Assembly: GCA_021107795.1 (NCBI GenBank)
Contig: JAIOSB010000021.1
Span: 5,249 to 69,248 of the forward strand
DNA: 64,000 bases
Source: a bacterium
GTDB taxonomy: Bacteria > Patescibacteriota > Dojkabacteria > SC72
Reading direction: 5' to 3'
The notes under the pieces were generated by a model. It was given only the letters and a program-made list of their open reading frames with translations. It was not told where the DNA came from and searched no databases. The position numbers and the translations under genes are program-made. Positions 1 through 64,000 of the stretch are shown in pieces. Positions within the stretch are counted from its first letter, which is position 1. Every line of letters starts with the position of its first letter.

Positions 1-1093
1 AGTAGGGAATATCCTCTAGAAGAGATTCTTCAAAGTCGTTGAAGTATGTGTCAAGAAATTGAAGGAATTTGGTAGAGCCTTTGTATTCTTTGTGTTTAAT
101 GTTCTCTTTTTCGGTTGATATATTAAAACGGTTGTCCCAGTTAAGGACCTTTTTCCCCCAGAAAAGATATGTTTGTGTGTTGATTCCATGTACTCCTAGG
201 TTTGGTAGTACATCGGAGATGTAGTCTAGAAACATTCTGTTGGGAGCTACGATTAGGGATTTTTCAGGTAGGATTTCATCTTTGTAGTTAAAGAAGAGGT
301 AGGCAAGTCTATGGAGGAGTATTGTGGTTTTACCACTTCCTGCTACTCCTTGGATTATCGCAGGTTTATTTATCTTTCCTCTAATTATTTCATTCTGTTG
401 TTCTTGTATTGTAGATACTATATCTGCTAGTTTTTTACCGAGTCTGCTGTTGAGTTGGCTTAGTAAGAAGGCGTCTGCTGCACTGTTTCCGGTTGTTGCA
501 TTGTAGATGTTTTGTATTCTGGATCTTGATATTTCAAATTGTTTCTTTTCTTTTAGTTCTCCCTTTCTTTTACCTACGGGAGCTTCGAAATGTACTTTTT
601 TAGTTGGTCCACTGTTTTGGTAGTAGAGGTTTGCGATTGGTGCTCTCCAGTCTACTACAAGTGGTATACGAGTTTTTTTGTCTGTAACTGCAAATTTCCC
701 TATGTAGATATTCATATCTTTTTTAGTAGGTGTATCATTTGGAGTGAATATGATTTTACCAAAGTATGGGGAGTCTACCTTTATTAAGTCCTTGTTAATT
801 CTGTTTACTGTAAGTTGTATTTCTTGGAGTATTTGGTTGTATATACTTTTTGCTGCTGCTGCGTCGTCTCCAGTTTCTTGTTCTACAATATGGATTTGGT
901 CTTCTAGGTCTTGTGTTAGTCTTTCTAGTCTTGGTAGGAGCCATTCAATGCTTTTTACATTGATTTTTGTAATGTGTTCGAGGTATGGGTATTCAATCTT
1001 TTCTTGATCGTTTTTGTATTTAACATCCGAGAAGTTTTGTACTTGATCAATATCTTTGTAGAGAGGGTTGAGATATTTTTTAAAGTCCTGCAT
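1..1093 (-). CDS. helD: RNA polymerase recycling motor ATPase HelD (UvrD-like), truncated by the window start
   Basis: Not in the ORF track; hand-translated from ATG at 1093 (MQDFKKYLNP...). Contains SPYFGKI, VDWRAPIANLYY, DIVSTIQEQQNEIIR, Walker A QGVAGSGKTT-LLHRLAYL and APNRMFLDYISDVLPNLG, all HelD hallmarks. Confidence 0.88.
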   Translation of the reverse strand, partial: MQDFKKYLNPLYKDIDQVQNFSDVKYKNDQEKIEYPYLEHITKINVKSIEWLLPRLERLTQDLEDQIHIVEQETGDDAAAAKSIYNQILQEIQLTVNRINKDLIKVDSPYFGKIIFTPNDTPTKKDMNIYIGKFAVTDKKTRIPLVVDWRAPIANLYYQNSGPTKKVHFEAPVGKRKGELKEKKQFEISRSRIQNIYNATTGNSAADAFLLSQLNSRLGKKLADIVSTIQEQQNEIIRGKINKPAIIQGVAGSGKTTILLHRLAYLFFNYKDEILPEKSLIVAPNRMFLDYISDVLPNLGVHGINTQTYLFWGKKVLNWDNRFNISTEKENIKHKEYKGSTKFLQFLDTYFNDFEESLLEDIPY

Positions 1094-1122
1094 AAGCGCG
1101 TTTAAAAAGTTTAGGGCAAAGC

Positions 1123-1131
1123 ATTATATCA
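1123..1131 (-). promoter_or_regulatory. Extended -10 element (TGATATAAT) upstream of helD
   Basis: Perfect TGnTATAAT on the minus strand about 30 nt upstream of the helD ATG. Confidence 0.5.
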
Positions 1132-1162
1132 TCAATGTGTAAGAGGGTCTAGAGGTGGTTTT

Positions 1163-2113
1163 TCATTGTGTATTGTTGGTCAAAAAGGTTAGGTAATCTT
1201 CAACAATGTTTTCTGAGTTGTGTAGTACTTCATAAAGGTTGTAAGCTTGTTCGTATCCTCGATTGGTGATTCTGTCTAAACTTCTAACAGTTTTCTGTTT
1301 AATCTCCTCCGGAGTTCTATGATTTTTATCATATAGAAATTCTTTAATTATTTGAGTTACAACTTTTATTAGTGTTTCCTCCATATAGATGAATGGAGTT
1401 GTGTGAATCTTTTGTAGTTTTTTAGGAACTTCTATATGTTTTGTTAGCTCAACATGTTTTTGGAACAAACTGTTCTTCATGAGGTTTTTTTTAAAGATAC
1501 TGTGTGAGAATTCGTGTATTGCGTTTGAAATAACTGATTGTTGTACAAATTGTGTTTTGTTATCAATTTCATAAGGGCTTGTTATCGAATAAATATTGTT
1601 TTTTCTAAATAATCCGAAGCTGTGACCCAGTTCAAATATATTTGGTATGAGGATGAAGTTCATGTTGTTGTGATTAACGCCCCAAATCTTCTTTATCGAT
1701 TTCTCTACATCCCCATTAAAGTATTTCTCTATATCTTTGTTGAGAGTTTCGTGTAGGGGGAGTATCTCTGTAGTAATAAGTTCGTTGAAGTTTGTTTCTT
1801 TTGCTATTTCTTTAACTACGGGGTATATCTTTTCTGTATAGAATTTGGAGTTTTTTGGTCCAAAACCACATTCACCGTTCATTTCTTTCGATGAGAGGTC
1901 GGAGTTAGTGTGTATAGCATAGAGAGCGTATCGATAAGGGTGTATTGGATATGAATTGTGATGGTTTTGAAAGTTTTTATAAGAGGTGGCCTGAGAGTAG
2001 TTTATAAGTTTGAGAATCTTCTTTCCAAGAGGGTGGTATGGTTGATCTGGTTGGAGTTGTGCGAGTAAGGAGAAGAAGAAAAGGATGTTTTTATTAGATT
2101 TGATTTTTATCAT
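1163..2113 (-). CDS. HExxH-motif protein (DUF4932/zincin-like), putative RiPP tailoring enzyme or peptidase
   Basis: 316-aa ORF with AIHEFSHS and a downstream EE (YMEETL) as a possible third ligand. Lies directly downstream of the precursor peptide on the same strand. Confidence 0.6.
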   Translation of the reverse strand: MIKIKSNKNILFFFSLLAQLQPDQPYHPLGKKILKLINYSQATSYKNFQNHHNSYPIHPYRYALYAIHTNSDLSSKEMNGECGFGPKNSKFYTEKIYPVVKEIAKETNFNELITTEILPLHETLNKDIEKYFNGDVEKSIKKIWGVNHNNMNFILIPNIFELGHSFGLFRKNNIYSITSPYEIDNKTQFVQQSVISNAIHEFSHSIFKKNLMKNSLFQKHVELTKHIEVPKKLQKIHTTPFIYMEETLIKVVTQIIKEFLYDKNHRTPEEIKQKTVRSLDRITNRGYEQAYNLYEVLHNSENIVEDYLTFLTNNTQ

Positions 2114-2137
2114 AGGTGGTTTGTTAATATGAAGCTT

Positions 2138-2173
2138 GCCCGAGGGTGTAAAAAGTTTTTTACACCCCCGGGC
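2138..2173 (-). terminator. Strong stem-loop after the precursor gene (mRNA-stabilising hairpin or terminator)
   Basis: On the minus strand the arms are GCCCGGGGGTGTAAAAA and TTTTTACACCCTCGGGC. The single mismatch is a G-U pair only in the minus-strand transcript. No clear U-tract follows. Confidence 0.7.
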
Positions 2174-2193
2174 GTCTTGAGGAACTTTAGAGT

Positions 2194-2319
2194 CTAGTCT
2201 GTATCATAACATTCTCCGACACCACTAGAGTTATCTTCGAGTTCGCAAGCGCAACCATTGTTCGCATAGACTGAACTCGTGTCTTCAAGACTTACGACTT
2301 TACCAAAAAGTTCTGACAT
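2194..2319 (-). CDS. Putative RiPP (ranthipeptide-like) precursor, 41 aa: MSELFGKVVSLEDTSSVYANNGCACELEDNSSGVGECYDTD
   Basis: Hand-translated (below the ORF-track cutoff). ATG at 2319 with AAGGAG Shine-Dalgarno 8 nt upstream; TAG at 2196-2194. Starts 19 nt after the rSAM stop. Three Cys, two Cx3D motifs. Confidence 0.85.
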   Translation of the reverse strand: MSELFGKVVSLEDTSSVYANNGCACELEDNSSGVGECYDTD

Positions 2320-2338
2320 GATATTTTCTCCTTTTCTG

Positions 2339-3637
2339 TTAGGCTTCCAATTTTGTGATGAGAATGTTGAAAAGCATAGCTTTTGTTAATAAACAGTGCT
2401 CTTCTGACATTTTCCCATTGTTACTTAATCTTGTATGGTGGCACCCACCTGTGCAGTACCACTTTGCAAAGCAATCGTGACATTGTTTGAAGTTTTGAAT
2501 ACTCAAACCTCTAAGGAAGGAGACTTTTTCGTGATCAAAATGAAAATCTCCATTTGAGTCAATATTGCCTATGATGAAACGATTGGACAATTCATCCTGT
2601 GATCTTGTTACCCTGGTGCAGGATGAAATTTGTCCATCCGGCAAAACACAAAACATTTCTCCATTACCAGCACAAAACTCCGTTTTGGTAATAAGTTTAT
2701 GAGAATATGTTGACTTGAAAATCACACCAAGTTGATCTGCAAGCTTTTTAGCATCATTATAGGCTAGGAAGAAATCCTTATAGGAAACTTCAATCATCTC
2801 CTTTGTTGCACGACCTGTTAGAGTTAAAGGCTCAACTTTTAGGCTACACCCAAAAGCTTTGGCTATAAGAAGGAGCTCCTTTATTCGATGTATATTGTTT
2901 TGAGTAATTGTTGCTCTTATACTAAAGTCAACATGATGTTTTTCTAAGAACAACATTCCTCGGATACAATCATCGAATGATCCCCTTCCATTGGCTTTTA
3001 CTCTTTGAAGGTCGTGAACATCTTTTGGGCCATCTAGTGATACTGTTATGTGGAAATTGTTTTCTTTTAACCACTTTGCTTTCTTATCGGTTATTAATGT
3101 TCCATTTGTTACGAGGGAAAACTTAGTGGTGTTATTCCAGAGTCTCTTTACCTCTTCAGTTGCTTTCTGCAACTTGTTCCATTCTACTGTAGCCTCTCCA
3201 CCTCCATGAAATAGAAGTTTGAATGTTTTCTTTCCTACTTTTCTACTAGCTTTGATGGAAATTTTAATTGCCTGTTGGATAGTTTCCCAAGGGATACTAT
3301 CGTGTGTATCACCAGCAAAAGCGTAGCAGTATTTACATCTCAAATTACAGTTAGATGTTAGAGATAGGATTAAGTTTATTGGTTCATACTTTTTACCTCT
3401 CCTTGTTGCTATTTTTGGTAAGGGACCACTTAGTCCGTTTTCCTTCAGGAAAACTTCTAGCTCAGGATCAAGCTTGTTATTCAGAAAATAGTCTGTTAAC
3501 TTCTTGTAACCTCCTTTGTTTTTGATTGGAAAAAGTTTCTTTCGAAGTGGTGCGTACACTAACATGGTATTACCAGAACTGAGGATGTACAAATCTGTGC
3601 TAATCTTTTTGGACAAAATTTGGGGAGTTGAATTCAT
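2339..3637 (-). CDS. Radical SAM/SPASM peptide maturase with putative N-terminal RRE (PqqD-like) domain
   Basis: CNLRCKYC (Cx3Cx2C) and FHGGGE. SPASM cysteines in CAG...PDGQISSC...CHDCFAKWYCTGGC...HC. An ~80-aa N-terminal extension has an RRE-like strand/helix pattern ending FLKENGL. AAGGA SD upstream. Confidence 0.92.
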   Translation of the reverse strand: MNSTPQILSKKISTDLYILSSGNTMLVYAPLRKKLFPIKNKGGYKKLTDYFLNNKLDPELEVFLKENGLSGPLPKIATRRGKKYEPINLILSLTSNCNLRCKYCYAFAGDTHDSIPWETIQQAIKISIKASRKVGKKTFKLLFHGGGEATVEWNKLQKATEEVKRLWNNTTKFSLVTNGTLITDKKAKWLKENNFHITVSLDGPKDVHDLQRVKANGRGSFDDCIRGMLFLEKHHVDFSIRATITQNNIHRIKELLLIAKAFGCSLKVEPLTLTGRATKEMIEVSYKDFFLAYNDAKKLADQLGVIFKSTYSHKLITKTEFCAGNGEMFCVLPDGQISSCTRVTRSQDELSNRFIIGNIDSNGDFHFDHEKVSFLRGLSIQNFKQCHDCFAKWYCTGGCHHTRLSNNGKMSEEHCLLTKAMLFNILITKLEA

Positions 3638-3679
3638 GACATAGTCCTTTTTGTTATTAATGAGCTAGTCGAATGCTGG

Positions 3680-3708
3680 AATATATCACAAATGTCCTGG
3701 TATTGCAA
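3680..3708 (-). promoter_or_regulatory. Sigma70-type promoter for the rSAM-precursor operon
   Basis: Minus strand TTGCAA-17 nt-TATATT with a TG extension (TGATATATT), about 40 nt upstream of the rSAM ATG. Confidence 0.6.
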
Positions 3709-3779
3709 GGGAATCTAGGGGTTTCCCATTGTATGAGGAATTTGATAATATGCTGGTATAGTTTATAATCTACATTATT

Positions 3780-4307
3780 ATGAAGAAGGTAATTATTGTC
3801 TCTCAAAATCCCGTCAAGATTCAGGCTGTTAAGAATGGCTTTAAGAAAATGTTCCCTAATCAAGAATTTGAGTTTATTGGTATAACTGTTCCTTCAAATG
3901 TCTCTGATCAGCCTTCTAGTAATGAGGAGACTTTCATTGGAGCAAAGAATAGAGTCGACAATGCATCCAACGAGATAAATGACGCTGATTTTTATGTCGG
4001 TATGGAAAGTGGGATTGAATATATTAAAAATGAAATGGAGGCTTTTGCTTGGGTGGTTGTAAAGTCGGCTGGTAAGTATGGTAAATCAAGGACGGCAACA
4101 TTTTTTCTTCCAACAGAAGTTGTTAAACTTATTAAAGAAGGGAAAGAGCTTGGTGAAGTGGATGATATTGTATTTAAAAGGAAAAACTCTAAACATGCAA
4201 ATGGGACTGTTGGGATTTTGACAGAAAATGTAATCGATAGAACAGGATATTGCACAGACGCAGTAATATTGTCTTTAATCCCCTTTAAGAACGTTGATTT
4301 ATATTAA
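3780..4307 (+). CDS. yjjX: Inosine/xanthosine triphosphatase
   Basis: SQNPVKIQAV, VPSNVSDQP, ETFIGAKNR, GMESGI, G-ELG and GTVGILT motifs. Confidence 0.88.
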   Translation: MKKVIIVSQNPVKIQAVKNGFKKMFPNQEFEFIGITVPSNVSDQPSSNEETFIGAKNRVDNASNEINDADFYVGMESGIEYIKNEMEAFAWVVVKSAGKYGKSRTATFFLPTEVVKLIKEGKELGEVDDIVFKRKNSKHANGTVGILTENVIDRTGYCTDAVILSLIPFKNVDLY

Positions 4308-5335
4308 AAAATCTCTTTAATCACCCCACCCCCTATACACTCCTGCCTTTTGTAAAGTACTAAGCTCTGTCCAATAGAGGGTGTCCAAACCTTCCCTTTA
4401 AAAACAATTGTTTTACTATCCCAATCTACACTACACCTACTACCCCTTGCCCTATACCTCACTACTCCTGTTAAGCCCTTTGTAATATTAATATTCTCTT
4501 TGTTTATAAAACTAAAATCTTTTAGAATGAAAGTATCCTTCCAAAGATATGGATTGTACTTACCCTTTGCTACAAATATTGTATTGGTAGAGATATCCTT
4601 CTTGGCTACAAAGTAAGGCAAATCACTTCCTCCTACTAAGATACCCCTTCTCTGACCTAAAGTGAGTGAATGAATACCTGAGTGTCTTCCTACAACTTCT
4701 TTTGTATCAATATCTATAATATCTCCCTCCTTGTTTATAATATGCTCATCAAGATACTCACTAAGAGAGGTGTCTATGAAACATACCTCTTGACTGTCTT
4801 TTTTACTCATATTTGGCAGAGATAGGCTTTGAGCTTGCTTTCTTACCATCTCCTTAGTCATATTACCAATGGGAAAGATGGTTCTCCTTAAGATATCCTC
4901 TGATATACCACTGAGGAAATATGATTGATCCTTTCCACGATCTCTTCCTCTAAAAAGTTTTCCATCTTTTGTTTTACAGTAGTGTCCAGTAGCGATTAGG
5001 TCTGCACCATTATCAAAACACCAGTTAGCAAAGATACCAAATTTGAATTTAATGTTACAATTAACACATGGGTTTGGAGTCTTTCCTTCTTTGTATGATT
5101 TTATAAAAGGCGAGATTACACTCTTTTCAAAATTTTCTTGAAAATCAACAATCTCAAGTGGAATACCAATATGCTTTGCAATGGACTTAGCTTCTTCCTC
5201 TGCTACTTTGTTACACTGCTCATTGTGTGTATTTCTAAACATTACTGCAGTTACATCATATTTCTTTGTTAGTAGAAATGCAGAGACCGCACTATCTACT
5301 CCCCCTGAGAATCCTACAAATACTTTCTTTTTCAT
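4304..5335 (-). CDS. mnmA: tRNA 2-thiouridine(34) synthase MnmA
   Basis: SGGVDS, TPNPCVNCN, ATGHY, KDQSYFL, DSQEVCF, TLGQRRG. Confidence 0.97.
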   Translation of the reverse strand: MKKKVFVGFSGGVDSAVSAFLLTKKYDVTAVMFRNTHNEQCNKVAEEEAKSIAKHIGIPLEIVDFQENFEKSVISPFIKSYKEGKTPNPCVNCNIKFKFGIFANWCFDNGADLIATGHYCKTKDGKLFRGRDRGKDQSYFLSGISEDILRRTIFPIGNMTKEMVRKQAQSLSLPNMSKKDSQEVCFIDTSLSEYLDEHIINKEGDIIDIDTKEVVGRHSGIHSLTLGQRRGILVGGSDLPYFVAKKDISTNTIFVAKGKYNPYLWKDTFILKDFSFINKENINITKGLTGVVRYRARGSRCSVDWDSKTIVFKGKVWTPSIGQSLVLYKRQECIGGGVIKEIF

Positions 5336-5358
5336 ATATTAGAGTATATCATGGATAA

Positions 5359-5889
5359 ATGAGTAACCATCTTAAACTTTTGATATATATTGGCACTATT
5401 GTAGGGATATTTTGCCTAGTTCAGGAGAAGTTTGATTTGTTTAATGTGAGATTGATAGATGGTAATGGTGAACAGGTAGAGAATATGGACAATAAAGAAG
5501 GGGAGGAGGATGAGAAGTACTTGGAAATATATATTCCTAATGGGCTTAGGGTAAGAGTGAATGTGGAGGTTGTTGATACAGAGGACAGTAGAGCAAAGGG
5601 GTTGTCCTCAAGAAGATATTTAGGAGATTATGATGGTATGTTGTTTGTGTTTGAGAAGGAAGTAGACAATCCTTTTTGGATGAAGGATATGTTGATTCCA
5701 ATAGATATTATCTTTATTGATTCCAAGGGGTATATTGTTGATATTAAGGTTGATGAACAACCGTGTGATGCTACATATTGTCCACAGATTTATTCTAAGG
5801 ATCCTTATCGATATGTTTTAGAGGTTAATGCTGGTTTTTGTGAGGAGAATGAGATTGAGATAGGTTACAGTATGGTACAATATCTCTAG
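5359..5889 (+). CDS. DUF192 domain protein, membrane-anchored
   Basis: R-KGL, GMLFVF, FWMKDMLIPIDIIFID, YVLEVNAG; N-terminal TM helix. Confidence 0.9.
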   Translation: MSNHLKLLIYIGTIVGIFCLVQEKFDLFNVRLIDGNGEQVENMDNKEGEEDEKYLEIYIPNGLRVRVNVEVVDTEDSRAKGLSSRRYLGDYDGMLFVFEKEVDNPFWMKDMLIPIDIIFIDSKGYIVDIKVDEQPCDATYCPQIYSKDPYRYVLEVNAGFCEENEIEIGYSMVQYL

Positions 5890-5908
5890 TAATTTTAAAT
5901 CTGACTGT

Positions 5909-6529
5909 ATGATTGAGAATATTGTTGTTTGGCTAACCTCTCTTATTGAATCCTCAGGGTACTTTGGGGTTGGGCTTGCAATGTTTATTGAAAGTTTCTT
6001 TGCCCCTATTCCTAGTGAATTAATTCTTCCATTTGCTGGGTTTGTTGCTTCTAGGACAGATCAGGTATTGGTAATTTCTATTCTTGTTGCTTCGGTTTGT
6101 GCATATCTTGGGTCTTTACCGTTTTACTTTCTTGGTATTTGGGGAGAGGATTTTGTGAACAGGTTTCTTAAGAGGTATGGGAAGTACTTCTTTATTGAAG
6201 AAAGCGATGTTAAGAAAGGCTTTGAGGTGTTTGAGAGGTATGGGAGTGGTATTATCTTTTTTGGAAGGTTAATTCCAATCATTAGGACTGTGATATCTTT
6301 CCCAGCGGGTGTAGCTAAGACTTCTTTTCTTAAATTTTCTGTATATACACTACTTGGGAGTGCTATTTGGTCAACTCTTTTGGCTACAGCAGGGTATCTG
6401 TTGGGTGAGCAGTGGGAATTAGTTGGTGTGTGGTTGTCTCAGTATGAGAATGTTGTAATATTTTGTGGTGTAGCTACCGTGGTTGGTTATGTAGTCTTTC
6501 TAATTGCTCGAAGAAGTAGGAAGAAGTAG
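5909..6529 (+). CDS. DedA family membrane protein
   Basis: ESFFAPIPSELILPFAG and GRLIPIIRTVISFPAG. Confidence 0.93.
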   Translation: MIENIVVWLTSLIESSGYFGVGLAMFIESFFAPIPSELILPFAGFVASRTDQVLVISILVASVCAYLGSLPFYFLGIWGEDFVNRFLKRYGKYFFIEESDVKKGFEVFERYGSGIIFFGRLIPIIRTVISFPAGVAKTSFLKFSVYTLLGSAIWSTLLATAGYLLGEQWELVGVWLSQYENVVIFCGVATVVGYVVFLIARRSRKK

Positions 6530-6532
6530 AAA

Positions 6533-8071
6533 CTAAAATTCTGTGTAATTTCGTATTAGACTACTTCCTGTCATCTCTATTGGTTGTGCTATTCCCAGAA
6601 GTTGTAGGATTGTAGGAGCAATATCTCTAAGAGATCCATATGGTAATACATGAGGGTTAATTTTAGTGCCAACGAGAGTGAATGGTACAGGATTGAGAGA
6701 ATGTTCTGTATCCATTTCTCCTGTATCTAAATTAATGAGTTCTTCTGCATTCCCATGGTCTGCGGTGATGATAACGGAACCACCTTTACTGATAAATGCG
6801 CGTGTTAGAATCTTTGTGTAGTGGTCGACGGTTTGTACAGCTTTTATGGAGGCCTCTATATTCCCAGTGTGGCCTACCATATCGGGATTGGCGAAGTTTA
6901 CAAGTATGAAGTCGTAGAGGTTTGAGTTTATTCTGCTTATCAATATATCAGTCATTTTCTCTGCAGACATTTCTGGCATTTCATCGTAAAGTGATACATC
7001 AGGGGAAGGGATATTAATTCTGTCCTCATTATCGTACTGTACAGAGATTCCACCATTGAAAAAGTACGTCACATGAGGGAATTTCTCCGATTCGGATATT
7101 CTTAGCTGTTTTAAACCGTAGCTACTGATGATTCTGCCAAGTGGTAGTGATATGTACTGTTTAGGTACCAAGATATTTGTAGGGTAGTCTTTTCTGTACT
7201 CTACCATTGCAGCATAGAAGGTTTCTGGAATGAATTCTCTTTGGAATGTGTTTAATTTAGAATCTGTGAATGCTTTTGAGAGTTGGAGTGCTCTGTCAGC
7301 CCTAAAGTTCATGTGGAAGATGGCGTCTCCTGATTTAATTTTTGTTTGTACAATTACGCTTGGTTTTATAAATTCATCAGAGAAACCTTGTACGTAGGAG
7401 GCTGATATTGCATCTGCGTAATTTTCGAATTTTGTACCAACACCGTTGGCGATCAAGTCATATGCTAGTTTAGTCCTGTCCCAAGCCCCATTCCTGTCCA
7501 TACCAAATCTCCTCCCACATACTGTCGCTATCTCTCCTACACCATTTTTGTTGATATGGAATTGTAGCTTGTCTAGAAATTTCTTTGCTTCTTCGGTGGG
7601 TGTATCTCTTCCGTCTGTGAATATATGGAAGTAGATTTTGTTTTGAAAGTTGTTTTGTGCAAAGAATTTTAATGTAGAAATGAAGTGATTAATATGGCTG
7701 TGTACTGAACCGTCGCTTAGTAATCCTAGTATATGGATATTTCCTTTGTTTTGTAGGGCATATTTAAGACCTTTGGTGAGTGCGTCACATTGAAAGAGCG
7801 CCCCTGTTTTAATGGCTTTGTTGATTCTTGGTAAATTTTGATTAACGATTTGACCAGATCCAATGTTTTGGTGTCCAACCTCACTGTTTCCTTTTACATT
7901 TTTTGGTAGGCCAACGGCTTGGCCAGAGGCTAGTAGGTATGTGTGTGGGTTGGTGTTCCAGAGTGAGGAGAGGTTGGTAGGGTTGGCTAGTACAACAGCA
8001 TTTCCTTTACTTTTTGGGGCAACTCCTAGTCCGTCTAGGATTATGAGGAGTACTTTTTGTTTTGCGATCAT
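6533..8071 (-). CDS. gpmI: 2,3-bisphosphoglycerate-independent phosphoglycerate mutase
   Basis: ILDGLG, GNSEVGH, SDGSVHSH, DGRDT, NFRADR, NPDMVGHTG, TADHGNAE. Confidence 0.97.
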   Translation of the reverse strand: MIAKQKVLLIILDGLGVAPKSKGNAVVLANPTNLSSLWNTNPHTYLLASGQAVGLPKNVKGNSEVGHQNIGSGQIVNQNLPRINKAIKTGALFQCDALTKGLKYALQNKGNIHILGLLSDGSVHSHINHFISTLKFFAQNNFQNKIYFHIFTDGRDTPTEEAKKFLDKLQFHINKNGVGEIATVCGRRFGMDRNGAWDRTKLAYDLIANGVGTKFENYADAISASYVQGFSDEFIKPSVIVQTKIKSGDAIFHMNFRADRALQLSKAFTDSKLNTFQREFIPETFYAAMVEYRKDYPTNILVPKQYISLPLGRIISSYGLKQLRISESEKFPHVTYFFNGGISVQYDNEDRINIPSPDVSLYDEMPEMSAEKMTDILISRINSNLYDFILVNFANPDMVGHTGNIEASIKAVQTVDHYTKILTRAFISKGGSVIITADHGNAEELINLDTGEMDTEHSLNPVPFTLVGTKINPHVLPYGSLRDIAPTILQLLGIAQPIEMTGSSLIRNYTEF

Positions 8072-8164
8072 ATGTATATTGTGGCATATTTCTTGATTTT
8101 ATTCTATAATTACACCGCTAAGTGACAATTTTCACTTGATTATATTAAATAATTATTAATAAAG

Positions 8165-8635
8165 ATGGATAGTACAATGTTAAAAGGTATTGAGGAAGGG
8201 CAATACAAGAAGAGGCCTGATGTAAGAGTTGGGGATACTGTTAAATTGCATATGAAGATTAAAGAGGGTAGTAAGGAGAGGGTTCAGGTTTTTGAAGGGG
8301 TTGTTATCGCTATTAAAGGTTCTGGGATAAATAGGAATATGACAGTTAGAAAGATTTCATATAGTGTGGGTGTAGAGAAGATAGTCCCTTTTCATGCTCC
8401 TACGTTAGAGAAGATAGAGGTAGTTAAGAGGGGTAGTGTAAGAAGATCAAAGCTTTACTATCTTAGGGATAGAGTGGGTAAGAAGGCTCTTAAGGTTGGT
8501 ACTACTTCAGATGTTTATCTCACAGATGAGAAAGAAAAGGCTCCTATTAAGAAAAAGGTGAAGAAAAAAGAGGTAAAGAAAGTGAAGGAAGTCAAGAAAG
8601 AGAAGGTGAAGAAAGAAGAAGTTGCATCTAAGTAG
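8165..8635 (+). CDS. rplS: 50S ribosomal protein L19 with a Lys/Glu-rich C-terminal tail
   Basis: [38 protein letters not shown]. Confidence 0.97.
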
Positions 8636-8663
8636 TTGTTATTATATATTTTAATGTACTACT

Positions 8664-8740
8664 GCGAGAGTAGTTCAATTGGTTAGAATATCTGTTTTCC
8701 AAACAGAGGGTTGCGGGTTCGAGTCCCGTCTCTCGCTCCA
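8664..8740 (+). tRNA. tRNA-Gly (TCC)
   Basis: Cloverleaf with acceptor GCGAGAG/CTCTCGC, anticodon stem TCTGT/ACAGA, loop TTTCCAA, TTCGAGT T-loop and encoded CCA. Confidence 0.96.
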
Positions 8741-8790
8741 AGTGAATATCTGCCCTAATATAGCTAATATTTTAGGGAAACTCTACAACA

Positions 8791-9705
8791 ATGTGCGAAA
8801 GAGCCAAAGAAACCGCTCCTGTAGACGCCATTCTCCTTGCTGGTAGAGATTCTAATGCGGTTGGTTTTAATAGTCAGCACAAGTTTTCTTTGGAAATGGG
8901 AGAACAAGATATTTTAGAAGGGGTATTGGAAGCTATCGACAAAACAGACAGTATTGATAAGGTGTTCTTTGTTGGTCCGTTAGAACTGATTGACGATAGG
9001 GTAAAAGGGAGAAAAAAAGGCTATATAACTATACCAGATACAGGTAGTCTTTGGGGGAATTTATCCGAAACTATTGAGAAACAGCAACAACTTTGTGGAA
9101 ATCATGAAGTTTTAGTGATTTGTTCAGACTTACCATTTTTGACTGCAGAATCAATGGATTGGTTAATTGCAAACTCTAGAGGGAAAAACAATTTACAGAT
9201 CCCTGTTGTTCCGAGAGAACAGATTCTAAAACTTTCTCCTACATACGAAACATACTATTGGCCAATGAGAGAGTTCCCATTTAAGTGGTCAAATAATATA
9301 TTGTTAGATATAAATAAAATCGTTGATAGTAGAGTGGCACAACTTTTTACTAAGTATAGAGAAACTGATGGTGATAAGTTCCCTTTATCAGCGTTAAGAA
9401 GAATACATCTATTACAGAAGCATGGTGGATCAGAAGCCGTGTATGCTCTTTTGTTAAATTATGCGTCATATCTATTGCAACTCAAATTTGATGAGCGGGT
9501 ACCATTCTCGGAGCTTATAGGTAAAAGAGATTACGAGGAAATCCTTACAAGGGCTATTGCGATTGATTCTGAACTTCTTAAGACTCCGTTTGCTGAGATG
9601 GTGCTTGATGTAGACAATCACCTCAGATTGGGTATCTTCCAGAGAGGTTTTCAAGAGATTAAAGGGGTGATTAAAGAGCAGAATAATTCTTATCCACAAT
9701 TATGA
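8791..9705 (+). CDS. MobA-like nucleotidyltransferase (GT-A/NTP_transf_3) family protein
   Basis: N-terminal AILLAG, then CSDLPFLT and a C-terminal LDVD. Confidence 0.65.
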   Translation: MCERAKETAPVDAILLAGRDSNAVGFNSQHKFSLEMGEQDILEGVLEAIDKTDSIDKVFFVGPLELIDDRVKGRKKGYITIPDTGSLWGNLSETIEKQQQLCGNHEVLVICSDLPFLTAESMDWLIANSRGKNNLQIPVVPREQILKLSPTYETYYWPMREFPFKWSNNILLDINKIVDSRVAQLFTKYRETDGDKFPLSALRRIHLLQKHGGSEAVYALLLNYASYLLQLKFDERVPFSELIGKRDYEEILTRAIAIDSELLKTPFAEMVLDVDNHLRLGIFQRGFQEIKGVIKEQNNSYPQL

Positions 9706-9716
9706 TATAATCCCTT

Positions 9717-10298
9717 ATGAAATTATCAGATTTTGACATTGGTAGTGCTAAAAAAGACTTACCTTCTCCTAAGGAGCGCTTACCTATGATTAAGAAAGTT
9801 TTTAAATTAGTACTAAATAGGGAACCAAGCTCTAGAGAACTCTCCTTTTATAAATACGGGGTTCAAACTAAGGAAGAAGTTGTTGAGAAGCTTCTTAATA
9901 GTGAAGAACACAAAGAAATGTTAAAAACATTTAAAAAATTCCCTAAGTTAGAAGAAAGAGCTAAGAGTGCTGAACACAAAGCATCTAAGCTTAAACAAAA
10001 TATAGAAGATAGTGGGCAGGAAGAACTACATCTTAAAAATCTTTTGGATGAGAAGAATAGGGAGATAGCTATACTGAGAAAAAAGGCAGAAGATCCTTAC
10101 AACTTTACACACTCTAAGGCATTGAGCTATATAAAAGGTCTTACAGAGAATAATAGGGATAATGTAAATCATCTCTCTCATGATAGTACCCCACAACAGA
10201 TAGAAAGCAATCATTATTCATCAATATCCTCATCTCACCAGAAGGAATCTAAGGAAACTTTTATAGATAAGATATATAAGATACTAAATCTTAATTAG
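9717..10298 (+). CDS. Hypothetical coiled-coil protein
   Basis: 193-aa ORF preceded by an extended -10. Contains a VLNREP motif and a coiled-coil segment. Confidence 0.6.
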   Translation: MKLSDFDIGSAKKDLPSPKERLPMIKKVFKLVLNREPSSRELSFYKYGVQTKEEVVEKLLNSEEHKEMLKTFKKFPKLEERAKSAEHKASKLKQNIEDSGQEELHLKNLLDEKNREIAILRKKAEDPYNFTHSKALSYIKGLTENNRDNVNHLSHDSTPQQIESNHYSSISSSHQKESKETFIDKIYKILNLN

Positions 10299-10878
10299 GA
10301 GGTGTTAACCACTTAACTAGGGCTTTAGAACTCTTCTTTAGGAGTATGACTAGTCCCCAAAGTCCTAAACCTCCAAGTAGTGTAAGGATTAAAATCTTTG
10401 CAATATTACCAAAAGTATAACCAGGATCTACTGGTTGAACTACAAGATTACTATCGAAGGTAACAACATCACTAACACTGTTAGTATAGTTTGTATCATG
10501 TTGCCATGCTATCAGATTAACACTTAGGGTAAAACTACCCTCTCGTTCTGGCTTAAGTATTGCTTTGAAAGAATAGGTTTGGCCCATATAGAGATCTACA
10601 AACTCTTCATGCTTTGGAGTAATACCTACCAATGTAGGTGTATCCCAAAGAATTTGTGTTTTTGGAGAATCTATTTTAGGAATAACGGTAATTACATAGG
10701 TTACAGACTTGTCCCAAGCAGATTGTCCAGTACATTCTAAGGATATATCGAAATACTTAGTATTTGTTGTTAAACTATCCTCTTGTGCATAAACATTTCC
10801 TAGAAAGGAAGGAAGTATTAAAAGGGAGACTAGTAGTATTAAAAATGTTTTTCTCATTTCAATATCCTCGTGATACAA
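10291..10878 (-). CDS. Hypothetical secreted/membrane protein with an Ig-like domain (start probably near MRKT)
   Basis: Signal peptide ending VYA-QE, beta-rich core, C-terminal TM helix. Confidence 0.65.
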   Translation of the reverse strand: MYHEDIEMRKTFLILLVSLLILPSFLGNVYAQEDSLTTNTKYFDISLECTGQSAWDKSVTYVITVIPKIDSPKTQILWDTPTLVGITPKHEEFVDLYMGQTYSFKAILKPEREGSFTLSVNLIAWQHDTNYTNSVSDVVTFDSNLVVQPVDPGYTFGNIAKILILTLLGGLGLWGLVILLKKSSKALVKWLTPPN

Positions 10879-11270
10879 AGTTTATATATATGATATGCTT
10901 TCTTAGATTCTTTAAGAGTCACTAACTCATCTTTATGTACTATCTCATTTCTTAATTTGTGTACATCCCAAAGTTTTTGATAGGTATCTTTTCTAAAAAG
11001 CTTGTTTGCTTTCTTAAGATTAAAACCACAGCTACTGGAATTCCTATACTTGTGGTTAAGAGCTTTTGCAAGCATATTATCAAGTCTAATTATCGCATCT
11101 TTCCTTTCATAATCGTTCTCGCTCTCAGTATGTGGTTTAAGTTCTACGAGCTTTTTAAGAATAGTGGATTTTCTTCTGGCTATACTCTTAGAGCTATTCA
11201 ATCTAGAAAAGAGTATGAGTAGAGCAACCATACTAAGGGTTATAATTGTGAGAATTAATGGGTCACTCAT
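10854..11270 (-). CDS. Hypothetical membrane-anchored protein with a HEPN-like RxxxxH motif
   Basis: N-terminal TM helix; HKLRNEIVH; overlaps both neighbours, consistent with an operon. Confidence 0.6.
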   Translation of the reverse strand: MSDPLILTIITLSMVALLILFSRLNSSKSIARRKSTILKKLVELKPHTESENDYERKDAIIRLDNMLAKALNHKYRNSSSCGFNLKKANKLFRKDTYQKLWDVHKLRNEIVHKDELVTLKESKKAYHIYKLCITRILK

Positions 11271-13111
11271 TTCTTATATACTACTTTATTTAAAATGAAA
11301 TATACAGTACCCAGAAACATTAAGAAAAAGGTTGCAGAAAGTATCTGAACTAGAGTCTCGTAACCTGTATGTTGCGTAACTGGATTATTAATTGAGAGAA
11401 GTTCTAATTGGAGAGTTTCTTCTCCATTCTTAATGTTTGCAGTTGTGAAGATTCTCTCTTCTTCAAGTTGGTCGAATGGAATATGGAAGTTAATATATTT
11501 ATGCATGTGAGGAAGTAAGATGGAGTTTGTAGAATTGCTAACGTAGTCAATATATTGATTGAGATCAGGGTTGGAGTCAGTAAATTCTATACCGGTCAAT
11601 ATTGTATTCCCAGTATTTTCTATAAAGATGCTCCCGTGTAAATATTTATTTAATACAGAGTATGGTTCTAAACTGATAAAGAGGTTGCTTTGAGGAGAGT
11701 AAACCACATCGCTATCTTTTACATACTCAAAACGTATGTCGTTGTCCGAATAGTAGGGGAGTGTAGGGGATATTGATTCATGTATTCGATTTAGAATTGA
11801 AATATGATCAGAATGATCTCTCCCAAAGAGAGAAACCTTAGAGTAATCCTCAAGGTATGGATCTAGAACTAACCATTGATTTCCGTCATAGGTTTGTACC
11901 CAGTAATGGAACATTCCGTTTTCTTGATAGTTTGATATATCAGAGACATACCCTATGGTATATATGCTTGGGATTTGATAGTAGTCGAGTAGAGCTTTGA
12001 GTACATCGGCATAATCCTCAGGAGTGCAATTTATAGGGTTCTTTAATATCTCAACAGTCCCCTTCCTTATCCCGCCTGAAAGTGAGCTAGGTTGTGTAGA
12101 GGGGGTAAGTGTCTCTACAGTATATCTGTAAAGATATTGGATTAGGGTGTCTCTATCTGTTGAGCTATTTGTAATACCCTTGTCTAAGAGATATTGTTCT
12201 ATCTTCTCAACTTGCTTGTTTTCTAAACTCCAATATATACTAGTGGAGTTGTAGTTTGTACTGTCAAGAGGAGGATAGTAATTATGATATCCCATGATTA
12301 TATATCCAGAAATCTGTACATCTACTTGAGTTTGAGCGTCTACTGTAAAAATGAGGAGGTAATTCAAATTGTTGTCTTGTATGACCTGCGTAGGTTGTAT
12401 ACTGATATCTTCTATTATAATTTTTTGAAATTGTGAGTCTTGGGGTATGAGAAGCTCGTATTGTGTAGTAGTATCACTTTGATTGTTAAAGGATTTCGAT
12501 ATATCAAACCTATACACAATGTCTTGATTGAAGATGAGCTTAAGAGTGGTTGAATCTGGGGATTTAATATTAAGTATGTAGTTTGTGTTATCCTGCTTTT
12601 CACTTTCGGTTTGATCAGATATCCAACCAACCTTTCCAAAACTCTTCGGGTAGCTAATGGAGACTTCTGAGGTATTGATATCTGCAATTTTGGACACAAG
12701 ACTTAGGATGTTGCTATCATTATATGGGTAAGAGTATGTTATATGTATTTCTTGTAGAGAATCTGGAGCTACAATGGAGTTGGCGAAATCAATTAGAATG
12801 TCAGTAGCATTATTCCGGTTGTATATGGTTGCTTCGAGAGGAGAGTTTTCTGTTACTGAGAATATTTCAGGCTCGATATTACTTTGTGGAAGAGTAATTG
12901 TGTAGTAGGTTAGGACTGTCCTTTCACTTGATGAGATGGTAAGTGTAGCAGTAGTATCTACATAGCCATTGGTTTTTACAATATGGGAGAATGTTGCATT
13001 TGTTGTGATACCTTCTTGGGCCGATATAGAGGTTGGATTAAGAAATGCAAAAAGAAAGAGGATGTTAGAAATCCATAGGGCCTTTTTTAAATATCCAATC
13101 AAACTTTTCAT
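11267..13111 (-). CDS. Secreted transglutaminase-like domain protein
   Basis: Signal peptide; TPEDYA...IPS...GY...FHYWVQTY...WLVLDP; C-terminal TM helix. Confidence 0.75.
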   Translation of the reverse strand: MKSLIGYLKKALWISNILFLFAFLNPTSISAQEGITTNATFSHIVKTNGYVDTTATLTISSSERTVLTYYTITLPQSNIEPEIFSVTENSPLEATIYNRNNATDILIDFANSIVAPDSLQEIHITYSYPYNDSNILSLVSKIADINTSEVSISYPKSFGKVGWISDQTESEKQDNTNYILNIKSPDSTTLKLIFNQDIVYRFDISKSFNNQSDTTTQYELLIPQDSQFQKIIIEDISIQPTQVIQDNNLNYLLIFTVDAQTQVDVQISGYIIMGYHNYYPPLDSTNYNSTSIYWSLENKQVEKIEQYLLDKGITNSSTDRDTLIQYLYRYTVETLTPSTQPSSLSGGIRKGTVEILKNPINCTPEDYADVLKALLDYYQIPSIYTIGYVSDISNYQENGMFHYWVQTYDGNQWLVLDPYLEDYSKVSLFGRDHSDHISILNRIHESISPTLPYYSDNDIRFEYVKDSDVVYSPQSNLFISLEPYSVLNKYLHGSIFIENTGNTILTGIEFTDSNPDLNQYIDYVSNSTNSILLPHMHKYINFHIPFDQLEEERIFTTANIKNGEETLQLELLSINNPVTQHTGYETLVQILSATFFLMFLGTVYFILNKVVYKK

Positions 13112-13802
13112 TATTTCTTAAAATTTGTTTAATTATTGGTGTCTTCTTAGTAATATTCCAATCTTTAAGAACTTTATTAGTATTAATTTCTTCAATATCG
13201 TTTACTATCTTGTAGGCAGGATTTCTAACTATTTCTACTTTAGCGTTCTTCCTGATAATATAATAGGACATGCCGTGTTTATCTTCAAGCACTACTCGAG
13301 TGAGAGCTTTTTTAGAAGATATCTCTATTGCTATTAAAGTAGAAGCTTGTCGGGTATTAATCATACAGATGGAATATCCTGGGGGTACAATGAACTTACT
13401 TCCTTTCCTGACCTGCAGCCTATACACCTTGTTTTGAATGGGGCTAATGTATTTTTGAAGTAACACATTACCACCACCGTAAACAATCTCAAAGAGTCTT
13501 GGGAAGCTACTACATTTTGTAGCTTTAGTCTTAACAAATTCAATACCTGCTAAATTAGGTTTCATTAAGTACATATTTACACGAAGATTATTGTTCTTTA
13601 AATCCTGTGCTTGATTGTCGAAAGCTTTGTACTTAGTGTAGAAGGTTTCTGGACAATCTAAGTCTTGATTAAGAAGTTGAAGAATAATGTTTTCGATATG
13701 TATAGTAGAGATTTCTTTTGGATGGTATTCTTCAGAAAGAAGACTCTCTCCATTAAAAAAAAGGGGCAGACCACTACTTTGCTTTAAATTTGTTTTGGCC
13801 AT
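13065..13802 (-). CDS. Cupin-type (archaeal-like) glucose-6-phosphate isomerase family protein, possibly degenerate
   Basis: PN-AG-EFVKTK, FEIVYGGG, IVPPGY and GMSYYI match the cupin PGI layout. Start placed at ATG 13802 because TGGTATAAT lies 7 nt upstream. Confidence 0.65.
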   Translation of the reverse strand: MAKTNLKQSSGLPLFFNGESLLSEEYHPKEISTIHIENIILQLLNQDLDCPETFYTKYKAFDNQAQDLKNNNLRVNMYLMKPNLAGIEFVKTKATKCSSFPRLFEIVYGGGNVLLQKYISPIQNKVYRLQVRKGSKFIVPPGYSICMINTRQASTLIAIEISSKKALTRVVLEDKHGMSYYIIRKNAKVEIVRNPAYKIVNDIEEINTNKVLKDWNITKKTPIIKQILRNNEKFDWIFKKGPMDF

Positions 13803-13841
13803 ATGAAGCATTATACCATATTTTTGCCAAAATTGCTTGTT

Positions 13842-14129
13842 TTAGTCCTGCCTAAAAGCTTTTAACAACTCCGAGAGTACAAAACCAACGATTGCAAAGA
13901 AGACTAATGCTACAACTGGAGTAATGGGGATTTGGAAATTGTCAATAACCAAAGTGTCTGCAGTAACACCGGAGAATAGGGAGATAAATATATCAGATAC
14001 TGAGAAAATCCAGGCTACATACATATTGGAGAGATTGGCAGAGAATATGGATAGAATGATTCTAATAAGGATGATCGCCTCGATCAAAGTGTCTCCGATA
14101 TATGCAATTTGTAATATTAGCTTAATCAT
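13842..14129 (-). CDS. YggT-like membrane protein
   Basis: IRIILSIFSAN...WIFSVSDIFI pattern; two to three TM helices. Confidence 0.7.
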   Translation of the reverse strand: MIKLILQIAYIGDTLIEAIILIRIILSIFSANLSNMYVAWIFSVSDIFISLFSGVTADTLVIDNFQIPITPVVALVFFAIVGFVLSELLKAFRQD

Positions 14130-14131
14130 GG

Positions 14132-14857
14132 CTAAATATTCTCTAAGTTATTTAAATAAAAGTTTAACTCACTCATATATCGTACCACACCATTTGCCCA
14201 TAAATGACTTGGATTAGCAGCACATGGTGGACAATATGTTGGCTCTATATCAAAAGGTGTGAGTGATATCCCATACCCCAAAGCTAATCGTTCTGTTACA
14301 TGCTCTACACCTGCACCAAAGTCATCAAATACGCTGTAGGCACCACCTGGTCCTCCTCTCCATCCCCAGCCATTGTTGTATCCAGTATGGGGTATGAGGT
14401 TTCCAAAAGCAGATTCTACTCCAGAAATGCTTGCTACTAATCTCCAGTCTAATCCATACCTGTCAGATTCTACAACAAAGACCTCTGCATATGGTTGCAT
14501 TGGGGAGTTGTAATCACTTAAGAACTCAGACATAGCCAATACCCTAGGATCTTTCACATAATATTGTGTTTTAGAGTTTATAACATCAAGGGGATTCTCT
14601 TGACCAATCTCGGAGAGAGAGTATGAAGATTTTGCATTAGATGTGGCATATACTGGTGTTAGAAAGTTGAATTTCTCGGATTTTGTACTTCGGATGACAT
14701 TGAATAAAAGCTCCTCGATAGAAGGCTCTACAATTGGAGAGAGAAAGTATATATAAAGTACCAATAATAATGGTACAAGAAAAAACTCCCATTTTCTCTG
14801 TGGCTTACTGCTTACGCTTTCAGCGTGTGACTGTAATTTTAGGACAGTGTTTGGCAT
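14132..14857 (-). CDS. Membrane-anchored lysozyme/glucosaminidase-like protein
   Basis: YGLDWRLVASISGVESAFG (candidate catalytic Glu in the ES motif), NNGWGW, YCPP; N-terminal TM helix. Confidence 0.6.
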   Translation of the reverse strand: MPNTVLKLQSHAESVSSKPQRKWEFFLVPLLLVLYIYFLSPIVEPSIEELLFNVIRSTKSEKFNFLTPVYATSNAKSSYSLSEIGQENPLDVINSKTQYYVKDPRVLAMSEFLSDYNSPMQPYAEVFVVESDRYGLDWRLVASISGVESAFGNLIPHTGYNNGWGWRGGPGGAYSVFDDFGAGVEHVTERLALGYGISLTPFDIEPTYCPPCAANPSHLWANGVVRYMSELNFYLNNLENI

Positions 14858-14894
14858 AATTTAGTATAACAGAAATAATCTATGTAACAAAATC

Positions 14895-17800
14895 ATGTTC
14901 ACACATCTACATCTGCATACAGAGTTCTCACTACTAGATGCTACTATAAAAATAGACGACCTTATTGAGAAGCTGAAAAGTAGCAATATGACCTCTTGTG
15001 CGATTACTGATCATGGGAATATGTATGGGGTATACAAATTCAAAACCTATATGGAAGACGCAGGCCTGAAACCTATACTCGGCTGTGAGATATATGTTGC
15101 ACCAAGGGGTATGGAAGACAAGGAGCATGGGATAGACAACAAGTATTTTCATTTAGTGTTGCTAGCGAAGAATTTAGAAGGGTATAAAAATTTGGTAAAA
15201 ATAGTGTCAATCGCTCATATGGAAGGCTTCTACTACAAACCACGTATTGATTTCGAGACGCTTGCTAAATACTCTGAGGGAATAATAGCGCTGTCTGCAT
15301 GTCTCGCAGGCCCAATCTCAAGACCTTTGCTAAATAACCAACCTGCAGAGGCTCTTAATACCGCAAAGAAATATGCAGAGGTATTTAAGGATAATTTCTA
15401 CATTGAAATTCAACGCAATGGGATGGAGGAGCAAAAAGGTGTAAATGAAGGATTACTTAAAATAGCAAAGGAGTTAAAATTGCCAATAGTGGCTACTTGT
15501 GATAGCCATTACATAAACAAGGAAGATGCAGAGATACAAGAAGTCCTATGGTGTATAAATGATGGCAAGGAATGGGATGATCCAACTAGGAGAACAATGC
15601 CAACTAATGAATTCTATGTTAAAACACCAGAGGAAATGGAGTTGCTTTTTGAAGATTTCCCCCAAGCGATTGAGAATACTCAGAAGATTGTAGATAGTAT
15701 AGAAGATTATGATATTACATGGGGAAGAGTTGAACCTCATACACTTGATTTGCCTAAAAAGGAAACAGCAAAATCATATCTTAAGAAACTCACACTACAG
15801 GGAGCAAAAAAGAAGTATGGAAAAGTAACAAAGGATTTAAAGAAACGTATAGAGTATGAACTAGAAGTTATCGATAGTAAAAGATACAACGATTACTTCT
15901 TAGTGGTTAGAGATTTTGTATTATATTGTCGTAATAATGATATCGTTGTAGGTATGAGAGGATCTGGTTGTGGATCTGTTGTCGCATACTGTATTGAAAT
16001 TACTGATATTGAACCAATTGGTTGGGAACTTTACTTCGAAAGATTCCTCAACCCAGAGAGAAACTCTCCTCCTGATTTTGATATTGATATTGCAGATAAG
16101 GGAAGAGATAAGCTCATACAATACACCATAGATAGATATGGGAAAGAGAATGTAAAGCAAATAATTACCTTTGGTAAATTGCAAACAAGGCAAGCTATTC
16201 GTGATGTAGCCCGTGTCATTGGGATTGATCTGAGTATAGCGGATCAGTTATCCAAGCAAGTAGAAATAGTTTTTGGTAAAGCTAAGGGTATTGATTACAT
16301 GATTGAGAATAATCCTGAATTTGCAGAAATAATTCATTCGTCTCCCGATACTGAGAGATTGGCAGAAATTGTAAGAAAAGTTGCGGGAATACACAGAAAT
16401 GTAGGTACCCATGCCTGTGGAATTGTCATAACCCCATCTCCAGTAATTGAGTATTGTCCAATTCAAAGAGATGCTCATGGCGAAGGTTTTGGTATGACTC
16501 AATTTGAGATGAAAGATGTTGAACCAATTGGATTAATGAAGTTTGATTTCTTAGGACTTCGCAATCTAAATGTAATAGGGGCTGCCATAAAGAAGGTGGA
16601 AGCAAATCGAGGCAAGAAAATTGTTTTAGGTGGATTAGACCCACATGACAAAAAAACTTTCCAGGTGATTAGAAGTGGGCATACAGTTGGAGTATTTCAA
16701 ATGGAGAGTTCTGGGATGAGGAGTACAATCAAGGCTCTTAAACCTACAACACAGGAGGATCTCTGTTACATTCTCGCTGCATATCGTCCCGGTCCTATGA
16801 AATATATTTCAGAGTATGTTGCAGTTAAAGAGGGTAAACAAGACCCAGATTATGTTTTTAAAGAATTAGAGGATGTCCTAAAGATTACCAATGGCGTTAT
16901 CACATACCAAGAGCAGGTGATGAAAATTGCCCAAATCATTGGAGGCTATACACTAGGAGGTGCAGATATTTTACGAAGAGCTATGGGTAAAAAGCTAATT
17001 GACGTAATGGAAGCAGAGAAGCCTGTCTTTATGAAAGGGGCTAAGCAACAAGGATATGATTTGGTTGAGGTTGAACGACTATGGTCAAAGCTTCTGCAGT
17101 TCGCTAACTATGGCTTTAACAAGGCTCACAGTGCATCTTACGCTACAATTTCTTACTGGACAGCATATCTCAAAGCACACTACCCTTTAGAATTTATGGC
17201 TGCACTTTTAGAGGGGGATCTAGATAATTTTGAGAGGATAATTATTGACCTTAAGGAGTGTGAAAGACTCGGTATAGATGTCCTTTCTCCTACCATTAAC
17301 AAAAGCAATCTTTACTTTAGCATAGAGGATGATAAAGATATCAGGTTTGGTTTAGGTGCAATAAAGAATGTTGGAGAAGATGTAATAAGGGATATCGTAA
17401 AGGAGCGAAAAGAAAATGGTGAGTATACCAGCCTTGACGATCTCATATATCGTCTAATTGATAAAAAACTTTCTAAAAAAGCAGTAGAGTATCTAATCAA
17501 AGCAGGCACTATGGATGAATTTGGTGAACGAGGAGCACTCATCGTACTTCTGGAAGCTGTCTACGAGAATGCGAAAAAAGAAAGTAAGATATTTAGTGCA
17601 GGTCAAATGGATATCTTTAGTATGGGCAATGATCCGAAAGAACAGAAAAGAAGGATTGTACAAGCTACTCCATTACCACAAATTGAAAAGACTCCTGTTG
17701 CTCAAATATTACAGTGGGAAAAAGAATTGCTCGGACTATACTTCTCTAGTCATCCTCTTGATAATCTCCAAGAGTTTTTTGAAAGTAAGGAGGTTATTAA

Positions 17801-18293
17801 TATAGATCAGGCTTTAGAGAAGAAAGATGGCACTTTGGTAATACTTGGGGTATTGATAAGTAAGGTTAGGAGGATTACCACTAAGAAAGGAGCTATGATG
17901 GCTTTTCTTAGTGCAGAGGATAAGAGTGGTAGTACCGATGTAATCGTTTTCCCAAGAACATATAGAGACATGAAAGAGGTTTTGGAGGAGGGGAAGCCAA
18001 TGTTACTGGTTGGAAGGGTAAACGATAGGAATGGAGAAAAAGGTGTAATTTTAGAAAAAGCAAAATATATTAATGAAGAGAAGTTTGGGTCTAACTTTGA
18101 AGGTGTAATATTTAGAATTAGAGGTTCTCATAGTGCAGAGGTAATTAAAGCACTCAAGAAATATATTTCTACTTCAGAAGGAGATACTGCTGTTAAAATA
18201 ATTCTTAACACAGATGGGGAAACTACCACAAAGGTTTTAGAAAAGAAGATAGCTATGAATAGTGAAACGAAAAGATGGTTGAGGAAGTTCTAA
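14895..18293 (+). CDS. dnaE: DNA polymerase III alpha subunit
   Basis: PHP domain HLHLHTEFSLLD, TDHGN, RGSG, FERFLNPER, PDFDID, KFDFLGL, YGFNKAH. Confidence 0.98.
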   Translation: MFTHLHLHTEFSLLDATIKIDDLIEKLKSSNMTSCAITDHGNMYGVYKFKTYMEDAGLKPILGCEIYVAPRGMEDKEHGIDNKYFHLVLLAKNLEGYKNLVKIVSIAHMEGFYYKPRIDFETLAKYSEGIIALSACLAGPISRPLLNNQPAEALNTAKKYAEVFKDNFYIEIQRNGMEEQKGVNEGLLKIAKELKLPIVATCDSHYINKEDAEIQEVLWCINDGKEWDDPTRRTMPTNEFYVKTPEEMELLFEDFPQAIENTQKIVDSIEDYDITWGRVEPHTLDLPKKETAKSYLKKLTLQGAKKKYGKVTKDLKKRIEYELEVIDSKRYNDYFLVVRDFVLYCRNNDIVVGMRGSGCGSVVAYCIEITDIEPIGWELYFERFLNPERNSPPDFDIDIADKGRDKLIQYTIDRYGKENVKQIITFGKLQTRQAIRDVARVIGIDLSIADQLSKQVEIVFGKAKGIDYMIENNPEFAEIIHSSPDTERLAEIVRKVAGIHRNVGTHACGIVITPSPVIEYCPIQRDAHGEGFGMTQFEMKDVEPIGLMKFDFLGLRNLNVIGAAIKKVEANRGKKIVLGGLDPHDKKTFQVIRSGHTVGVFQMESSGMRSTIKALKPTTQEDLCYILAAYRPGPMKYISEYVAVKEGKQDPDYVFKELEDVLKITNGVITYQEQVMKIAQIIGGYTLGGADILRRAMGKKLIDVMEAEKPVFMKGAKQQGYDLVEVERLWSKLLQFANYGFNKAHSASYATISYWTAYLKAHYPLEFMAALLEGDLDNFERIIIDLKECERLGIDVLSPTINKSNLYFSIEDDKDIRFGLGAIKNVGEDVIRDIVKERKENGEYTSLDDLIYRLIDKKLSKKAVEYLIKAGTMDEFGERGALIVLLEAVYENAKKESKIFSAGQMDIFSMGNDPKEQKRRIVQATPLPQIEKTPVAQILQWEKELLGLYFSSHPLDNLQEFFESKEVINIDQALEKKDGTLVILGVLISKVRRITTKKGAMMAFLSAEDKSGSTDVIVFPRTYRDMKEVLEEGKPMLLVGRVNDRNGEKGVILEKAKYINEEKFGSNFEGVIFRIRGSHSAEVIKALKKYISTSEGDTAVKIILNTDGETTTKVLEKKIAMNSETKRWLRKF

Positions 18294-18335
18294 TAATAAT
18301 GTATTATAGGCTATTAAGTTGATAGAGATATCTCT

Positions 18336-18791
18336 ATGATACAAGATCGTGTAATAGACCAATACCCTGGGTTTCCAGCTAACGCTGTTTTTGCACAGGC
18401 ACTTTTATTAAAAGATTATACAAAAGAAAAAGGCTTGTCCTTAGAGAAAGGTGTTTTGGCATCAGACTCAGAATATGTCGATTGGAAAAGGGTGCACCTC
18501 TTTCTAGGTGACATTATTTTAGATACATTAGAAGAAGATAGGGAGGAATGGGAATTTTCAAAAATGGAGAGCCACTTTTGGGATATGGAGTCGTATTACA
18601 AGAAATGCGAAGAAGTAGCATTTGAATTCAATGATAATCTTAAGTTAATAAGATTTAAAGAATATTTACTCATAACTATTATTCCAGAAACATCTGACCA
18701 TGAGGAGAAATTAGTTAATCGACTTGGAGAACTTGGTTTGTCTGAAATAATAATGGTAGATGAGCCTACTTTAATGGATGAAACTTACTAA
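18336..18791 (+). CDS. Hypothetical acidic protein
   Basis: 151-aa ORF filling the gap between dnaE and the recombinase; no recognised motif. Confidence 0.55.
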   Translation: MIQDRVIDQYPGFPANAVFAQALLLKDYTKEKGLSLEKGVLASDSEYVDWKRVHLFLGDIILDTLEEDREEWEFSKMESHFWDMESYYKKCEEVAFEFNDNLKLIRFKEYLLITIIPETSDHEEKLVNRLGELGLSEIIMVDEPTLMDETY

Positions 18792-19989
18792 CACTCTCTC
18801 TTGCAAACTTCTCACTGGCATGTACATACCTAGTAGTTGTGTCTAAACTCTCATGACCAAGTAGAACTTGTAGTACTGCAGCGTTTGCACCATTCTCTGC
18901 CATATATGTTGCAAACCCATGTCTTAAACTATGTGCTGATGTAGGAATTTGTATACCTAACCGTCTTCTGTAATCCGCTATCCTCTCCTGAAAGTAGTTG
19001 GTAGAAAGCCTACACTCTTTTTTACGAGTACTTTGACCATGGAAAGGTATAAAGACTGCCTGAGAGTTAAATCTTTCTAAAAACCTATTCCTCCTGTACT
19101 CTTCAATCAACCTAATATACCGTCTACTATCATCTCCACCCTTTAAATCTGCAAACAACCTATCCACCTCTCCAGGACTATCCTCTTTCTCCCTATCCGT
19201 AAACGCATGTTCTAATCTAACTTTCAAATACTTGTTTAACCAATCCATACTCCTAGAAGTTAAAAATACAGCTCTCTCTTTACCACCTTTTCCCAATATA
19301 TACATCTTTCCATCTGTACTGACCTTCTCAAGATCTAAACCAATCAACTCTGAGATACGCATACCAGAGGCAAAGAGCATCTCAAGCATAGTTCTGTTAC
19401 GAAGTGCAACCTTCTCACTCTTCTCGAATTCCATAGGGGACTCTATCAATGATATGAGTTCTTGTATGGAGGCAACCTTCTTAACTCTCTTCTTTGTTCT
19501 AATTAAACTAACCGCATCAGGAGGAAACGGAATATCCCTATCCATCCCAATCTGATACTTAAGATATGATCTGAATGCAGAAAGCATCCTGTTAATACTC
19601 TTCTCATCTAAACCTCCATCTGTTCTACTTCTACTGTTTTGTGGCCTTTCTAATATTCCTAAACTACCATACACTTTTCTGTAAATATCTTCTAAGAAAT
19701 CTTCCCGATATTTTTCAAGATCTTTACCTTCTTTAGTAAGGAACTCCTTTCGTACAATATCTAGTGCATCTAGATGCCTTCCTTCTAGGAGATATCCTTT
19801 GTAATTGCTAATATCATCCTTGGCCATTTTCTCAAAAGGGATATCGTTTGTGTAAAGGTATACGGCTAAGATACACAAATCTCTAGCATAGGTATGTATG
19901 GTTTGTTTACTGTAGGCATTATTTTGTAAATACAACAAAAAGTCATCTTGATTGGGAAGCTTAGGAATGTCTTTAAGTAAGGTACTCAT
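18766..19989 (-). CDS. XerC/XerD-like tyrosine recombinase
   Basis: YSKQTIHTY, LFASGMRISELIGL, GKGGKER, HSLRHGFAT, LLGHESLDTTTRY (R-K-H-R-H-Y catalytic set). Confidence 0.93.
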   Translation of the reverse strand: MSTLLKDIPKLPNQDDFLLYLQNNAYSKQTIHTYARDLCILAVYLYTNDIPFEKMAKDDISNYKGYLLEGRHLDALDIVRKEFLTKEGKDLEKYREDFLEDIYRKVYGSLGILERPQNSRSRTDGGLDEKSINRMLSAFRSYLKYQIGMDRDIPFPPDAVSLIRTKKRVKKVASIQELISLIESPMEFEKSEKVALRNRTMLEMLFASGMRISELIGLDLEKVSTDGKMYILGKGGKERAVFLTSRSMDWLNKYLKVRLEHAFTDREKEDSPGEVDRLFADLKGGDDSRRYIRLIEEYRRNRFLERFNSQAVFIPFHGQSTRKKECRLSTNYFQERIADYRRRLGIQIPTSAHSLRHGFATYMAENGANAAVLQVLLGHESLDTTTRYVHASEKFARESVSKFHPLK

Positions 19990-20034
19990 ATATAGATATA
20001 TTACTACAATATGAAGAGGTAGTATAATGAAGGT

Positions 20035-21516
20035 ATGAATGAAATGTTACAAAACAAATTGGACTCACTTCCTCAAGTACCTGGAGTGTATAAGTTTTTG
20101 AATGAGAAAGGAGAAATCCTTTACATTGGTAAAGCAGTAAGGATTGGGTCTAGAGTAAACTCATACTTTAAGGAAGAGATGTATGATAGGCCAAGGGTTA
20201 GACAAATGATGCCCCTTGTTAGAGATTTAGAAATTGTAGAGACTAACAATGAGGTAGAAGCATTAGTATTGGAATCTGCATTAATTAAGAAATACAAGCC
20301 GAAGTATAACTCAGATCTTAAGGATGATAAGTCATATGCATGGATCTATGTATCAACCAAAGAAGATTTTCCTACAGTTAAGATTGTGAGAAGTACGGAC
20401 AGGAAAGAATACAAGAAAGGAAGACTCTTTGGACCATACCCAAGTGGTCTAGCAGTAAAGAGAGTATTTACCTACCTTCGTAAACTGTACCCATTTTGTA
20501 CATGCTCTAAGAATCAAAAAGAACCATGTCTTAATTTTCATCTAGGACTTTGTCCAGGGCCATATCAAGGGAAGATATCTAAAGAAGATTACAGGGTTAA
20601 TATTAACGAGATTGTAAAGTTTCTAAATGGTCGTAAAAAAGGACAGCTCAAAGAGATGAGAAAGGAGATGAAACAATATTCTAAAGAGAAGAAGTATGAG
20701 AAAGCTGCAGAAGTAAGAGACAGGGTGAAGGATTTGGAATATCTAGGGCAAAATATTGAATTTAACTATCACCAGAACGAATCAAATTACAAAGCTAGGA
20801 GGGTAATATCTAGGAATGAGAGTTTTGAGGAATTGGCTATGGAGTTGGATATTGATAATCTTAATCGTATAGAGTGCTACGATATTTCAAATATGCAAGG
20901 TAAACATGCGTATGGTTCAATGGTAGTATCTGTAGAAGGAAATCTCTCTCGATCACAGTACAGGATATTTAAGATAAGGGGTAAGGATACACCAGATGAT
21001 CCTGCGATGTTAAAAGAGGTATTACAGAGGAGATTGAGGCATATTGGTAAGGATGAGGATGAAAGTTTATGTAGTAAGCCAGATATTGTTTTACTTGATG
21101 GAGCAAAATCACAGCTAGGTGTTGTAAAGAAATACATTGATGACGATATCGTCCTTATGGGTATATCGAAAGGAAAGTATCTTAAGAGAGCCGGTTTGAA
21201 GAAAAGAGATGAGTTTTGGATAGTGAGAGATGGTGAAATATATTCCATAGACCTTGTAAATCCAGCTCTACTTATTGATCTTAGAGATGAAGCTCATAGG
21301 TTTGCGATTACTCATTACAGAAAGAGAGCTATTAAGGAAGGTAAGAGATCTGTTTTGGAAAAAATCCCAGGAATAGGGGAGAAGAGAAGAGGGGGGTTGA
21401 TTAAGAAATTTAAGAATATTGAGAATATAAAGAAGGCGTCTGTTGAGGAAATAGATGAGGTTATTAAGAATAAGAAGGTTTCAGAGAGTGTTAAGAATCT
21501 TCTCCAAGATATTTAA
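20035..21516 (+). CDS. uvrC: Excinuclease ABC subunit C
   Basis: GIY-YIG domain (PGVYKF...LYIGKA), RIECYDISN, LLDG, RDEAHRFA, HhH IPGIG. Confidence 0.96.
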   Translation: MNEMLQNKLDSLPQVPGVYKFLNEKGEILYIGKAVRIGSRVNSYFKEEMYDRPRVRQMMPLVRDLEIVETNNEVEALVLESALIKKYKPKYNSDLKDDKSYAWIYVSTKEDFPTVKIVRSTDRKEYKKGRLFGPYPSGLAVKRVFTYLRKLYPFCTCSKNQKEPCLNFHLGLCPGPYQGKISKEDYRVNINEIVKFLNGRKKGQLKEMRKEMKQYSKEKKYEKAAEVRDRVKDLEYLGQNIEFNYHQNESNYKARRVISRNESFEELAMELDIDNLNRIECYDISNMQGKHAYGSMVVSVEGNLSRSQYRIFKIRGKDTPDDPAMLKEVLQRRLRHIGKDEDESLCSKPDIVLLDGAKSQLGVVKKYIDDDIVLMGISKGKYLKRAGLKKRDEFWIVRDGEIYSIDLVNPALLIDLRDEAHRFAITHYRKRAIKEGKRSVLEKIPGIGEKRRGGLIKKFKNIENIKKASVEEIDEVIKNKKVSESVKNLLQDI

Positions 21517-22534
21517 TATTTTCAATAATATATTGATATAGTGGATCGGATTTATCCTCAGTGCTTAATATATATGTTACGAAGTTCTTTCCATTTTTTA
21601 GTATTAAAATATCTCTTTGTTGTGTATCTGAGGATATTATTCCACTAAGGGATGAGTTTCCTCTAAAGGTAGTTGTAAAAGTATTTATTACATTCCATTC
21701 TTCACTCCCTGTACTTAGGATTTCTACATAGTCATGTAGTTGATAGTCTAGTGCTTTGCTTCCCCAATATCCTACGGGATAGATGGTAATGTAATTCCCG
21801 GAAGATATTTTTTGGAAATTTACAGCTCTTAGGTCTTCGAATTCGGAGACTTCATATCTTACTAAGTACTCCTTTGGGATTTTAATTTGCCATGGATAGT
21901 CTGGTAGAAGTTCTTGATTATCACTACCAGCTAGTAGCATATCTATCTCTATTTCATTGCTAATTCTATTACTCAGTCCATTCCTTGCTTCCTCTATTGT
22001 GATATATTCGTACCAAATATCATCAAATTTAGAATATATCCTTAATCCTTTCTCACTGTTTACCCAATATTGTCCATATTTCTTTCCCTCACTCCCTATC
22101 AAAATATCCAAGACTAATTCCCACCCTTTATCGTTTAATTCATTGATGTAATATTCTTTTACTTCATCAAAACTACTCCTGTCCGTTATCTCATATGCAC
22201 TTTGTCCACTTGCTAGCATATCTTTTACTGTTTGATTGTCCATATTGTTATGGTAAAGGAACATACTATTTGGGTATATGGGGATATCCTCTAATCCTAA
22301 TACAGTCTCTGTTTTTATACTTTCCTCATCAGGTGTGTGAGTGAGTTTCAGGATTAATCCAAAGACTACACTTATACATATACCTATGATTGTAGTGTAG
22401 AAGAGTATCTTTCTAACATTAATCTTTTGCTTTAGCCCTTGTACTCTCCTTTTGTTCCTTGATCTTTTTAGGCTAGATCCTTTAGTTTTGAAGAAAACTT
22501 TCTTATCTTTAGTAACTTTTTTTCTTTTTCCCAT
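21491..22534 (-). CDS. Hypothetical single-pass membrane protein
   Basis: Basic N-terminus, one TM helix, large acidic extracellular domain. Confidence 0.65.
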   Translation of the reverse strand: MGKRKKVTKDKKVFFKTKGSSLKRSRNKRRVQGLKQKINVRKILFYTTIIGICISVVFGLILKLTHTPDEESIKTETVLGLEDIPIYPNSMFLYHNNMDNQTVKDMLASGQSAYEITDRSSFDEVKEYYINELNDKGWELVLDILIGSEGKKYGQYWVNSEKGLRIYSKFDDIWYEYITIEEARNGLSNRISNEIEIDMLLAGSDNQELLPDYPWQIKIPKEYLVRYEVSEFEDLRAVNFQKISSGNYITIYPVGYWGSKALDYQLHDYVEILSTGSEEWNVINTFTTTFRGNSSLSGIISSDTQQRDILILKNGKNFVTYILSTEDKSDPLYQYIIENIKYLGEDS

Positions 22535-22601
22535 TATTTAAGATTACTTTGTAAGAGATATTTTTTCAATATGGGTGTTTTGTAGTATAATTACAAATTA
22601 C

Positions 22602-22676
22602 TGCGGGATCGTCTAATTGGTAGGACGCCGGCCTTTGAAGCCGAGAATCATAGTTCGAGTCTATGTCCCGCAACCA
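22602..22676 (+). tRNA. tRNA-Gln (TTG)
   Basis: Acceptor TGCGGGA/TCCCGCA, anticodon loop CTTTGAA, T arm CATAG-TTCGAGT-CTATG, encoded CCA. Confidence 0.95.
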
Positions 22677-22712
22677 ATAGGAGAAATTGCAGATCTCTGA
22701 TAAGATATACAT

Positions 22713-23525
22713 ATGAGTAAAAAGAACTGTCTTTTAATTGTATTTGTAGTGATTCTAACTGTTTGTGTATTGACTGCTACCCTTCTCTATCTCCAAAAAG
22801 AAGAAACTTCCTACTGGATTCCACAAGTAGGAGATTCATTCCAATGGCAACTCTCTGGTTCTCCAATTGATACAACCATTGAAGTAGATATCTACGACAT
22901 AGATCTATTCGAAACACCCCAAGAAGTTATAGATAACCTTCATACAAATGATAAGAAGGTCATCTGCTATATCAATGTAGGAGCATGGGAACAATTTCGT
23001 AATGATTCAGACCAGTTTAAAGAAGAAATACTTGGAAACAACTGCGAAGGATGGGAAGGTGAAAGATGGCTTGATATTAGTAGGTATGAGATATTTAGTG
23101 ACATTTTAGAACAACGCTTTGATCTTGCTAAAGAAAAAGGCTGTGACGCTATCGAACCAGACAACATACAAGGATATCAAGAAGAAACAGGTTTCGATTT
23201 AACATACGAGGATCAACTAACCTACAATATATGGCTTGCCCACCAAGCACACTCAAGAGGTATGTCTATTGGTCTTAAAAACAATCCGGATCAAGTAGGA
23301 GATCTTGTAGAGCACTACGATTGGGCATTATTGGAGGATTGTCATGTATGGGAGTTTTGTGAAGAGTTCAAACCATTTATTCAAGAAGGAAAGGCTGTCT
23401 TTCAAGTGGAGTATGTGGATAGTGAGATAGGGTTAAATGATTTTTGTAGTGAAAGTGTTTCCAATAACTACTTTGGTATACTGAAGAATAGGGAATTAGA
23501 TAGTTGGGTAGAGTTTTGTAATTAA
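22713..23525 (+). CDS. Endo-alpha-1,4-polygalactosaminidase (GH114)
   Basis: FQWQL, YDIDLF, VICYINVGAWE, GERWLDI, KGCDAIEPDN, GLKN, VFQVEY. Confidence 0.9.
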   Translation: MSKKNCLLIVFVVILTVCVLTATLLYLQKEETSYWIPQVGDSFQWQLSGSPIDTTIEVDIYDIDLFETPQEVIDNLHTNDKKVICYINVGAWEQFRNDSDQFKEEILGNNCEGWEGERWLDISRYEIFSDILEQRFDLAKEKGCDAIEPDNIQGYQEETGFDLTYEDQLTYNIWLAHQAHSRGMSIGLKNNPDQVGDLVEHYDWALLEDCHVWEFCEEFKPFIQEGKAVFQVEYVDSEIGLNDFCSESVSNNYFGILKNRELDSWVEFCN

Positions 23526-23541
23526 CTTATTATAAAAGGAT

Positions 23542-23805
23542 ATGGGAAAGAAAAATCTTAGTTGGATATGGAAGAATTTGTTAGTGATAGTGGTTAGTGC
23601 TATTGGTGGAGGTATGTTTTCAATTGTGTATGGGATTCAGGTTTGGTTCCCAGTACAAATGTCCGAATTGTCCGGATTGGAAGCTCTGTTTGGTGTAGTT
23701 CCAATCCTTCTAGTCACAGTAATTCTTTTCGGACTTCTTGGTTTGGTTGTGGGAGGGATAATAGGAATAGTGGTTTATCAAATAATTAGGTTAGTACGGA
23801 AGTAG
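23542..23805 (+). CDS. Small membrane protein
   Basis: 87 aa with two hydrophobic helices; AAGGA SD upstream. Confidence 0.6.
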   Translation: MGKKNLSWIWKNLLVIVVSAIGGGMFSIVYGIQVWFPVQMSELSGLEALFGVVPILLVTVILFGLLGLVVGGIIGIVVYQIIRLVRK

Positions 23806-23824
23806 CAGAATGATATAATGTCTC

Positions 23825-24697
23825 ATGCACAAACCCCTTCAAACTAAATCTGCTCTACACAAACTTAAATCAAACTACCTACCATACAAATACGATCTAA
23901 ACATATACAGAGGATGTAAACATAACTGTATATACTGCTTTGCCCAATACTCTCACCAATACTTAGAATCAAAAGACTTCTTTAATGATATTTACTACAA
24001 AGAAAATATAGTAGAGGTATTAGAAAAAGAATTAAGCTCTAGGAACTGGAAAGGAGAAGTAATAAACATTGGGGGAGTTACAGATACATACCAACCAATA
24101 GAAAAGGAGATGGAGTTAATGCCTAAGATTCTCAAACTAATGATTAAATATGAAAACCCAGTAAGTATATGTACTAAATCAGACCTAATACTAAGAGATA
24201 TAGAATTGATAAAAGAACTAAGTGAGAAAACTGTAGTAAACATTGCCTCCAGTATTACATGTAAAGATGAAAAAGTTCGTAAAAAATTTGAACCATACTC
24301 CCCATCTACAATGCGAAGGTTTGACATGTTGGAAAGAATTAAGAAAGAAACAAAAGCTAGTACAGGAATATTAATGATGCCCATATTCCCATATATTACG
24401 GATAGTGTAGAGAATCTGGAATATATCTTTAAGAAGGCTAAAGAGTTGGATGTTGAGTTTGTACTACCCGCTATCCTTAATCTAAAAGGAGATACTAAAG
24501 AAAAAGTATTTAGTTTTTTACAAAAAGAATACCCCTTACTTCTACCTAAGTATGAAAGGATGTACAAAGGGGCATTTGTAGAGAAGGTGTATAGGGATGC
24601 TTTCTATATTAAAATTAGGAATATTAAGAAGAAATACAATTTCCAAAACAAAGGAGTTAAGTATGAACCGGAAAGGCAGTTGTCTATATTTACTTAA
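23825..24697 (+). CDS. SPL-like (spore photoproduct lyase/Rv2578c family) radical SAM protein
   Basis: NIYRGCKHNCIYCFA, GGVTDTYQPIE, TKSDLILRD, PIFPYITD; C-terminal QLSIF resembles a beta-clamp binding motif. Confidence 0.88.
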   Translation: MHKPLQTKSALHKLKSNYLPYKYDLNIYRGCKHNCIYCFAQYSHQYLESKDFFNDIYYKENIVEVLEKELSSRNWKGEVINIGGVTDTYQPIEKEMELMPKILKLMIKYENPVSICTKSDLILRDIELIKELSEKTVVNIASSITCKDEKVRKKFEPYSPSTMRRFDMLERIKKETKASTGILMMPIFPYITDSVENLEYIFKKAKELDVEFVLPAILNLKGDTKEKVFSFLQKEYPLLLPKYERMYKGAFVEKVYRDAFYIKIRNIKKKYNFQNKGVKYEPERQLSIFT

Positions 24698-25469
24698 ATA
24701 ACCGAAGGGTCTCTTTATACCCCATACCGATGTATTCAACCCTATTCTCTACCATCTTCTTAAGTGAAGTGTTCTCGATATTGACAAACAATTTCTTGTT
24801 TGCAGATTCTAAGTCTTTCTGTGCAATATGGTACAAATTTGTTAGATATACCCTATTTGATAAGTCTGCAATATTAAGTTTCTTTTCATCATTCTCAAAC
24901 AATCCTTGGACATTTACTCCAAAAACTTTCCTTCCTCCAATACTCTTCACGGCATGAACAGGAACACTTTCGGCAAGAGCCCCATCTACTAGATATCTAC
25001 CATTGTCTTCGAAAGGTTTGAAAACAAGAGGAATAGACGAACTGGCCCTCATTGCATCTTTGAGAAATCCTGAAGTATGATACACTTTCTGTCCTGTCAG
25101 AATATCTACACTAACAGCAATGAAGGGGATTACACAATCGGAGAGATCTGCATTACCGACATACTTCTCGAGCTCTTTCATAAAAGCGTCTCCTTTTAAG
25201 ACGCCATTAAGTAATCCAACATCACTACCAAAGATTTGAAGTAATCGTTTTGTATCATATCCAACAAATATCTCCTCAACTTGAGAAATATTCCCCCACA
25301 ATGCATACATCCCTCCAATTAAGGCACCTATACTAGTGCCACCAATATGAGTAATCTCAATATCTAGTTCTTCAAGAGCTTTGATTACACCAATATGTAC
25401 AAAGCCCTTAACTCCACCTGAACCAAGTGCTAGTGCATAGCGTGTCTTACCTTTGAGAAATTCAAACAT
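24690..25469 (-). CDS. Patatin-like phospholipase
   Basis: ALGSGGVKG, GTSIG nucleophile elbow, DGA motif. Confidence 0.92.
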   Translation of the reverse strand: MFEFLKGKTRYALALGSGGVKGFVHIGVIKALEELDIEITHIGGTSIGALIGGMYALWGNISQVEEIFVGYDTKRLLQIFGSDVGLLNGVLKGDAFMKELEKYVGNADLSDCVIPFIAVSVDILTGQKVYHTSGFLKDAMRASSSIPLVFKPFEDNGRYLVDGALAESVPVHAVKSIGGRKVFGVNVQGLFENDEKKLNIADLSNRVYLTNLYHIAQKDLESANKKLFVNIENTSLKKMVENRVEYIGMGYKETLRLFK

Positions 25470-25473
25470 TTAT

Positions 25474-27462
25474 TTATATACTTAATTTAATATCCTTAAC
25501 CTGATCCCTTAACTCTGTTGCTTTCTCAAACTGTAAATTAGAAGCTGCAAACAACATCTTAGATTCTAAATCTTTAATAAGTGATTTCTTCTGTCTCTCT
25601 GACAAAGCCTTAATATCAAACTCTACAGACCTATCTTCCAACTTCTCTTTTTCTACCAAAGAATCCCTAATATCCTTCTTAATACTAGTAGGAGTAATGC
25701 CATGCTCCTTGTTGTAGTGTGTCTGGTACTCTCTTCTACGATTAGTCTCATCAATAGCATACTTCATACTCTCTGTATGCTTATCTGCGTACATAATGAC
25801 TCTTCCCTCTACATGCCTTGCAGCACGACCAATGGTTTGTACTAAACTAATCTTTGATCTTAAGAACCCCTCCTTGTCAGCATCCAATATTAATACTAAA
25901 GAAACCTCTGGCAAATCGATACCCTCTCTAAGTAAATTAATACCTACAACTACATCATATTTACCAAGTCTTAAATCCCGAAGTATTTCTACTCTCTCTA
26001 CAGTATCAATATCTGAGTGAAGATATTGGACTTTCACATTTAACTCCTTGAGATAGTCTGTGAGATCTTCTGACATTTTCTTAGTAAGAGTTGTAACAAT
26101 TACCCTCTGTCCCTTCTCTACATTCTTACTAATCTCTGTAATTACATCATCAATTTGATTCTCTGTAGGCCTAACATCAACTACAGGATCTAGCAACCCT
26201 GTAGGTCTAGTAAGTAACTCTCGTACACACTCATTACTATCCAATATCTCCCATTCATTAGGAGTAGCAGAGAAATATATGGTTTTACCTTGCTTCTTCC
26301 TAAATTCTTCAAAGTTAAGAGGTCTGTTGTCATATGCACTAGGCAATCGAAAACCATACTCAATTAAATTGGTCTTCCTTGCCCTATCTCCATTGTGCAT
26401 ACCTCCAACTTGAGGAATTGTGATGTGACTTTCATCAACAAGTAAGAGATAGTCACTAGGAAAGTAATCAAGAAGAGAAAATGGAGGCTCTCCTGCATGT
26501 CTACCATCGAAATATATGGAGTAGTTCTCCATACTCTTGCAATATCCGACTTCCATAAGCATTTCAATATCATACATAGTTTTTTGCTCTAGCCTTTGGG
26601 CTTCCACCAACTTCCCAATATTTTTAAGAAAATCAACACGCTTCTTTAAATCAATCTTAATCATCTCAATCGCATTTGATATTGTAGACTGTTCAAATAC
26701 TAAGGGTGTAGCTGGAAATACATCTAGCTCCTTAAGCTCTTCCGTCTTCTGTCTTGTAATCGGATGTATCCTAGATATGGCATCAATCTCATTACCCCAA
26801 AATTCGATTCTAACAGGATATTCGTCATATGGCATATATATCTCCACATTATCCCCCGATATTCTAAATCCCTTCCTTTCTAGATCATACTGGTTGCGCT
26901 CATATCTCATAAGGGTGAGCTGTTTAGAAAGTGTATCTAGATCAATATTTTGACCAATATTAAGGTAAATAGCCTTATCTCTGTAATTCTCAGGACTTCC
27001 AATATTGTAAATACAAGATACAGAAGCTACTACAATGGTATCTGTCCGATTAAGAAGTGCGTTCATAGCACTACTCCTCATCGCCTCTATCTCATCATTC
27101 ACTTGAGACTCTTTTTCAATGTAGAGATCTTTAGAAGGAACATATGCTTCTGGTTGGTAGTAATCGTAGTAAGATACGAAATATTTAACAGCATTACTTG
27201 GGAAAAACTCTTTAAACTCTTCATAGAGTTGTGCAGCTAGAGTTTTGTTGTGAGAGAGTATTAGTGCAGGCTTGTTGTACTTCTCAATTAGATTAGCCAT
27301 TACAAATGTTTTCCCTGAACCTGTAACACCAAGTAAGGTTTGTTTACCATTTCCCTGTGAGAGACCCGTATCAAGTAGTGAGATTACTTGAGTTTGATCT
27401 TTAGAGGGATTAAATTTTGATTCTAATTCGAATTTTCTCTTAATCATCTCAGATTTTAACAT
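25474..27462 (-). CDS. uvrB: Excinuclease ABC subunit B
   Basis: GVTGSGKT, HNKTLAAQLY, SYYDYYQPEAY, DESH, GINLLREG, QTIGRAAR, C-terminal UVR domain. Confidence 0.98.
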   Translation of the reverse strand: MLKSEMIKRKFELESKFNPSKDQTQVISLLDTGLSQGNGKQTLLGVTGSGKTFVMANLIEKYNKPALILSHNKTLAAQLYEEFKEFFPSNAVKYFVSYYDYYQPEAYVPSKDLYIEKESQVNDEIEAMRSSAMNALLNRTDTIVVASVSCIYNIGSPENYRDKAIYLNIGQNIDLDTLSKQLTLMRYERNQYDLERKGFRISGDNVEIYMPYDEYPVRIEFWGNEIDAISRIHPITRQKTEELKELDVFPATPLVFEQSTISNAIEMIKIDLKKRVDFLKNIGKLVEAQRLEQKTMYDIEMLMEVGYCKSMENYSIYFDGRHAGEPPFSLLDYFPSDYLLLVDESHITIPQVGGMHNGDRARKTNLIEYGFRLPSAYDNRPLNFEEFRKKQGKTIYFSATPNEWEILDSNECVRELLTRPTGLLDPVVDVRPTENQIDDVITEISKNVEKGQRVIVTTLTKKMSEDLTDYLKELNVKVQYLHSDIDTVERVEILRDLRLGKYDVVVGINLLREGIDLPEVSLVLILDADKEGFLRSKISLVQTIGRAARHVEGRVIMYADKHTESMKYAIDETNRRREYQTHYNKEHGITPTSIKKDIRDSLVEKEKLEDRSVEFDIKALSERQKKSLIKDLESKMLFAASNLQFEKATELRDQVKDIKLSI

Positions 27463-27494
27463 ATCTACACTCTGCTTGTGTTACAATATGTTGT

Positions 27495-29327
27495 ATGAAA
27501 AAGAAATTACAGCTAAACAAACTCTCTAGTGAAGTTATAAATCAGATTGCAGCCGGAGAGGTAATTGAAAGACCCTCGTCCATAGTGAAAGAGCTAGTAG
27601 ACAACAGTATTGATGCTGGAGCTAGCAAGATTGTAATTAGGATTAGAGATGGAGGAATGTCATTAATTGAGGTAAGTGACAATGGGGGGGGTATACCAAA
27701 AGAAAATCTTTCAGATATATTCCTTGCTCACACTACTACAAAATTAGCCAATATGGATGATCTTAACACTCTCCTTAGTATGGGGTTTAGAGGAGAAGCC
27801 CTCTCTACCATTGTGGCAGTTTCTAAGGTCTCTGTGACATCAAAATATGATGGGGAGAAAGTAGGGAACAAGATATCATTTACATCTGACAGTGAATCTA
27901 AAGTTTCAAGTACTCCCAGAGAAAGTGGTACTGTTGTAAAAGTTGAAGATATCTTTGAGAATATTCCAGTTAGAAAAAAATATCTTAAAACTGTACAGAC
28001 GGAATACAGACACATTGTAGATATATTAACTCCCTACTTCTTAATATATCCCAATATTCACTTCGAACTTTTCAAGAATGACAAACAGGTCATTAATCTC
28101 CTATCTAAAGAAGTAAATTCTGGAATATTGGATAAAGATAGAGTAAAAGAAGTACTTAAACAAGATTTTGTGGATAGGATGGAAAAGGTGTTTTTTGAAG
28201 GTAATGGTATTAAGGTTTCTGGCTTAACTGCACATCCATCAGATCATAAGAAGAGAACTAAGTTTCAACATATCTTTGTGAATGGAAGAAGCGTATGGGA
28301 CAATGGGATTGCCAGAGCTGTAATACAGGGCTATGAGCGATATATCCCTCATGGAGAAAAGATCCCTTTCATAATTACAATCAATATCAATCCTGAATTG
28401 GTAGATGTGAATATCCATCCAAGAAAAGAAGAGGTGAAATTTCTTAACCCCTACAGAGTTTTCTCTGCGGTTGAGCAGGCAGTGTCCAAAGCTCTTGAGA
28501 AATTGGTTAGTTACAAAGATGTGGGGAAAAAGAATGTGGGTGATTCAAAAGCTCAATATATTCCAGATTTTACTAGAAAATCAAAAGACTATGCATCTTC
28601 AAAGAATATTACTTTCTCTAAGAGAGGATCAGTAAGTGATAGCTTGAAGTTTAGTGAAGCAATATTAAAGGAATCCAAACCTTTGGGTGCATCTGATATC
28701 GGTATCCAGACATCATTCTTAAAACCAGAGAAGGAAGTTGGGGAGTATAAAGCAAAAGAAGTTGTTTCTTTTTATCAAATCTTTAAGAAATATGTCATTG
28801 TGGAGTTTGAGAATGAAATATGGATTGTTGATCAGCATGCAGCAGCAGAGAGAGTTACCTTTGAGAAACTCTCAAAGAGTGTAGAGATTAAAAATACTGA
28901 TATTCAGAATCTCTTGGTTCCAACAGAGATGGGTATTACACACTCTGATATCGAATTTCTAAAGGAATACAAGAAAATGGTAAACAATCTAGGTTTTGAT
29001 ATTGAGATTAAAAAGGGAAGACTGTCAATTAAATCCATTCCTGTAGAGTTTGTACATGCAGATATTGAGAAACTGTTTAACGATATCTTTGATATGGATA
29101 TTGAAGACAGTAAGAAGAATTTAGATAGGCTTAAGATGGATATGGTAGCTACTATGGCTTGTCATACAAGTATTAGGGCTGGGCAAAGGTTAGATATTCC
29201 ATTAATGAAGGATGTGTATTACAATCTACTAGATTGTGACAATCCATATTCTTGTCCTCATGGAAGACCAATTGTATGGAGAATGAGTATAGAGGAGATA
29301 GATAGTAAATTTGATAGGACATATTAA
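27495..29327 (+). CDS. mutL: DNA mismatch repair endonuclease MutL
   Basis: IAAGEVIERP, KELVDNSIDAG, GFRGEAL, DVNIHP, DQHAAAER, CPHGRP. Confidence 0.97.
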   Translation: MKKKLQLNKLSSEVINQIAAGEVIERPSSIVKELVDNSIDAGASKIVIRIRDGGMSLIEVSDNGGGIPKENLSDIFLAHTTTKLANMDDLNTLLSMGFRGEALSTIVAVSKVSVTSKYDGEKVGNKISFTSDSESKVSSTPRESGTVVKVEDIFENIPVRKKYLKTVQTEYRHIVDILTPYFLIYPNIHFELFKNDKQVINLLSKEVNSGILDKDRVKEVLKQDFVDRMEKVFFEGNGIKVSGLTAHPSDHKKRTKFQHIFVNGRSVWDNGIARAVIQGYERYIPHGEKIPFIITININPELVDVNIHPRKEEVKFLNPYRVFSAVEQAVSKALEKLVSYKDVGKKNVGDSKAQYIPDFTRKSKDYASSKNITFSKRGSVSDSLKFSEAILKESKPLGASDIGIQTSFLKPEKEVGEYKAKEVVSFYQIFKKYVIVEFENEIWIVDQHAAAERVTFEKLSKSVEIKNTDIQNLLVPTEMGITHSDIEFLKEYKKMVNNLGFDIEIKKGRLSIKSIPVEFVHADIEKLFNDIFDMDIEDSKKNLDRLKMDMVATMACHTSIRAGQRLDIPLMKDVYYNLLDCDNPYSCPHGRPIVWRMSIEEIDSKFDRTY

Positions 29328-30031
29328 TGAGCAAAGGAAAACTCTACTTAATACCAACACCAATATCAGGAGAGGATTTCAATGCTGCAATATTGCCAAT
29401 GGATATAAAGATTGTGGGTAATCTCAAACACTTCATTGTAGAAACACCAAAGGTGGCTAGAGCATATCTTTCTAGTATTAAACTCAGTATCCCAATACAA
29501 GAGATAGAGATGGGGATATATGATGAGCACTCCAAAGAGGAGGAAATACAGGACCTAATTCAACCGTTAATGGTAGGTATTAATATAGGATTAATGACTG
29601 ATGCAGGGACTCCGTGTATAGCGGATCCTGGAGAAGAGATAGTGATGCTTTGTCAGAAGCTTGGGATAGAGATAATCCCTATGATTGGCCCATCTTCCAT
29701 ATTTCTTACACTGATGGCAAGTGGCTTATACGCAGAGAAGTTTACATTCAATGGCTACTTAGCGAGAAAATCAAACAAGAGGAAAAGAGATTTAAATAAA
29801 TTACTACATCGGATATATAAGGGTGAAGGGACTCAGATCTTTATAGAAGCTCCATATAGAAATGAGGGGATGTTTAAAGCTCTGCTCGAGCTACCAGAGG
29901 ACACAATTCTTTGTTTGGGAATTGAAGTTAACGGAGAGAATGAAAAAATTATTACACAGCCAATTAGTGTTTGGAAACAGCAGAGACCTGTCTTAAAGAA
30001 GGTCCCAGTAATATTTCTATTAGGAAAGTAA
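29327..30031 (+). CDS. RsmI-like SAM-dependent (tetrapyrrole-type) methyltransferase
   Basis: LYLIPTPI, DAGTPCIADPG, GPSSI, FIEAPYRN; translationally coupled to mutL (TAATG). Confidence 0.85.
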   Translation: MSKGKLYLIPTPISGEDFNAAILPMDIKIVGNLKHFIVETPKVARAYLSSIKLSIPIQEIEMGIYDEHSKEEEIQDLIQPLMVGINIGLMTDAGTPCIADPGEEIVMLCQKLGIEIIPMIGPSSIFLTLMASGLYAEKFTFNGYLARKSNKRKRDLNKLLHRIYKGEGTQIFIEAPYRNEGMFKALLELPEDTILCLGIEVNGENEKIITQPISVWKQQRPVLKKVPVIFLLGK

Positions 30032-30055
30032 GGGGGGATATTAACAATTAATATT

Positions 30056-30673
30056 ATGAATATATTACATCACTTCCTTTCGTCTTGGAGTAAAGTGCGT
30101 TTATACTTTGTATTTATCTCAATAGTAGGACTGTTGTTAGGAGTGTATGCAATTGTTCTGATTAATTCTGCGACTGGTAGAGTCTCCTCCCCTCAAAATG
30201 CAACTTATGTTGCCAAAGTCAGTGAAGTGGTTGAGATAGGTTGTATGAAAGAAGAATATACCGAAAAGAATTGGATAATTATTCCTAAGATGAAGATATT
30301 TGAAGAAATCTTCGAAGGCGGTGAGGAAGCGCTGTCTAAAGGGGTTTATCATAAGTTTGCAGAGATGGGGAATCCAGAGAAAGTCGGAAATTTTCTTCTA
30401 ACCGCACATCGACAAGAATTTGGATTGACATTTGATAGTGTACGAAGAAGATCTCCTTTTTATAATATAGATTTGCTTGAAGTGAATGATAAGATTAAGA
30501 TTATTTGGAATCAAGTAGAGTATATATATGTAATCCAACGTATCTATACTGTAGAGCCCGAACAAACGGAAATAGAGGATCAAACAGATGATAGCAGACT
30601 AACTATGTACACATGTACTCTAGGAGGATCAGATGATGGACGTATTGTTGTTGAGGCTTTTCCTAAGTGGTAG
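30056..30673 (+). CDS. Sortase (class D/E-like)
   Basis: N-terminal TM anchor; GNFLLTAHR (His), LTMYTC (TLxTC Cys) and GRIVV (Arg). Confidence 0.9.
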   Translation: MNILHHFLSSWSKVRLYFVFISIVGLLLGVYAIVLINSATGRVSSPQNATYVAKVSEVVEIGCMKEEYTEKNWIIIPKMKIFEEIFEGGEEALSKGVYHKFAEMGNPEKVGNFLLTAHRQEFGLTFDSVRRRSPFYNIDLLEVNDKIKIIWNQVEYIYVIQRIYTVEPEQTEIEDQTDDSRLTMYTCTLGGSDDGRIVVEAFPKW

Positions 30674-32851
30674 TATAACTGATGTAGCAAATCCGAACAG
30701 GGAAAGTAGTATTAATATCTTAGCAGCATTTATATACCCAGTATGATTAATTCCCGTATCACTAAGTGTCTCTGGTGGTGGGTCTTCAGTTACACCAAGT
30801 ACAGTAGCATCATCATCTTCAGGAGTGTCAGGATTGTCTGAGAGGGAGGTTGTATTGTAAGTACCATTACCTTGTCCATCAAAACTTGCCGTACCTTGAC
30901 TGGTTACTACACCACTTTGTGAAGGGTCTGAGGCAATATTAACATAGAGGTAGATGGTAATGGAGCTTGTTCGTGAGATTGATCCTGTCCAATGTAGAGA
31001 GTCTCCATTCATAGTTAATGTCCCAGAGCTTGTGGAAGATGAGACAAAGGTAGTTCGTGAAGGGATATCAATATCAAAATCTATACTGTCTTCTTTGTCA
31101 CCAGAATTATCCATTACAATTGTGTATTGAATTCTATCTCCAACTTCGTGTGTATTAGGAGATCCAGTTTGGTCAACGGCAACATTTGTAATAGTGACAG
31201 CCGAGATTGGTTGATCATTTCTGGCTCCAATGGTAATACCGTCTCCAAAAAAGATGACATTATCCCCACTGTTTGGTCTACTAGCAGATTGCTCTGTCGT
31301 AGAGGAGTAGGTAGTAAGTGTTTCTATTGTCCAAATGGAATCATTGTCTCTATCCCTTCCACTATTATGCAGAGCTATAGATTCTTCATCACCAGTAGTA
31401 AGAGTCCCTGTAAGAACAGCTGTGGAATGATTGTTGAGTGCTCCCCCAGCTGGATGTTCTCCAGGGTCATCTCCATCGTTATCTCCATTAGAGTCTATTA
31501 TTATATCGTTACCATCATTGGAGGCTATTGAGTTGTAAATAACTGTATCGAGAATATTTCCTCTTAAAACATCTGTAGTATCATTGTAGACAGGTGTTGT
31601 GTAATCAATTGGACTTAGCAGGACAACCTCATCACCATCATCATTAAGGATACACCTATCACGTCCCCAGTAAATGGTTACTACATTATCACCCTCAAAA
31701 CTCCAGTCACTTTGTGGTCTTTCCAGGCCTACATTTAATATTACAAACCCTTGAGGTGGGACAAGTAATCCTGGGAAAATGAATACATGGTCGTGATAGT
31801 TGTAATCATATGTATCATGATTACCACCACTCGTAGCTGTTTTAAGGTCAGTAATTGCCCAATTTCCAATATAGATTGGCTCAGTAGTGGGATTGTAAAG
31901 CTCGATTTGTTCATCATCTTCATTTAACCAAGCATCTCCACCCGCCTGATTATATACAATCTCGTTAATAATTAATCCCGATTGTTGCTCATATAACGTA
32001 TTTGAACTTGGTCCAACACTTCCGTCATTAGACGCTCCAGGTGTAGCAGATCCGGCAGTGATGTCTAACCAACTTGAACTTGAATCCTGGTCAATACCAT
32101 TAGGGTCTAATGCTATCGAAGAATCATTGGCATTTGTCCCCGGTTCGTGTGCTCTTTCAGACGCTATATTAGTAAAGTCTGTACCACCGGGATATTCACT
32201 TGGGTCAATTGTACCGTTTCCGTCTGCATCAATGGCAATATTGTTATTACCACTAGAACCCATACCTCCGTAAGTAACAAAATCAACGACAGTTCCTCTT
32301 ATGTAGTTATTTGTATCATCGTAAATTGGGAGAATACCATCAATTGGTTCCAGTAGAACAATTTGTTCACCACCATTGCTTAATCCACCCGATGTTCGCC
32401 CCCAGTACAAGGTAGCAATGTAATCACCAGAAGCAAAATCAAAATGATAATCATTATTGAAATGTCCTTCACCGTTTGTGTGTGACCCAACGGAAACAAG
32501 AACATAGCCACCTGGCGGAACGATAAGAGGTGGTAATATATAGACCCCATCATGATAGAAAGAGGTTCCTCTTCCAGTGGTGGAGGTGTCAAGATCTGTT
32601 AATACCCAGTTAGTCATATTTATTTCGTTGCTTGATGGGTTGTATAATTCAATCCATTCATTAAGTGGTTCGGCACCAGAAGGATTTCCCATAATCTCAT
32701 TGATAACTATCGAGGTACTAGCAGCTTTTGCGGGTATTGGTTTACAAACCCCATAGAGAAAGGTAAATGATAAAACGGCCAGAATTAAAATTATTCTATT
32801 ATGAAGACAGTATATTATTGTCATTACCATATATAATAGTATTTTCGACAA
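30629..32851 (-). CDS. Surface protein with two lamin-tail (LTD) domains, a DUF11-like domain and an LSDTG sorting signal
   Basis: VINEIM...EWIELYNP and IINEIV...EQIELYNP repeats; VGDRIQYTIVMDNSG; C-terminal LSDTG followed by a hydrophobic helix and an RK tail. Confidence 0.82.
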   Translation of the reverse strand: MSKILLYMVMTIIYCLHNRIILILAVLSFTFLYGVCKPIPAKAASTSIVINEIMGNPSGAEPLNEWIELYNPSSNEINMTNWVLTDLDTSTTGRGTSFYHDGVYILPPLIVPPGGYVLVSVGSHTNGEGHFNNDYHFDFASGDYIATLYWGRTSGGLSNGGEQIVLLEPIDGILPIYDDTNNYIRGTVVDFVTYGGMGSSGNNNIAIDADGNGTIDPSEYPGGTDFTNIASERAHEPGTNANDSSIALDPNGIDQDSSSSWLDITAGSATPGASNDGSVGPSSNTLYEQQSGLIINEIVYNQAGGDAWLNEDDEQIELYNPTTEPIYIGNWAITDLKTATSGGNHDTYDYNYHDHVFIFPGLLVPPQGFVILNVGLERPQSDWSFEGDNVVTIYWGRDRCILNDDGDEVVLLSPIDYTTPVYNDTTDVLRGNILDTVIYNSIASNDGNDIIIDSNGDNDGDDPGEHPAGGALNNHSTAVLTGTLTTGDEESIALHNSGRDRDNDSIWTIETLTTYSSTTEQSASRPNSGDNVIFFGDGITIGARNDQPISAVTITNVAVDQTGSPNTHEVGDRIQYTIVMDNSGDKEDSIDFDIDIPSRTTFVSSSTSSGTLTMNGDSLHWTGSISRTSSITIYLYVNIASDPSQSGVVTSQGTASFDGQGNGTYNTTSLSDNPDTPEDDDATVLGVTEDPPPETLSDTGINHTGYINAAKILILLSLFGFATSVILPLRKSLNNNTSII

Positions 32852-32972
32852 AGAGTCAAGTTATACACTTCAAAGCTTTTATCTTATAATGTTTTTTGTA
32901 AAATTCTGCTTGTTTTTATAATTTGTTTTTGTTATCTTTAATAGAGTATATAAAGTTAGAAAAATTGGGATT

Positions 32973-35900
32973 ATGTATAAAAACAAACTTGTCTTCATGT
33001 TTTTATTAATCACCTCTTTACTACTTACTAGCCCAATTTATGCGGTTGATCAAACTCAGGATAACCAAACACAATCTCAAAAACAAAGTTTTTTAAAAAA
33101 TTTGTACTGCACTTTTTTTTGGCACAAAGACTCCACTTGTATTAACTATCGTTTAAGTAATTTGTCTGCTGAGGATGGCTATCTAGACCAAGAGATTTAT
33201 TTAGAGAGTATCAAGACTGATACCGGAGTAACTGCTTTACAGATAAGTTTGCTCAAGGGAGAGAAAGGGGACGAGGGTGAAAAAGGAGATAAAGGAGAAC
33301 CGGGTGAGGATGGGCAAGAGGGATCAGCAGGGACCAGCTCGGGCTCCAACACAACAGATTATTCTGCCGGTACTGGTATTAGCATTAACTATGACACAAT
33401 TGCAGTTAAAGATAACTACTTATTAAATACAGGCGATATAGCTAATGGTAATTATACATTTCAAGGGACTTTAGATTTAAGTAACACTACTATCTCAAAT
33501 AGAAAACCCTTAACTTTTGAAGGTGATACTATTGATAATAATGAAACGATTTTTGAAATCGTTGACCCTACTGGAGACAGGACAATATCATTTCCCAATC
33601 AAACAGGAGAAGTGTCTCTCTTGGGACAAAGCGTGAGTACCTCAGAGATAGAGAATAATTCAGTAACTGGGTCAAAGATTGCTCTTGGATCAGATACACA
33701 TGGGGATTTAATGTATTATGATGGTAATAACTGGACCAGACTTATTCCAGGAACTTCTGGACAATACCTTAAAACAACTGGAGTGGGCAGTAATCCAGAA
33801 TGGGCAGATATAAGTGGTGGAGGAATCCTTATCTTTACCACTGTGGCTTTGGCTGAAGTAGCAAGTGCATTTGATAACGATATAGTCTATGTGGTAGAAA
33901 CAGAGACTTTTTATAAATACGAAGCAAGTGGTAGTTCTTACACCGATGACAATCAGTTTGCACTATCCACAGGAGATGGAGGAAATACTAGATGGATAGG
34001 TGTATCCGGACAATTTATAATAGGTAGTGTAAATATTAATAAAGCTTTAAACTTAGCTGCTGTAGACACAACTTCTGATTATGGAGCAACTGAAGAATGG
34101 TTATTTAATCAACTCCACGCAGATACAAGCTCCAGTGATTTGACTATTACCTTCCCAACGCCTGCTAATATGGTGAATTTTCCTGATGGAGCTTCTAGAT
34201 ACATAGTTAATACAGGAACGGGAAGACTATATCTTGATCCAAATGGCAACTCTATCGAAGGTGATACTTCTACTTGGGTAATAGCAAATGGTGGTTTTAT
34301 GGAATTTACTAAAATAGGTTCAAATATCGTAATCCTTACATCAGAATATGCATATATTAGCCAAGAACCAGATGATCTCAGCAATCTAGAAATCTGGTTG
34401 GATGCGGAGCTAGGAATAACTGAGAGTGGAGGAGCTGTCTCTCAATGGGTGTCACAAGATTCGAACTCGAGGACCTTCTCTCAAGCCACAGGAGGCAGTC
34501 AGCCGGTGTTTAACTCAAGTGATCTAAATGGTAGAGCAACTGTTGAAAATGATGCTGCTAAATATATGAGTGCAGGAAGTGGATTTAATATATTTAATAA
34601 TACTTCTGGACGAGGAATTTATGGAATAGCTTTAGTCTACACAACCAATACAGGTACAGACTATATAATCGGTAAAAGTCAAAACGGTCAAAGGGCATGG
34701 AGATTTGGGCAAAGAAACTCAATCATATATGAAGAAAAAGATGGTAATCCGTACTCGAGAGCAACTCAGGGAATCTCAACTAATCAATGGCAAGTAATGG
34801 AAATGGTTTGGAATCCGGGTGAAGGAGTCATGATCTATATCGATGGGGTTAAACAATCTACGGCTGGAACGGTTGCAACAACAATAGATATCGACTGTAC
34901 TTCCAATCTTCAAATATTCGACCTTCAAGAGGGAGGAGACTTTGATGGTAAAATCGCAGAGTTAATAATGTATTCTGATGTACCGACAGCTATTCAAAGA
35001 CAGAATCTAAGGAACTACCTATCTACCAAGTTTGCACTACAAGATATTGGAGAAAGCGCAACTGTTGAAGTTTCTGAACCTAATAGAATTGTTGTAGCTA
35101 AAGATGGGGGAGATTATACTGTTTTGGCTGATGCTCTTGCCTCTATCACAGATGCTACATCGACCAATAGGTATGTAGTTGTATTAGGACAAGGTGAATG
35201 GACAGAAGATATTACTATACCGGATTATGTATATATTTCTGGTAGAAGTACTGGATCGGTAATTAATGGACAAGTTACCTTTAATTCAGACAATTTCGCC
35301 AAGTTACAAAATATCAAAGTTAAAGACTCAGGAACGATTCCGATAGTGTTTGATGGTGATGGGAAATATTATATCGATAAAACAACGGTCGTAGGTATGT
35401 GGTTTGCTAGTGGAGAAGACAATAAAGCACTATTTGATGTCCAAGAAGGTAATATTACAATAAGTGATTCAAGCGCTATTTTTATAGGAACACACGATGC
35501 GGGATATGATCAGTCTACTATTTATTATGTACACGGTTCAGATGAAGTAAGTTTAAAATCTTTCTCAAATGTTCATGCACTAAGCACAGATGATTTAGGA
35601 GACGACATCACTTTGAGTACAAGTACAAATACTAACAGTAGCACTCTTATTGAAGTTAAAAATGGTTATTTTTCTACAGATTTTTCAGGAACAAATCATG
35701 CAAACGATGTTGTTGTATTTTATGGACTCGAAAATGCACATAATTTTCAGGTGTCTCTCAATCAGATAGATATCAATGTCTCAGGAACAACACATACCAA
35801 TTTTGATTTCTTCTCATCATTTATTTATCACGTAGCAACAGGAAATAGTACTGAAATTATACAAAACAATAATGATTACCATTTCACAAATGTAAATGAC

Positions 35901-36281
35901 TCGGATAAACATATAGGTATTGCAGAGCAAGATGGTGGAACTGCCGTTTTATCGATAACCGATGATGTATGGAAAATGGACACAAATGTATTTCCAGATA
36001 CTGGAGGTTCAGGTGTCGTTACTGATGGAGATCTTTACTATACTATAAAAAACGGATTTGGAGGTGTAAAACAGAATGGTGGGATTATTACAAGTGGTAA
36101 CGTAGACTTTAGTGAAGGGTCGTTGGAGATACCTAATAGTACAAATTTACCTGCTACTTGCAGTATAGGACAACTGTTCCATGATACTGATTCAGATGAT
36201 TGTATAGATACAGCTTCAGGTGATGGGGCGCTCTGTATTTGTAAATCGTCAAACTCTTGGACTTTGATATCAGATTTTTAA
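32973..36281 (+). CDS. Large secreted adhesin-like protein (collagen-like repeat, LamG-like and beta-helix-like regions)
   Basis: Signal peptide; GEKGDEGEKGDKGEPGEDGQEGSAG; LEIWLDA...YIDG...FDGKIAELIMY; IVVAKDGGDY beta-helix cap. Confidence 0.8.
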   Translation: MYKNKLVFMFLLITSLLLTSPIYAVDQTQDNQTQSQKQSFLKNLYCTFFWHKDSTCINYRLSNLSAEDGYLDQEIYLESIKTDTGVTALQISLLKGEKGDEGEKGDKGEPGEDGQEGSAGTSSGSNTTDYSAGTGISINYDTIAVKDNYLLNTGDIANGNYTFQGTLDLSNTTISNRKPLTFEGDTIDNNETIFEIVDPTGDRTISFPNQTGEVSLLGQSVSTSEIENNSVTGSKIALGSDTHGDLMYYDGNNWTRLIPGTSGQYLKTTGVGSNPEWADISGGGILIFTTVALAEVASAFDNDIVYVVETETFYKYEASGSSYTDDNQFALSTGDGGNTRWIGVSGQFIIGSVNINKALNLAAVDTTSDYGATEEWLFNQLHADTSSSDLTITFPTPANMVNFPDGASRYIVNTGTGRLYLDPNGNSIEGDTSTWVIANGGFMEFTKIGSNIVILTSEYAYISQEPDDLSNLEIWLDAELGITESGGAVSQWVSQDSNSRTFSQATGGSQPVFNSSDLNGRATVENDAAKYMSAGSGFNIFNNTSGRGIYGIALVYTTNTGTDYIIGKSQNGQRAWRFGQRNSIIYEEKDGNPYSRATQGISTNQWQVMEMVWNPGEGVMIYIDGVKQSTAGTVATTIDIDCTSNLQIFDLQEGGDFDGKIAELIMYSDVPTAIQRQNLRNYLSTKFALQDIGESATVEVSEPNRIVVAKDGGDYTVLADALASITDATSTNRYVVVLGQGEWTEDITIPDYVYISGRSTGSVINGQVTFNSDNFAKLQNIKVKDSGTIPIVFDGDGKYYIDKTTVVGMWFASGEDNKALFDVQEGNITISDSSAIFIGTHDAGYDQSTIYYVHGSDEVSLKSFSNVHALSTDDLGDDITLSTSTNTNSSTLIEVKNGYFSTDFSGTNHANDVVVFYGLENAHNFQVSLNQIDINVSGTTHTNFDFFSSFIYHVATGNSTEIIQNNNDYHFTNVNDSDKHIGIAEQDGGTAVLSITDDVWKMDTNVFPDTGGSGVVTDGDLYYTIKNGFGGVKQNGGIITSGNVDFSEGSLEIPNSTNLPATCSIGQLFHDTDSDDCIDTASGDGALCICKSSNSWTLISDF

Positions 36282-36306
36282 TATTAGTTGATTAAACATT
36301 AATACT

Positions 36307-36717
36307 ATGAAAAACATAATGCATATAAAAGGTAAGCAATTTGCTACACGAAAGATATTATTATTTGGTGTATTAATAATTGTTATTGGATTGATATCAT
36401 TTACTTCCTATTATTATCACCAATATCAACAAATTAGAAATAATCCAGACATCATTACTGAGAAAGAATTGGAATCTATAACTACTAGTATCAATCGTTT
36501 TATGGACCTACCAGAGGACGAGACACCCACGCTAGCTACCATTACGGATAAGGAGGAGCTCAGTGATCAACAATTCTTCAAGAAAGCCGAGGTTGGCGAT
36601 AAGGTGTTGATTTACACTAAATCGCTTAAAGCAATTCTATATAGACCATCTAGCAAAAGAGTCATTGAATTTGCACCTTTGATTTTGGATATTCAAGATC
36701 AAGAAGACCAACTATAA
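36307..36717 (+). CDS. Hypothetical membrane-anchored protein
   Basis: TM helix then LPEDETPTLATITD...QFFKKAEVGDKVLIY...AILYRPS; co-oriented with the adhesin. Confidence 0.7.
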   Translation: MKNIMHIKGKQFATRKILLFGVLIIVIGLISFTSYYYHQYQQIRNNPDIITEKELESITTSINRFMDLPEDETPTLATITDKEELSDQQFFKKAEVGDKVLIYTKSLKAILYRPSSKRVIEFAPLILDIQDQEDQL

Positions 36718-36737
36718 TTCCAAAATGCTACATAGTC

Positions 36738-36814
36738 TGGTCGGGGAAACAGGACTCGAACCTGCGACCTCTGCTTCCCAAAAGCAGCGTTCTAGCCATC
36801 TGAACTATTCCCCG
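36738..36814 (-). tRNA. tRNA-Pro (TGG)
   Basis: Minus strand CGGGGAA...CTGCT-TTTGGGA-AGCAG...TTCGAGT...TTCCCCG-A-CCA. Confidence 0.96.
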
Positions 36815-36854
36815 ATGTCATGCTTAGCAATATTTTACCACAGATTATGAAAAC

Positions 36855-36882
36855 AAAAAAGGGAGGAACTCCCCCCTTTTTT
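36855..36882 (-). terminator. Intrinsic terminator (possibly bidirectional)
   Basis: AAAAAA-GGGAGG-AACT-CCCCCC-TTTTTT, about 25 nt downstream of the 36906 ORF. Confidence 0.75.
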
Positions 36883-36905
36883 AAGTTGTTTTTATGACAA
36901 AAATG

Positions 36906-37283
36906 TTAGATCTTAGCCATAAGTTTAAGAGCATATTCTGAAATTACAGGTAGGTCATATCTCTCACCATTTGAAACTTTGACCATTGCCATAATCATCA
37001 TTACGAAGATAACGATTCCATAGAAGAAAGAAGCGATACCAACGAGGACTCCTAAGACAGGAATAACAACAAGGACTGACAAAGCTATTGAGACTAATGC
37101 TGCAATCACGAATTGAGCACTCATATATCTTACAAACTTATCATCTTTTTCCGTGAGAAGGAGAATAAGGCCAACAATAGGTAGACATGCTAGTATTGCC
37201 ATTGTCTTATTCACTTCGTTAAATTTAATATCTTCTAAGGTGTAAACCTTTTCCGCACTCTTTGCAGTTGTTTCTTCTGCCAT
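36906..37283 (-). CDS. DUF4870-like membrane protein
   Basis: MAILACLP...EKDDKFVRY..AQ...GERYDLPVI; three TM helices. Confidence 0.8.
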   Translation of the reverse strand: MAEETTAKSAEKVYTLEDIKFNEVNKTMAILACLPIVGLILLLTEKDDKFVRYMSAQFVIAALVSIALSVLVVIPVLGVLVGIASFFYGIVIFVMMIMAMVKVSNGERYDLPVISEYALKLMAKI

Positions 37284-37413
37284 AACACTTGAGTAATAAT
37301 TTATATCTCAAAGTATATAACATCTTCACCCACATATACAATAGTATACTACAAGCTGTTGCGGTATACATACGGTGTGGTATACTTAAATACTAAATTG
37401 ATAGTATACCAAT

Positions 37414-38088
37414 GTGTCAAACAAATTAACAAAGAAGCAAGAAAGAGTTCTTGCATTAGTAAGGGATTGTTATCTAGAAAATGGATATGCTCCATCTCTT
37501 GGTGAACTTCAAAGTATGTTAGGATTTAACTCTAAAAGAGGGGTGGTTAACCATCTGGTAGCTTTAGAAAACAAAGGATTTATTATTCGTACTAGCGAAC
37601 CTAGAGGGATACAGATTGTTGAAGAGAGAGATGATAGAAATCTACAGTATGAGTATTTAATAGGTATACCTATATTCGGATATGCTAATGCTGGTACACC
37701 TTTAGTATCTGCTCAAGAAGAATCTTTGGGTATGTTGAGAGTTGATAGAAGTTTAATACGAAGAAAATCTCCTAGAGATTTGTTTGGTTTGATTGTAGAG
37801 GGTGATTCAATGAATCAAAGGGAGGTGGATGGGTTAAAGATTGAGGAAGGTAGGTACCTAATAGTCGATAAAGAGGCAGATATTGTAGAAGGGGATGTAG
37901 TAGTAGCTGTTATTGATAGTAGTGCTACTGTTAAGAATATAAGTCTCACTACAAAGGATATGGTAGTACTTTATCCTAATTCTGATAACCCTAAACATCA
38001 ACCAATGTACTTAGATGCTAGTAGTGATTTTTTGATTAATGGGAAGGTAGTAAAGGTGTTAAATAATCCTATGAAGACTACCTTATAA
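37414..38088 (+). CDS. lexA: LexA repressor
   Basis: LTKKQ...GYAPSLGEL wHTH, ANAG cleavage site, GDSM Ser, ATVK Lys. Confidence 0.93.
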   Translation: MSNKLTKKQERVLALVRDCYLENGYAPSLGELQSMLGFNSKRGVVNHLVALENKGFIIRTSEPRGIQIVEERDDRNLQYEYLIGIPIFGYANAGTPLVSAQEESLGMLRVDRSLIRRKSPRDLFGLIVEGDSMNQREVDGLKIEEGRYLIVDKEADIVEGDVVVAVIDSSATVKNISLTTKDMVVLYPNSDNPKHQPMYLDASSDFLINGKVVKVLNNPMKTTL

Positions 38089-38761
38089 CTACACGATCTA
38101 CATAAGGAGAAATTATCTGCTTAATAGCTTCTAACTCTTCCTCTGCAAAGGAATTGCTTCTGTTCAATGAAGGGTCGATAGTCTTACCCTTTCTGAAGTT
38201 CTGTATGTAGTAGTTCTTACACCCCTTAATCATTTCTCCAATACCCTTAGCGTCCTCTATGACATGCAGACCTTTGACATATGTAGTTCTAAATTCATAA
38301 TCCTTTCCACTACCCATTATCATATCAATAGTAGACTTAATCGCTTTAGTATCTATACCATACTCTTTGAAATATTCTTGAGGATATTTAATATCCATTG
38401 CCCAATAGTCGACTATATCTAACCCTACTATCTCTTTAACAATATCATCCAACAATCCATTGGTGTCTAATTTGACCAAAAGACCTAAACTTTTAACTTT
38501 TCTAATGAAGGGGATTAAGTCGGGTTGTAGTGTAGGTTCTCCACCAGTTATCACTAGAGCATCGATTAAGCCTATACGTTTTTTGAGATAACTAAGGACT
38601 GTTGCCTCGGGGGTAATGAGAGCCTTCTTGCAAGGCTCTACTACTAATTCTGGATTATGACAGTACCCACATCTAAGATTGCATCCATATGTAAATATAA
38701 TAGACGCAATCTTACCAGGGTAATCCAGTAATGTATTCTTTTCAAAACCAGCTATCAACAT
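38078..38761 (-). CDS. nrdG: Anaerobic ribonucleoside-triphosphate reductase activating protein
   Basis: LLDYPG, GCNLRCGYCHN, ITGGEPTLQ, KLDTNG, YEFRTT; adjacent to nrdD. Confidence 0.95.
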   Translation of the reverse strand: MLIAGFEKNTLLDYPGKIASIIFTYGCNLRCGYCHNPELVVEPCKKALITPEATVLSYLKKRIGLIDALVITGGEPTLQPDLIPFIRKVKSLGLLVKLDTNGLLDDIVKEIVGLDIVDYWAMDIKYPQEYFKEYGIDTKAIKSTIDMIMGSGKDYEFRTTYVKGLHVIEDAKGIGEMIKGCKNYYIQNFRKGKTIDPSLNRSNSFAEEELEAIKQIISPYVDRVVIR

Positions 38762-38763
38762 TT

Positions 38764-38886
38764 TTAACTAAAGGTTTTCCTATCATGGAATTCAGCAACT
38801 TTGCCGTTGTTCCACTGTCTGATAGGCCTGATATATCCAACGACTCTTGAGTAGACCTCACACCTTTGCCTCTGTACTTTTCTCAT
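38764..38886 (-). CDS. Stand-alone NrdD C-terminal glycyl-radical peptide, 40 aa: MRKVQRQRCEVYSRVVGYIRPIRQWNNGKVAEFHDRKTFS
   Basis: Hand-translated. Carries the class III RNR glycyl-radical motif YSRVVGY-RP...WNxGKxxEFxDR. Stop lies 2 nt before the nrdG ATG. Confidence 0.9.
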   Translation of the reverse strand: MRKVQRQRCEVYSRVVGYIRPIRQWNNGKVAEFHDRKTFS

Positions 38887-38913
38887 ACTTTTGGACAGTA
38901 ATAATTTAAATAG

Positions 38914-41004
38914 CTAATATTCAGTAACAATGTAATCCATTCCCTCTTTAAATCCAAGTGCAGTATCACACTTTGGACAGAACTCATGCTCACCTGCAAT
39001 ATATCCATGCTTAGGACATACACTGAAGGTGGGAGTTATAGAGAAATATGGCAATGTGTAATTTTCAGCCACTTTTTTTACAAAATCCCTTGTACTTTCA
39101 ATACTAGGCATCTTTTCGCCTAGGAATATGTGAAGAACAGTCCCCCCTGTATATTTGACTTGGAAATCATCTTGCAAGTCGAGAGCTTCCCATACATCAT
39201 CGGTATGTCCGACTGGAAGTTGAGAAGAGTTGGTGTAGTAGGGCTCTGTAGCCTTCATTACCCCAATATCTGCAGCTGTAATTATATCTCCATGCTTTCT
39301 CTTGTCAGCTTTTGCAAACCTGTAAGTAGTACTTTCACCCGGTGTAGCTTCAAGATTAAAAAGTTGATTGGTTTCGTTTTGGTAATCCATGAGTCGTTCT
39401 CTCATGTGATCCATAACGCTAAGACCAAAGCTATGTCCCTTCTTGGTAGTAATGTCGTCACCATCTTCGCCCATGAAGTTAACAATAGATTCGTTTAGTC
39501 CAAGTAGGCCGATTGTGCCAAAATGGTTCTTGAAATACTCGCCTTTAAATCGTTTAGCAACATCAGTAAGATAAAATTTAGAGTAAGGATACAGTCCCTT
39601 TGTCATATATTTTTCGACGAACTTTCTCTTAATCATTAAGCTTTCCTTGGCAATGTCCATCCAGTGATCCAGCATCTTAAAATATTCACTTTTACCCTTA
39701 GCAAGATACCCTATCCTTGCCATATTGATAGTGACAACACCAATACTGCCGGTTAGAGGATTTGCTCCAAACATACCACCACCTCTCTTTCTTAGTACTC
39801 TGTTGTCCAAGCGTAACCGACAGCACATAGATCTTGCATCATCTGGACTCATATCAGAATTAATGAAATTACTAAAGTAAGGAATACCATATTTAGCAGT
39901 CATCTCCCACAGTTTGTCATATTTAGGATTCTCCCACTCAAAATCTTTTGTAAGGTTGTATGTAGGGATTGGATAGGAGAAAAGTCTCCCCTGGGAGTCA
40001 CCTTCAAGCATTACTTCACAAAAAGCTTGGTTAAGCATATCCATTTCTTCTTGGAACTCTCCATATGTTTCCTTCTGTGGTTTGCCACCCACTATTACAG
40101 CCTGATTGGCAAGCATGCCGTGTGGTCTAAGATCCATGGTGATATTGGTAAAAGGTGTTTGACATCCAACTCTAGTAGGAATGTTCATGTTGAATAGGAA
40201 CTCTTGCATGGCTTGTCTTACCTCGTCATATGATAGGTTGTCATATCTAATAAAGGGGGCTAAATAAGTATCGAAACTAGAAAATGCCTGTGCCCCAGCG
40301 GCCTCGTGTTGGAGAGTGTAGAGATAATTCACTACTTGTCCTAAAGCAGTTCTTAAGTGCTTTGCAGGAGAACTTGCAATCTTACCGGGTACACCAGTAA
40401 ATCCTTTGATGAGTAAATCTTCTAGACTCCAACCACAACAATATGTAGCAAGCATGCCTAAATCATGAATGTGGATATCTGCGTTGATATGAGCAGTACC
40501 TATCTCCTTGGGATATATGCTGTGTAACCAGTAATTAGCTTGTACAGTAGAAGATATATGGAAGTTTAAGCCTTGCCAGGAATATGCCATATTACTGTTC
40601 TCCTTAATCCTCCAATCCTCCATATTGATATAGTTATGGATTAGGGTGTTTGCATCTACAAGAGAATTAATATTCTTAATCTGATTTCGGAGATCTAAGA
40701 ACAGGCCAAAGGATACGGAGGTCTTGCCATGCCCCATATCGAGCAAAACTTCCTGTACTGTCTCCGCAATATCAATGGTGGTAACAATATCTTTATCACT
40801 GGGCTTTTTAGAAAGTCTCTCAACTATCTCGCTAGTGATAACCCTGGCTCTTTCCCTGTCGTCCCCGCCTACACTCTCTGCAGCTTTAAATATCCCAGAC
40901 TCTATTCGCTCCCTATTGAAATCAACAATACGTCCATCTCTCTTTTTAACTTTGAATTTTACGATTACACTTTTAGGTGTTGTACTAGATTTTGAGTTAG
41001 GCAT
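38914..41004 (-). CDS. nrdD: Class III ribonucleoside-triphosphate reductase with ATP cone, lacking the glycyl-radical loop
   Basis: VKKRDG ATP cone, HIHDL, YCCG, RSMCCRL, EATPGE, YTGGT, Zn ribbon CPKHG...CPKC; no RxxGY motif in this ORF. Confidence 0.95.
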   Translation of the reverse strand: MPNSKSSTTPKSVIVKFKVKKRDGRIVDFNRERIESGIFKAAESVGGDDRERARVITSEIVERLSKKPSDKDIVTTIDIAETVQEVLLDMGHGKTSVSFGLFLDLRNQIKNINSLVDANTLIHNYINMEDWRIKENSNMAYSWQGLNFHISSTVQANYWLHSIYPKEIGTAHINADIHIHDLGMLATYCCGWSLEDLLIKGFTGVPGKIASSPAKHLRTALGQVVNYLYTLQHEAAGAQAFSSFDTYLAPFIRYDNLSYDEVRQAMQEFLFNMNIPTRVGCQTPFTNITMDLRPHGMLANQAVIVGGKPQKETYGEFQEEMDMLNQAFCEVMLEGDSQGRLFSYPIPTYNLTKDFEWENPKYDKLWEMTAKYGIPYFSNFINSDMSPDDARSMCCRLRLDNRVLRKRGGGMFGANPLTGSIGVVTINMARIGYLAKGKSEYFKMLDHWMDIAKESLMIKRKFVEKYMTKGLYPYSKFYLTDVAKRFKGEYFKNHFGTIGLLGLNESIVNFMGEDGDDITTKKGHSFGLSVMDHMRERLMDYQNETNQLFNLEATPGESTTYRFAKADKRKHGDIITAADIGVMKATEPYYTNSSQLPVGHTDDVWEALDLQDDFQVKYTGGTVLHIFLGEKMPSIESTRDFVKKVAENYTLPYFSITPTFSVCPKHGYIAGEHEFCPKCDTALGFKEGMDYIVTEY

Positions 41005-41022
41005 GTAGGCAGTTATATAATT

Positions 41023-41466
41023 TTAATTAATATTTTCTAATTCTTTCTTAAAATCACTTATTGATTCGAAATTCCGGTATACAGAAGCAAATCGCATATA
41101 GGCTAGGGGGTCTTTTGTCTTTAACCAAGTTAATATCAGGTTGCCAATTTGTGTAGATGTAAGTGGTTTAGGGCTCACTGTTACTTGACGTTCTACATCT
41201 TCACAAAACCCATCGATGTCAGAAGTTGGTATTCTTTCGCTATCAACTGCCTTAAGAATCCCCTTCTTGAGCTTCTCTATATCGAAATTTTCTAAAGAGC
41301 CGTCTCGTTTCTCAATACTTATATCAACCTTTTCAATCCTTTCGTATGTTGTATATCTTCTACCACATCTTAGACACTGTCGTCTTCTTCTAGTAGTGCC
41401 TTCTTCGTTGTTGTCTCTTTTGTCTACTACCTTAGAAGTAGCACATCCGCAATATGGACATTTCAT
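41023..41466 (-). CDS. nrdR: Transcriptional repressor NrdR
   Basis: MKCPYC, RRRRQCLRCGRRYTTYE, KRDG ATP cone, AYMRFASVY. Confidence 0.97.
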   Translation of the reverse strand: MKCPYCGCATSKVVDKRDNNEEGTTRRRRQCLRCGRRYTTYERIEKVDISIEKRDGSLENFDIEKLKKGILKAVDSERIPTSDIDGFCEDVERQVTVSPKPLTSTQIGNLILTWLKTKDPLAYMRFASVYRNFESISDFKKELENIN

Positions 41467-41471
41467 AATAT

Positions 41472-41519
41472 ATACAATGGGTTGTGTATTGTGTTCTCAT
41501 TATATACAACAGGTTGTAT
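41472..41519. promoter_or_regulatory. Tandem NrdR boxes
   Basis: 16-mers ATACAATGGGTTGTGT (41472-41487) and ATACAACAGGTTGTAT (41504-41519) start 32 bp apart, immediately upstream of nrdR-nrdD-nrdG. Confidence 0.8.
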
Positions 41520-41693
41520 AACGCAAGTGTCTTGTAGTTCTCGTAACACGAAGTGCTTTTACATCAATCTTTTGAAAATATAAGATTGAACTACAGGCTT
41601 GTATATGATTGTAGATAAAGAATATAGGGTATAAGTATTGCAATTGATGAGTTTCTTTGCTTAAATAATGAATAAGTTGTAAATATAAAAATA

Positions 41694-42182
41694 ATGGTAA
41701 TTCCTCTCAAAGACTTTCCCAAACTTAAGGCAGAGAAACTGCAAGGGAAAACAATTGTAGCTACTAGTGGCTTTTTTGATCCTCTACATCCTGGTCATGC
41801 TTCAATAATTGTAGAATCAAAGAAATTTGGAGATATACTTGTTGTTGTTCTAGATGGAGATACAAGAGCTATTACAAAAAATGGGAAGCCTTTCATGCCT
41901 GCTATAGATAGAGCAAAAGTTCTTGATACAATAAAAGGTGTGGACTATGTTGTGATTCATGAACACCCAACAGCAACTAACTGTGTTGAAGCTATTAAAA
42001 TAATAAAACCCGATGTGTTTACTAAGGGTGGAGATAGGGATGGATCAAAGGTTGTTCCAGAGTTTGAAGTAGTTGAAAGAAATGGTGGTAGAGTAGAATT
42101 TAATGTTGGAGATCCAAAAATGTGGTCTAGTTCTAATTATCTTCAGGAATGGGTAGATTTTGTTAATTCAAAAAAAACTTAA
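41694..42182 (+). CDS. Cytidylyltransferase-like (HxGH) family protein
   Basis: SGFFDPLHPGH, KNGKPFM, VDYVV, IKPDVFTKGGDR, SSS. Confidence 0.88.
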   Translation: MVIPLKDFPKLKAEKLQGKTIVATSGFFDPLHPGHASIIVESKKFGDILVVVLDGDTRAITKNGKPFMPAIDRAKVLDTIKGVDYVVIHEHPTATNCVEAIKIIKPDVFTKGGDRDGSKVVPEFEVVERNGGRVEFNVGDPKMWSSSNYLQEWVDFVNSKKT

Positions 42183-43096
42183 CTTCTACTTTTTAAATAC
42201 TGATAAATATCATTACTAGCTATTGCTCCCTCTGAAGTTGCAGTTACTACCTGTCTAAACCCGTTAGAATTGGTTGTACAGTCCCCTGCTGCCCATATCC
42301 CATCTATATTAGTCCTCTGCGCTTGGTTTACTATTAGATATCCTTTATCATCTGTTTCTATTCCCATCTTTAGTGGAAGATCATCGTTTGGTTCACTCCC
42401 TATTTCGATAAATAGTCCATCGGTATTTAATATATTACTACCTTTGTACTCCCTACTTAGCTTAATGGATGATAGTTTCTCATCTCCTTCTAATCCTACA
42501 ACTACAGTTTCCAATATTACATGAATGTTCTCCTTGTTCTCTGCCTGTTTTTTCCATACAGGATCTCCCTTAAGCTCTGTACCTCTGTATATAATGTAAA
42601 CTTCCTTAGCTATATCGCTAAGCATCATAGCAGCCATTGTAGCGGCACTACTTCCTCCAATTACACAAACAATCTTGTCTTTGTAAAAGTTTCCATCGCA
42701 TGTGGCACAGTAGGAGAGCCCTTTTCCTAAATATTTGTCTTCATTAGGAATTGTGAGTTTGGATCTCTCAGTTCCAGTAGTAAGTAATACGGTTTTAGCT
42801 TTATAGCTATTCCCACGATTATTAGTTAGTAAAAAAGTGTCACCATGCTTTTCCACATTAGCAATACTCTCAAACCTTATCTCACATCCATTTGTTTGTG
42901 CATGTTCAGACATCTGAGTACTTAAATCTATACCTGTAATATCTTTTATCCCTGGGTAATTGCATACCTTGTGAGCTTCAGACATAGTTCCACCCATCAT
43001 TTTCCCAAATATTATGGTTTTGAGTTGGTATCTACTTGAATATATTCCAGCACTATATCCAGCTGGTCCACTTCCTATTATCGCGACATCATACAT
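42179..43096 (-). CDS. trxB: Thioredoxin reductase
   Basis: IIGSGPAG, GLSYCATCDG, IGGSSAA, AAGD. Confidence 0.92.
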   Translation of the reverse strand: MYDVAIIGSGPAGYSAGIYSSRYQLKTIIFGKMMGGTMSEAHKVCNYPGIKDITGIDLSTQMSEHAQTNGCEIRFESIANVEKHGDTFLLTNNRGNSYKAKTVLLTTGTERSKLTIPNEDKYLGKGLSYCATCDGNFYKDKIVCVIGGSSAATMAAMMLSDIAKEVYIIYRGTELKGDPVWKKQAENKENIHVILETVVVGLEGDEKLSSIKLSREYKGSNILNTDGLFIEIGSEPNDDLPLKMGIETDDKGYLIVNQAQRTNIDGIWAAGDCTTNSNGFRQVVTATSEGAIASNDIYQYLKSRS

Positions 43097-43114
43097 ATTT
43101 TTATTCTTAATATA

Positions 43115-43858
43115 TTAAAAACTGTCTGTAAGTTTAACAAAACCATCTTTCCTCACTATCCCCATATACTCATACATGCTACCGTTAGATCCATCAGAAG
43201 AGAGAATATCCCATCCATTTGTAGAGACGTAGGTACCAAGATTAGTAACTACCTGACATTCTACACATATTACCATACCATCTTTCAGAAGTTCTCCCGT
43301 ATTAGGTTCACCAAAAGAAAGGATCTCAGGTTCTTCATGGAGTGTTTTGCCAATACCATGAGCAGCACATTCTTCTAGAGTGGTATATCCATATTTAATA
43401 GCAGTAGAGCGTAGAGCATGGGAGATATCACCTACCTTGTTGCCAGCAATGGCTTGTTCACAACCATTTTCTGTAGCTTCTCTACCAACTTTCATCAAAT
43501 TTTTATCTTCATCAGATATCTTACCTACACCCCATGTCCAGCAGTGATCTGTACAAAAGCCTTTGTAAACAATACCCGTATCAATTTTAACTAAATCTCC
43601 TTCTTTAAAAGGGGTCTCATTTGGAATACCGTGTAGTATACAATCGTTAACTGATATACATGTAGCATAGTCATATCCGGGTACTGTCATAAAGGAGGGT
43701 TTGACTTTGTATTCCCTACACATATCTTGTGCTAATTTCTCCAAATCGAGTGGTGTGATTCCAATATCAATATTTTCTCCCAGAGTGCGTAAAATATCAG
43801 AAGATACCCCCCCTGCTTCTCTTAGTATTCTTTCTTGTTTAGCATTCTTGATTATCAT
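43115..43858 (-). CDS. map: Type I methionine aminopeptidase
   Basis: CISVND..LHGIP, KIDTG, TD, HGIG..LHEEP, VE and YE metal ligands. Confidence 0.92.
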   Translation of the reverse strand: MIIKNAKQERILREAGGVSSDILRTLGENIDIGITPLDLEKLAQDMCREYKVKPSFMTVPGYDYATCISVNDCILHGIPNETPFKEGDLVKIDTGIVYKGFCTDHCWTWGVGKISDEDKNLMKVGREATENGCEQAIAGNKVGDISHALRSTAIKYGYTTLEECAAHGIGKTLHEEPEILSFGEPNTGELLKDGMVICVECQVVTNLGTYVSTNGWDILSSDGSNGSMYEYMGIVRKDGFVKLTDSF

Positions 43859-44216
43859 TTTTCTTTTGTATTGTCCAAGTTATCACAGGATCAACGTCGT
43901 CTAGATTAGCATCAGGGAGAAACGAAGTCTCTTTAATGGAGATGTCAGAATGAGAAGTGTTGTACTTCTCAAATATGAACACACCTCCCAGTGTGGGAGA
44001 TTTGGTTGATTCCCCAACTTGCTGCTGTATTGTGATATCGAGTGCACTCAGTGTGGTTTTAAAGATTTCTTCTGAAGAGCAAGAAAGAGAAAGGCCTATT
44101 TGTAATAGAGAAGACCTTAAAACTTCTTTCATCTTTTCTTGTTCTTGTTGTTCTTGCTTCTTTTGTTCTTGGTTCAAAAAATCTGGGAAACTAGTATGTA
44201 GGTCATTATTTACCAT
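43839..44216 (-). CDS. Hypothetical protein
   Basis: 125-aa ORF co-oriented with its neighbours and overlapping the map start; no motif. Confidence 0.45.
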   Translation of the reverse strand: MVNNDLHTSFPDFLNQEQKKQEQQEQEKMKEVLRSSLLQIGLSLSCSSEEIFKTTLSALDITIQQQVGESTKSPTLGGVFIFEKYNTSHSDISIKETSFLPDANLDDVDPVITWTIQKKNDNQEC

Positions 44217-44259
44217 GAATATATATATGAATAATATTAACTATGTATTATATCACTAT

Positions 44260-45417
44260 TTAATCTCCTACTATATACAACTCCTCACTAGCTCTTGTAA
44301 CTGCAGTATACAGCCACCTTCTCCACATATCATCATCCATATGGCGAAATCTCTCTTCAAATACTACAACCCTTTTTGCTTGACTACCTTGGGCCTTATG
44401 TACAGTCAAAGCATAACCAAAATCAAAAAGATTTACACCCTCTGGGACCTCAAACAAAGTCTTATCTATATTAAACTGTTTCTTAGAGATCTTTCCTAAA
44501 AAAGAATATTTCTCTTCGTCTAGATCAATCTCTACATCATAATATTGCTTTCCATCATCAGAAATATCTAGCAATGTACCTGTCATCCCATTAAAAATCT
44601 CTTCCTGATGATTGTTCTTAAGACAAATTACTCTATCTCCTAAACTAGGTTCTGGAGACTCAAAACCAAGTAATTGTCTAATACCTTTATTAAGTTTCAC
44701 TCTTGAATTATTATAACCAACTAAGACCATAGAGTCACTATCATATCTCTCAAACAAATCTTGTACAAATTCTCCAGTATCAATCTCCCTCTTATCCAGC
44801 TTCTTTACACTACTTGAGAACTCTTGAATGGGGATTACACCATACTTCCTAGCAATCTGAGAAACTATGATAATGGGGTTGTTGGCCTCCTGCCTATAGA
44901 TCTCCTCTAATCGAAGCTGAGGTTGTTCCATCAAATTAAACCTACCCTCAATTGGTGGTAGCTGACCATGATCTCCAACTGCAAGTATCGGCTTACCGAA
45001 TGAAAGAAGATCGTCCCATATCCGTTGTGTAATCATACTTGCCTCATCGACAATAATCATATCGTAAGGAAAATCCTCCGAGGATAATCTCTCCCAACCA
45101 ACAATTTCTCCATCGTCATCCAATATTGGCCGATATATGAGACGATGAATGGTACCAATGTAATCATTCGTATAGAGAGATTTAGTATCTTTAAGTTTTC
45201 TCTGAAGAACTCTAGCGGCTTTCCCAGTATAACTACAGAAAGCAATCTTAAGTTTTTTCTCTTTCTTCCTCAATATATTAGAAAGATATCCCATGAGAGT
45301 AGTTTTACCAGTACCTGCATAACCACCAAGAGTGATATATTGCGTATTAGGCTCCTTCTTCCATTCAAGAAGGGTATTTAATATATCGGTTTGTTTTTCA
45401 GAAAGTTCAAGATTCAT
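44260..45417 (-). CDS. RecD/Dda-like SF1B DNA helicase (AAA_30 + UvrD_C)
   Basis: GYAGTGKTT, YTGKAA, TIHRL, VDEASM, GDHGQLPP, IYRQ, YALTVHKAQGS, LYTAVTRA. Confidence 0.92.
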   Translation of the reverse strand: MNLELSEKQTDILNTLLEWKKEPNTQYITLGGYAGTGKTTLMGYLSNILRKKEKKLKIAFCSYTGKAARVLQRKLKDTKSLYTNDYIGTIHRLIYRPILDDDGEIVGWERLSSEDFPYDMIIVDEASMITQRIWDDLLSFGKPILAVGDHGQLPPIEGRFNLMEQPQLRLEEIYRQEANNPIIIVSQIARKYGVIPIQEFSSSVKKLDKREIDTGEFVQDLFERYDSDSMVLVGYNNSRVKLNKGIRQLLGFESPEPSLGDRVICLKNNHQEEIFNGMTGTLLDISDDGKQYYDVEIDLDEEKYSFLGKISKKQFNIDKTLFEVPEGVNLFDFGYALTVHKAQGSQAKRVVVFEERFRHMDDDMWRRWLYTAVTRASEELYIVGD

Positions 45418-45446
45418 GAGATATATGATAGTATATATTTCAAAAT

Positions 45447-46892
45447 ATGAAAAACATATTCAAAAAAACGATAATACTAACACTCTTCTTATCCATTCTT
45501 CTTCCTCTAACTTCTAATATCCATGCACAAGAGAGCAAATCTCAACTCCATATAGCGACATACTTTACTGGAATAGGGTGTCCTCACTGTTCATCTGCCT
45601 CTCCATACATTAAGGAAATACTTGATGAGGATGAGAACTTTATGCTTGTTGAGTATGAAGTCTATGAGGAGATAAGGAATGCTGCTTTAATTGAAGATTA
45701 CAATGATGAGTATAATATTGGGAGAGGTATTCCAGTACTCTTTTTTGATAAAGACACCAAACTCGTAGGAGGTTCTGAAATTAAAAACAATCTTAAGTTA
45801 AATCTTTCTACCAATACTAATATCAACACAATTCATCTATCCGATGGAGTGGTGGGATTGAAACAACTTAACATTAACAATCTCAAAGGATACCCAAAGA
45901 TATACAGGAAGGACAGGGTGGCGATGAGAGAGAGTATAACTACTTTGACACAAGATCAGAATGATCAAATAGTATCATTTTTAACCGACGATTTGGCAAA
46001 TTGGACAAAAGAGATTTGGGAAGGCGAACTAGTAACACCACAAGTTGTAAAATATCCCGGAGGTAGTAGTACATATCATCACGCACTCAAATTTAACGGT
46101 TGGGTACTCCAATGGAATGGAGAAATAATCCAAGCCAAAGCAGAGGTAACTGATGACTCAGAATTTTGTGACGAGGAAAAGGTTGTAGTTTGTGAAGAGC
46201 CAATATCTCTTGCAAAAATATTAGGGTTAGCTCTGGCAGACTCCATTAATCCATGTGCAATCTCAGTACTTCTTCTGATGCTTCTCGCTATCACAACGTA
46301 TAATCCCAAAGATAGGAAACAGATTCTACTTTCTGGACTAGCATTTGTACTTGCAGTAATTGTAATGTACATGTTCTACGGCTTTCTCATTATCAAAGCT
46401 TTCCAGTTCTTACAATCCCTATCCGTCTTTAAAGAGTTTCTCTACAAAGGCTTGGCAATAATAGCGTTAATACTAGGGACACTTGAGTTAAAAGACTACT
46501 TTAAATACAAACCAGGAACTGCCGGGACAGAAATGCCGATATCTTTAAGACCCAAAATGCAGAAATTTGTAAGTAAGATAACCTCTCCATTTGGGGCATT
46601 CAGTATGGGACTCTTTGTAACACTCTTCCTACTTCCATGCACTATTGGTCCATATGTGATACTTGGAGGCATGCTTTCAACCTTAGACTTCCTTAAATCA
46701 GTTCCATACCTACTAACTTACAATATAATATTTGTACTACCTATGATTCTAATTACATTTTTAATATTTTGGGGCACAAAGGATATCAAAGATGTAACTG
46801 ATTGGAGAAACACAAATGTAAGACGTATGCACCTAATATCAGGCATACTAATGATAGCATTAGGAATTATTATGTTCTTTGGACTGCTTTAG
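45447..46892 (+). CDS. Thioredoxin-like domain fused to CcdA/DsbD-type transmembrane redox domain
   Basis: Signal peptide, CPHC, then TM region with DSINPCA and LPCT. Confidence 0.85.
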   Translation: MKNIFKKTIILTLFLSILLPLTSNIHAQESKSQLHIATYFTGIGCPHCSSASPYIKEILDEDENFMLVEYEVYEEIRNAALIEDYNDEYNIGRGIPVLFFDKDTKLVGGSEIKNNLKLNLSTNTNINTIHLSDGVVGLKQLNINNLKGYPKIYRKDRVAMRESITTLTQDQNDQIVSFLTDDLANWTKEIWEGELVTPQVVKYPGGSSTYHHALKFNGWVLQWNGEIIQAKAEVTDDSEFCDEEKVVVCEEPISLAKILGLALADSINPCAISVLLLMLLAITTYNPKDRKQILLSGLAFVLAVIVMYMFYGFLIIKAFQFLQSLSVFKEFLYKGLAIIALILGTLELKDYFKYKPGTAGTEMPISLRPKMQKFVSKITSPFGAFSMGLFVTLFLLPCTIGPYVILGGMLSTLDFLKSVPYLLTYNIIFVLPMILITFLIFWGTKDIKDVTDWRNTNVRRMHLISGILMIALGIIMFFGLL

Positions 46893-47398
46893 TTAATACC
46901 AAGTAGCTCCACTTCAAATATCAGGCCAGCATTCCCGGGGATACTACCTGCACCATACTCGCCGTAAGCCATTGAAGAAGGTATCTCCAACATTCTCTTT
47001 TCTCCAACCTTCATACCTACTACTCCTTTATCCCAACCCGTGATTACTTGACCAATTCCAACTACAAAAGAGAACGGTTCACCCCTATCATATGAACTGT
47101 CGAATTTCGAGCCATCTCTAAGCGTACCAAGGTAATGTACTGAGACATCATCTCCTGACACACACTCAACACCATTCCCCTCAGTAATGGTTTCAATCTT
47201 TAATTCATCAAAATCAATATTATCCATAACTTCTTCTCCTTGTACATTATCTAAATTTAAATCTGAATCACCCATATCAACTGAATTTAAGTCAGGCATC
47301 TGAGACCCTTTAGAAAATATCAGAAGTACTGCTACAATTGCAATAGCGAATACAGGGATCATTAAGAATAGGAACTTGCTGCCTTGTGGAACTTCCAT
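46889..47398 (-). CDS. FKBP-type peptidyl-prolyl isomerase, membrane-anchored
   Basis: VHYLGTL, FDSSYDR, GQVITGWD, IPSSMAYG, LIFEVEL. Confidence 0.95.
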   Translation of the reverse strand: MEVPQGSKFLFLMIPVFAIAIVAVLLIFSKGSQMPDLNSVDMGDSDLNLDNVQGEEVMDNIDFDELKIETITEGNGVECVSGDDVSVHYLGTLRDGSKFDSSYDRGEPFSFVVGIGQVITGWDKGVVGMKVGEKRMLEIPSSMAYGEYGAGSIPGNAGLIFEVELLGIN

Positions 47399-47482
47399 AA
47401 TAATTAGAGTGACATTTTAAATGATATTAATAATTATGCCATACATGATACAATATTGATATAATTTCTTTGATTTCTAATT

Positions 47483-48265
47483 ATGAAAAAACAATTTCTT
47501 TACTACGATACCGAAACAACTGATGTGCAGTCTAAGGATCTTATGCAATTAGCATTTCTAACAGACAATCCTAAAATCCAGATGAATATCTTCATTAAAC
47601 CAAAACAAAAGATCTCCTTTGGCGCTATGTCAATTCACCATATTACACCAGAGATGATTGTAGACAAGCAATACTTTGAAAACACAGCGCTGCCATCGGA
47701 AAATATTGATCCAGAGTACAAAGGAGACAATTTGGTAGAATATCTTAAGTTTCTAGCTGAGAAATATGTTTGGATTGCTCATAACTCAGCTTTTGATAAT
47801 GAGGTAATGCAAAAACAAGGCATTGAGATTCCAAGAAGTATTTGTACACTTAAAGTTGCTAGGAATGCTTTAGCAGAAGGGAACTCTGATTTGGAAAGCT
47901 ATAGACTACAATTTTTAAGATACTACCTTGGGCTATATAAAACAGAAAATAAAAAGCATACGACAGTACATGATGCCCTAAGTGATGTGTATTTCCTTAA
48001 AGATCTCTTCAACCACCTTTTAGAAAACACAAAACTTTCTGCCGAACAAATGATTCTCATCTCTAAGCAACCACAAGTGATGAGAACTATACGATTTGGT
48101 AAATATGCAGGAAAGTCATTGGAAGAAGTTGTGCAGATAGATAGGGAATACCTCATATGGGTTTCAGAGAAGATGATGGATAATGATGATCTAAGATGGA
48201 ACGCTAAACGTGTATTAGATATGGGAACACACTCTACTTCTTCTGGGAATCTAACCTGGATTTAA
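47483..48265 (+). CDS. DEDDh 3'-5' exonuclease (ExoX-like) with a C-terminal FGKY domain
   Basis: YDTETT, AHNSAFD, HDALSD, FGKYAG...YLIW. Confidence 0.9.
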   Translation: MKKQFLYYDTETTDVQSKDLMQLAFLTDNPKIQMNIFIKPKQKISFGAMSIHHITPEMIVDKQYFENTALPSENIDPEYKGDNLVEYLKFLAEKYVWIAHNSAFDNEVMQKQGIEIPRSICTLKVARNALAEGNSDLESYRLQFLRYYLGLYKTENKKHTTVHDALSDVYFLKDLFNHLLENTKLSAEQMILISKQPQVMRTIRFGKYAGKSLEEVVQIDREYLIWVSEKMMDNDDLRWNAKRVLDMGTHSTSSGNLTWI

Positions 48266-49199
48266 TCTCCTCTCTAAGCATATCTAATGAATCTTCCAAA
48301 TATGTAGACAAAAGAATGGTAGGTTGACCTGTTGCCTTTCTAAACTCCTCTTCCTTGTCCTTTGCTTGTTCAGGAGAAAAAATATCTGACTTAGTCAAGA
48401 CAACTATCTCCTCCATATCATAGAGTGTAGTAGAAATTCTTTTAAATTCTTCACGCATACTTTTGTATCTTTCAACAAGATCTTCGTTTTCTAAGCTAAT
48501 ACAATGTATAAGTAATTGAGAATATTTCGTATGCTTGAGAAATCTAGTACCCACGCCTTTCCCCTCAGAAGTCCCCTCTATTAATCCTGGCAAGTCCATT
48601 AACTTAATATACCCATCCATCACTGCCATTTGTGGCTCAAGAGTAGTAAATTCATAAGAAGCAACTTTGTAGCGGGCCCTAGTCAGAGCATTGATGATGC
48701 TAGACTTCCCAGCATTAGGATAACCAAGCAGAATAGCTTCAGTTTTGAGATTTAATTCCAACCTAATATCCAAATCTTCCCCCTTAGTAGCTCTTTTGCG
48801 AGACAGCTTACCATCCCAACCCTCACCCCTTAATGTGAAATTCCCTAAACCACCTTCTCCTCCTGTTAGAATAGGGAATTCCTGCTTGTCCTCCTCTATA
48901 CTCACAACCTCTTTCCCTGCCATATCATATACCTTGGTAACCAAAGGAACATTTAACCTCAATGGAGCTCCATCCTTACCATGTTTGCAATAGGTATCTC
49001 CTCGATCTCCATTATCTGCTTTGTATGTATGGTTAGAATCAAACTTGGAAAGATCATACACATTTATATTACCAACAATAACTACACTTGCTCCCTTCCC
49101 ACCATCTCCACCATATGCTTTACCACGATTATCAAACGATATTAGCCCCTCTCCACCATCCCCAGATTTAATTTTTATCTTTTTCTCATCTATTAACAT
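48234..49199 (-). CDS. obgE: Obg family GTPase
   Basis: Gly-rich Obg fold (SGDGGEG, GGDGGKG), GYPNAGKS, YEFTTLEP, DLPG, TKSD. Confidence 0.95.
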   Translation of the reverse strand: MLIDEKKIKIKSGDGGEGLISFDNRGKAYGGDGGKGASVVIVGNINVYDLSKFDSNHTYKADNGDRGDTYCKHGKDGAPLRLNVPLVTKVYDMAGKEVVSIEEDKQEFPILTGGEGGLGNFTLRGEGWDGKLSRKRATKGEDLDIRLELNLKTEAILLGYPNAGKSSIINALTRARYKVASYEFTTLEPQMAVMDGYIKLMDLPGLIEGTSEGKGVGTRFLKHTKYSQLLIHCISLENEDLVERYKSMREEFKRISTTLYDMEEIVVLTKSDIFSPEQAKDKEEEFRKATGQPTILLSTYLEDSLDMLREEIKSRLDSQKK

Positions 49200-49285
49200 A
49201 GAGATATTCTAGCATATATAACTCTTTTTGACTTTGAATATATGAAATGATAGTCTGAAAGACATAAACTCAATCTTGTCGCCCC

Positions 49286-50986
49286 ATGTCTGAATCAAGA
49301 TTAATAATCAAATTTGGAGGAGAATCAGGCCAAGGTATAAACACCTTGGGACAAATTCTAAGTAAATCGATAAAAGAGAGCGGATTTTACAACTTTGCAT
49401 ACAGAGAATACCCCTCATTAATAAAAGGTGGAGTTGCATCATACCAAATAGACATCTCAGATGAACAGATAGCTTCCTCCTCTAGATATTGCAATATCCT
49501 CTCCATCCTCAGCAAAGACGCCATACACGATTACCTTCCCTCTGTTTCGCCAAACGGAGTAGTAATCTACAACAAAGAAGATCTAGAGCTTTCACAAGAG
49601 GAAAACAACTACATCAAAGAAAACAATATTACCCTCATATCACTAGACACTATCAAAATGGCACTAGAGGTCCAAGGGATTGAATTAATGGCCAATATGG
49701 TTCTTCTAGGATTCATCTGGAAGCTCTTAGGCCTTGACACCAAGCCATTAGAAGAAATCGTGAGAGATACATTCAAGGATAAGAATGTAGATTTAGAAGC
49801 AGAGATAAGGTGTGCCATGGTAGGATATAATTCTAACCAGATAAAAAATGATGTTCTTAAACCAATCACATTCAAACCCAAAATGAAGTGGAAAGACTCT
49901 CTTAACATTACGGGGAATGAGGCTGTAGCACTAGGAGCAATATCTGCAGGCTGTAGAGCATTTTACGCATACCCAATGACTCCAGCGACTTCAATATTCA
50001 AATATCTGGGGGATACATATAAAAAAACGGGGATTCTCATCAAACAAGCAGAAAACGAAATAACTGCTGCTCAACTAGTCATGGGGAGTATGAATATGGG
50101 AACTAGAGCAATGACAGCAACCTCAGGAGGAGGATTTGACCTAATGACAGAAACAATATCATGTGCAGGAATATCAGAAACCCCGATGGTAATTGTTCTA
50201 GCCCAAAGAGTAGGTGCAGGTACAGGAGTACCTACATGGACTGGAGCAGGAGATCTTTCACTTGCACTACACGGAGGACACGGAGAATTCCCAAGATGCA
50301 TAATGTCAGTAAGCAACCCTCAGGATGCCTACACCTTAACTCAAGAAGCATTCAATATTGCTGAGACTTACCAAATACCCGTAATACTTCTTACAGACAA
50401 ACAGATCGCGGAATCGATCTTTAATATAAAAGATCTGCCTAAGCCAATTGATATTGAAAGAGGAATTAGTAACGGAGAATATAGATATGAGATAACAGAC
50501 AGCGGGATTTCCCCTAGATGGATACCATCCATTAACAACCCTACATACTTACAAACTAGTGACGAGCATAACATCACTGGCGAAAGTACAGAACAATCCA
50601 ATGATATCGTAGAGATGTCGGACAAGCGCCTAAGGAAAGTAGAAACACTCCGTGAACAAATAAGGGAACCTGAATATTTTGGAAGTAAAAATCCAGACAT
50701 TGTATTTGTAGGATACGGAAGTGCAGGAAATACCGTCGGGGATACCCTCAAAAGACACCCTGATGTAGGATATCTTCACTACCAATACATATACCCTCTT
50801 AAATATGAGAAGATAATTGAGATTGACGGAAAAGGAGCAAGGATCGTACTTATCGAAAATAATCAGACTGGAGATTTTGGTAAACTAATTAAACAAGAAA
50901 GTGGATTTGAAATTACCGAAAGAATACTAAAATATGATGGCAGGCCACTCTTTCTTGAAGATATCTTAAATTTCTTAAACGATTAA
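49286..50986 (+). CDS. 2-oxoacid:ferredoxin oxidoreductase alpha subunit (gamma-alpha fusion)
   Basis: GGESGQGI, EYPSLIKGG, GNEAVALGA, YPMTPAT, QAENEI, TATSGGG, YDGRP. Confidence 0.95.
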   Translation: MSESRLIIKFGGESGQGINTLGQILSKSIKESGFYNFAYREYPSLIKGGVASYQIDISDEQIASSSRYCNILSILSKDAIHDYLPSVSPNGVVIYNKEDLELSQEENNYIKENNITLISLDTIKMALEVQGIELMANMVLLGFIWKLLGLDTKPLEEIVRDTFKDKNVDLEAEIRCAMVGYNSNQIKNDVLKPITFKPKMKWKDSLNITGNEAVALGAISAGCRAFYAYPMTPATSIFKYLGDTYKKTGILIKQAENEITAAQLVMGSMNMGTRAMTATSGGGFDLMTETISCAGISETPMVIVLAQRVGAGTGVPTWTGAGDLSLALHGGHGEFPRCIMSVSNPQDAYTLTQEAFNIAETYQIPVILLTDKQIAESIFNIKDLPKPIDIERGISNGEYRYEITDSGISPRWIPSINNPTYLQTSDEHNITGESTEQSNDIVEMSDKRLRKVETLREQIREPEYFGSKNPDIVFVGYGSAGNTVGDTLKRHPDVGYLHYQYIYPLKYEKIIEIDGKGARIVLIENNQTGDFGKLIKQESGFEITERILKYDGRPLFLEDILNFLND

Positions 50987-50988
50987 AT

Positions 50989-51843
50989 ATGCCAATACCA
51001 ATCACACAATACAATAATGAAGTGAAACCAACATGGTGTAAAGGTTGTGGTAACTATGCAATTCATATCGCTATCAAAAAAGCACTTGGAGAGCTGGATA
51101 TTGCCCCTAACCAAACACTCATCACCTTTGATATAGGGTGTAGTGGAAATGGAGCAGACAAGATTAATGTAAACGCCTTCAAAGGACTGCATGGAAGATC
51201 TATACCACTAGCCATAGGCTCACACCTTGCAAATAGAAAGATAACGGTACTTGCCACCATTGGAGATGGTGGATGCTTACATGAAGGACTGGACCATCTA
51301 ATACATGCCATTAGAAGTAATTATGACATTACAATACTAATTCACAACAACCAAAACTTCGCACTTACAACAGGGCAAGCAACAGCTACAACACTAGAAG
51401 GGAAGGAAATGTACGGACTCCCAGATGGAAGACCCGAAAGAGAGATTAATATAGGGGAGCTAGTACTAAGCAGTAAACCAAGTTTCTTTGCGAGAGGATA
51501 CTCTGGAGACCCACTGCAGCTTACGGACATATTTAAGGCTGCAATAAAGCACAAAGGATGTAGCGTAGTAGAAATTATGCAAACATGCCCTACATACAAT
51601 AGAGAGTCATCACTAGAATGGTTTACAGAAAGGATAGAGAAGCTTGAAAAACCTCTTCTCACTATTAACGATGCTAGAGATACAGTACTTATGCACGAAA
51701 AGATCAAAACAGGTATAATATATACAGACAACTCAATCCCAACCTTTTACGATAGGTTAGAAAATAGGAAGAATTCGACAACAGAATTAATTGACGAAGT
51801 AAAACAATATGATATATCTAAACTCCTTGAAGATTTTAAATAA
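50989..51843 (+). CDS. 2-oxoacid:ferredoxin oxidoreductase beta subunit
   Basis: WCKGCGN, IGCSG, LHGR, TPP-binding GDGG...NN, QTCPTY. Confidence 0.95.
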   Translation: MPIPITQYNNEVKPTWCKGCGNYAIHIAIKKALGELDIAPNQTLITFDIGCSGNGADKINVNAFKGLHGRSIPLAIGSHLANRKITVLATIGDGGCLHEGLDHLIHAIRSNYDITILIHNNQNFALTTGQATATTLEGKEMYGLPDGRPEREINIGELVLSSKPSFFARGYSGDPLQLTDIFKAAIKHKGCSVVEIMQTCPTYNRESSLEWFTERIEKLEKPLLTINDARDTVLMHEKIKTGIIYTDNSIPTFYDRLENRKNSTTELIDEVKQYDISKLLEDFK

Positions 51844-53948
51844 TGAATGAAAATATCCTGAACCCTAAATCTATTGCCATAGTTGGAGCATCAACCAATC
51901 CAAAGAAGATATCAACCATTATTCTCCAAAACTTAATTGGTGGAGGATATAACGGCAAGGTATACCCAGTAAACCCAAAATATGAAGAAGTTTTGGGTAG
52001 AAAATCATATTCTAACATTCTTGCGATAAAAGAAGATTTAGACCAAGTATGTATCGCCATACCTGCTCACCTAGTAGAAGAGGTAATAGACCAATGTATA
52101 GAAAAGAAAGTCCAGTCTGTCATCATCATCTCTGCAGGTTTTAAAGAAACAGGAGAGGAAGGAATTCTCTTAGAGCAACGAATAGCTACAAAACTTAAGG
52201 ACGCAAAAATCCGATTAATTGGCCCAAACTCCTTAGGGTACATCAACAACAACGAAAACATAAATCTATCCTTTGCTCGCAAGAACACAGGGAAGGGGAA
52301 TATAGCCTTTATTTCCCAATCAGGGGCCTTCTGTACAGCGATTCTAGATATGGCATATGAAGATAACTTCGGATTCTCTAACATAATATCAATTGGTAAT
52401 AAGGCAGATATCTTTGAAAACGAATTGATAGAGATGTTTCAAAATGATAGTAATACCACTGCAATAGCACTTTACATTGAAGAATTTTCAGATGGAAAAG
52501 AATTTGTAAAACTAGCACAACAATCAAAGAAACCTATCATTGTAATTGCACCTGGAAGCTCCGAGAAAGCAAAAGAAGCAATATCCTCTCATACAGGATC
52601 TTTGGCTAGTTCATATGAGACTACTTCGACAGCGATTAGCAAAGGAAATACTATTCTTGCTGAAAATTCTGTACAACTCTACAACCTTATGAAATTAATC
52701 AGCTACAAGAAAATACCTAAAGGGAAAAAGATTGCAGTTGTCTCTAATGCAGGAGGGCCAGGTATCATAGCTACTGACAATATAGAGAAGTACGGACTTA
52801 CCCTATCTGAACTCGGGGAGAAGACAACCAAGAAATTACTAAATGCACTTCCATCGGCCTCCAGTATGCGCAACCCTGTCGATATTTTAGGAGACGCATT
52901 GTCCGATCGATATGAGCAAGCAATTTCTGTTTGTGAGAATGATAAGGAAGTAGATTGTATTTTGGTAATCCTTACACCTCAACTCATTACCGATATCATT
53001 GGGACTGCTGAGAAGATTGTTAAGATACAGAACAAGACATCTAAACCCATTTTTGCATGCTTTTTAGGTAAACACGATATCAAGAGTGGAGTAAATCTAC
53101 TAAATGAGTACAATATATATAGCTCTAGCAATATAGAAGCTACAATAAGAATAATTAGCAAATTGGTCAAATACAATAGTGATAGTGTAAATAAGGATAT
53201 AGTAGAGGTTAAAGATATTAAAACATCTTCAAAATATATAACGGATATAAAGGATTCCCTATCATCCGAAACCATTATCCTCCCTGATGATATTACAGAA
53301 AACATTCTTAAGGAGCACAATATTGCAATACCAGAACAAATCATAACTCCTCATATTGAAAATGCAATTGAATTTGCAGTGAACAGGTTTCCGGTAGTGA
53401 TTAAAGCAACCTCGAAAGATCTTGCACATAAAACTGATGTAAAAGCGGTCTATGTAGATATTAGAACAATCTCAGAGTTTGAATCAAAGTTCTATGAGCT
53501 AAGAGAGGTCATCTCTAAAGTAACAGGTACTACCTCTCCAGAGATTTTAGTACAAGAAATGGTAGAGAGCAATTCAGAGATTTTTATTGGAGCCAATAGG
53601 GAAGGAGATAGTCGAATATATGAAGATGATGGGAAAGGGTTTGGTCACCTCTTAGCAATTGGACAGGGAGGTATATACACAGAGGTTTACAAGGATATAG
53701 AGCATGTATTACTTCCTACAAGTAGAGAAGATATCTTGGAAGCAGTTAATAGAACTAGGCTGTCAAAAATAATTGATGGGTATAGGGGAAGACCTCTATT
53801 AGCTAAAGAGAAGCTCTTGGATATGATGGAAAGTATTCAGAGATTGCTAATATCGTACCCACAGATAATTAGTATGGATATCAACCCTGTAATGCTTACA
53901 GAGGAGAAGGTCGTAGCAGTAGACACTAAAATATATATCAAAGACTAG
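51843..53948 (+). CDS. Acetate/acyl-CoA ligase (ADP-forming), fused alpha-beta
   Basis: PKSIAIVGAS, ISAGFKE, GPNSLG, SQSGA, SHTGSLA phospho-His, NAGGPG, NPVDILGDA, HKTD, DINP. Confidence 0.93.
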   Translation: MNENILNPKSIAIVGASTNPKKISTIILQNLIGGGYNGKVYPVNPKYEEVLGRKSYSNILAIKEDLDQVCIAIPAHLVEEVIDQCIEKKVQSVIIISAGFKETGEEGILLEQRIATKLKDAKIRLIGPNSLGYINNNENINLSFARKNTGKGNIAFISQSGAFCTAILDMAYEDNFGFSNIISIGNKADIFENELIEMFQNDSNTTAIALYIEEFSDGKEFVKLAQQSKKPIIVIAPGSSEKAKEAISSHTGSLASSYETTSTAISKGNTILAENSVQLYNLMKLISYKKIPKGKKIAVVSNAGGPGIIATDNIEKYGLTLSELGEKTTKKLLNALPSASSMRNPVDILGDALSDRYEQAISVCENDKEVDCILVILTPQLITDIIGTAEKIVKIQNKTSKPIFACFLGKHDIKSGVNLLNEYNIYSSSNIEATIRIISKLVKYNSDSVNKDIVEVKDIKTSSKYITDIKDSLSSETIILPDDITENILKEHNIAIPEQIITPHIENAIEFAVNRFPVVIKATSKDLAHKTDVKAVYVDIRTISEFESKFYELREVISKVTGTTSPEILVQEMVESNSEIFIGANREGDSRIYEDDGKGFGHLLAIGQGGIYTEVYKDIEHVLLPTSREDILEAVNRTRLSKIIDGYRGRPLLAKEKLLDMMESIQRLLISYPQIISMDINPVMLTEEKVVAVDTKIYIKD

Positions 53949-55525
53949 CTGTCTAACAACCTCTTACTCTCTTCAATATCGCTCCATTCATGCTCTACAC
54001 TCTCAAAACAAAGAGATTTCTCATGTGCCTTTCCTGTGATAATAACCAGATCTCCATCCTCTGCTAACTCAAAAGCCCTCGATATTGCATCTCTCCTTAC
54101 TTCTACATCCTTCGTATCATCATCAAATCTAATAAGCTCTCCACTATCACTACCCCCATCTCTCCAACCCCTCTCAATCTCATCATTAATATCTTTCAAC
54201 CTCTCGCTCCTTGGATCCTCTGCAGTCAATATTGTAATATCAGCCAACTCATTAGAAAACTTACCCATAGGATAGCGCTTAGAAGGATCTCTCATCCCTG
54301 CACAACCAAATACATGGATAACCTTCCCCTTAGTTAATCCTCTTACACTCTCCAAAACCTCTTTAGTAGAATTAGCAGTATGGGCAAAATCAACAAACAC
54401 TTTAAAAGGACCCTCTTGCACAAGCTCCATCCTTCCACTCACTGTCTCAAAGTCTTTAATAGAATTAACAATATTCTCAAGATCTAGTTCTTCATTCAAA
54501 CAACTCCCACAAGCGGCTAGAAAGTTGCTTACATTGTAAATACCATAAATAGGGATATGTACATCAGCCTTCTCCTTACCAACTAACACTTTGAATTCTA
54601 AACCATCTCTATCCTTAATATCCTTGGCAAAGATAGTAGCAGACTTATCACTAACGCTATATTCCATATTCCTACCCATTGAGATACCACTTAGATAATC
54701 ATATGATTTGTCATCTCTATTCAAAACGATTACTGTATCTGGAGTAGTATGCTCCTTAATCAAGAGACCCTTAGAATGCAAGTAATTATCCCAAGTTTTG
54801 TGATAGTCAAGATGCTCACTAGTAATATTAGTATATGTAACTGTATCAAATTTAAGACCAGCAATCCTTCCCTGCTCCAAGCCATGAGAAGTAGCCTCCA
54901 AGACTAAGTGTGTACAATTAGCCTCTATTGCCATATTAATTAATCTCAGAAGTTCTTGTGATGTAGGAGTCGTAGTATGAAAACCAGTATCGATTTCCTC
55001 ATCACCAATAATGGCGGATACTGTACTAATCAGTGCAGGTTTAAATCCATTCTTTTTGAGAATATGGGAAATCATTGTACAAGTAGTAGTCTTACCATCA
55101 GTACCAGTAACTCCGATCAATCTCAAATTCTTTACATCAAGAGAGTAGAGTGGAGCAATATCTGACTCAAAGAATGCCTCTACTTGATTCCCTCCCAAAA
55201 GATCATCCTCGAAATCGTTGATGATAGATTTGTACATCTCTCCAACCTCATAACCATCAATATCACAATTTAACACCTGTATATCTTTCAGGATATTTTC
55301 TGGCAGACTATGTGTATAGATATAGTAGGAGGTATCAAAAACTTCTGTAGGATTACTGTAAGTAATTACTGCACCCATTTTCTCCAACTCCTTTGTCTTA
55401 TCATTTTCGCTAATATCGAAACCTACAACATTTACACCACATAAGAGCAAAAACTTAGCGATGTAGTAAGCACCACTACCACCTATACCTACGATTGTTA
55501 CACTTTCAACTTCATATCTATTCAT
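53945..55525 (-). CDS. murE: UDP-MurNAc-dipeptide:diamino acid ligase MurE with an atypical MurC-like N-terminal domain
   Basis: GVTGTDGKTTT, TTP, EATSHG, EHLDYH, DFAHT, FGCAG-RD-SKR, EDPR, GKAHE; N-terminal VGIGGSG. Confidence 0.88.
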   Translation of the reverse strand: MNRYEVESVTIVGIGGSGAYYIAKFLLLCGVNVVGFDISENDKTKELEKMGAVITYSNPTEVFDTSYYIYTHSLPENILKDIQVLNCDIDGYEVGEMYKSIINDFEDDLLGGNQVEAFFESDIAPLYSLDVKNLRLIGVTGTDGKTTTCTMISHILKKNGFKPALISTVSAIIGDEEIDTGFHTTTPTSQELLRLINMAIEANCTHLVLEATSHGLEQGRIAGLKFDTVTYTNITSEHLDYHKTWDNYLHSKGLLIKEHTTPDTVIVLNRDDKSYDYLSGISMGRNMEYSVSDKSATIFAKDIKDRDGLEFKVLVGKEKADVHIPIYGIYNVSNFLAACGSCLNEELDLENIVNSIKDFETVSGRMELVQEGPFKVFVDFAHTANSTKEVLESVRGLTKGKVIHVFGCAGMRDPSKRYPMGKFSNELADITILTAEDPRSERLKDINDEIERGWRDGGSDSGELIRFDDDTKDVEVRRDAISRAFELAEDGDLVIITGKAHEKSLCFESVEHEWSDIEESKRLLDS

Positions 55526-56855
55526 TTGTTATGCTCATCAATTTAAAAATATCTTTCAAGTCTCCAGCACTAGCAAAGACGATTACATATTCACTACCAA
55601 ACCCTTTAAGAAGGTTAGCTGTATTTTCGAAATCCTTCGTATATCGAATATCCTTCTTAATATTCTCTTCTTTCAAATACTTTACAAATTCTTCGTCAGA
55701 CATACTCTCCCTATACTCCTTAGGCTCCCTTGCAGGGACATAGATATTGGGTATGAAGACAATATCTGCATCATCTAAACTCTTAGCAAACTCTTTCTTA
55801 AACGAAATACTCCTCTCTACACTATGTGGTTGCCATACAAATACAATCTTCTTCTTAGGGTGCATCTCCTTTGTTCCCTGTAAACAAGCAGATATCTTCT
55901 CTGGATTGTGAGCGTAATCAAGATATACTTCACTACCATGCTCACTCTTCCCTATATACTCAAATCTAGAAGAAATACCTGGGAAATCACCTATATCAGG
56001 AAATATTCCCAAGGATTTTGCTACACCACACATTCTAAACACGTTCTCCTTGTTGTGCTTGCCGTGCAATCCTGCATCGACCTCTTCATACACTCCTTCA
56101 ATATCTTTACAATCAATTACCTTTACATCTAAATCCCGGAGCACCTCAGAAGTATTCTTACCTCTACTATCAATAACAACACTGTTTGTAGAATTACCTA
56201 CAAACTCCTTAAAAGCACTATTATAATCCTCCTGACTTTTGTAGTAATCAGTATGATCTAATCCAATATTTGTAATTACAGATATATATGGAGCAGGGAC
56301 TCTATCGATAAACTGCCTTTTGTACTCGCAACTCTCTACTACGAGATATTCGCTGTCTAAATTGTAGTTATATGACTTATCAATCTCCAATATATTATCT
56401 CCAATCACAAAATTTGGTAACTCCCTATACTCCTTGTAGAGCATCCAAGTAACCAATGCCGAGGTAGTAGTCTTACCATGAGTACCGGCAATAGCGATTG
56501 TTTTGAAGTTCTTACTAATCACACCAAATATCTCAGGGAGTGTAATGGTAGGTATACCCAATCCCTCTGCTTTTGAACACTCAGGGTTACCTGGTATAGG
56601 GCCGTTGGGGAATATGACAAGATCTAAATCTTCTGTAATGTACTTTGCACTATGTCCCCCTTCATACAATATTCCTCTTTCAATCCATTTTTTAGCAATA
56701 GGGTTGTCTTGATTGACCTCTGACGCTGTTACTTGTACTCCCATATTAAGAAGGTGTGTGGCAACAAAACTACTAAAACCAGAACATATTCCAATGGTGT
56801 GGACTTTCTTCAAATCTTCAAGCTTTAAATTCTTAACCTCTTCTTTAGTAAGCAT
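55518..56855 (-). CDS. murC: UDP-MurNAc:L-alanine ligase
   Basis: IAGTHGKTTTS, VESCEY, TNIGLDHTDYY, DYAHNP, WQPH, SAGD. Confidence 0.88.
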   Translation of the reverse strand: MLTKEEVKNLKLEDLKKVHTIGICSGFSSFVATHLLNMGVQVTASEVNQDNPIAKKWIERGILYEGGHSAKYITEDLDLVIFPNGPIPGNPECSKAEGLGIPTITLPEIFGVISKNFKTIAIAGTHGKTTTSALVTWMLYKEYRELPNFVIGDNILEIDKSYNYNLDSEYLVVESCEYKRQFIDRVPAPYISVITNIGLDHTDYYKSQEDYNSAFKEFVGNSTNSVVIDSRGKNTSEVLRDLDVKVIDCKDIEGVYEEVDAGLHGKHNKENVFRMCGVAKSLGIFPDIGDFPGISSRFEYIGKSEHGSEVYLDYAHNPEKISACLQGTKEMHPKKKIVFVWQPHSVERSISFKKEFAKSLDDADIVFIPNIYVPAREPKEYRESMSDEEFVKYLKEENIKKDIRYTKDFENTANLLKGFGSEYVIVFASAGDLKDIFKLMSITNE

Positions 56856-56857
56856 AT

Positions 56858-58231
56858 CTATTTAAGTGAATTTACATACTCAATAAACTGGTTTCCCCTG
56901 TCAAACTCATTAATAAACATATTAAAACTACTTCCACCTGGACAAAGAATTACCATATCTCCATCACTTGCTAGCTCACGAGCCTTTTCTATAGCACTAC
57001 CCATACTATCGAAATATTTCTCTACAGGGATATCGTCACTAACATACTTAGAAATCTTCTCAGAAGCACTTCCCTCAAACAAAATCAAAGATTTTAAATA
57101 GTTCTCCATATATGGTGCAATTTTACTGTAATCCATCCCTTTATCAATTCCACCAGCAATCATTACAATCTTTCCTTTGTTACCTTCTCCAAACCTATCA
57201 AACATCGCTATTACTGACTGTACAGCAGTAGCACATGTATCATTGTAGTATTTAACACCCTTAAAATCGCGTACAAACTCCTGCCTATGACTAACTCCAC
57301 GAAAAGATTGTACTACTGACACTATCTTCTCAACAGAAAGATCATATATCCGAACTACAGCGATAGCGCAAAGGATGTTGTAGAAATTGTGTTCACCCTC
57401 AAGAATTAAATCTTCTAACTGAAGTAAGATGTTCCCATTTTCAAACACCCTAAGATTCTCATCCATGTAGTAGCTAGCATCGCTATCCTTCATACTAATT
57501 GTAATTACCTTTCCTTTTGCCTCATTTACAAATGCACGGACTGTAGCATCATCATCAATATTTAGAACAAGGTAATCATCACTCCCTTGGTGTAAAAAGA
57601 TATTCTTTTTAGCTTCAATATACTCTTCCATACTTCCATGCCAATCAAGATGATCACTAAATATATTTGTAATCACCGCTATATGAGGAGACACTCTAGA
57701 CTCTCCCATACCATCTAACTGGAAGCTTGAGAGTTCTAGAACCGAGATGTTGTTCTTGTTTAAGCCAGGTAGTTCTCTAATTGCGCTTTTACCAATATTT
57801 CCACCAAGAAGGACCTTTTCTTCATACTTACTCTTAAATAACTCATATATTAGTGTCGTAGTAGTTGATTTCCCTTTAGTCCCAGTAATCCCAACTATTG
57901 GAGTAGGTGAGAGCTTATGAAAAAGAGCCATTTGAGTTACAATTTCTTTTCCAGCATCTCTAGCAATCTTTAAATATTTGTTGTTGGGTTTAATAGCGGG
58001 GTTTCGAACAATGATATCATTTTCAACAAAGTCACTTTCCAAATGACCACCTAGGTGATATGTGATATTGGGATAGGTAGAGAGTCTTTTAAGTGGTTCT
58101 TTTAGTTCTTCCTCACTCTTACCATCTGTAATGGTAACTTTAGCTCCTTGTTCCAAGAAATATTCGGTCATACCCAATCCACCGTCATTGAGTCCTAGTC
58201 CGAAGATTAGTACTTTTTTATTTGTAAACAT
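56858..58231 (-). CDS. murD: UDP-MurNAc-L-Ala:D-glutamate ligase
   Basis: GLG...G, ITGTKGKSTT, GGNIG, LELSSFQL, DHLDWH, YYNDT.AT, GGIDKG, PGGSSFNMF. Confidence 0.95.
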   Translation of the reverse strand: MFTNKKVLIFGLGLNDGGLGMTEYFLEQGAKVTITDGKSEEELKEPLKRLSTYPNITYHLGGHLESDFVENDIIVRNPAIKPNNKYLKIARDAGKEIVTQMALFHKLSPTPIVGITGTKGKSTTTTLIYELFKSKYEEKVLLGGNIGKSAIRELPGLNKNNISVLELSSFQLDGMGESRVSPHIAVITNIFSDHLDWHGSMEEYIEAKKNIFLHQGSDDYLVLNIDDDATVRAFVNEAKGKVITISMKDSDASYYMDENLRVFENGNILLQLEDLILEGEHNFYNILCAIAVVRIYDLSVEKIVSVVQSFRGVSHRQEFVRDFKGVKYYNDTCATAVQSVIAMFDRFGEGNKGKIVMIAGGIDKGMDYSKIAPYMENYLKSLILFEGSASEKISKYVSDDIPVEKYFDSMGSAIEKARELASDGDMVILCPGGSSFNMFINEFDRGNQFIEYVNSLK

Positions 58232-58283
58232 ATTGTTACATCATATACTGAAATATATAAAATTTGAAGTGGCAGAGAGTGAG

Positions 58284-59942
58284 TTAATGACATTCCTTAC
58301 TACACGCCTCTACAAAACCCATGAACAGTGGGTGAGGTGCTAAGAATCTACTCTTTAATTCTGGATGGTACTGAGTAGCTACAAAGAAAGGATGAACGCT
58401 CTTAGGAAGCTCTATAGCCTCTACTAATGTACCATCTGGACTCTGACCACTAACTACAACACCAGCACTCACCAATCTTTCTCTATACTCATTATTAACC
58501 TCATACCTATGCCTATGCCTTTCCTGCACAAGTGGTAAAGCATCAAACAACTCATTCTTGTACTTTGTGTATAACTCTTCTAATATCGAGCCCTTCTTAA
58601 CAATACAAGGCCATGCTCCAAGACGTATAGTGCCCCCATACTTCTTGTTCTCAATATTCTCTTTCTGATCATCCATTAAATGGATAACGGGATGTACAGT
58701 ATCAGAATCAACTTCTTGAGAATTAGCATCTTTAAGATCTAACATATTCCTTGCGAATTCAATTACTGCCATCTGCATACCGTAACACAAACCAAGAAAT
58801 GGAATTTTTTCTTCTCGTAATATCTTAATACAATCTATTTTACCCTCAGCCCCTCTAGAGCCCCATCCCTGTGGGACTATCACACCATCCATACTCTTTA
58901 ACTCCTCCCTCACACTCTCATCATCTAAGCTATCTGCTACAAACCACTTAATATTTGCCCTATACCCCTGCTCCCAACAAGCGTGATCAATTGCCTCAAG
59001 AACAGAAACATAAGAGTCCTTTAGATCAAACTTCCCACTCTTGAAATATTTACCTACAATAGCGATATTAAGATCTTTTTCGATAGAGTGGATCTTTTCT
59101 ACCTTCTTAGTCCACTGCTCAAGTAATTTTGTACGTTTTGTTTTCAAGTTCAACATATCTACAATCTTCTTACCAAAATTGTAACCGCTGTAGCTTACAG
59201 GGACATCGTAGATATATTCGACGTCAGGTGCAGGCACTATATTTTCTTTAGGTACTAGACAGTAAGTACTTAGTTTCTCAATCCTAACGTCATCAATTTG
59301 GGAATGTGCCCTTGCGATAAGGAAATCAGGAAGTATTCCATGCGAATTAAGAAGTTGAGTAGATATTTGTACTGGCTTACTCTTCATTTCTCCCAAAGTA
59401 GAAGGGAGGGGGAGATAGGAGAGATGAACATGGATTACATCATCACCCAATCGTGCTTTCATGATTTTGTTAGCCTCTAGGAATAAAGCGTTACCAACCT
59501 CTCCAACTGTACCACCAATCTCGACAATGGTGACATCCGCTTCCTGTTCGTCTGCCACATTCGTAATCCAAGTAACTATCTCATCTGGGACATGGTAGTC
59601 CAAACTTACCCATTTCCCATCATATGCAAGAGATCTTTCATCTTTGATAACCTTTTCGAGTACAGCACCACATGTCATAGAGTTCGGACGAGAGAATGTT
59701 TGATTAAGGAATCTCTCATAAGTACCAATATCCATATCAGTCTCAAATCCGTCTTCTAATACAAACGTCTCCCCATGCTCTAGAGGATTCATAGTACCAG
59801 CATCGACATTGAGGTATGGGTCGGCCTTTATGATTGTCACTTTTAAACCTTGCGCTTTAAGAAGGAAGGCTATAGAGGAAGATGTTATACCCTTGCCAAT
59901 TCCTGAAATTACACCACCAGACACAAAGATATATTTAGACAT
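58284..59942 (-). other. pyrG: CTP synthase
   Basis: GGVISGIGKG, DPYLNVDAGTMNP, EIGGTVG, GLCYGMQ, RHRHRYE, QYHPE. Confidence 0.98.
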
Positions 59943-59972
59943 ATGAAAAACTATTAGAGGTTATTCAATACT

Positions 59973-60839
59973 CTACTCGAACTTTCTCTTAAAATCAATA
60001 CCCTTTACATGCAACTTCTTCCCTGATCTACCTAAATCTTTTTCATATCTTTGTGCATAGTCTCTGTATTTAAATATCCTCTTCTTTCTTTGTTTTACTG
60101 GAAAATGTCCTGCCATACCAATTCCACCTATACACCCACCATCACAAGTAAGTAAATCTAAAAACTTGTAGTGTTTGTACCAACCATCTTTGAACCCATC
60201 GAATATTTTAGTTACCTCTTTCATATCATCCCCAATTAAAATATCCTTCTTCTTTAAAATCTTGTTGGAGTGTAAGGTAGCAGAGAGCCCTCCTGATACT
60301 GGATAGATCTTGGTGTAATCATTGTAGAACTTATCAAACGTCTTTAAATACTTCCTGGCAGTAATCTTCTCTGGGATTTTGTAATCAGTAAAGAGTTGGT
60401 CTAGTTCCTTGTAGGTAAGTGCACTGTCAATGCCTCCTAGCTCTTGTGCCTCAATCTTTTTTGTAAGACAGGGTCCAATGAAGACTTGTTTGTACTTGGG
60501 ATATATCTTTTTACATATGAATGACATACAGCCCATTGGGGAGTGTGCAGGCATTAGATTTCTAATAAGGTGTGGATATTTAACCCTGATTAGGTTTACA
60601 AGGGTAGGGCATGGAGATGCTATCCAGGTACGATCTATATCATCTTTGAGTATGGAGTAGTAGGTAAGATTAGTCATTTTAGCTCCAAAGGTAAGTTCTA
60701 CCACCGTATTAAAGCCCAGTGCTCGTATTCTATATATTACTTCAGGGTAGTCGTAGTCTGCTACAAAAGATGGGGCTAGCATACATACCACATCCTTTTT
60801 ACTATTCAAAATCTTTTTACAGGTAGCTAGGTGATCCAT
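59973..60839 (-). CDS. Minimal [FeFe]-hydrogenase-like H-cluster domain protein (about 288 aa)
   Basis: LAPSF, L1 ASPCP, L2 GPCLTKKIE, L3 DLLTCDGGCIGG; no accessory Fe-S motifs. Start placed at ATG 60839 because TGATATATT lies 5 nt upstream. Confidence 0.8.
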   Translation of the reverse strand: MDHLATCKKILNSKKDVVCMLAPSFVADYDYPEVIYRIRALGFNTVVELTFGAKMTNLTYYSILKDDIDRTWIASPCPTLVNLIRVKYPHLIRNLMPAHSPMGCMSFICKKIYPKYKQVFIGPCLTKKIEAQELGGIDSALTYKELDQLFTDYKIPEKITARKYLKTFDKFYNDYTKIYPVSGGLSATLHSNKILKKKDILIGDDMKEVTKIFDGFKDGWYKHYKFLDLLTCDGGCIGGIGMAGHFPVKQRKKRIFKYRDYAQRYEKDLGRSGKKLHVKGIDFKRKFE

Positions 60840-60901
60840 GTATAAATATATCATTAAATATCTATAAATGACTAGGTACAATATTCATGATACACTGGAG
60901 T

Positions 60902-61420
60902 ATGTTACAAGCTATTGATATACAGAGTAATAGGTTAGTAAATATCTTAAGGAAGGAGTGGGTACAGATTACATTACTGACCTCCCTTTCTATCTTCGCT
61001 CCTATGGTATTAAAATCGCCTCAGCTTCTAGTGGGTAGTGTTGTTAATCTTGTTTTAACATATTCTGTACTTAAGTTAGGGTTTAAGAAGACTCTTCCTT
61101 CTGTACTTCTTCCTTCTTTAGTTGCATTTAGTAGTAGTGTTCTTTTTGGTGGAGCTACTTACTTCTTAATCTATTTCTTTCCTGTGATATTTATAGGTAA
61201 TGCAATATACATATTGTTAATTGAGAATCTTAGGGCTGGTTTTTTAAGTATTGTAGTTGGTAGTGTTTGTAAGGCGTTGTTACTTTTTCTCTTTGCTTAT
61301 ATTTTCGTAAATCATTTCAATTTGCCAAGAATATTTCTTTCGAGTATGGGGTATATGCAGTTAGTAACTGCTATGATTGGTGGATATGTAGGGTATGGGA
61401 TATCTAAGGTAAACATTTAA
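60902..61420 (+). CDS. ECF S-component-like membrane protein
   Basis: About six TM helices; PQLLVGSVVN, LLPS, IGNAIY, QLVTAMIGG. Start at ATG 60902 inferred from TGATACACT 5 nt upstream. Confidence 0.7.
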   Translation: MLQAIDIQSNRLVNILRKEWVQITLLTSLSIFAPMVLKSPQLLVGSVVNLVLTYSVLKLGFKKTLPSVLLPSLVAFSSSVLFGGATYFLIYFFPVIFIGNAIYILLIENLRAGFLSIVVGSVCKALLLFLFAYIFVNHFNLPRIFLSSMGYMQLVTAMIGGYVGYGISKVNI

Positions 61421-61504
61421 CCACTTCAAACCTCTATTGACTCCTAAGCGAAGAAAAAGTAAAATCTTACTAGAATGTTACAAATAATTTAATTCATACT
61501 CCAT

Positions 61505-64000
61505 ATGAAAATAAAGAAATCTTTCATTAAATTATCTGCCACTGTTCCTAATGTCTTACTCCTGCTGTCCATATTAACTTCCAGTGTGTTCTTCCCTGCA
61601 ACTGTGATTGCCCAAGAAATAGATCAATTACCTGAAACAGAGGTTGTAGTAGATATACCTCTTGATGAATCAGAGGACATATTAGAAGAGGGTATAGCTA
61701 CAGGACCAGTCGAAGAAGTATTGGGTACTCGAGATGATATAAAGCCTCCTCTAGAAAAAAAGAAGGCCCTTGATCCTTCGCTTGAAGCACCTACAAACCT
61801 AGGATGGAATATAAGGTCTAAATCTTTAAATACTCCTGGAGAAAGACCCGTCGATATAGCATGTGGAGGAACTACAAACGCAGACTACTACACATATGGT
61901 GATGGGAAAATTTCTCACAATTGGGAACTATCTAATGCTCCGGTCAATGCTCTATACCAAAGAGAATGGAAGACCCCTGGTAGTGGAACTTGGACAACTG
62001 ATGGATATGCATACACAAACGATCACACAGACTTCTCCACCTTTGGTAGTTCAGAAGGGACAGAAGGTGAATGGAACACAAGAGTAAGAGCATGGATAGA
62101 TATAGATGGGAATGGTTTACTAGACGAAAGTATTGATGAATATTCTCATTGGAGTAATGATTGTCAAGTTACATATGATAGGACTAGACCAGCAATTACA
62201 TTAGATTTACCATTACAAGATTCTTTACATTCAGGTACTGTAGGTCTTCAAGCTACCGGAACTGAAGAATTAGATTACATTAACTTCTGGTGGAAAGCAG
62301 AAGGAGAAGATTACTCTAATACAGCACCACATAGGAGATATCACTATATTTATGATAATGGAATACAATTTAAGTGGAGCTTAGACACATTACACGCAGA
62401 AATGTGGGGTAATGATGGTACATATCATATGACTGATGGAGATTACTACTTTTATGCAGCCGGTAAAGATGTAGCAGGAAATTGGGCTAGAACAGATGAA
62501 ATAAAGATTATAGTGGATAATACACCACCAGACGCTCCACACCTGATTACTCCCCTAAACAATAGCTTTGTTAATGGTTCTTCATTAACTTCTCAGTGGA
62601 GTCCTATCTCCGATGCAGATTATTACATCTATGAAAGCTACCATGATGCTGGAGCAACAGACTTAAGATATCATAATACATACACTTCCACTTCTAAGAC
62701 TGCTACCAATGTTGCAAATGCAATATTTTGGTGGAGAGTAAAATCTGTTGATGAGGCAGGGAATGAAAGTGATTGGAGTGATTTATGGAAAGTAACTATT
62801 GATAATGATGCTCCAGAAGTAGAAATTACATCACACAACGATGGAGATATTGTAAACGGTTTACAGAAAATTAGCAGTAAGGTTTTTGACGTTAACCTCT
62901 CACACTACTGGTTTGTAATCGAAGACTCTTCTGGAACCACAGTTGCTGGACCAGGACCTGTACACAATGATGGTCCAGTTGTATTACCAACATTCGATTG
63001 GGATACTACAGGAGTAGATGATGGAATATATACAATAAAGTTAGAAGCTAGAGATAAAGCAGGAAACAAAGATCCAAACCAAGCCTCTGTACCAGCCGAT
63101 CCAGGGGTAGAGAATGATTCTGTAGACTGGGTAGAATTAACCGTAGATAATACAGCTCCTGAATCTACTTTTGATCCAAATATTTCAGGTCAAACATTTA
63201 ATTCCCTAATTAAAATATCTGGATATTCGGATGATAAGTTTAGTCATATTGTAGGTGTAAATCTTTACTACAGCCCATCTGGTGAAGATGAATGGGAACT
63301 AATAGATAAAATAGAGAATACAACACACTCTATCACTCCTACATTGTTCAGGTGGTCTTACGCATGGACCCCAACAAAAGATGGAACTTATGATATAAAA
63401 GCATCTGCATATGATGAATTAGGAAATGAAGAAAGTAGTCCAATAATGACAAATATTACATTTGATAGTACAGCACCTAATGTAGGTCCTATAAGGATAG
63501 TAAGAGATTATGCAGGGTTATATATTAATGGTTGGACAGGATTTACTGGTAGTGCAAAAGTTACAGATTCTCTTTCTCTAGTAAATACAAACTCCTGCGA
63601 ATACATGAGAGATGGAACTAACTGGCTTAAGGGAGATTATACACCTTGGAACAGTAGGTGCAATTTCTACATAATGGGGAGACTAGATGATGCAGAAGTA
63701 TTAGATATGAATGTAAGAGTAAGTGATAATGCAGGGAACAGAGGAGAAGGAACGCAAATAGCAAGAACTGCAGATTCACAACTTCCAAGTGTAGACGTCG
63801 ATATTCCTAACCTTTTCTACGGCCCCAAGACATTTGAAGCAAGCTCGACAATACAAGGCTCAGCAAGTGACACAGTAAGCAAAGTTCGATTAGTAAGAGT
63901 ATCATTACAAAGAAGCGACGATGGCAAATATTGGAGAAGAACATGGAATCCTTACTCTAGCTATGCCTGGAGAAAAGGACCTCAACCACGCAACAATGTG
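61505..64000 (+). CDS. Large secreted protein with tandem Ig-like/FN3 repeats, truncated by the window end
   Basis: Not in the ORF track. Open frame from ATG 61505 (MKIKKSFIKLSA...VIA-QE signal) to the end, with repeated DxAGN...DNTAP-type junctions (DVAGN, DEAGN, DKAGN, DELGN, DNAGN). Confidence 0.88.
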   Translation, partial: MKIKKSFIKLSATVPNVLLLLSILTSSVFFPATVIAQEIDQLPETEVVVDIPLDESEDILEEGIATGPVEEVLGTRDDIKPPLEKKKALDPSLEAPTNLGWNIRSKSLNTPGERPVDIACGGTTNADYYTYGDGKISHNWELSNAPVNALYQREWKTPGSGTWTTDGYAYTNDHTDFSTFGSSEGTEGEWNTRVRAWIDIDGNGLLDESIDEYSHWSNDCQVTYDRTRPAITLDLPLQDSLHSGTVGLQATGTEELDYINFWWKAEGEDYSNTAPHRRYHYIYDNGIQFKWSLDTLHAEMWGNDGTYHMTDGDYYFYAAGKDVAGNWARTDEIKIIVDNTPPDAPHLITPLNNSFVNGSSLTSQWSPISDADYYIYESYHDAGATDLRYHNTYTSTSKTATNVANAIFWWRVKSVDEAGNESDWSDLWKVTIDNDAPEVEITSHNDGDIVNGLQKISSKVFDVNLSHYWFVIEDSSGTTVAGPGPVHNDGPVVLPTFDWDTTGVDDGIYTIKLEARDKAGNKDPNQASVPADPGVENDSVDWVELTVDNTAPESTFDPNISGQTFNSLIKISGYSDDKFSHIVGVNLYYSPSGEDEWELIDKIENTTHSITPTLFRWSYAWTPTKDGTYDIKASAYDELGNEESSPIMTNITFDSTAPNVGPIRIVRDYAGLYINGWTGFTGSAKVTDSLSLVNTNSCEYMRDGTNWLKGDYTPWNSRCNFYIMGRLDDAEVLDMNVRVSDNAGNRGEGTQIARTADSQLPSVDVDIPNLFYGPKTFEASSTIQGSASDTVSKVRLVRVSLQRSDDGKYWRRTWNPYSSYAWRKGPQPRNNV

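What the first reader, a model, noticed from the sequence alone, without database searches (positions are those of the whole stretch)
1163..3708. Unannotated RiPP cluster: RRE-rSAM/SPASM + 41-aa Cx3D precursor + hairpin + HExxH protein
Seen in sequence: a minus-strand unit of sigma70 promoter (3680-3708), rSAM/SPASM gene, small ORF 2319-2194 with an AAGGAG SD, 17-bp-arm hairpin and HExxH gene. Established knowledge: SPASM radical SAM enzymes with an N-terminal RRE next to short Cys-containing ORFs make thioether-crosslinked peptides (sactipeptides, ranthipeptides such as freyrasin and thermocellin). Inference: this is a compact ranthipeptide-like pathway in what looks like a metabolically reduced CPR bacterium, where such clusters are rarely described. 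No ABC exporter is visible, so the product may act intracellularly or leave by a route encoded elsewhere.
Basis: partly seen in the sequence, partly recalled or inferred. Interest (0 to 1): 0.92.

Follow-up and report, generated by a model that had tools for sequence, protein, structure and literature searches.

The report
Modified-peptide gene cassette in a tiny bacterium
A very small-genome candidate-phyla bacterium carries a compact gene set for making a short, chemically cross-linked peptide, with a conserved partner peptidase whose role is still open.

Summary
The features are real. On the minus strand lie a radical SAM/SPASM gene (3637..2339), a 41-codon Cys/Asp ORF (2319..2194), a 17-nt-arm hairpin (2173..2138) and an HExxH gene (2113..1163). 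The promoter-like site is no better than chance.

The RiPP reading holds on comparative evidence. In a survey of 120 species genomes of the same order, all 24 loci of this rSAM family have a small Cys-containing ORF directly downstream. Each also has a peptidase gene next to it: the HExxH type in 12, an S41 type in 12. The hairpin after the small ORF is conserved with compensatory changes.

The maturase scores best against PapB and CteB but falls below every curated cut-off. The precursor fits no curated family. The genome (0.67 Mb, relatives named Dojkabacteria/WS6) is CPR-like.

Two points are weaker. The N-terminal "RRE" matched nothing by sequence; the model shows four strands and two helices, and no fold search could be run. 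The HExxH protein is a divergent DUF4932 putative zinc peptidase. It often survives intact where the rSAM and precursor are missing, so it may be an immunity or scavenging peptidase rather than the leader peptidase. The thioether chemistry is inferred.

The parts
3680..3708 (-). Promoter-like site (TTGCAA, 17-nt spacer, TATATT, TG-extended), 43 nt upstream of the rSAM start codon.
   Evidence: 9 of 12 matches. The region holds 7 such sites against 8.3 +/- 3.1 in shuffles, so the position is plausible but the match is not above chance.
2339..3637 (-). Radical SAM/SPASM peptide maturase, 432 aa. The true start is at 3637, not Met25.
   Evidence: Pfam Radical_SAM at 2e-14. The best NCBIfam model is PapB at 151 bits against a cut-off of 340. 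Cys97/101/104 and Cys322/340/386/389/395/399/415 are invariant in 47 sequences. The family profile matches CteB (5wgg) at 1.1e-58. The model has pLDDT 95.0 and pTM 0.91. The N-terminal 24 residues are conserved in relatives.
3377..3637 (-). N-terminal extension of the maturase (residues 1 to about 87). It sits where CteB has its RRE.
   Evidence: Model: strands 8-13, 16-21, 24-29 and 34-37, helices 41-52 and 58-66, then a linker to residue 87; pLDDT is 93-96 over residues 11-70. Pro30 and Leu64 are invariant in 12 sequences. There is no sequence match to solved structures, to SCIFF-maturase N-termini or to PqqD.
2194..2319 (-). Precursor peptide gene, 41 aa. It has a short N-terminal leader with an almost invariant Phe-Gly pair and an acidic core with 3 Cys and two Cys-X3-Asp motifs.
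   Evidence: ORF and Shine-Dalgarno. Homologous small ORFs lie directly after the rSAM in 24 of 24 family loci. In the alignment of 19 precursors, Phe5 and Gly6 are invariant. No Pfam or NCBIfam family matches.
2138..2173 (-). Conserved hairpin just after the precursor stop codon. It is the probable end or attenuator of the rSAM-precursor transcript.
   Evidence: A strong hairpin sits at the same place in 17 of 18 intergenic regions of the acidic-core clade. Across 9 sequences, 8 of 13 pairs change on both sides; the covariation score is 0.483 against 0.238 in shuffles (0 of 500 reach it), and slid controls score at most 0.18.
1163..2113 (-). Divergent DUF4932-like putative zinc metallopeptidase, 316 aa, with HExxH at residues 200-204 and Glu246.
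   Evidence: Only 27 representatives among 1.84 billion proteins. Trp144, Pro157, Asn197, His200, Glu201 and His204 are invariant; Ser203, Glu246 and Gly286 are nearly so. Five of 22 family members match PF16286, two above its cut-off. The window's protein against one of those two gives BLASTP 2e-43. The model has pLDDT 93.8.
1134..4303 (.). Lineage-specific block that holds the three cassette genes plus a divergent NTPase_I-T gene (3780..4307, +).
   Evidence: One same-genus genome has 18 bp at this site and another has an unrelated 135-aa ORF. The NTPase matches Pfam at 7e-54.

Best explanation
The locus is a ribosomal-peptide (RiPP) maturation cassette of a Dojkabacteria-type CPR bacterium. 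The rSAM/SPASM enzyme and the 41-aa precursor form one transcription unit that ends at the conserved hairpin.

Proposed mechanism, all inferred: the short N-terminal leader carries a Phe-Gly pair followed by branched aliphatic residues. It docks as a strand on the strand-rich N-terminal domain of the maturase. The enzyme cleaves SAM reductively and abstracts a hydrogen from an acceptor residue. It then joins a Cys sulfur, held at an auxiliary Fe-S cluster, to that carbon. The likely sites are the two Cys-X3-Asp motifs (Cys25-Asp29 and Cys37-Asp41), giving a small acidic peptide with two, at most three, thioether rings.

The adjacent DUF4932-like zinc peptidase acts on the peptide. It either removes the leader or degrades and neutralises the product.

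Shown here: the gene family relations, the conserved gene order, the conserved hairpin, the Fe-S and zinc-site motifs, and the gain-and-loss pattern. Inferred: the binding mode, the thioether chemistry and the peptidase's role.
For: 1. Maturase. It has the rSAM and SPASM Cys sets. The best curated models are all peptide maturases that act on Cys-rich targets: PapB 151 bits, ScfB-related 120.7, CcpM 119.8, nif11-type 119.2 and SCIFF maturase 118.1. The closest solved structure by family profile is the thioether-forming CteB, at 1.1e-58.

2. Precursor. In 120 species genomes of the order, the rSAM family has 28 matching places. I set aside 3 distant places and 1 pseudogene. All 24 remaining loci have a small Cys-containing ORF directly downstream. 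The same holds in 6 of 6 Patescibacteria loci found through the rSAM in genome contigs. The Phe-Gly pair is invariant in the 19 aligned precursors, while the rSAMs fall to about 35% identity.

3. Hairpin. It is conserved in place, with compensatory changes.

4. Peptidase. All 24 loci carry one next to the precursor: 12 the HExxH type on the same strand and 12 a convergent Peptidase_S41. The S41-linked rSAMs form one clade with 100/100 support.

5. The three genes travel together. The window and its nearest relative L107 (78% rSAM identity) share only window 1157-3672, and their flanks are unrelated. A same-genus genome has an empty site.

6. Chemistry precedent. PapB links Cys to Asp or Glu in Cys-X3-Asp/Glu motifs and tolerates spacings of 0 to 6 residues (PMC9413430, abstract). 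It can also use a C-terminal residue (PMC12373016, abstract).

7. Family precedent. Clusters with an rSAM/SPASM protein, an S41 peptidase and a DUF4932 'putative metalloprotease' have been noted in human-microbiome genomes (PMC5410138, one passage read).
Against: - No chemistry or expression data exist. No RNA run was listed.
- The maturase is far below every curated cut-off: 151 bits against 340 for PapB and 118 against 425 for the SCIFF maturase. Pfam's SPASM model did not match it.
- The N-terminal domain matched no RRE by sequence.
- The window's precursor is the shortest of its clade. It has 3 Cys, where its five closest relatives have 5 to 7 by my count, and it lacks their last Cys-rich block.
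- Many relatives space Cys and the acidic residue by two residues, not three (read).
- The hairpin has no U-tract.
- The HExxH gene often stands alone.
- The genome shows no recognised SAM synthetase and no Flavodoxin_1.
Confidence: 0.75

Rival explanations
1. The rSAM and precursor are a RiPP pair, but the HExxH/DUF4932-like protein is not the leader peptidase. It is a self-protection ('immunity') or peptide-degrading enzyme. It is kept even when the producer genes are lost, as orphan bacteriocin immunity genes are.
For: - In the order survey, 18 of 30 HExxH copies lie away from any rSAM (3 of them at contig edges). Twelve of 25 species that have the gene lack the rSAM family.
- On the HExxH tree, orphan copies are interspersed with cluster copies: 7 label changes, no more clustered than shuffled labels (mean 6.2).
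- A 1,953-bp indel removes exactly the rSAM, two precursors and the hairpin. It lies between flanks that are 97.6-98.6% identical, and the HExxH gene stays intact.
- The orphan L102 keeps a relic of the precursor's C-terminal core and a degraded hairpin beside an intact HExxH ORF.
- The S41 type shows the same pattern: 5 of its 17 close matches are in genomes without the rSAM. Two genomes (G108, G124) hold both peptidases and no rSAM.
- Orphan immunity genes are a known pattern for bacteriocins (PMC12546727, passages read).
- The hairpin and the indel boundary put the HExxH gene outside the rSAM-precursor unit.
Against: - Known immunity proteins of thioether peptides are not of this family, as far as I recall (not from a call).
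- A general or shared leader peptidase could also be kept for other substrates.
- No signal peptide or membrane anchor was tested.
- Antimicrobial activity of the peptide is itself unshown.
Confidence: 0.35
2. The enzyme installs a different modification, such as a carbon-carbon cyclophane link, an ether link or an epimerisation. Or the link is to an alpha carbon (sactipeptide), so 'ranthipeptide-like' is the wrong label.
For: - rSAM/SPASM maturases of similar score include cyclophane formers (YhhB, GrrM/OscB, AmcB), DynA and QhpD.
- All scores are below cut-off, so no family assignment is possible.
- Tyr is common in the cores.
- A review notes that the rules that decide bond type are not understood (PMC10114670, passages read).
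Against: - The five best models and the best solved structure are thioether formers.
- Cys is the one residue type present in every core. Acidic residues lie within a few positions of Cys in both clades.
Confidence: 0.25
3. In this particular genome the cassette is decaying or silent. The precursor is a truncated remnant, and the host may be unable to supply SAM or electrons.
For: - The window's precursor lacks the last Cys-rich block of its closest relatives and has 3 Cys.
- Decay is seen elsewhere in the family: a pseudogene with 5 stops (L164), a truncated rSAM with a disrupted precursor (L155), and stops in L143 and L154.
- No metK-type or archaeal-type SAM synthetase and no Flavodoxin_1 was found, in a genome that is 98.65% complete.
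Against: - All three ORFs are intact, and every invariant residue of both enzymes is kept.
- The genome keeps five other rSAM genes, so SAM must be available.
- The sequence is identical in contigs of two studies.
- Both Cys-X3-Asp motifs are retained.
Confidence: 0.15
4. This is not a RiPP system. The rSAM matures a protein, like anSME or QhpD, and the small ORF is a chance frame.
For: anSME is the second-best solved relative, at 3.7e-38. The sulfatase-maturase model scores 114 bits.
Against: - The small ORF is conserved in 24 of 24 loci, with an almost invariant leader motif, its own Shine-Dalgarno and a conserved hairpin after it.
- anSME-type relatives lack the N-terminal extension.
Confidence: 0.03

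Closest known systems
PapB/PapA (freyrasin) ranthipeptide system
   Same: An rSAM/SPASM maturase, and the best-scoring curated model for this protein. The target is rich in Cys and Asp/Glu with Cys-X3-Asp motifs. PapB accepts varied spacing and a C-terminal acceptor (PMC9413430 and PMC12373016, abstracts).
   Different: The score is 151 bits against the family cut-off of 340. The precursor matches no curated family. It has two motifs where PapA has six. The host is a CPR bacterium. A DUF4932-like or S41 peptidase is the fixed neighbour.
CteB/CteA (SCIFF, thermocellin)
   Same: The closest solved structure by family profile: 5wgg at 1.1e-58, aligned from profile position 48 to the end. Both have an N-terminal extension, an rSAM core and a seven-Cys SPASM domain.
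   Different: The SCIFF-maturase model scores 118 bits against a cut-off of 425. The N-terminal domains do not align profile to profile (hhalign probability 0.1). The model has four strands and two helices, against the three strands and three helices described for RREs (PMC10352776, passage).
Microbiome clusters with an rSAM/SPASM protein, an S41 peptidase and DUF4932
   Same: The same three protein families occur together in putative peptide-modification clusters (PMC5410138, one passage read).
   Different: Those clusters also hold lanthionine-dehydratase-like and thiopeptide-type genes, and both peptidases sit together. Here each locus has one peptidase or the other. The paper's Table S5 was not seen, because supplements are closed.
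Orphan immunity genes of bacteriocin loci
   Same: An accessory gene is retained after the producer genes are lost, or in genomes that never had them (PMC12546727, passages).
   Different: The retained gene here is a putative metallopeptidase. Neither toxicity of the peptide nor protection by the gene has been shown.

Membership tests
Radical SAM superfamily | CX3CX2C motif and the Radical_SAM domain | tested here: met
   Pfam PF04055 at 54.6 bits against a cut-off of 29.5. Cys97, Cys101 and Cys104 are invariant in 47 sequences.
SPASM subfamily | A C-terminal domain with seven or eight Cys for two auxiliary clusters | tested here: met
   Seven invariant Cys at 322, 340, 386, 389, 395, 399 and 415. 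The profile aligns through the SPASM regions of CteB and anSME. Pfam's own SPASM model did not match the window's protein at E <= 0.1.
PapB family (NF047865, equivalog) | Whole-protein score at or above the curated cut-off of 340 bits | tested here: not met
   151 bits.
SCIFF system (TIGR03974 maturase with a SCIFF precursor) | Maturase score of at least 425 bits and a six-Cys-in-45 precursor family match | tested here: not met
   118.1 bits for the maturase, and no NCBIfam match at all for the precursor.
Ranthipeptides | Thioether from Cys sulfur to a beta or gamma carbon | not testable with these tools
   This needs MS/MS and NMR of the product. Only the Cys-X3-Asp motifs and the nearest families point this way.
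Sactipeptides | Thioether from Cys sulfur to an alpha carbon | not testable with these tools
   Same limitation. The RumMC sactisynthase model scores 94 bits, lower than PapB.
RRE (PqqD-like winged helix-turn-helix) | Three strands and three helices that bind the leader, or detectable kinship to PqqD or known RREs | tested here: inconclusive
   Sequence tests were negative: solved structures (best E 0.16, unrelated proteins), SCIFF-maturase N-termini (hhalign probability 0.1) and PqqD PF05402 in the genome (none at E <= 10). The model shows a confident domain of four strands and two helices at the RRE position.
DUF4932 (PF16286) | A match to the Pfam model above 28.7 bits | tested here: inconclusive
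   The window's protein has no match. Five of 22 family members match, and two are above the cut-off at 47.8 and 45.1 bits. The window's protein against one of those two gives BLASTP 2e-43 over 328 columns. The language-model search puts DUF4932 first at 0.97. Membership therefore rests on a chain of homology.
Gluzincin-type zinc metallopeptidases | HExxH on a helix, plus a downstream Glu as third zinc ligand, in the zincin fold | tested here: inconclusive
   His200, Glu201 and His204 are invariant and Glu246 is nearly so. In the model a strand block (152-188) precedes helix 191-213, which carries HExxH, and helix 240-265 carries Glu246. The fold was not compared, and no solved structure matches by sequence at E <= 10.
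Intrinsic (rho-independent) terminator | A GC-rich hairpin followed by a U-tract | tested here: not met
   The hairpin is present, but there is no T-run; the scan's rule found 0 sites. A role as transcript end or attenuator is inferred from conservation and from the indel boundary.

The most novel reading that the evidence does not exclude
Ultra-small Dojkabacteria run a peptide-based contest or signalling system. A self-contained module (promoter, rSAM, one or two precursors, hairpin) is repeatedly gained and lost next to a resident peptidase gene. The peptidases, DUF4932-like for acidic cores and S41 for basic cores, are kept as orphan defences against neighbours' peptides. That would be the first producer-and-immunity polymorphism described for CPR bacteria, and it would give DUF4932 a function.
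Probability: 0.25. Interest if true: 0.75.

Novelty: new variant of a known kind. Interest (0 to 1): 0.55.

Why it matters
CPR bacteria have tiny genomes and are usually reported to have few or no biosynthetic clusters. One MAG survey found none in its Patescibacteria (PMC11613949, passage).

Here a specific family of rSAM-modified peptides turns up in 20 of 100 species of one CPR family, the window's genome included. It has two core types, each with its own peptidase, and clear gain and loss between near-identical strains.

That makes a small, tractable test case of three genes and a 41-aa substrate. It bears on what modified peptides do for episymbiotic bacteria. It could also give DUF4932 a function and add a short-leader substrate-enzyme pair to the thioether toolbox.

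Tried and rejected
- Complex prediction of rSAM with precursor.
- Expression. No RNA holder was listed.
- A first genome-contig scan with the single rSAM found nothing. The alignment-based scan did.
- Non-CPR relatives (Bacteroidales, Bryobacterales, Acidobacteria, Thermoleophilia, Actinomycetes; 26-33% identity) showed no precursor of this type.
- Mobile-element carriage. The best rSAM match was 27% identity in viral contigs and 28.7-30.8% in plasmids, so no family member was found in either.
- Defence system. PADLOC gave only a generic rSAM-core match to viperins, at 50.5 bits.
- Boundary repeats. No long direct repeats were seen at the block boundaries or at the L111/L112 junction.
- A table of Cys-to-acid spacings and core charges was not computed. 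Statements on spacing and Cys counts rest on my reading.
- A proteases review held no whole-word hit for sactipeptide, ranthipeptide or S41 (PMC10885120).
Full report
**What is there.** The minus strand of window 1163-3708 holds the following, in order of transcription.
- A 432-aa ORF at 3637..2339.
- A 41-aa ORF at 2319..2194, 19 nt further on, with an AAAGGAG Shine-Dalgarno 8 nt before its ATG.
- An inverted repeat with 17-nt arms at 2173..2138.
- A 316-aa ORF at 2113..1163.

The hairpin folds at -30.6 kcal/mol with z = -5.41, and 0 of 200 shuffles fold as well. It is not followed by a T-run. The promoter-like site at 3708..3680 is a 9-of-12 match, and such sites are no more frequent here than in shuffled sequence (7 against 8.3 +/- 3.1). 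Contigs from runs of two studies, labelled marine sediment metagenomes, cover the stretch with no differing letter; some may be the source sample.

**Organism.** The window lies in a genome of 666,718 bp in 30 contigs, scored 98.65% complete. Relatives of its proteins are named Candidatus Dojkabacteria, candidate division WS6 or Patescibacteria group.

**The maturase.**
- The 432-aa protein matches Pfam Radical_SAM.
- Its best NCBIfam models are peptide maturases for Cys-rich targets. PapB leads at 151 bits, followed by ScfB-related, CcpM, nif11-type and SCIFF maturases. All are far below their cut-offs.
- In an alignment of 47 family members, the CX3CX2C Cys (97, 101, 104) and seven C-terminal Cys (322, 340, 386, 389, 395, 399, 415) are invariant. 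That is the SPASM count described in the literature (PMC10352776, passage).
- The family profile finds CteB (5wgg) at 1.1e-58 and anSME at 3.7e-38 among solved structures.
- The AlphaFold model is confident, with pLDDT 95.0 and pTM 0.91.
- The public gene call of 408 aa starts at Met25. The first 24 residues are conserved in relatives, so 3637 is the start.

**The small ORF is a real precursor.** I anchored on the rSAM in three ways.
- In the 40 nearest genomes, three full-length homologues (36-40% identity) each have a small Cys-containing ORF directly downstream.
- In genome contigs, 6 of 6 Patescibacteria loci have one.
- In a survey of 120 species genomes of the order, 22 genomes gave 28 matching places at E <= 1e-40. 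I set aside 3 distant places (two in G028, one in G092) and one pseudogene with five stops (L164). All 24 remaining loci have such an ORF. A motif search found 22 of them and I found 2 by eye, with variant leaders. One, in L155, looks frameshifted and sits beside a truncated rSAM.

Nineteen precursors align with an invariant Phe-Gly pair near the N-terminus, followed by branched aliphatic residues. The two found by eye show that the residues around it can vary. No Pfam or NCBIfam family matches any of them above threshold. One relative gives sub-threshold hits (E about 0.007) to two Cys-rich rSAM-target families.

**Two core types, two peptidases.** Half of the 24 loci have acidic cores rich in Cys, Asp and Glu, followed on the same strand by a homologue of the HExxH gene. 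The other half have short, Lys-rich basic cores followed by a convergent gene that matches Peptidase_S41 (5.8e-10). The split is 12 to 12. On a tree of 20 rSAMs (17 CPR loci chosen to span the loci then in hand, plus 3 non-CPR outgroups), the CPR family is one group (100/99). The five S41-linked rows are one clade (100/100), and the window pairs with L107 (100/99). Some genomes carry both types.

**The window's precursor.** It belongs to the acidic type. It shares the leader and the first part of the core with its closest relatives, but stops where they go on with a further Cys-rich block. It has 3 Cys where the five closest have 5 to 7 by my count. It keeps two Cys-X3-Asp motifs, the second ending at the C-terminal Asp.

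**The hairpin.** A strong hairpin follows the precursor stop codon in 17 of 18 intergenic regions of the acidic type (z <= -4.7; L115 is weak). Many of those 18 are near-identical, and by lineage the count is about 9 of 10. Both basic-type regions folded also show one. On nine diverse sequences, 84.5% of cells pair against 72.0% in shuffles (0 of 500 reach it). Eight of 13 pairs change on both sides (12 of 500), and controls with slid partners score at most 0.18 against 0.483.

**The HExxH protein.**
- An exhaustive search of 1.84 billion representatives found only 27 relatives, nearly all of 295-346 aa.
- In 22 aligned members, Trp144, Pro157, Asn197, His200, Glu201 and His204 are invariant. 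Ser203, Glu246 and Gly286 are nearly so. That is an HExxH motif with a Glu 42 residues after the second His.
- The window's protein matches no Pfam or NCBIfam family and no solved structure by sequence.
- Five of the 22 members match DUF4932, two of them above its cut-off. The window's protein aligns with one of those two at 2e-43. A language-model search ranks DUF4932 first.
- The model is confident, with pLDDT 93.8 and pTM 0.92. A strand block (152-188) precedes the helix that carries HExxH (191-213), and Glu246 lies on helix 240-265.
- I could not compare the fold. The only paper holding 'DUF4932' calls it a putative metalloprotease found in clusters with an rSAM/SPASM protein and an S41 peptidase (PMC5410138, passage; search).

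**Is the HExxH gene part of the pathway?**

For:
- Every acidic-type rSAM locus has it (12 of 12).
- The window and L107 share only the three genes, window 1157-3672, in unrelated flanks.
- In the window's own genus the whole block 1134-4303 is missing. One genome has 18 bp there and another an unrelated 135-aa ORF.

Against a dedicated role:
- I anchored on the HExxH gene in 31 loci from two collections, some of them duplicates. Fourteen have the rSAM and precursor directly upstream. Two have the precursor at a contig edge. Eleven have neither within the sequence available. Four are uninformative.
- In the order survey, 25 of 120 genomes have the gene, at 30 places. Twelve places are next to the rSAM and 18 are elsewhere. 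Twelve genomes have the gene but not the rSAM family.
- Of five genomes with orphan copies, only one has the rSAM family, and it lies elsewhere.
- On a tree of 21 HExxH proteins (14 cluster-linked, 7 orphan), the orphans are scattered: 7 label changes, no better than shuffled labels.
- L111 and L112 are 97.6-98.6% identical on both sides of a 1,953-bp indel. The indel is exactly the upstream promoter-like region, the rSAM, two precursors and the hairpin, and it ends 16 nt before the HExxH start codon.
- The orphan L102 still holds, in frame, the last part of a precursor core and a degraded hairpin in front of an intact HExxH ORF.
- L105 and L106 share the upstream chaperonin gene, with and without the module.
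- The S41 gene behaves alike. Of its 17 close matches, 12 are next to the rSAM and 5 are in genomes without it.

So the producer half comes and goes and the peptidase stays. That fits a shared or general peptidase. It also fits the pattern of orphan immunity genes (PMC12546727, passages).

**The RRE.** The N-terminal 87 residues are conserved within the family and sit where CteB has its RRE. HMMER aligned the family profile with CteB only from position 48 on, which by my reading is the last helix of CteB's N-terminal domain.
- A profile of the domain found nothing relevant among solved structures.
- It did not align with the N-termini of five SCIFF maturases fetched for the purpose (hhalign probability 0.1; both profiles are thin).
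- Pfam PqqD found nothing in the genome at E <= 10.
- The model gives four strands and two helices at high confidence.
- RREs are described as three strands and three helices, with the leader adding a strand next to strand 3 and helix 3 in CteB (PMC8326336 and PMC10352776, passages). A shorter variant has been called RRE-like in a Bacteroidales enzyme (PMC10352776, passage).

The claim remains open. The leader's run of aliphatic residues would suit strand addition, but that is inference.

**Mechanism and odds.**
- An rSAM-precursor RiPP pair: about 0.9.
- The modification is a Cys thioether: about 0.6.
- The link is to a non-alpha carbon of Asp or Glu (a ranthipeptide): about 0.4.
- The HExxH protein is an active zinc peptidase: about 0.7.
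- It is the leader peptidase: about 0.35. It is an immunity or degrading enzyme: about 0.35. Otherwise it has some unrelated role.

No exporter lies in the cassette. Two relatives have ABC genes nearby, and the window's genome has an ABC exporter pair on another contig at 22% identity. The genome has six rSAM genes. It has no recognised SAM synthetase of either type and no Flavodoxin_1, so how SAM and electrons are supplied is unknown.

**Novelty.**
- Searches for 'Dojkabacteria' with 'radical SAM' gave 0 papers.
- 'Ranthipeptide' with 'Patescibacteria' gave 15 papers. I read passages in two of them. One reports no BGCs in its Patescibacteria MAGs and the other does not link the two terms.
- 'Radical SAM', 'RiPP' and 'candidate phyla radiation' gave 5 papers. 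Adding 'biosynthetic gene clusters' with 'Patescibacteria' gave 9. For both I saw the listings only.

I found no description of this family. Supplementary tables of those surveys, which I could not open, may list such clusters as automatic calls. The kind, an rSAM/SPASM-modified Cys-rich peptide, is well known. The precursor family, the maturase subfamily, the either-or peptidase partner and the gain-and-loss pattern in CPR genomes are new as far as these searches show.

**Limits.** No fold search and no complex prediction could be run, and there are no expression data. Neighbourhood counts rest on short contigs and on one genome per species. Related genomes are not independent samples.

Noticed in passing
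window 1134-4303; G001:C76 and G002:C1 (loci L165-L169): The slot between the mnmA-like gene (5335..4304) and the UvrD-like helicase gene varies within the genus. It holds 18 bp in one genome, an unrelated 135-aa ORF in another, and here a 3.17-kb block. The block also carries a divergent NTPase_I-T (DUF84) gene at 3780-4307.
   Followed up: partly
whole genome G000: The genome has six radical SAM genes, but no bacterial metK (TIGR01034), no archaeal SAM synthetase (PF01941) and no Flavodoxin_1 (PF00258). It is scored 98.65% complete.
   Followed up: partly
G102 (loci L142, L159, L164); G100, G105 and G127: Single genomes carry two or three copies of the cassette, with acidic and basic types side by side. 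One copy, G102:C1, is a pseudogene with five in-frame stops.
   Followed up: partly
L111:2944-3412; L013:1715-1959 (= L151): Some loci hold two tandem precursor genes of differing core sequence after one rSAM.
   Followed up: no
G108 and G124: Two genomes hold orphan copies of both peptidase types, HExxH and S41, and no rSAM of the family.
   Followed up: no
window 3566-3637: The public gene call for the rSAM (P0001, 408 aa) starts at Met25. It drops 24 conserved residues that form the first strands of the N-terminal domain.
   Followed up: yes
window 8664-8737, 22602-22673, 36741-36814: Three tRNA genes are the only Rfam matches at gathering score in the window.
   Followed up: no
L115:95-364: This metagenome locus holds a masked stretch (read as X) inside the rSAM N-terminus, and its post-precursor hairpin is weak.
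   Followed up: no
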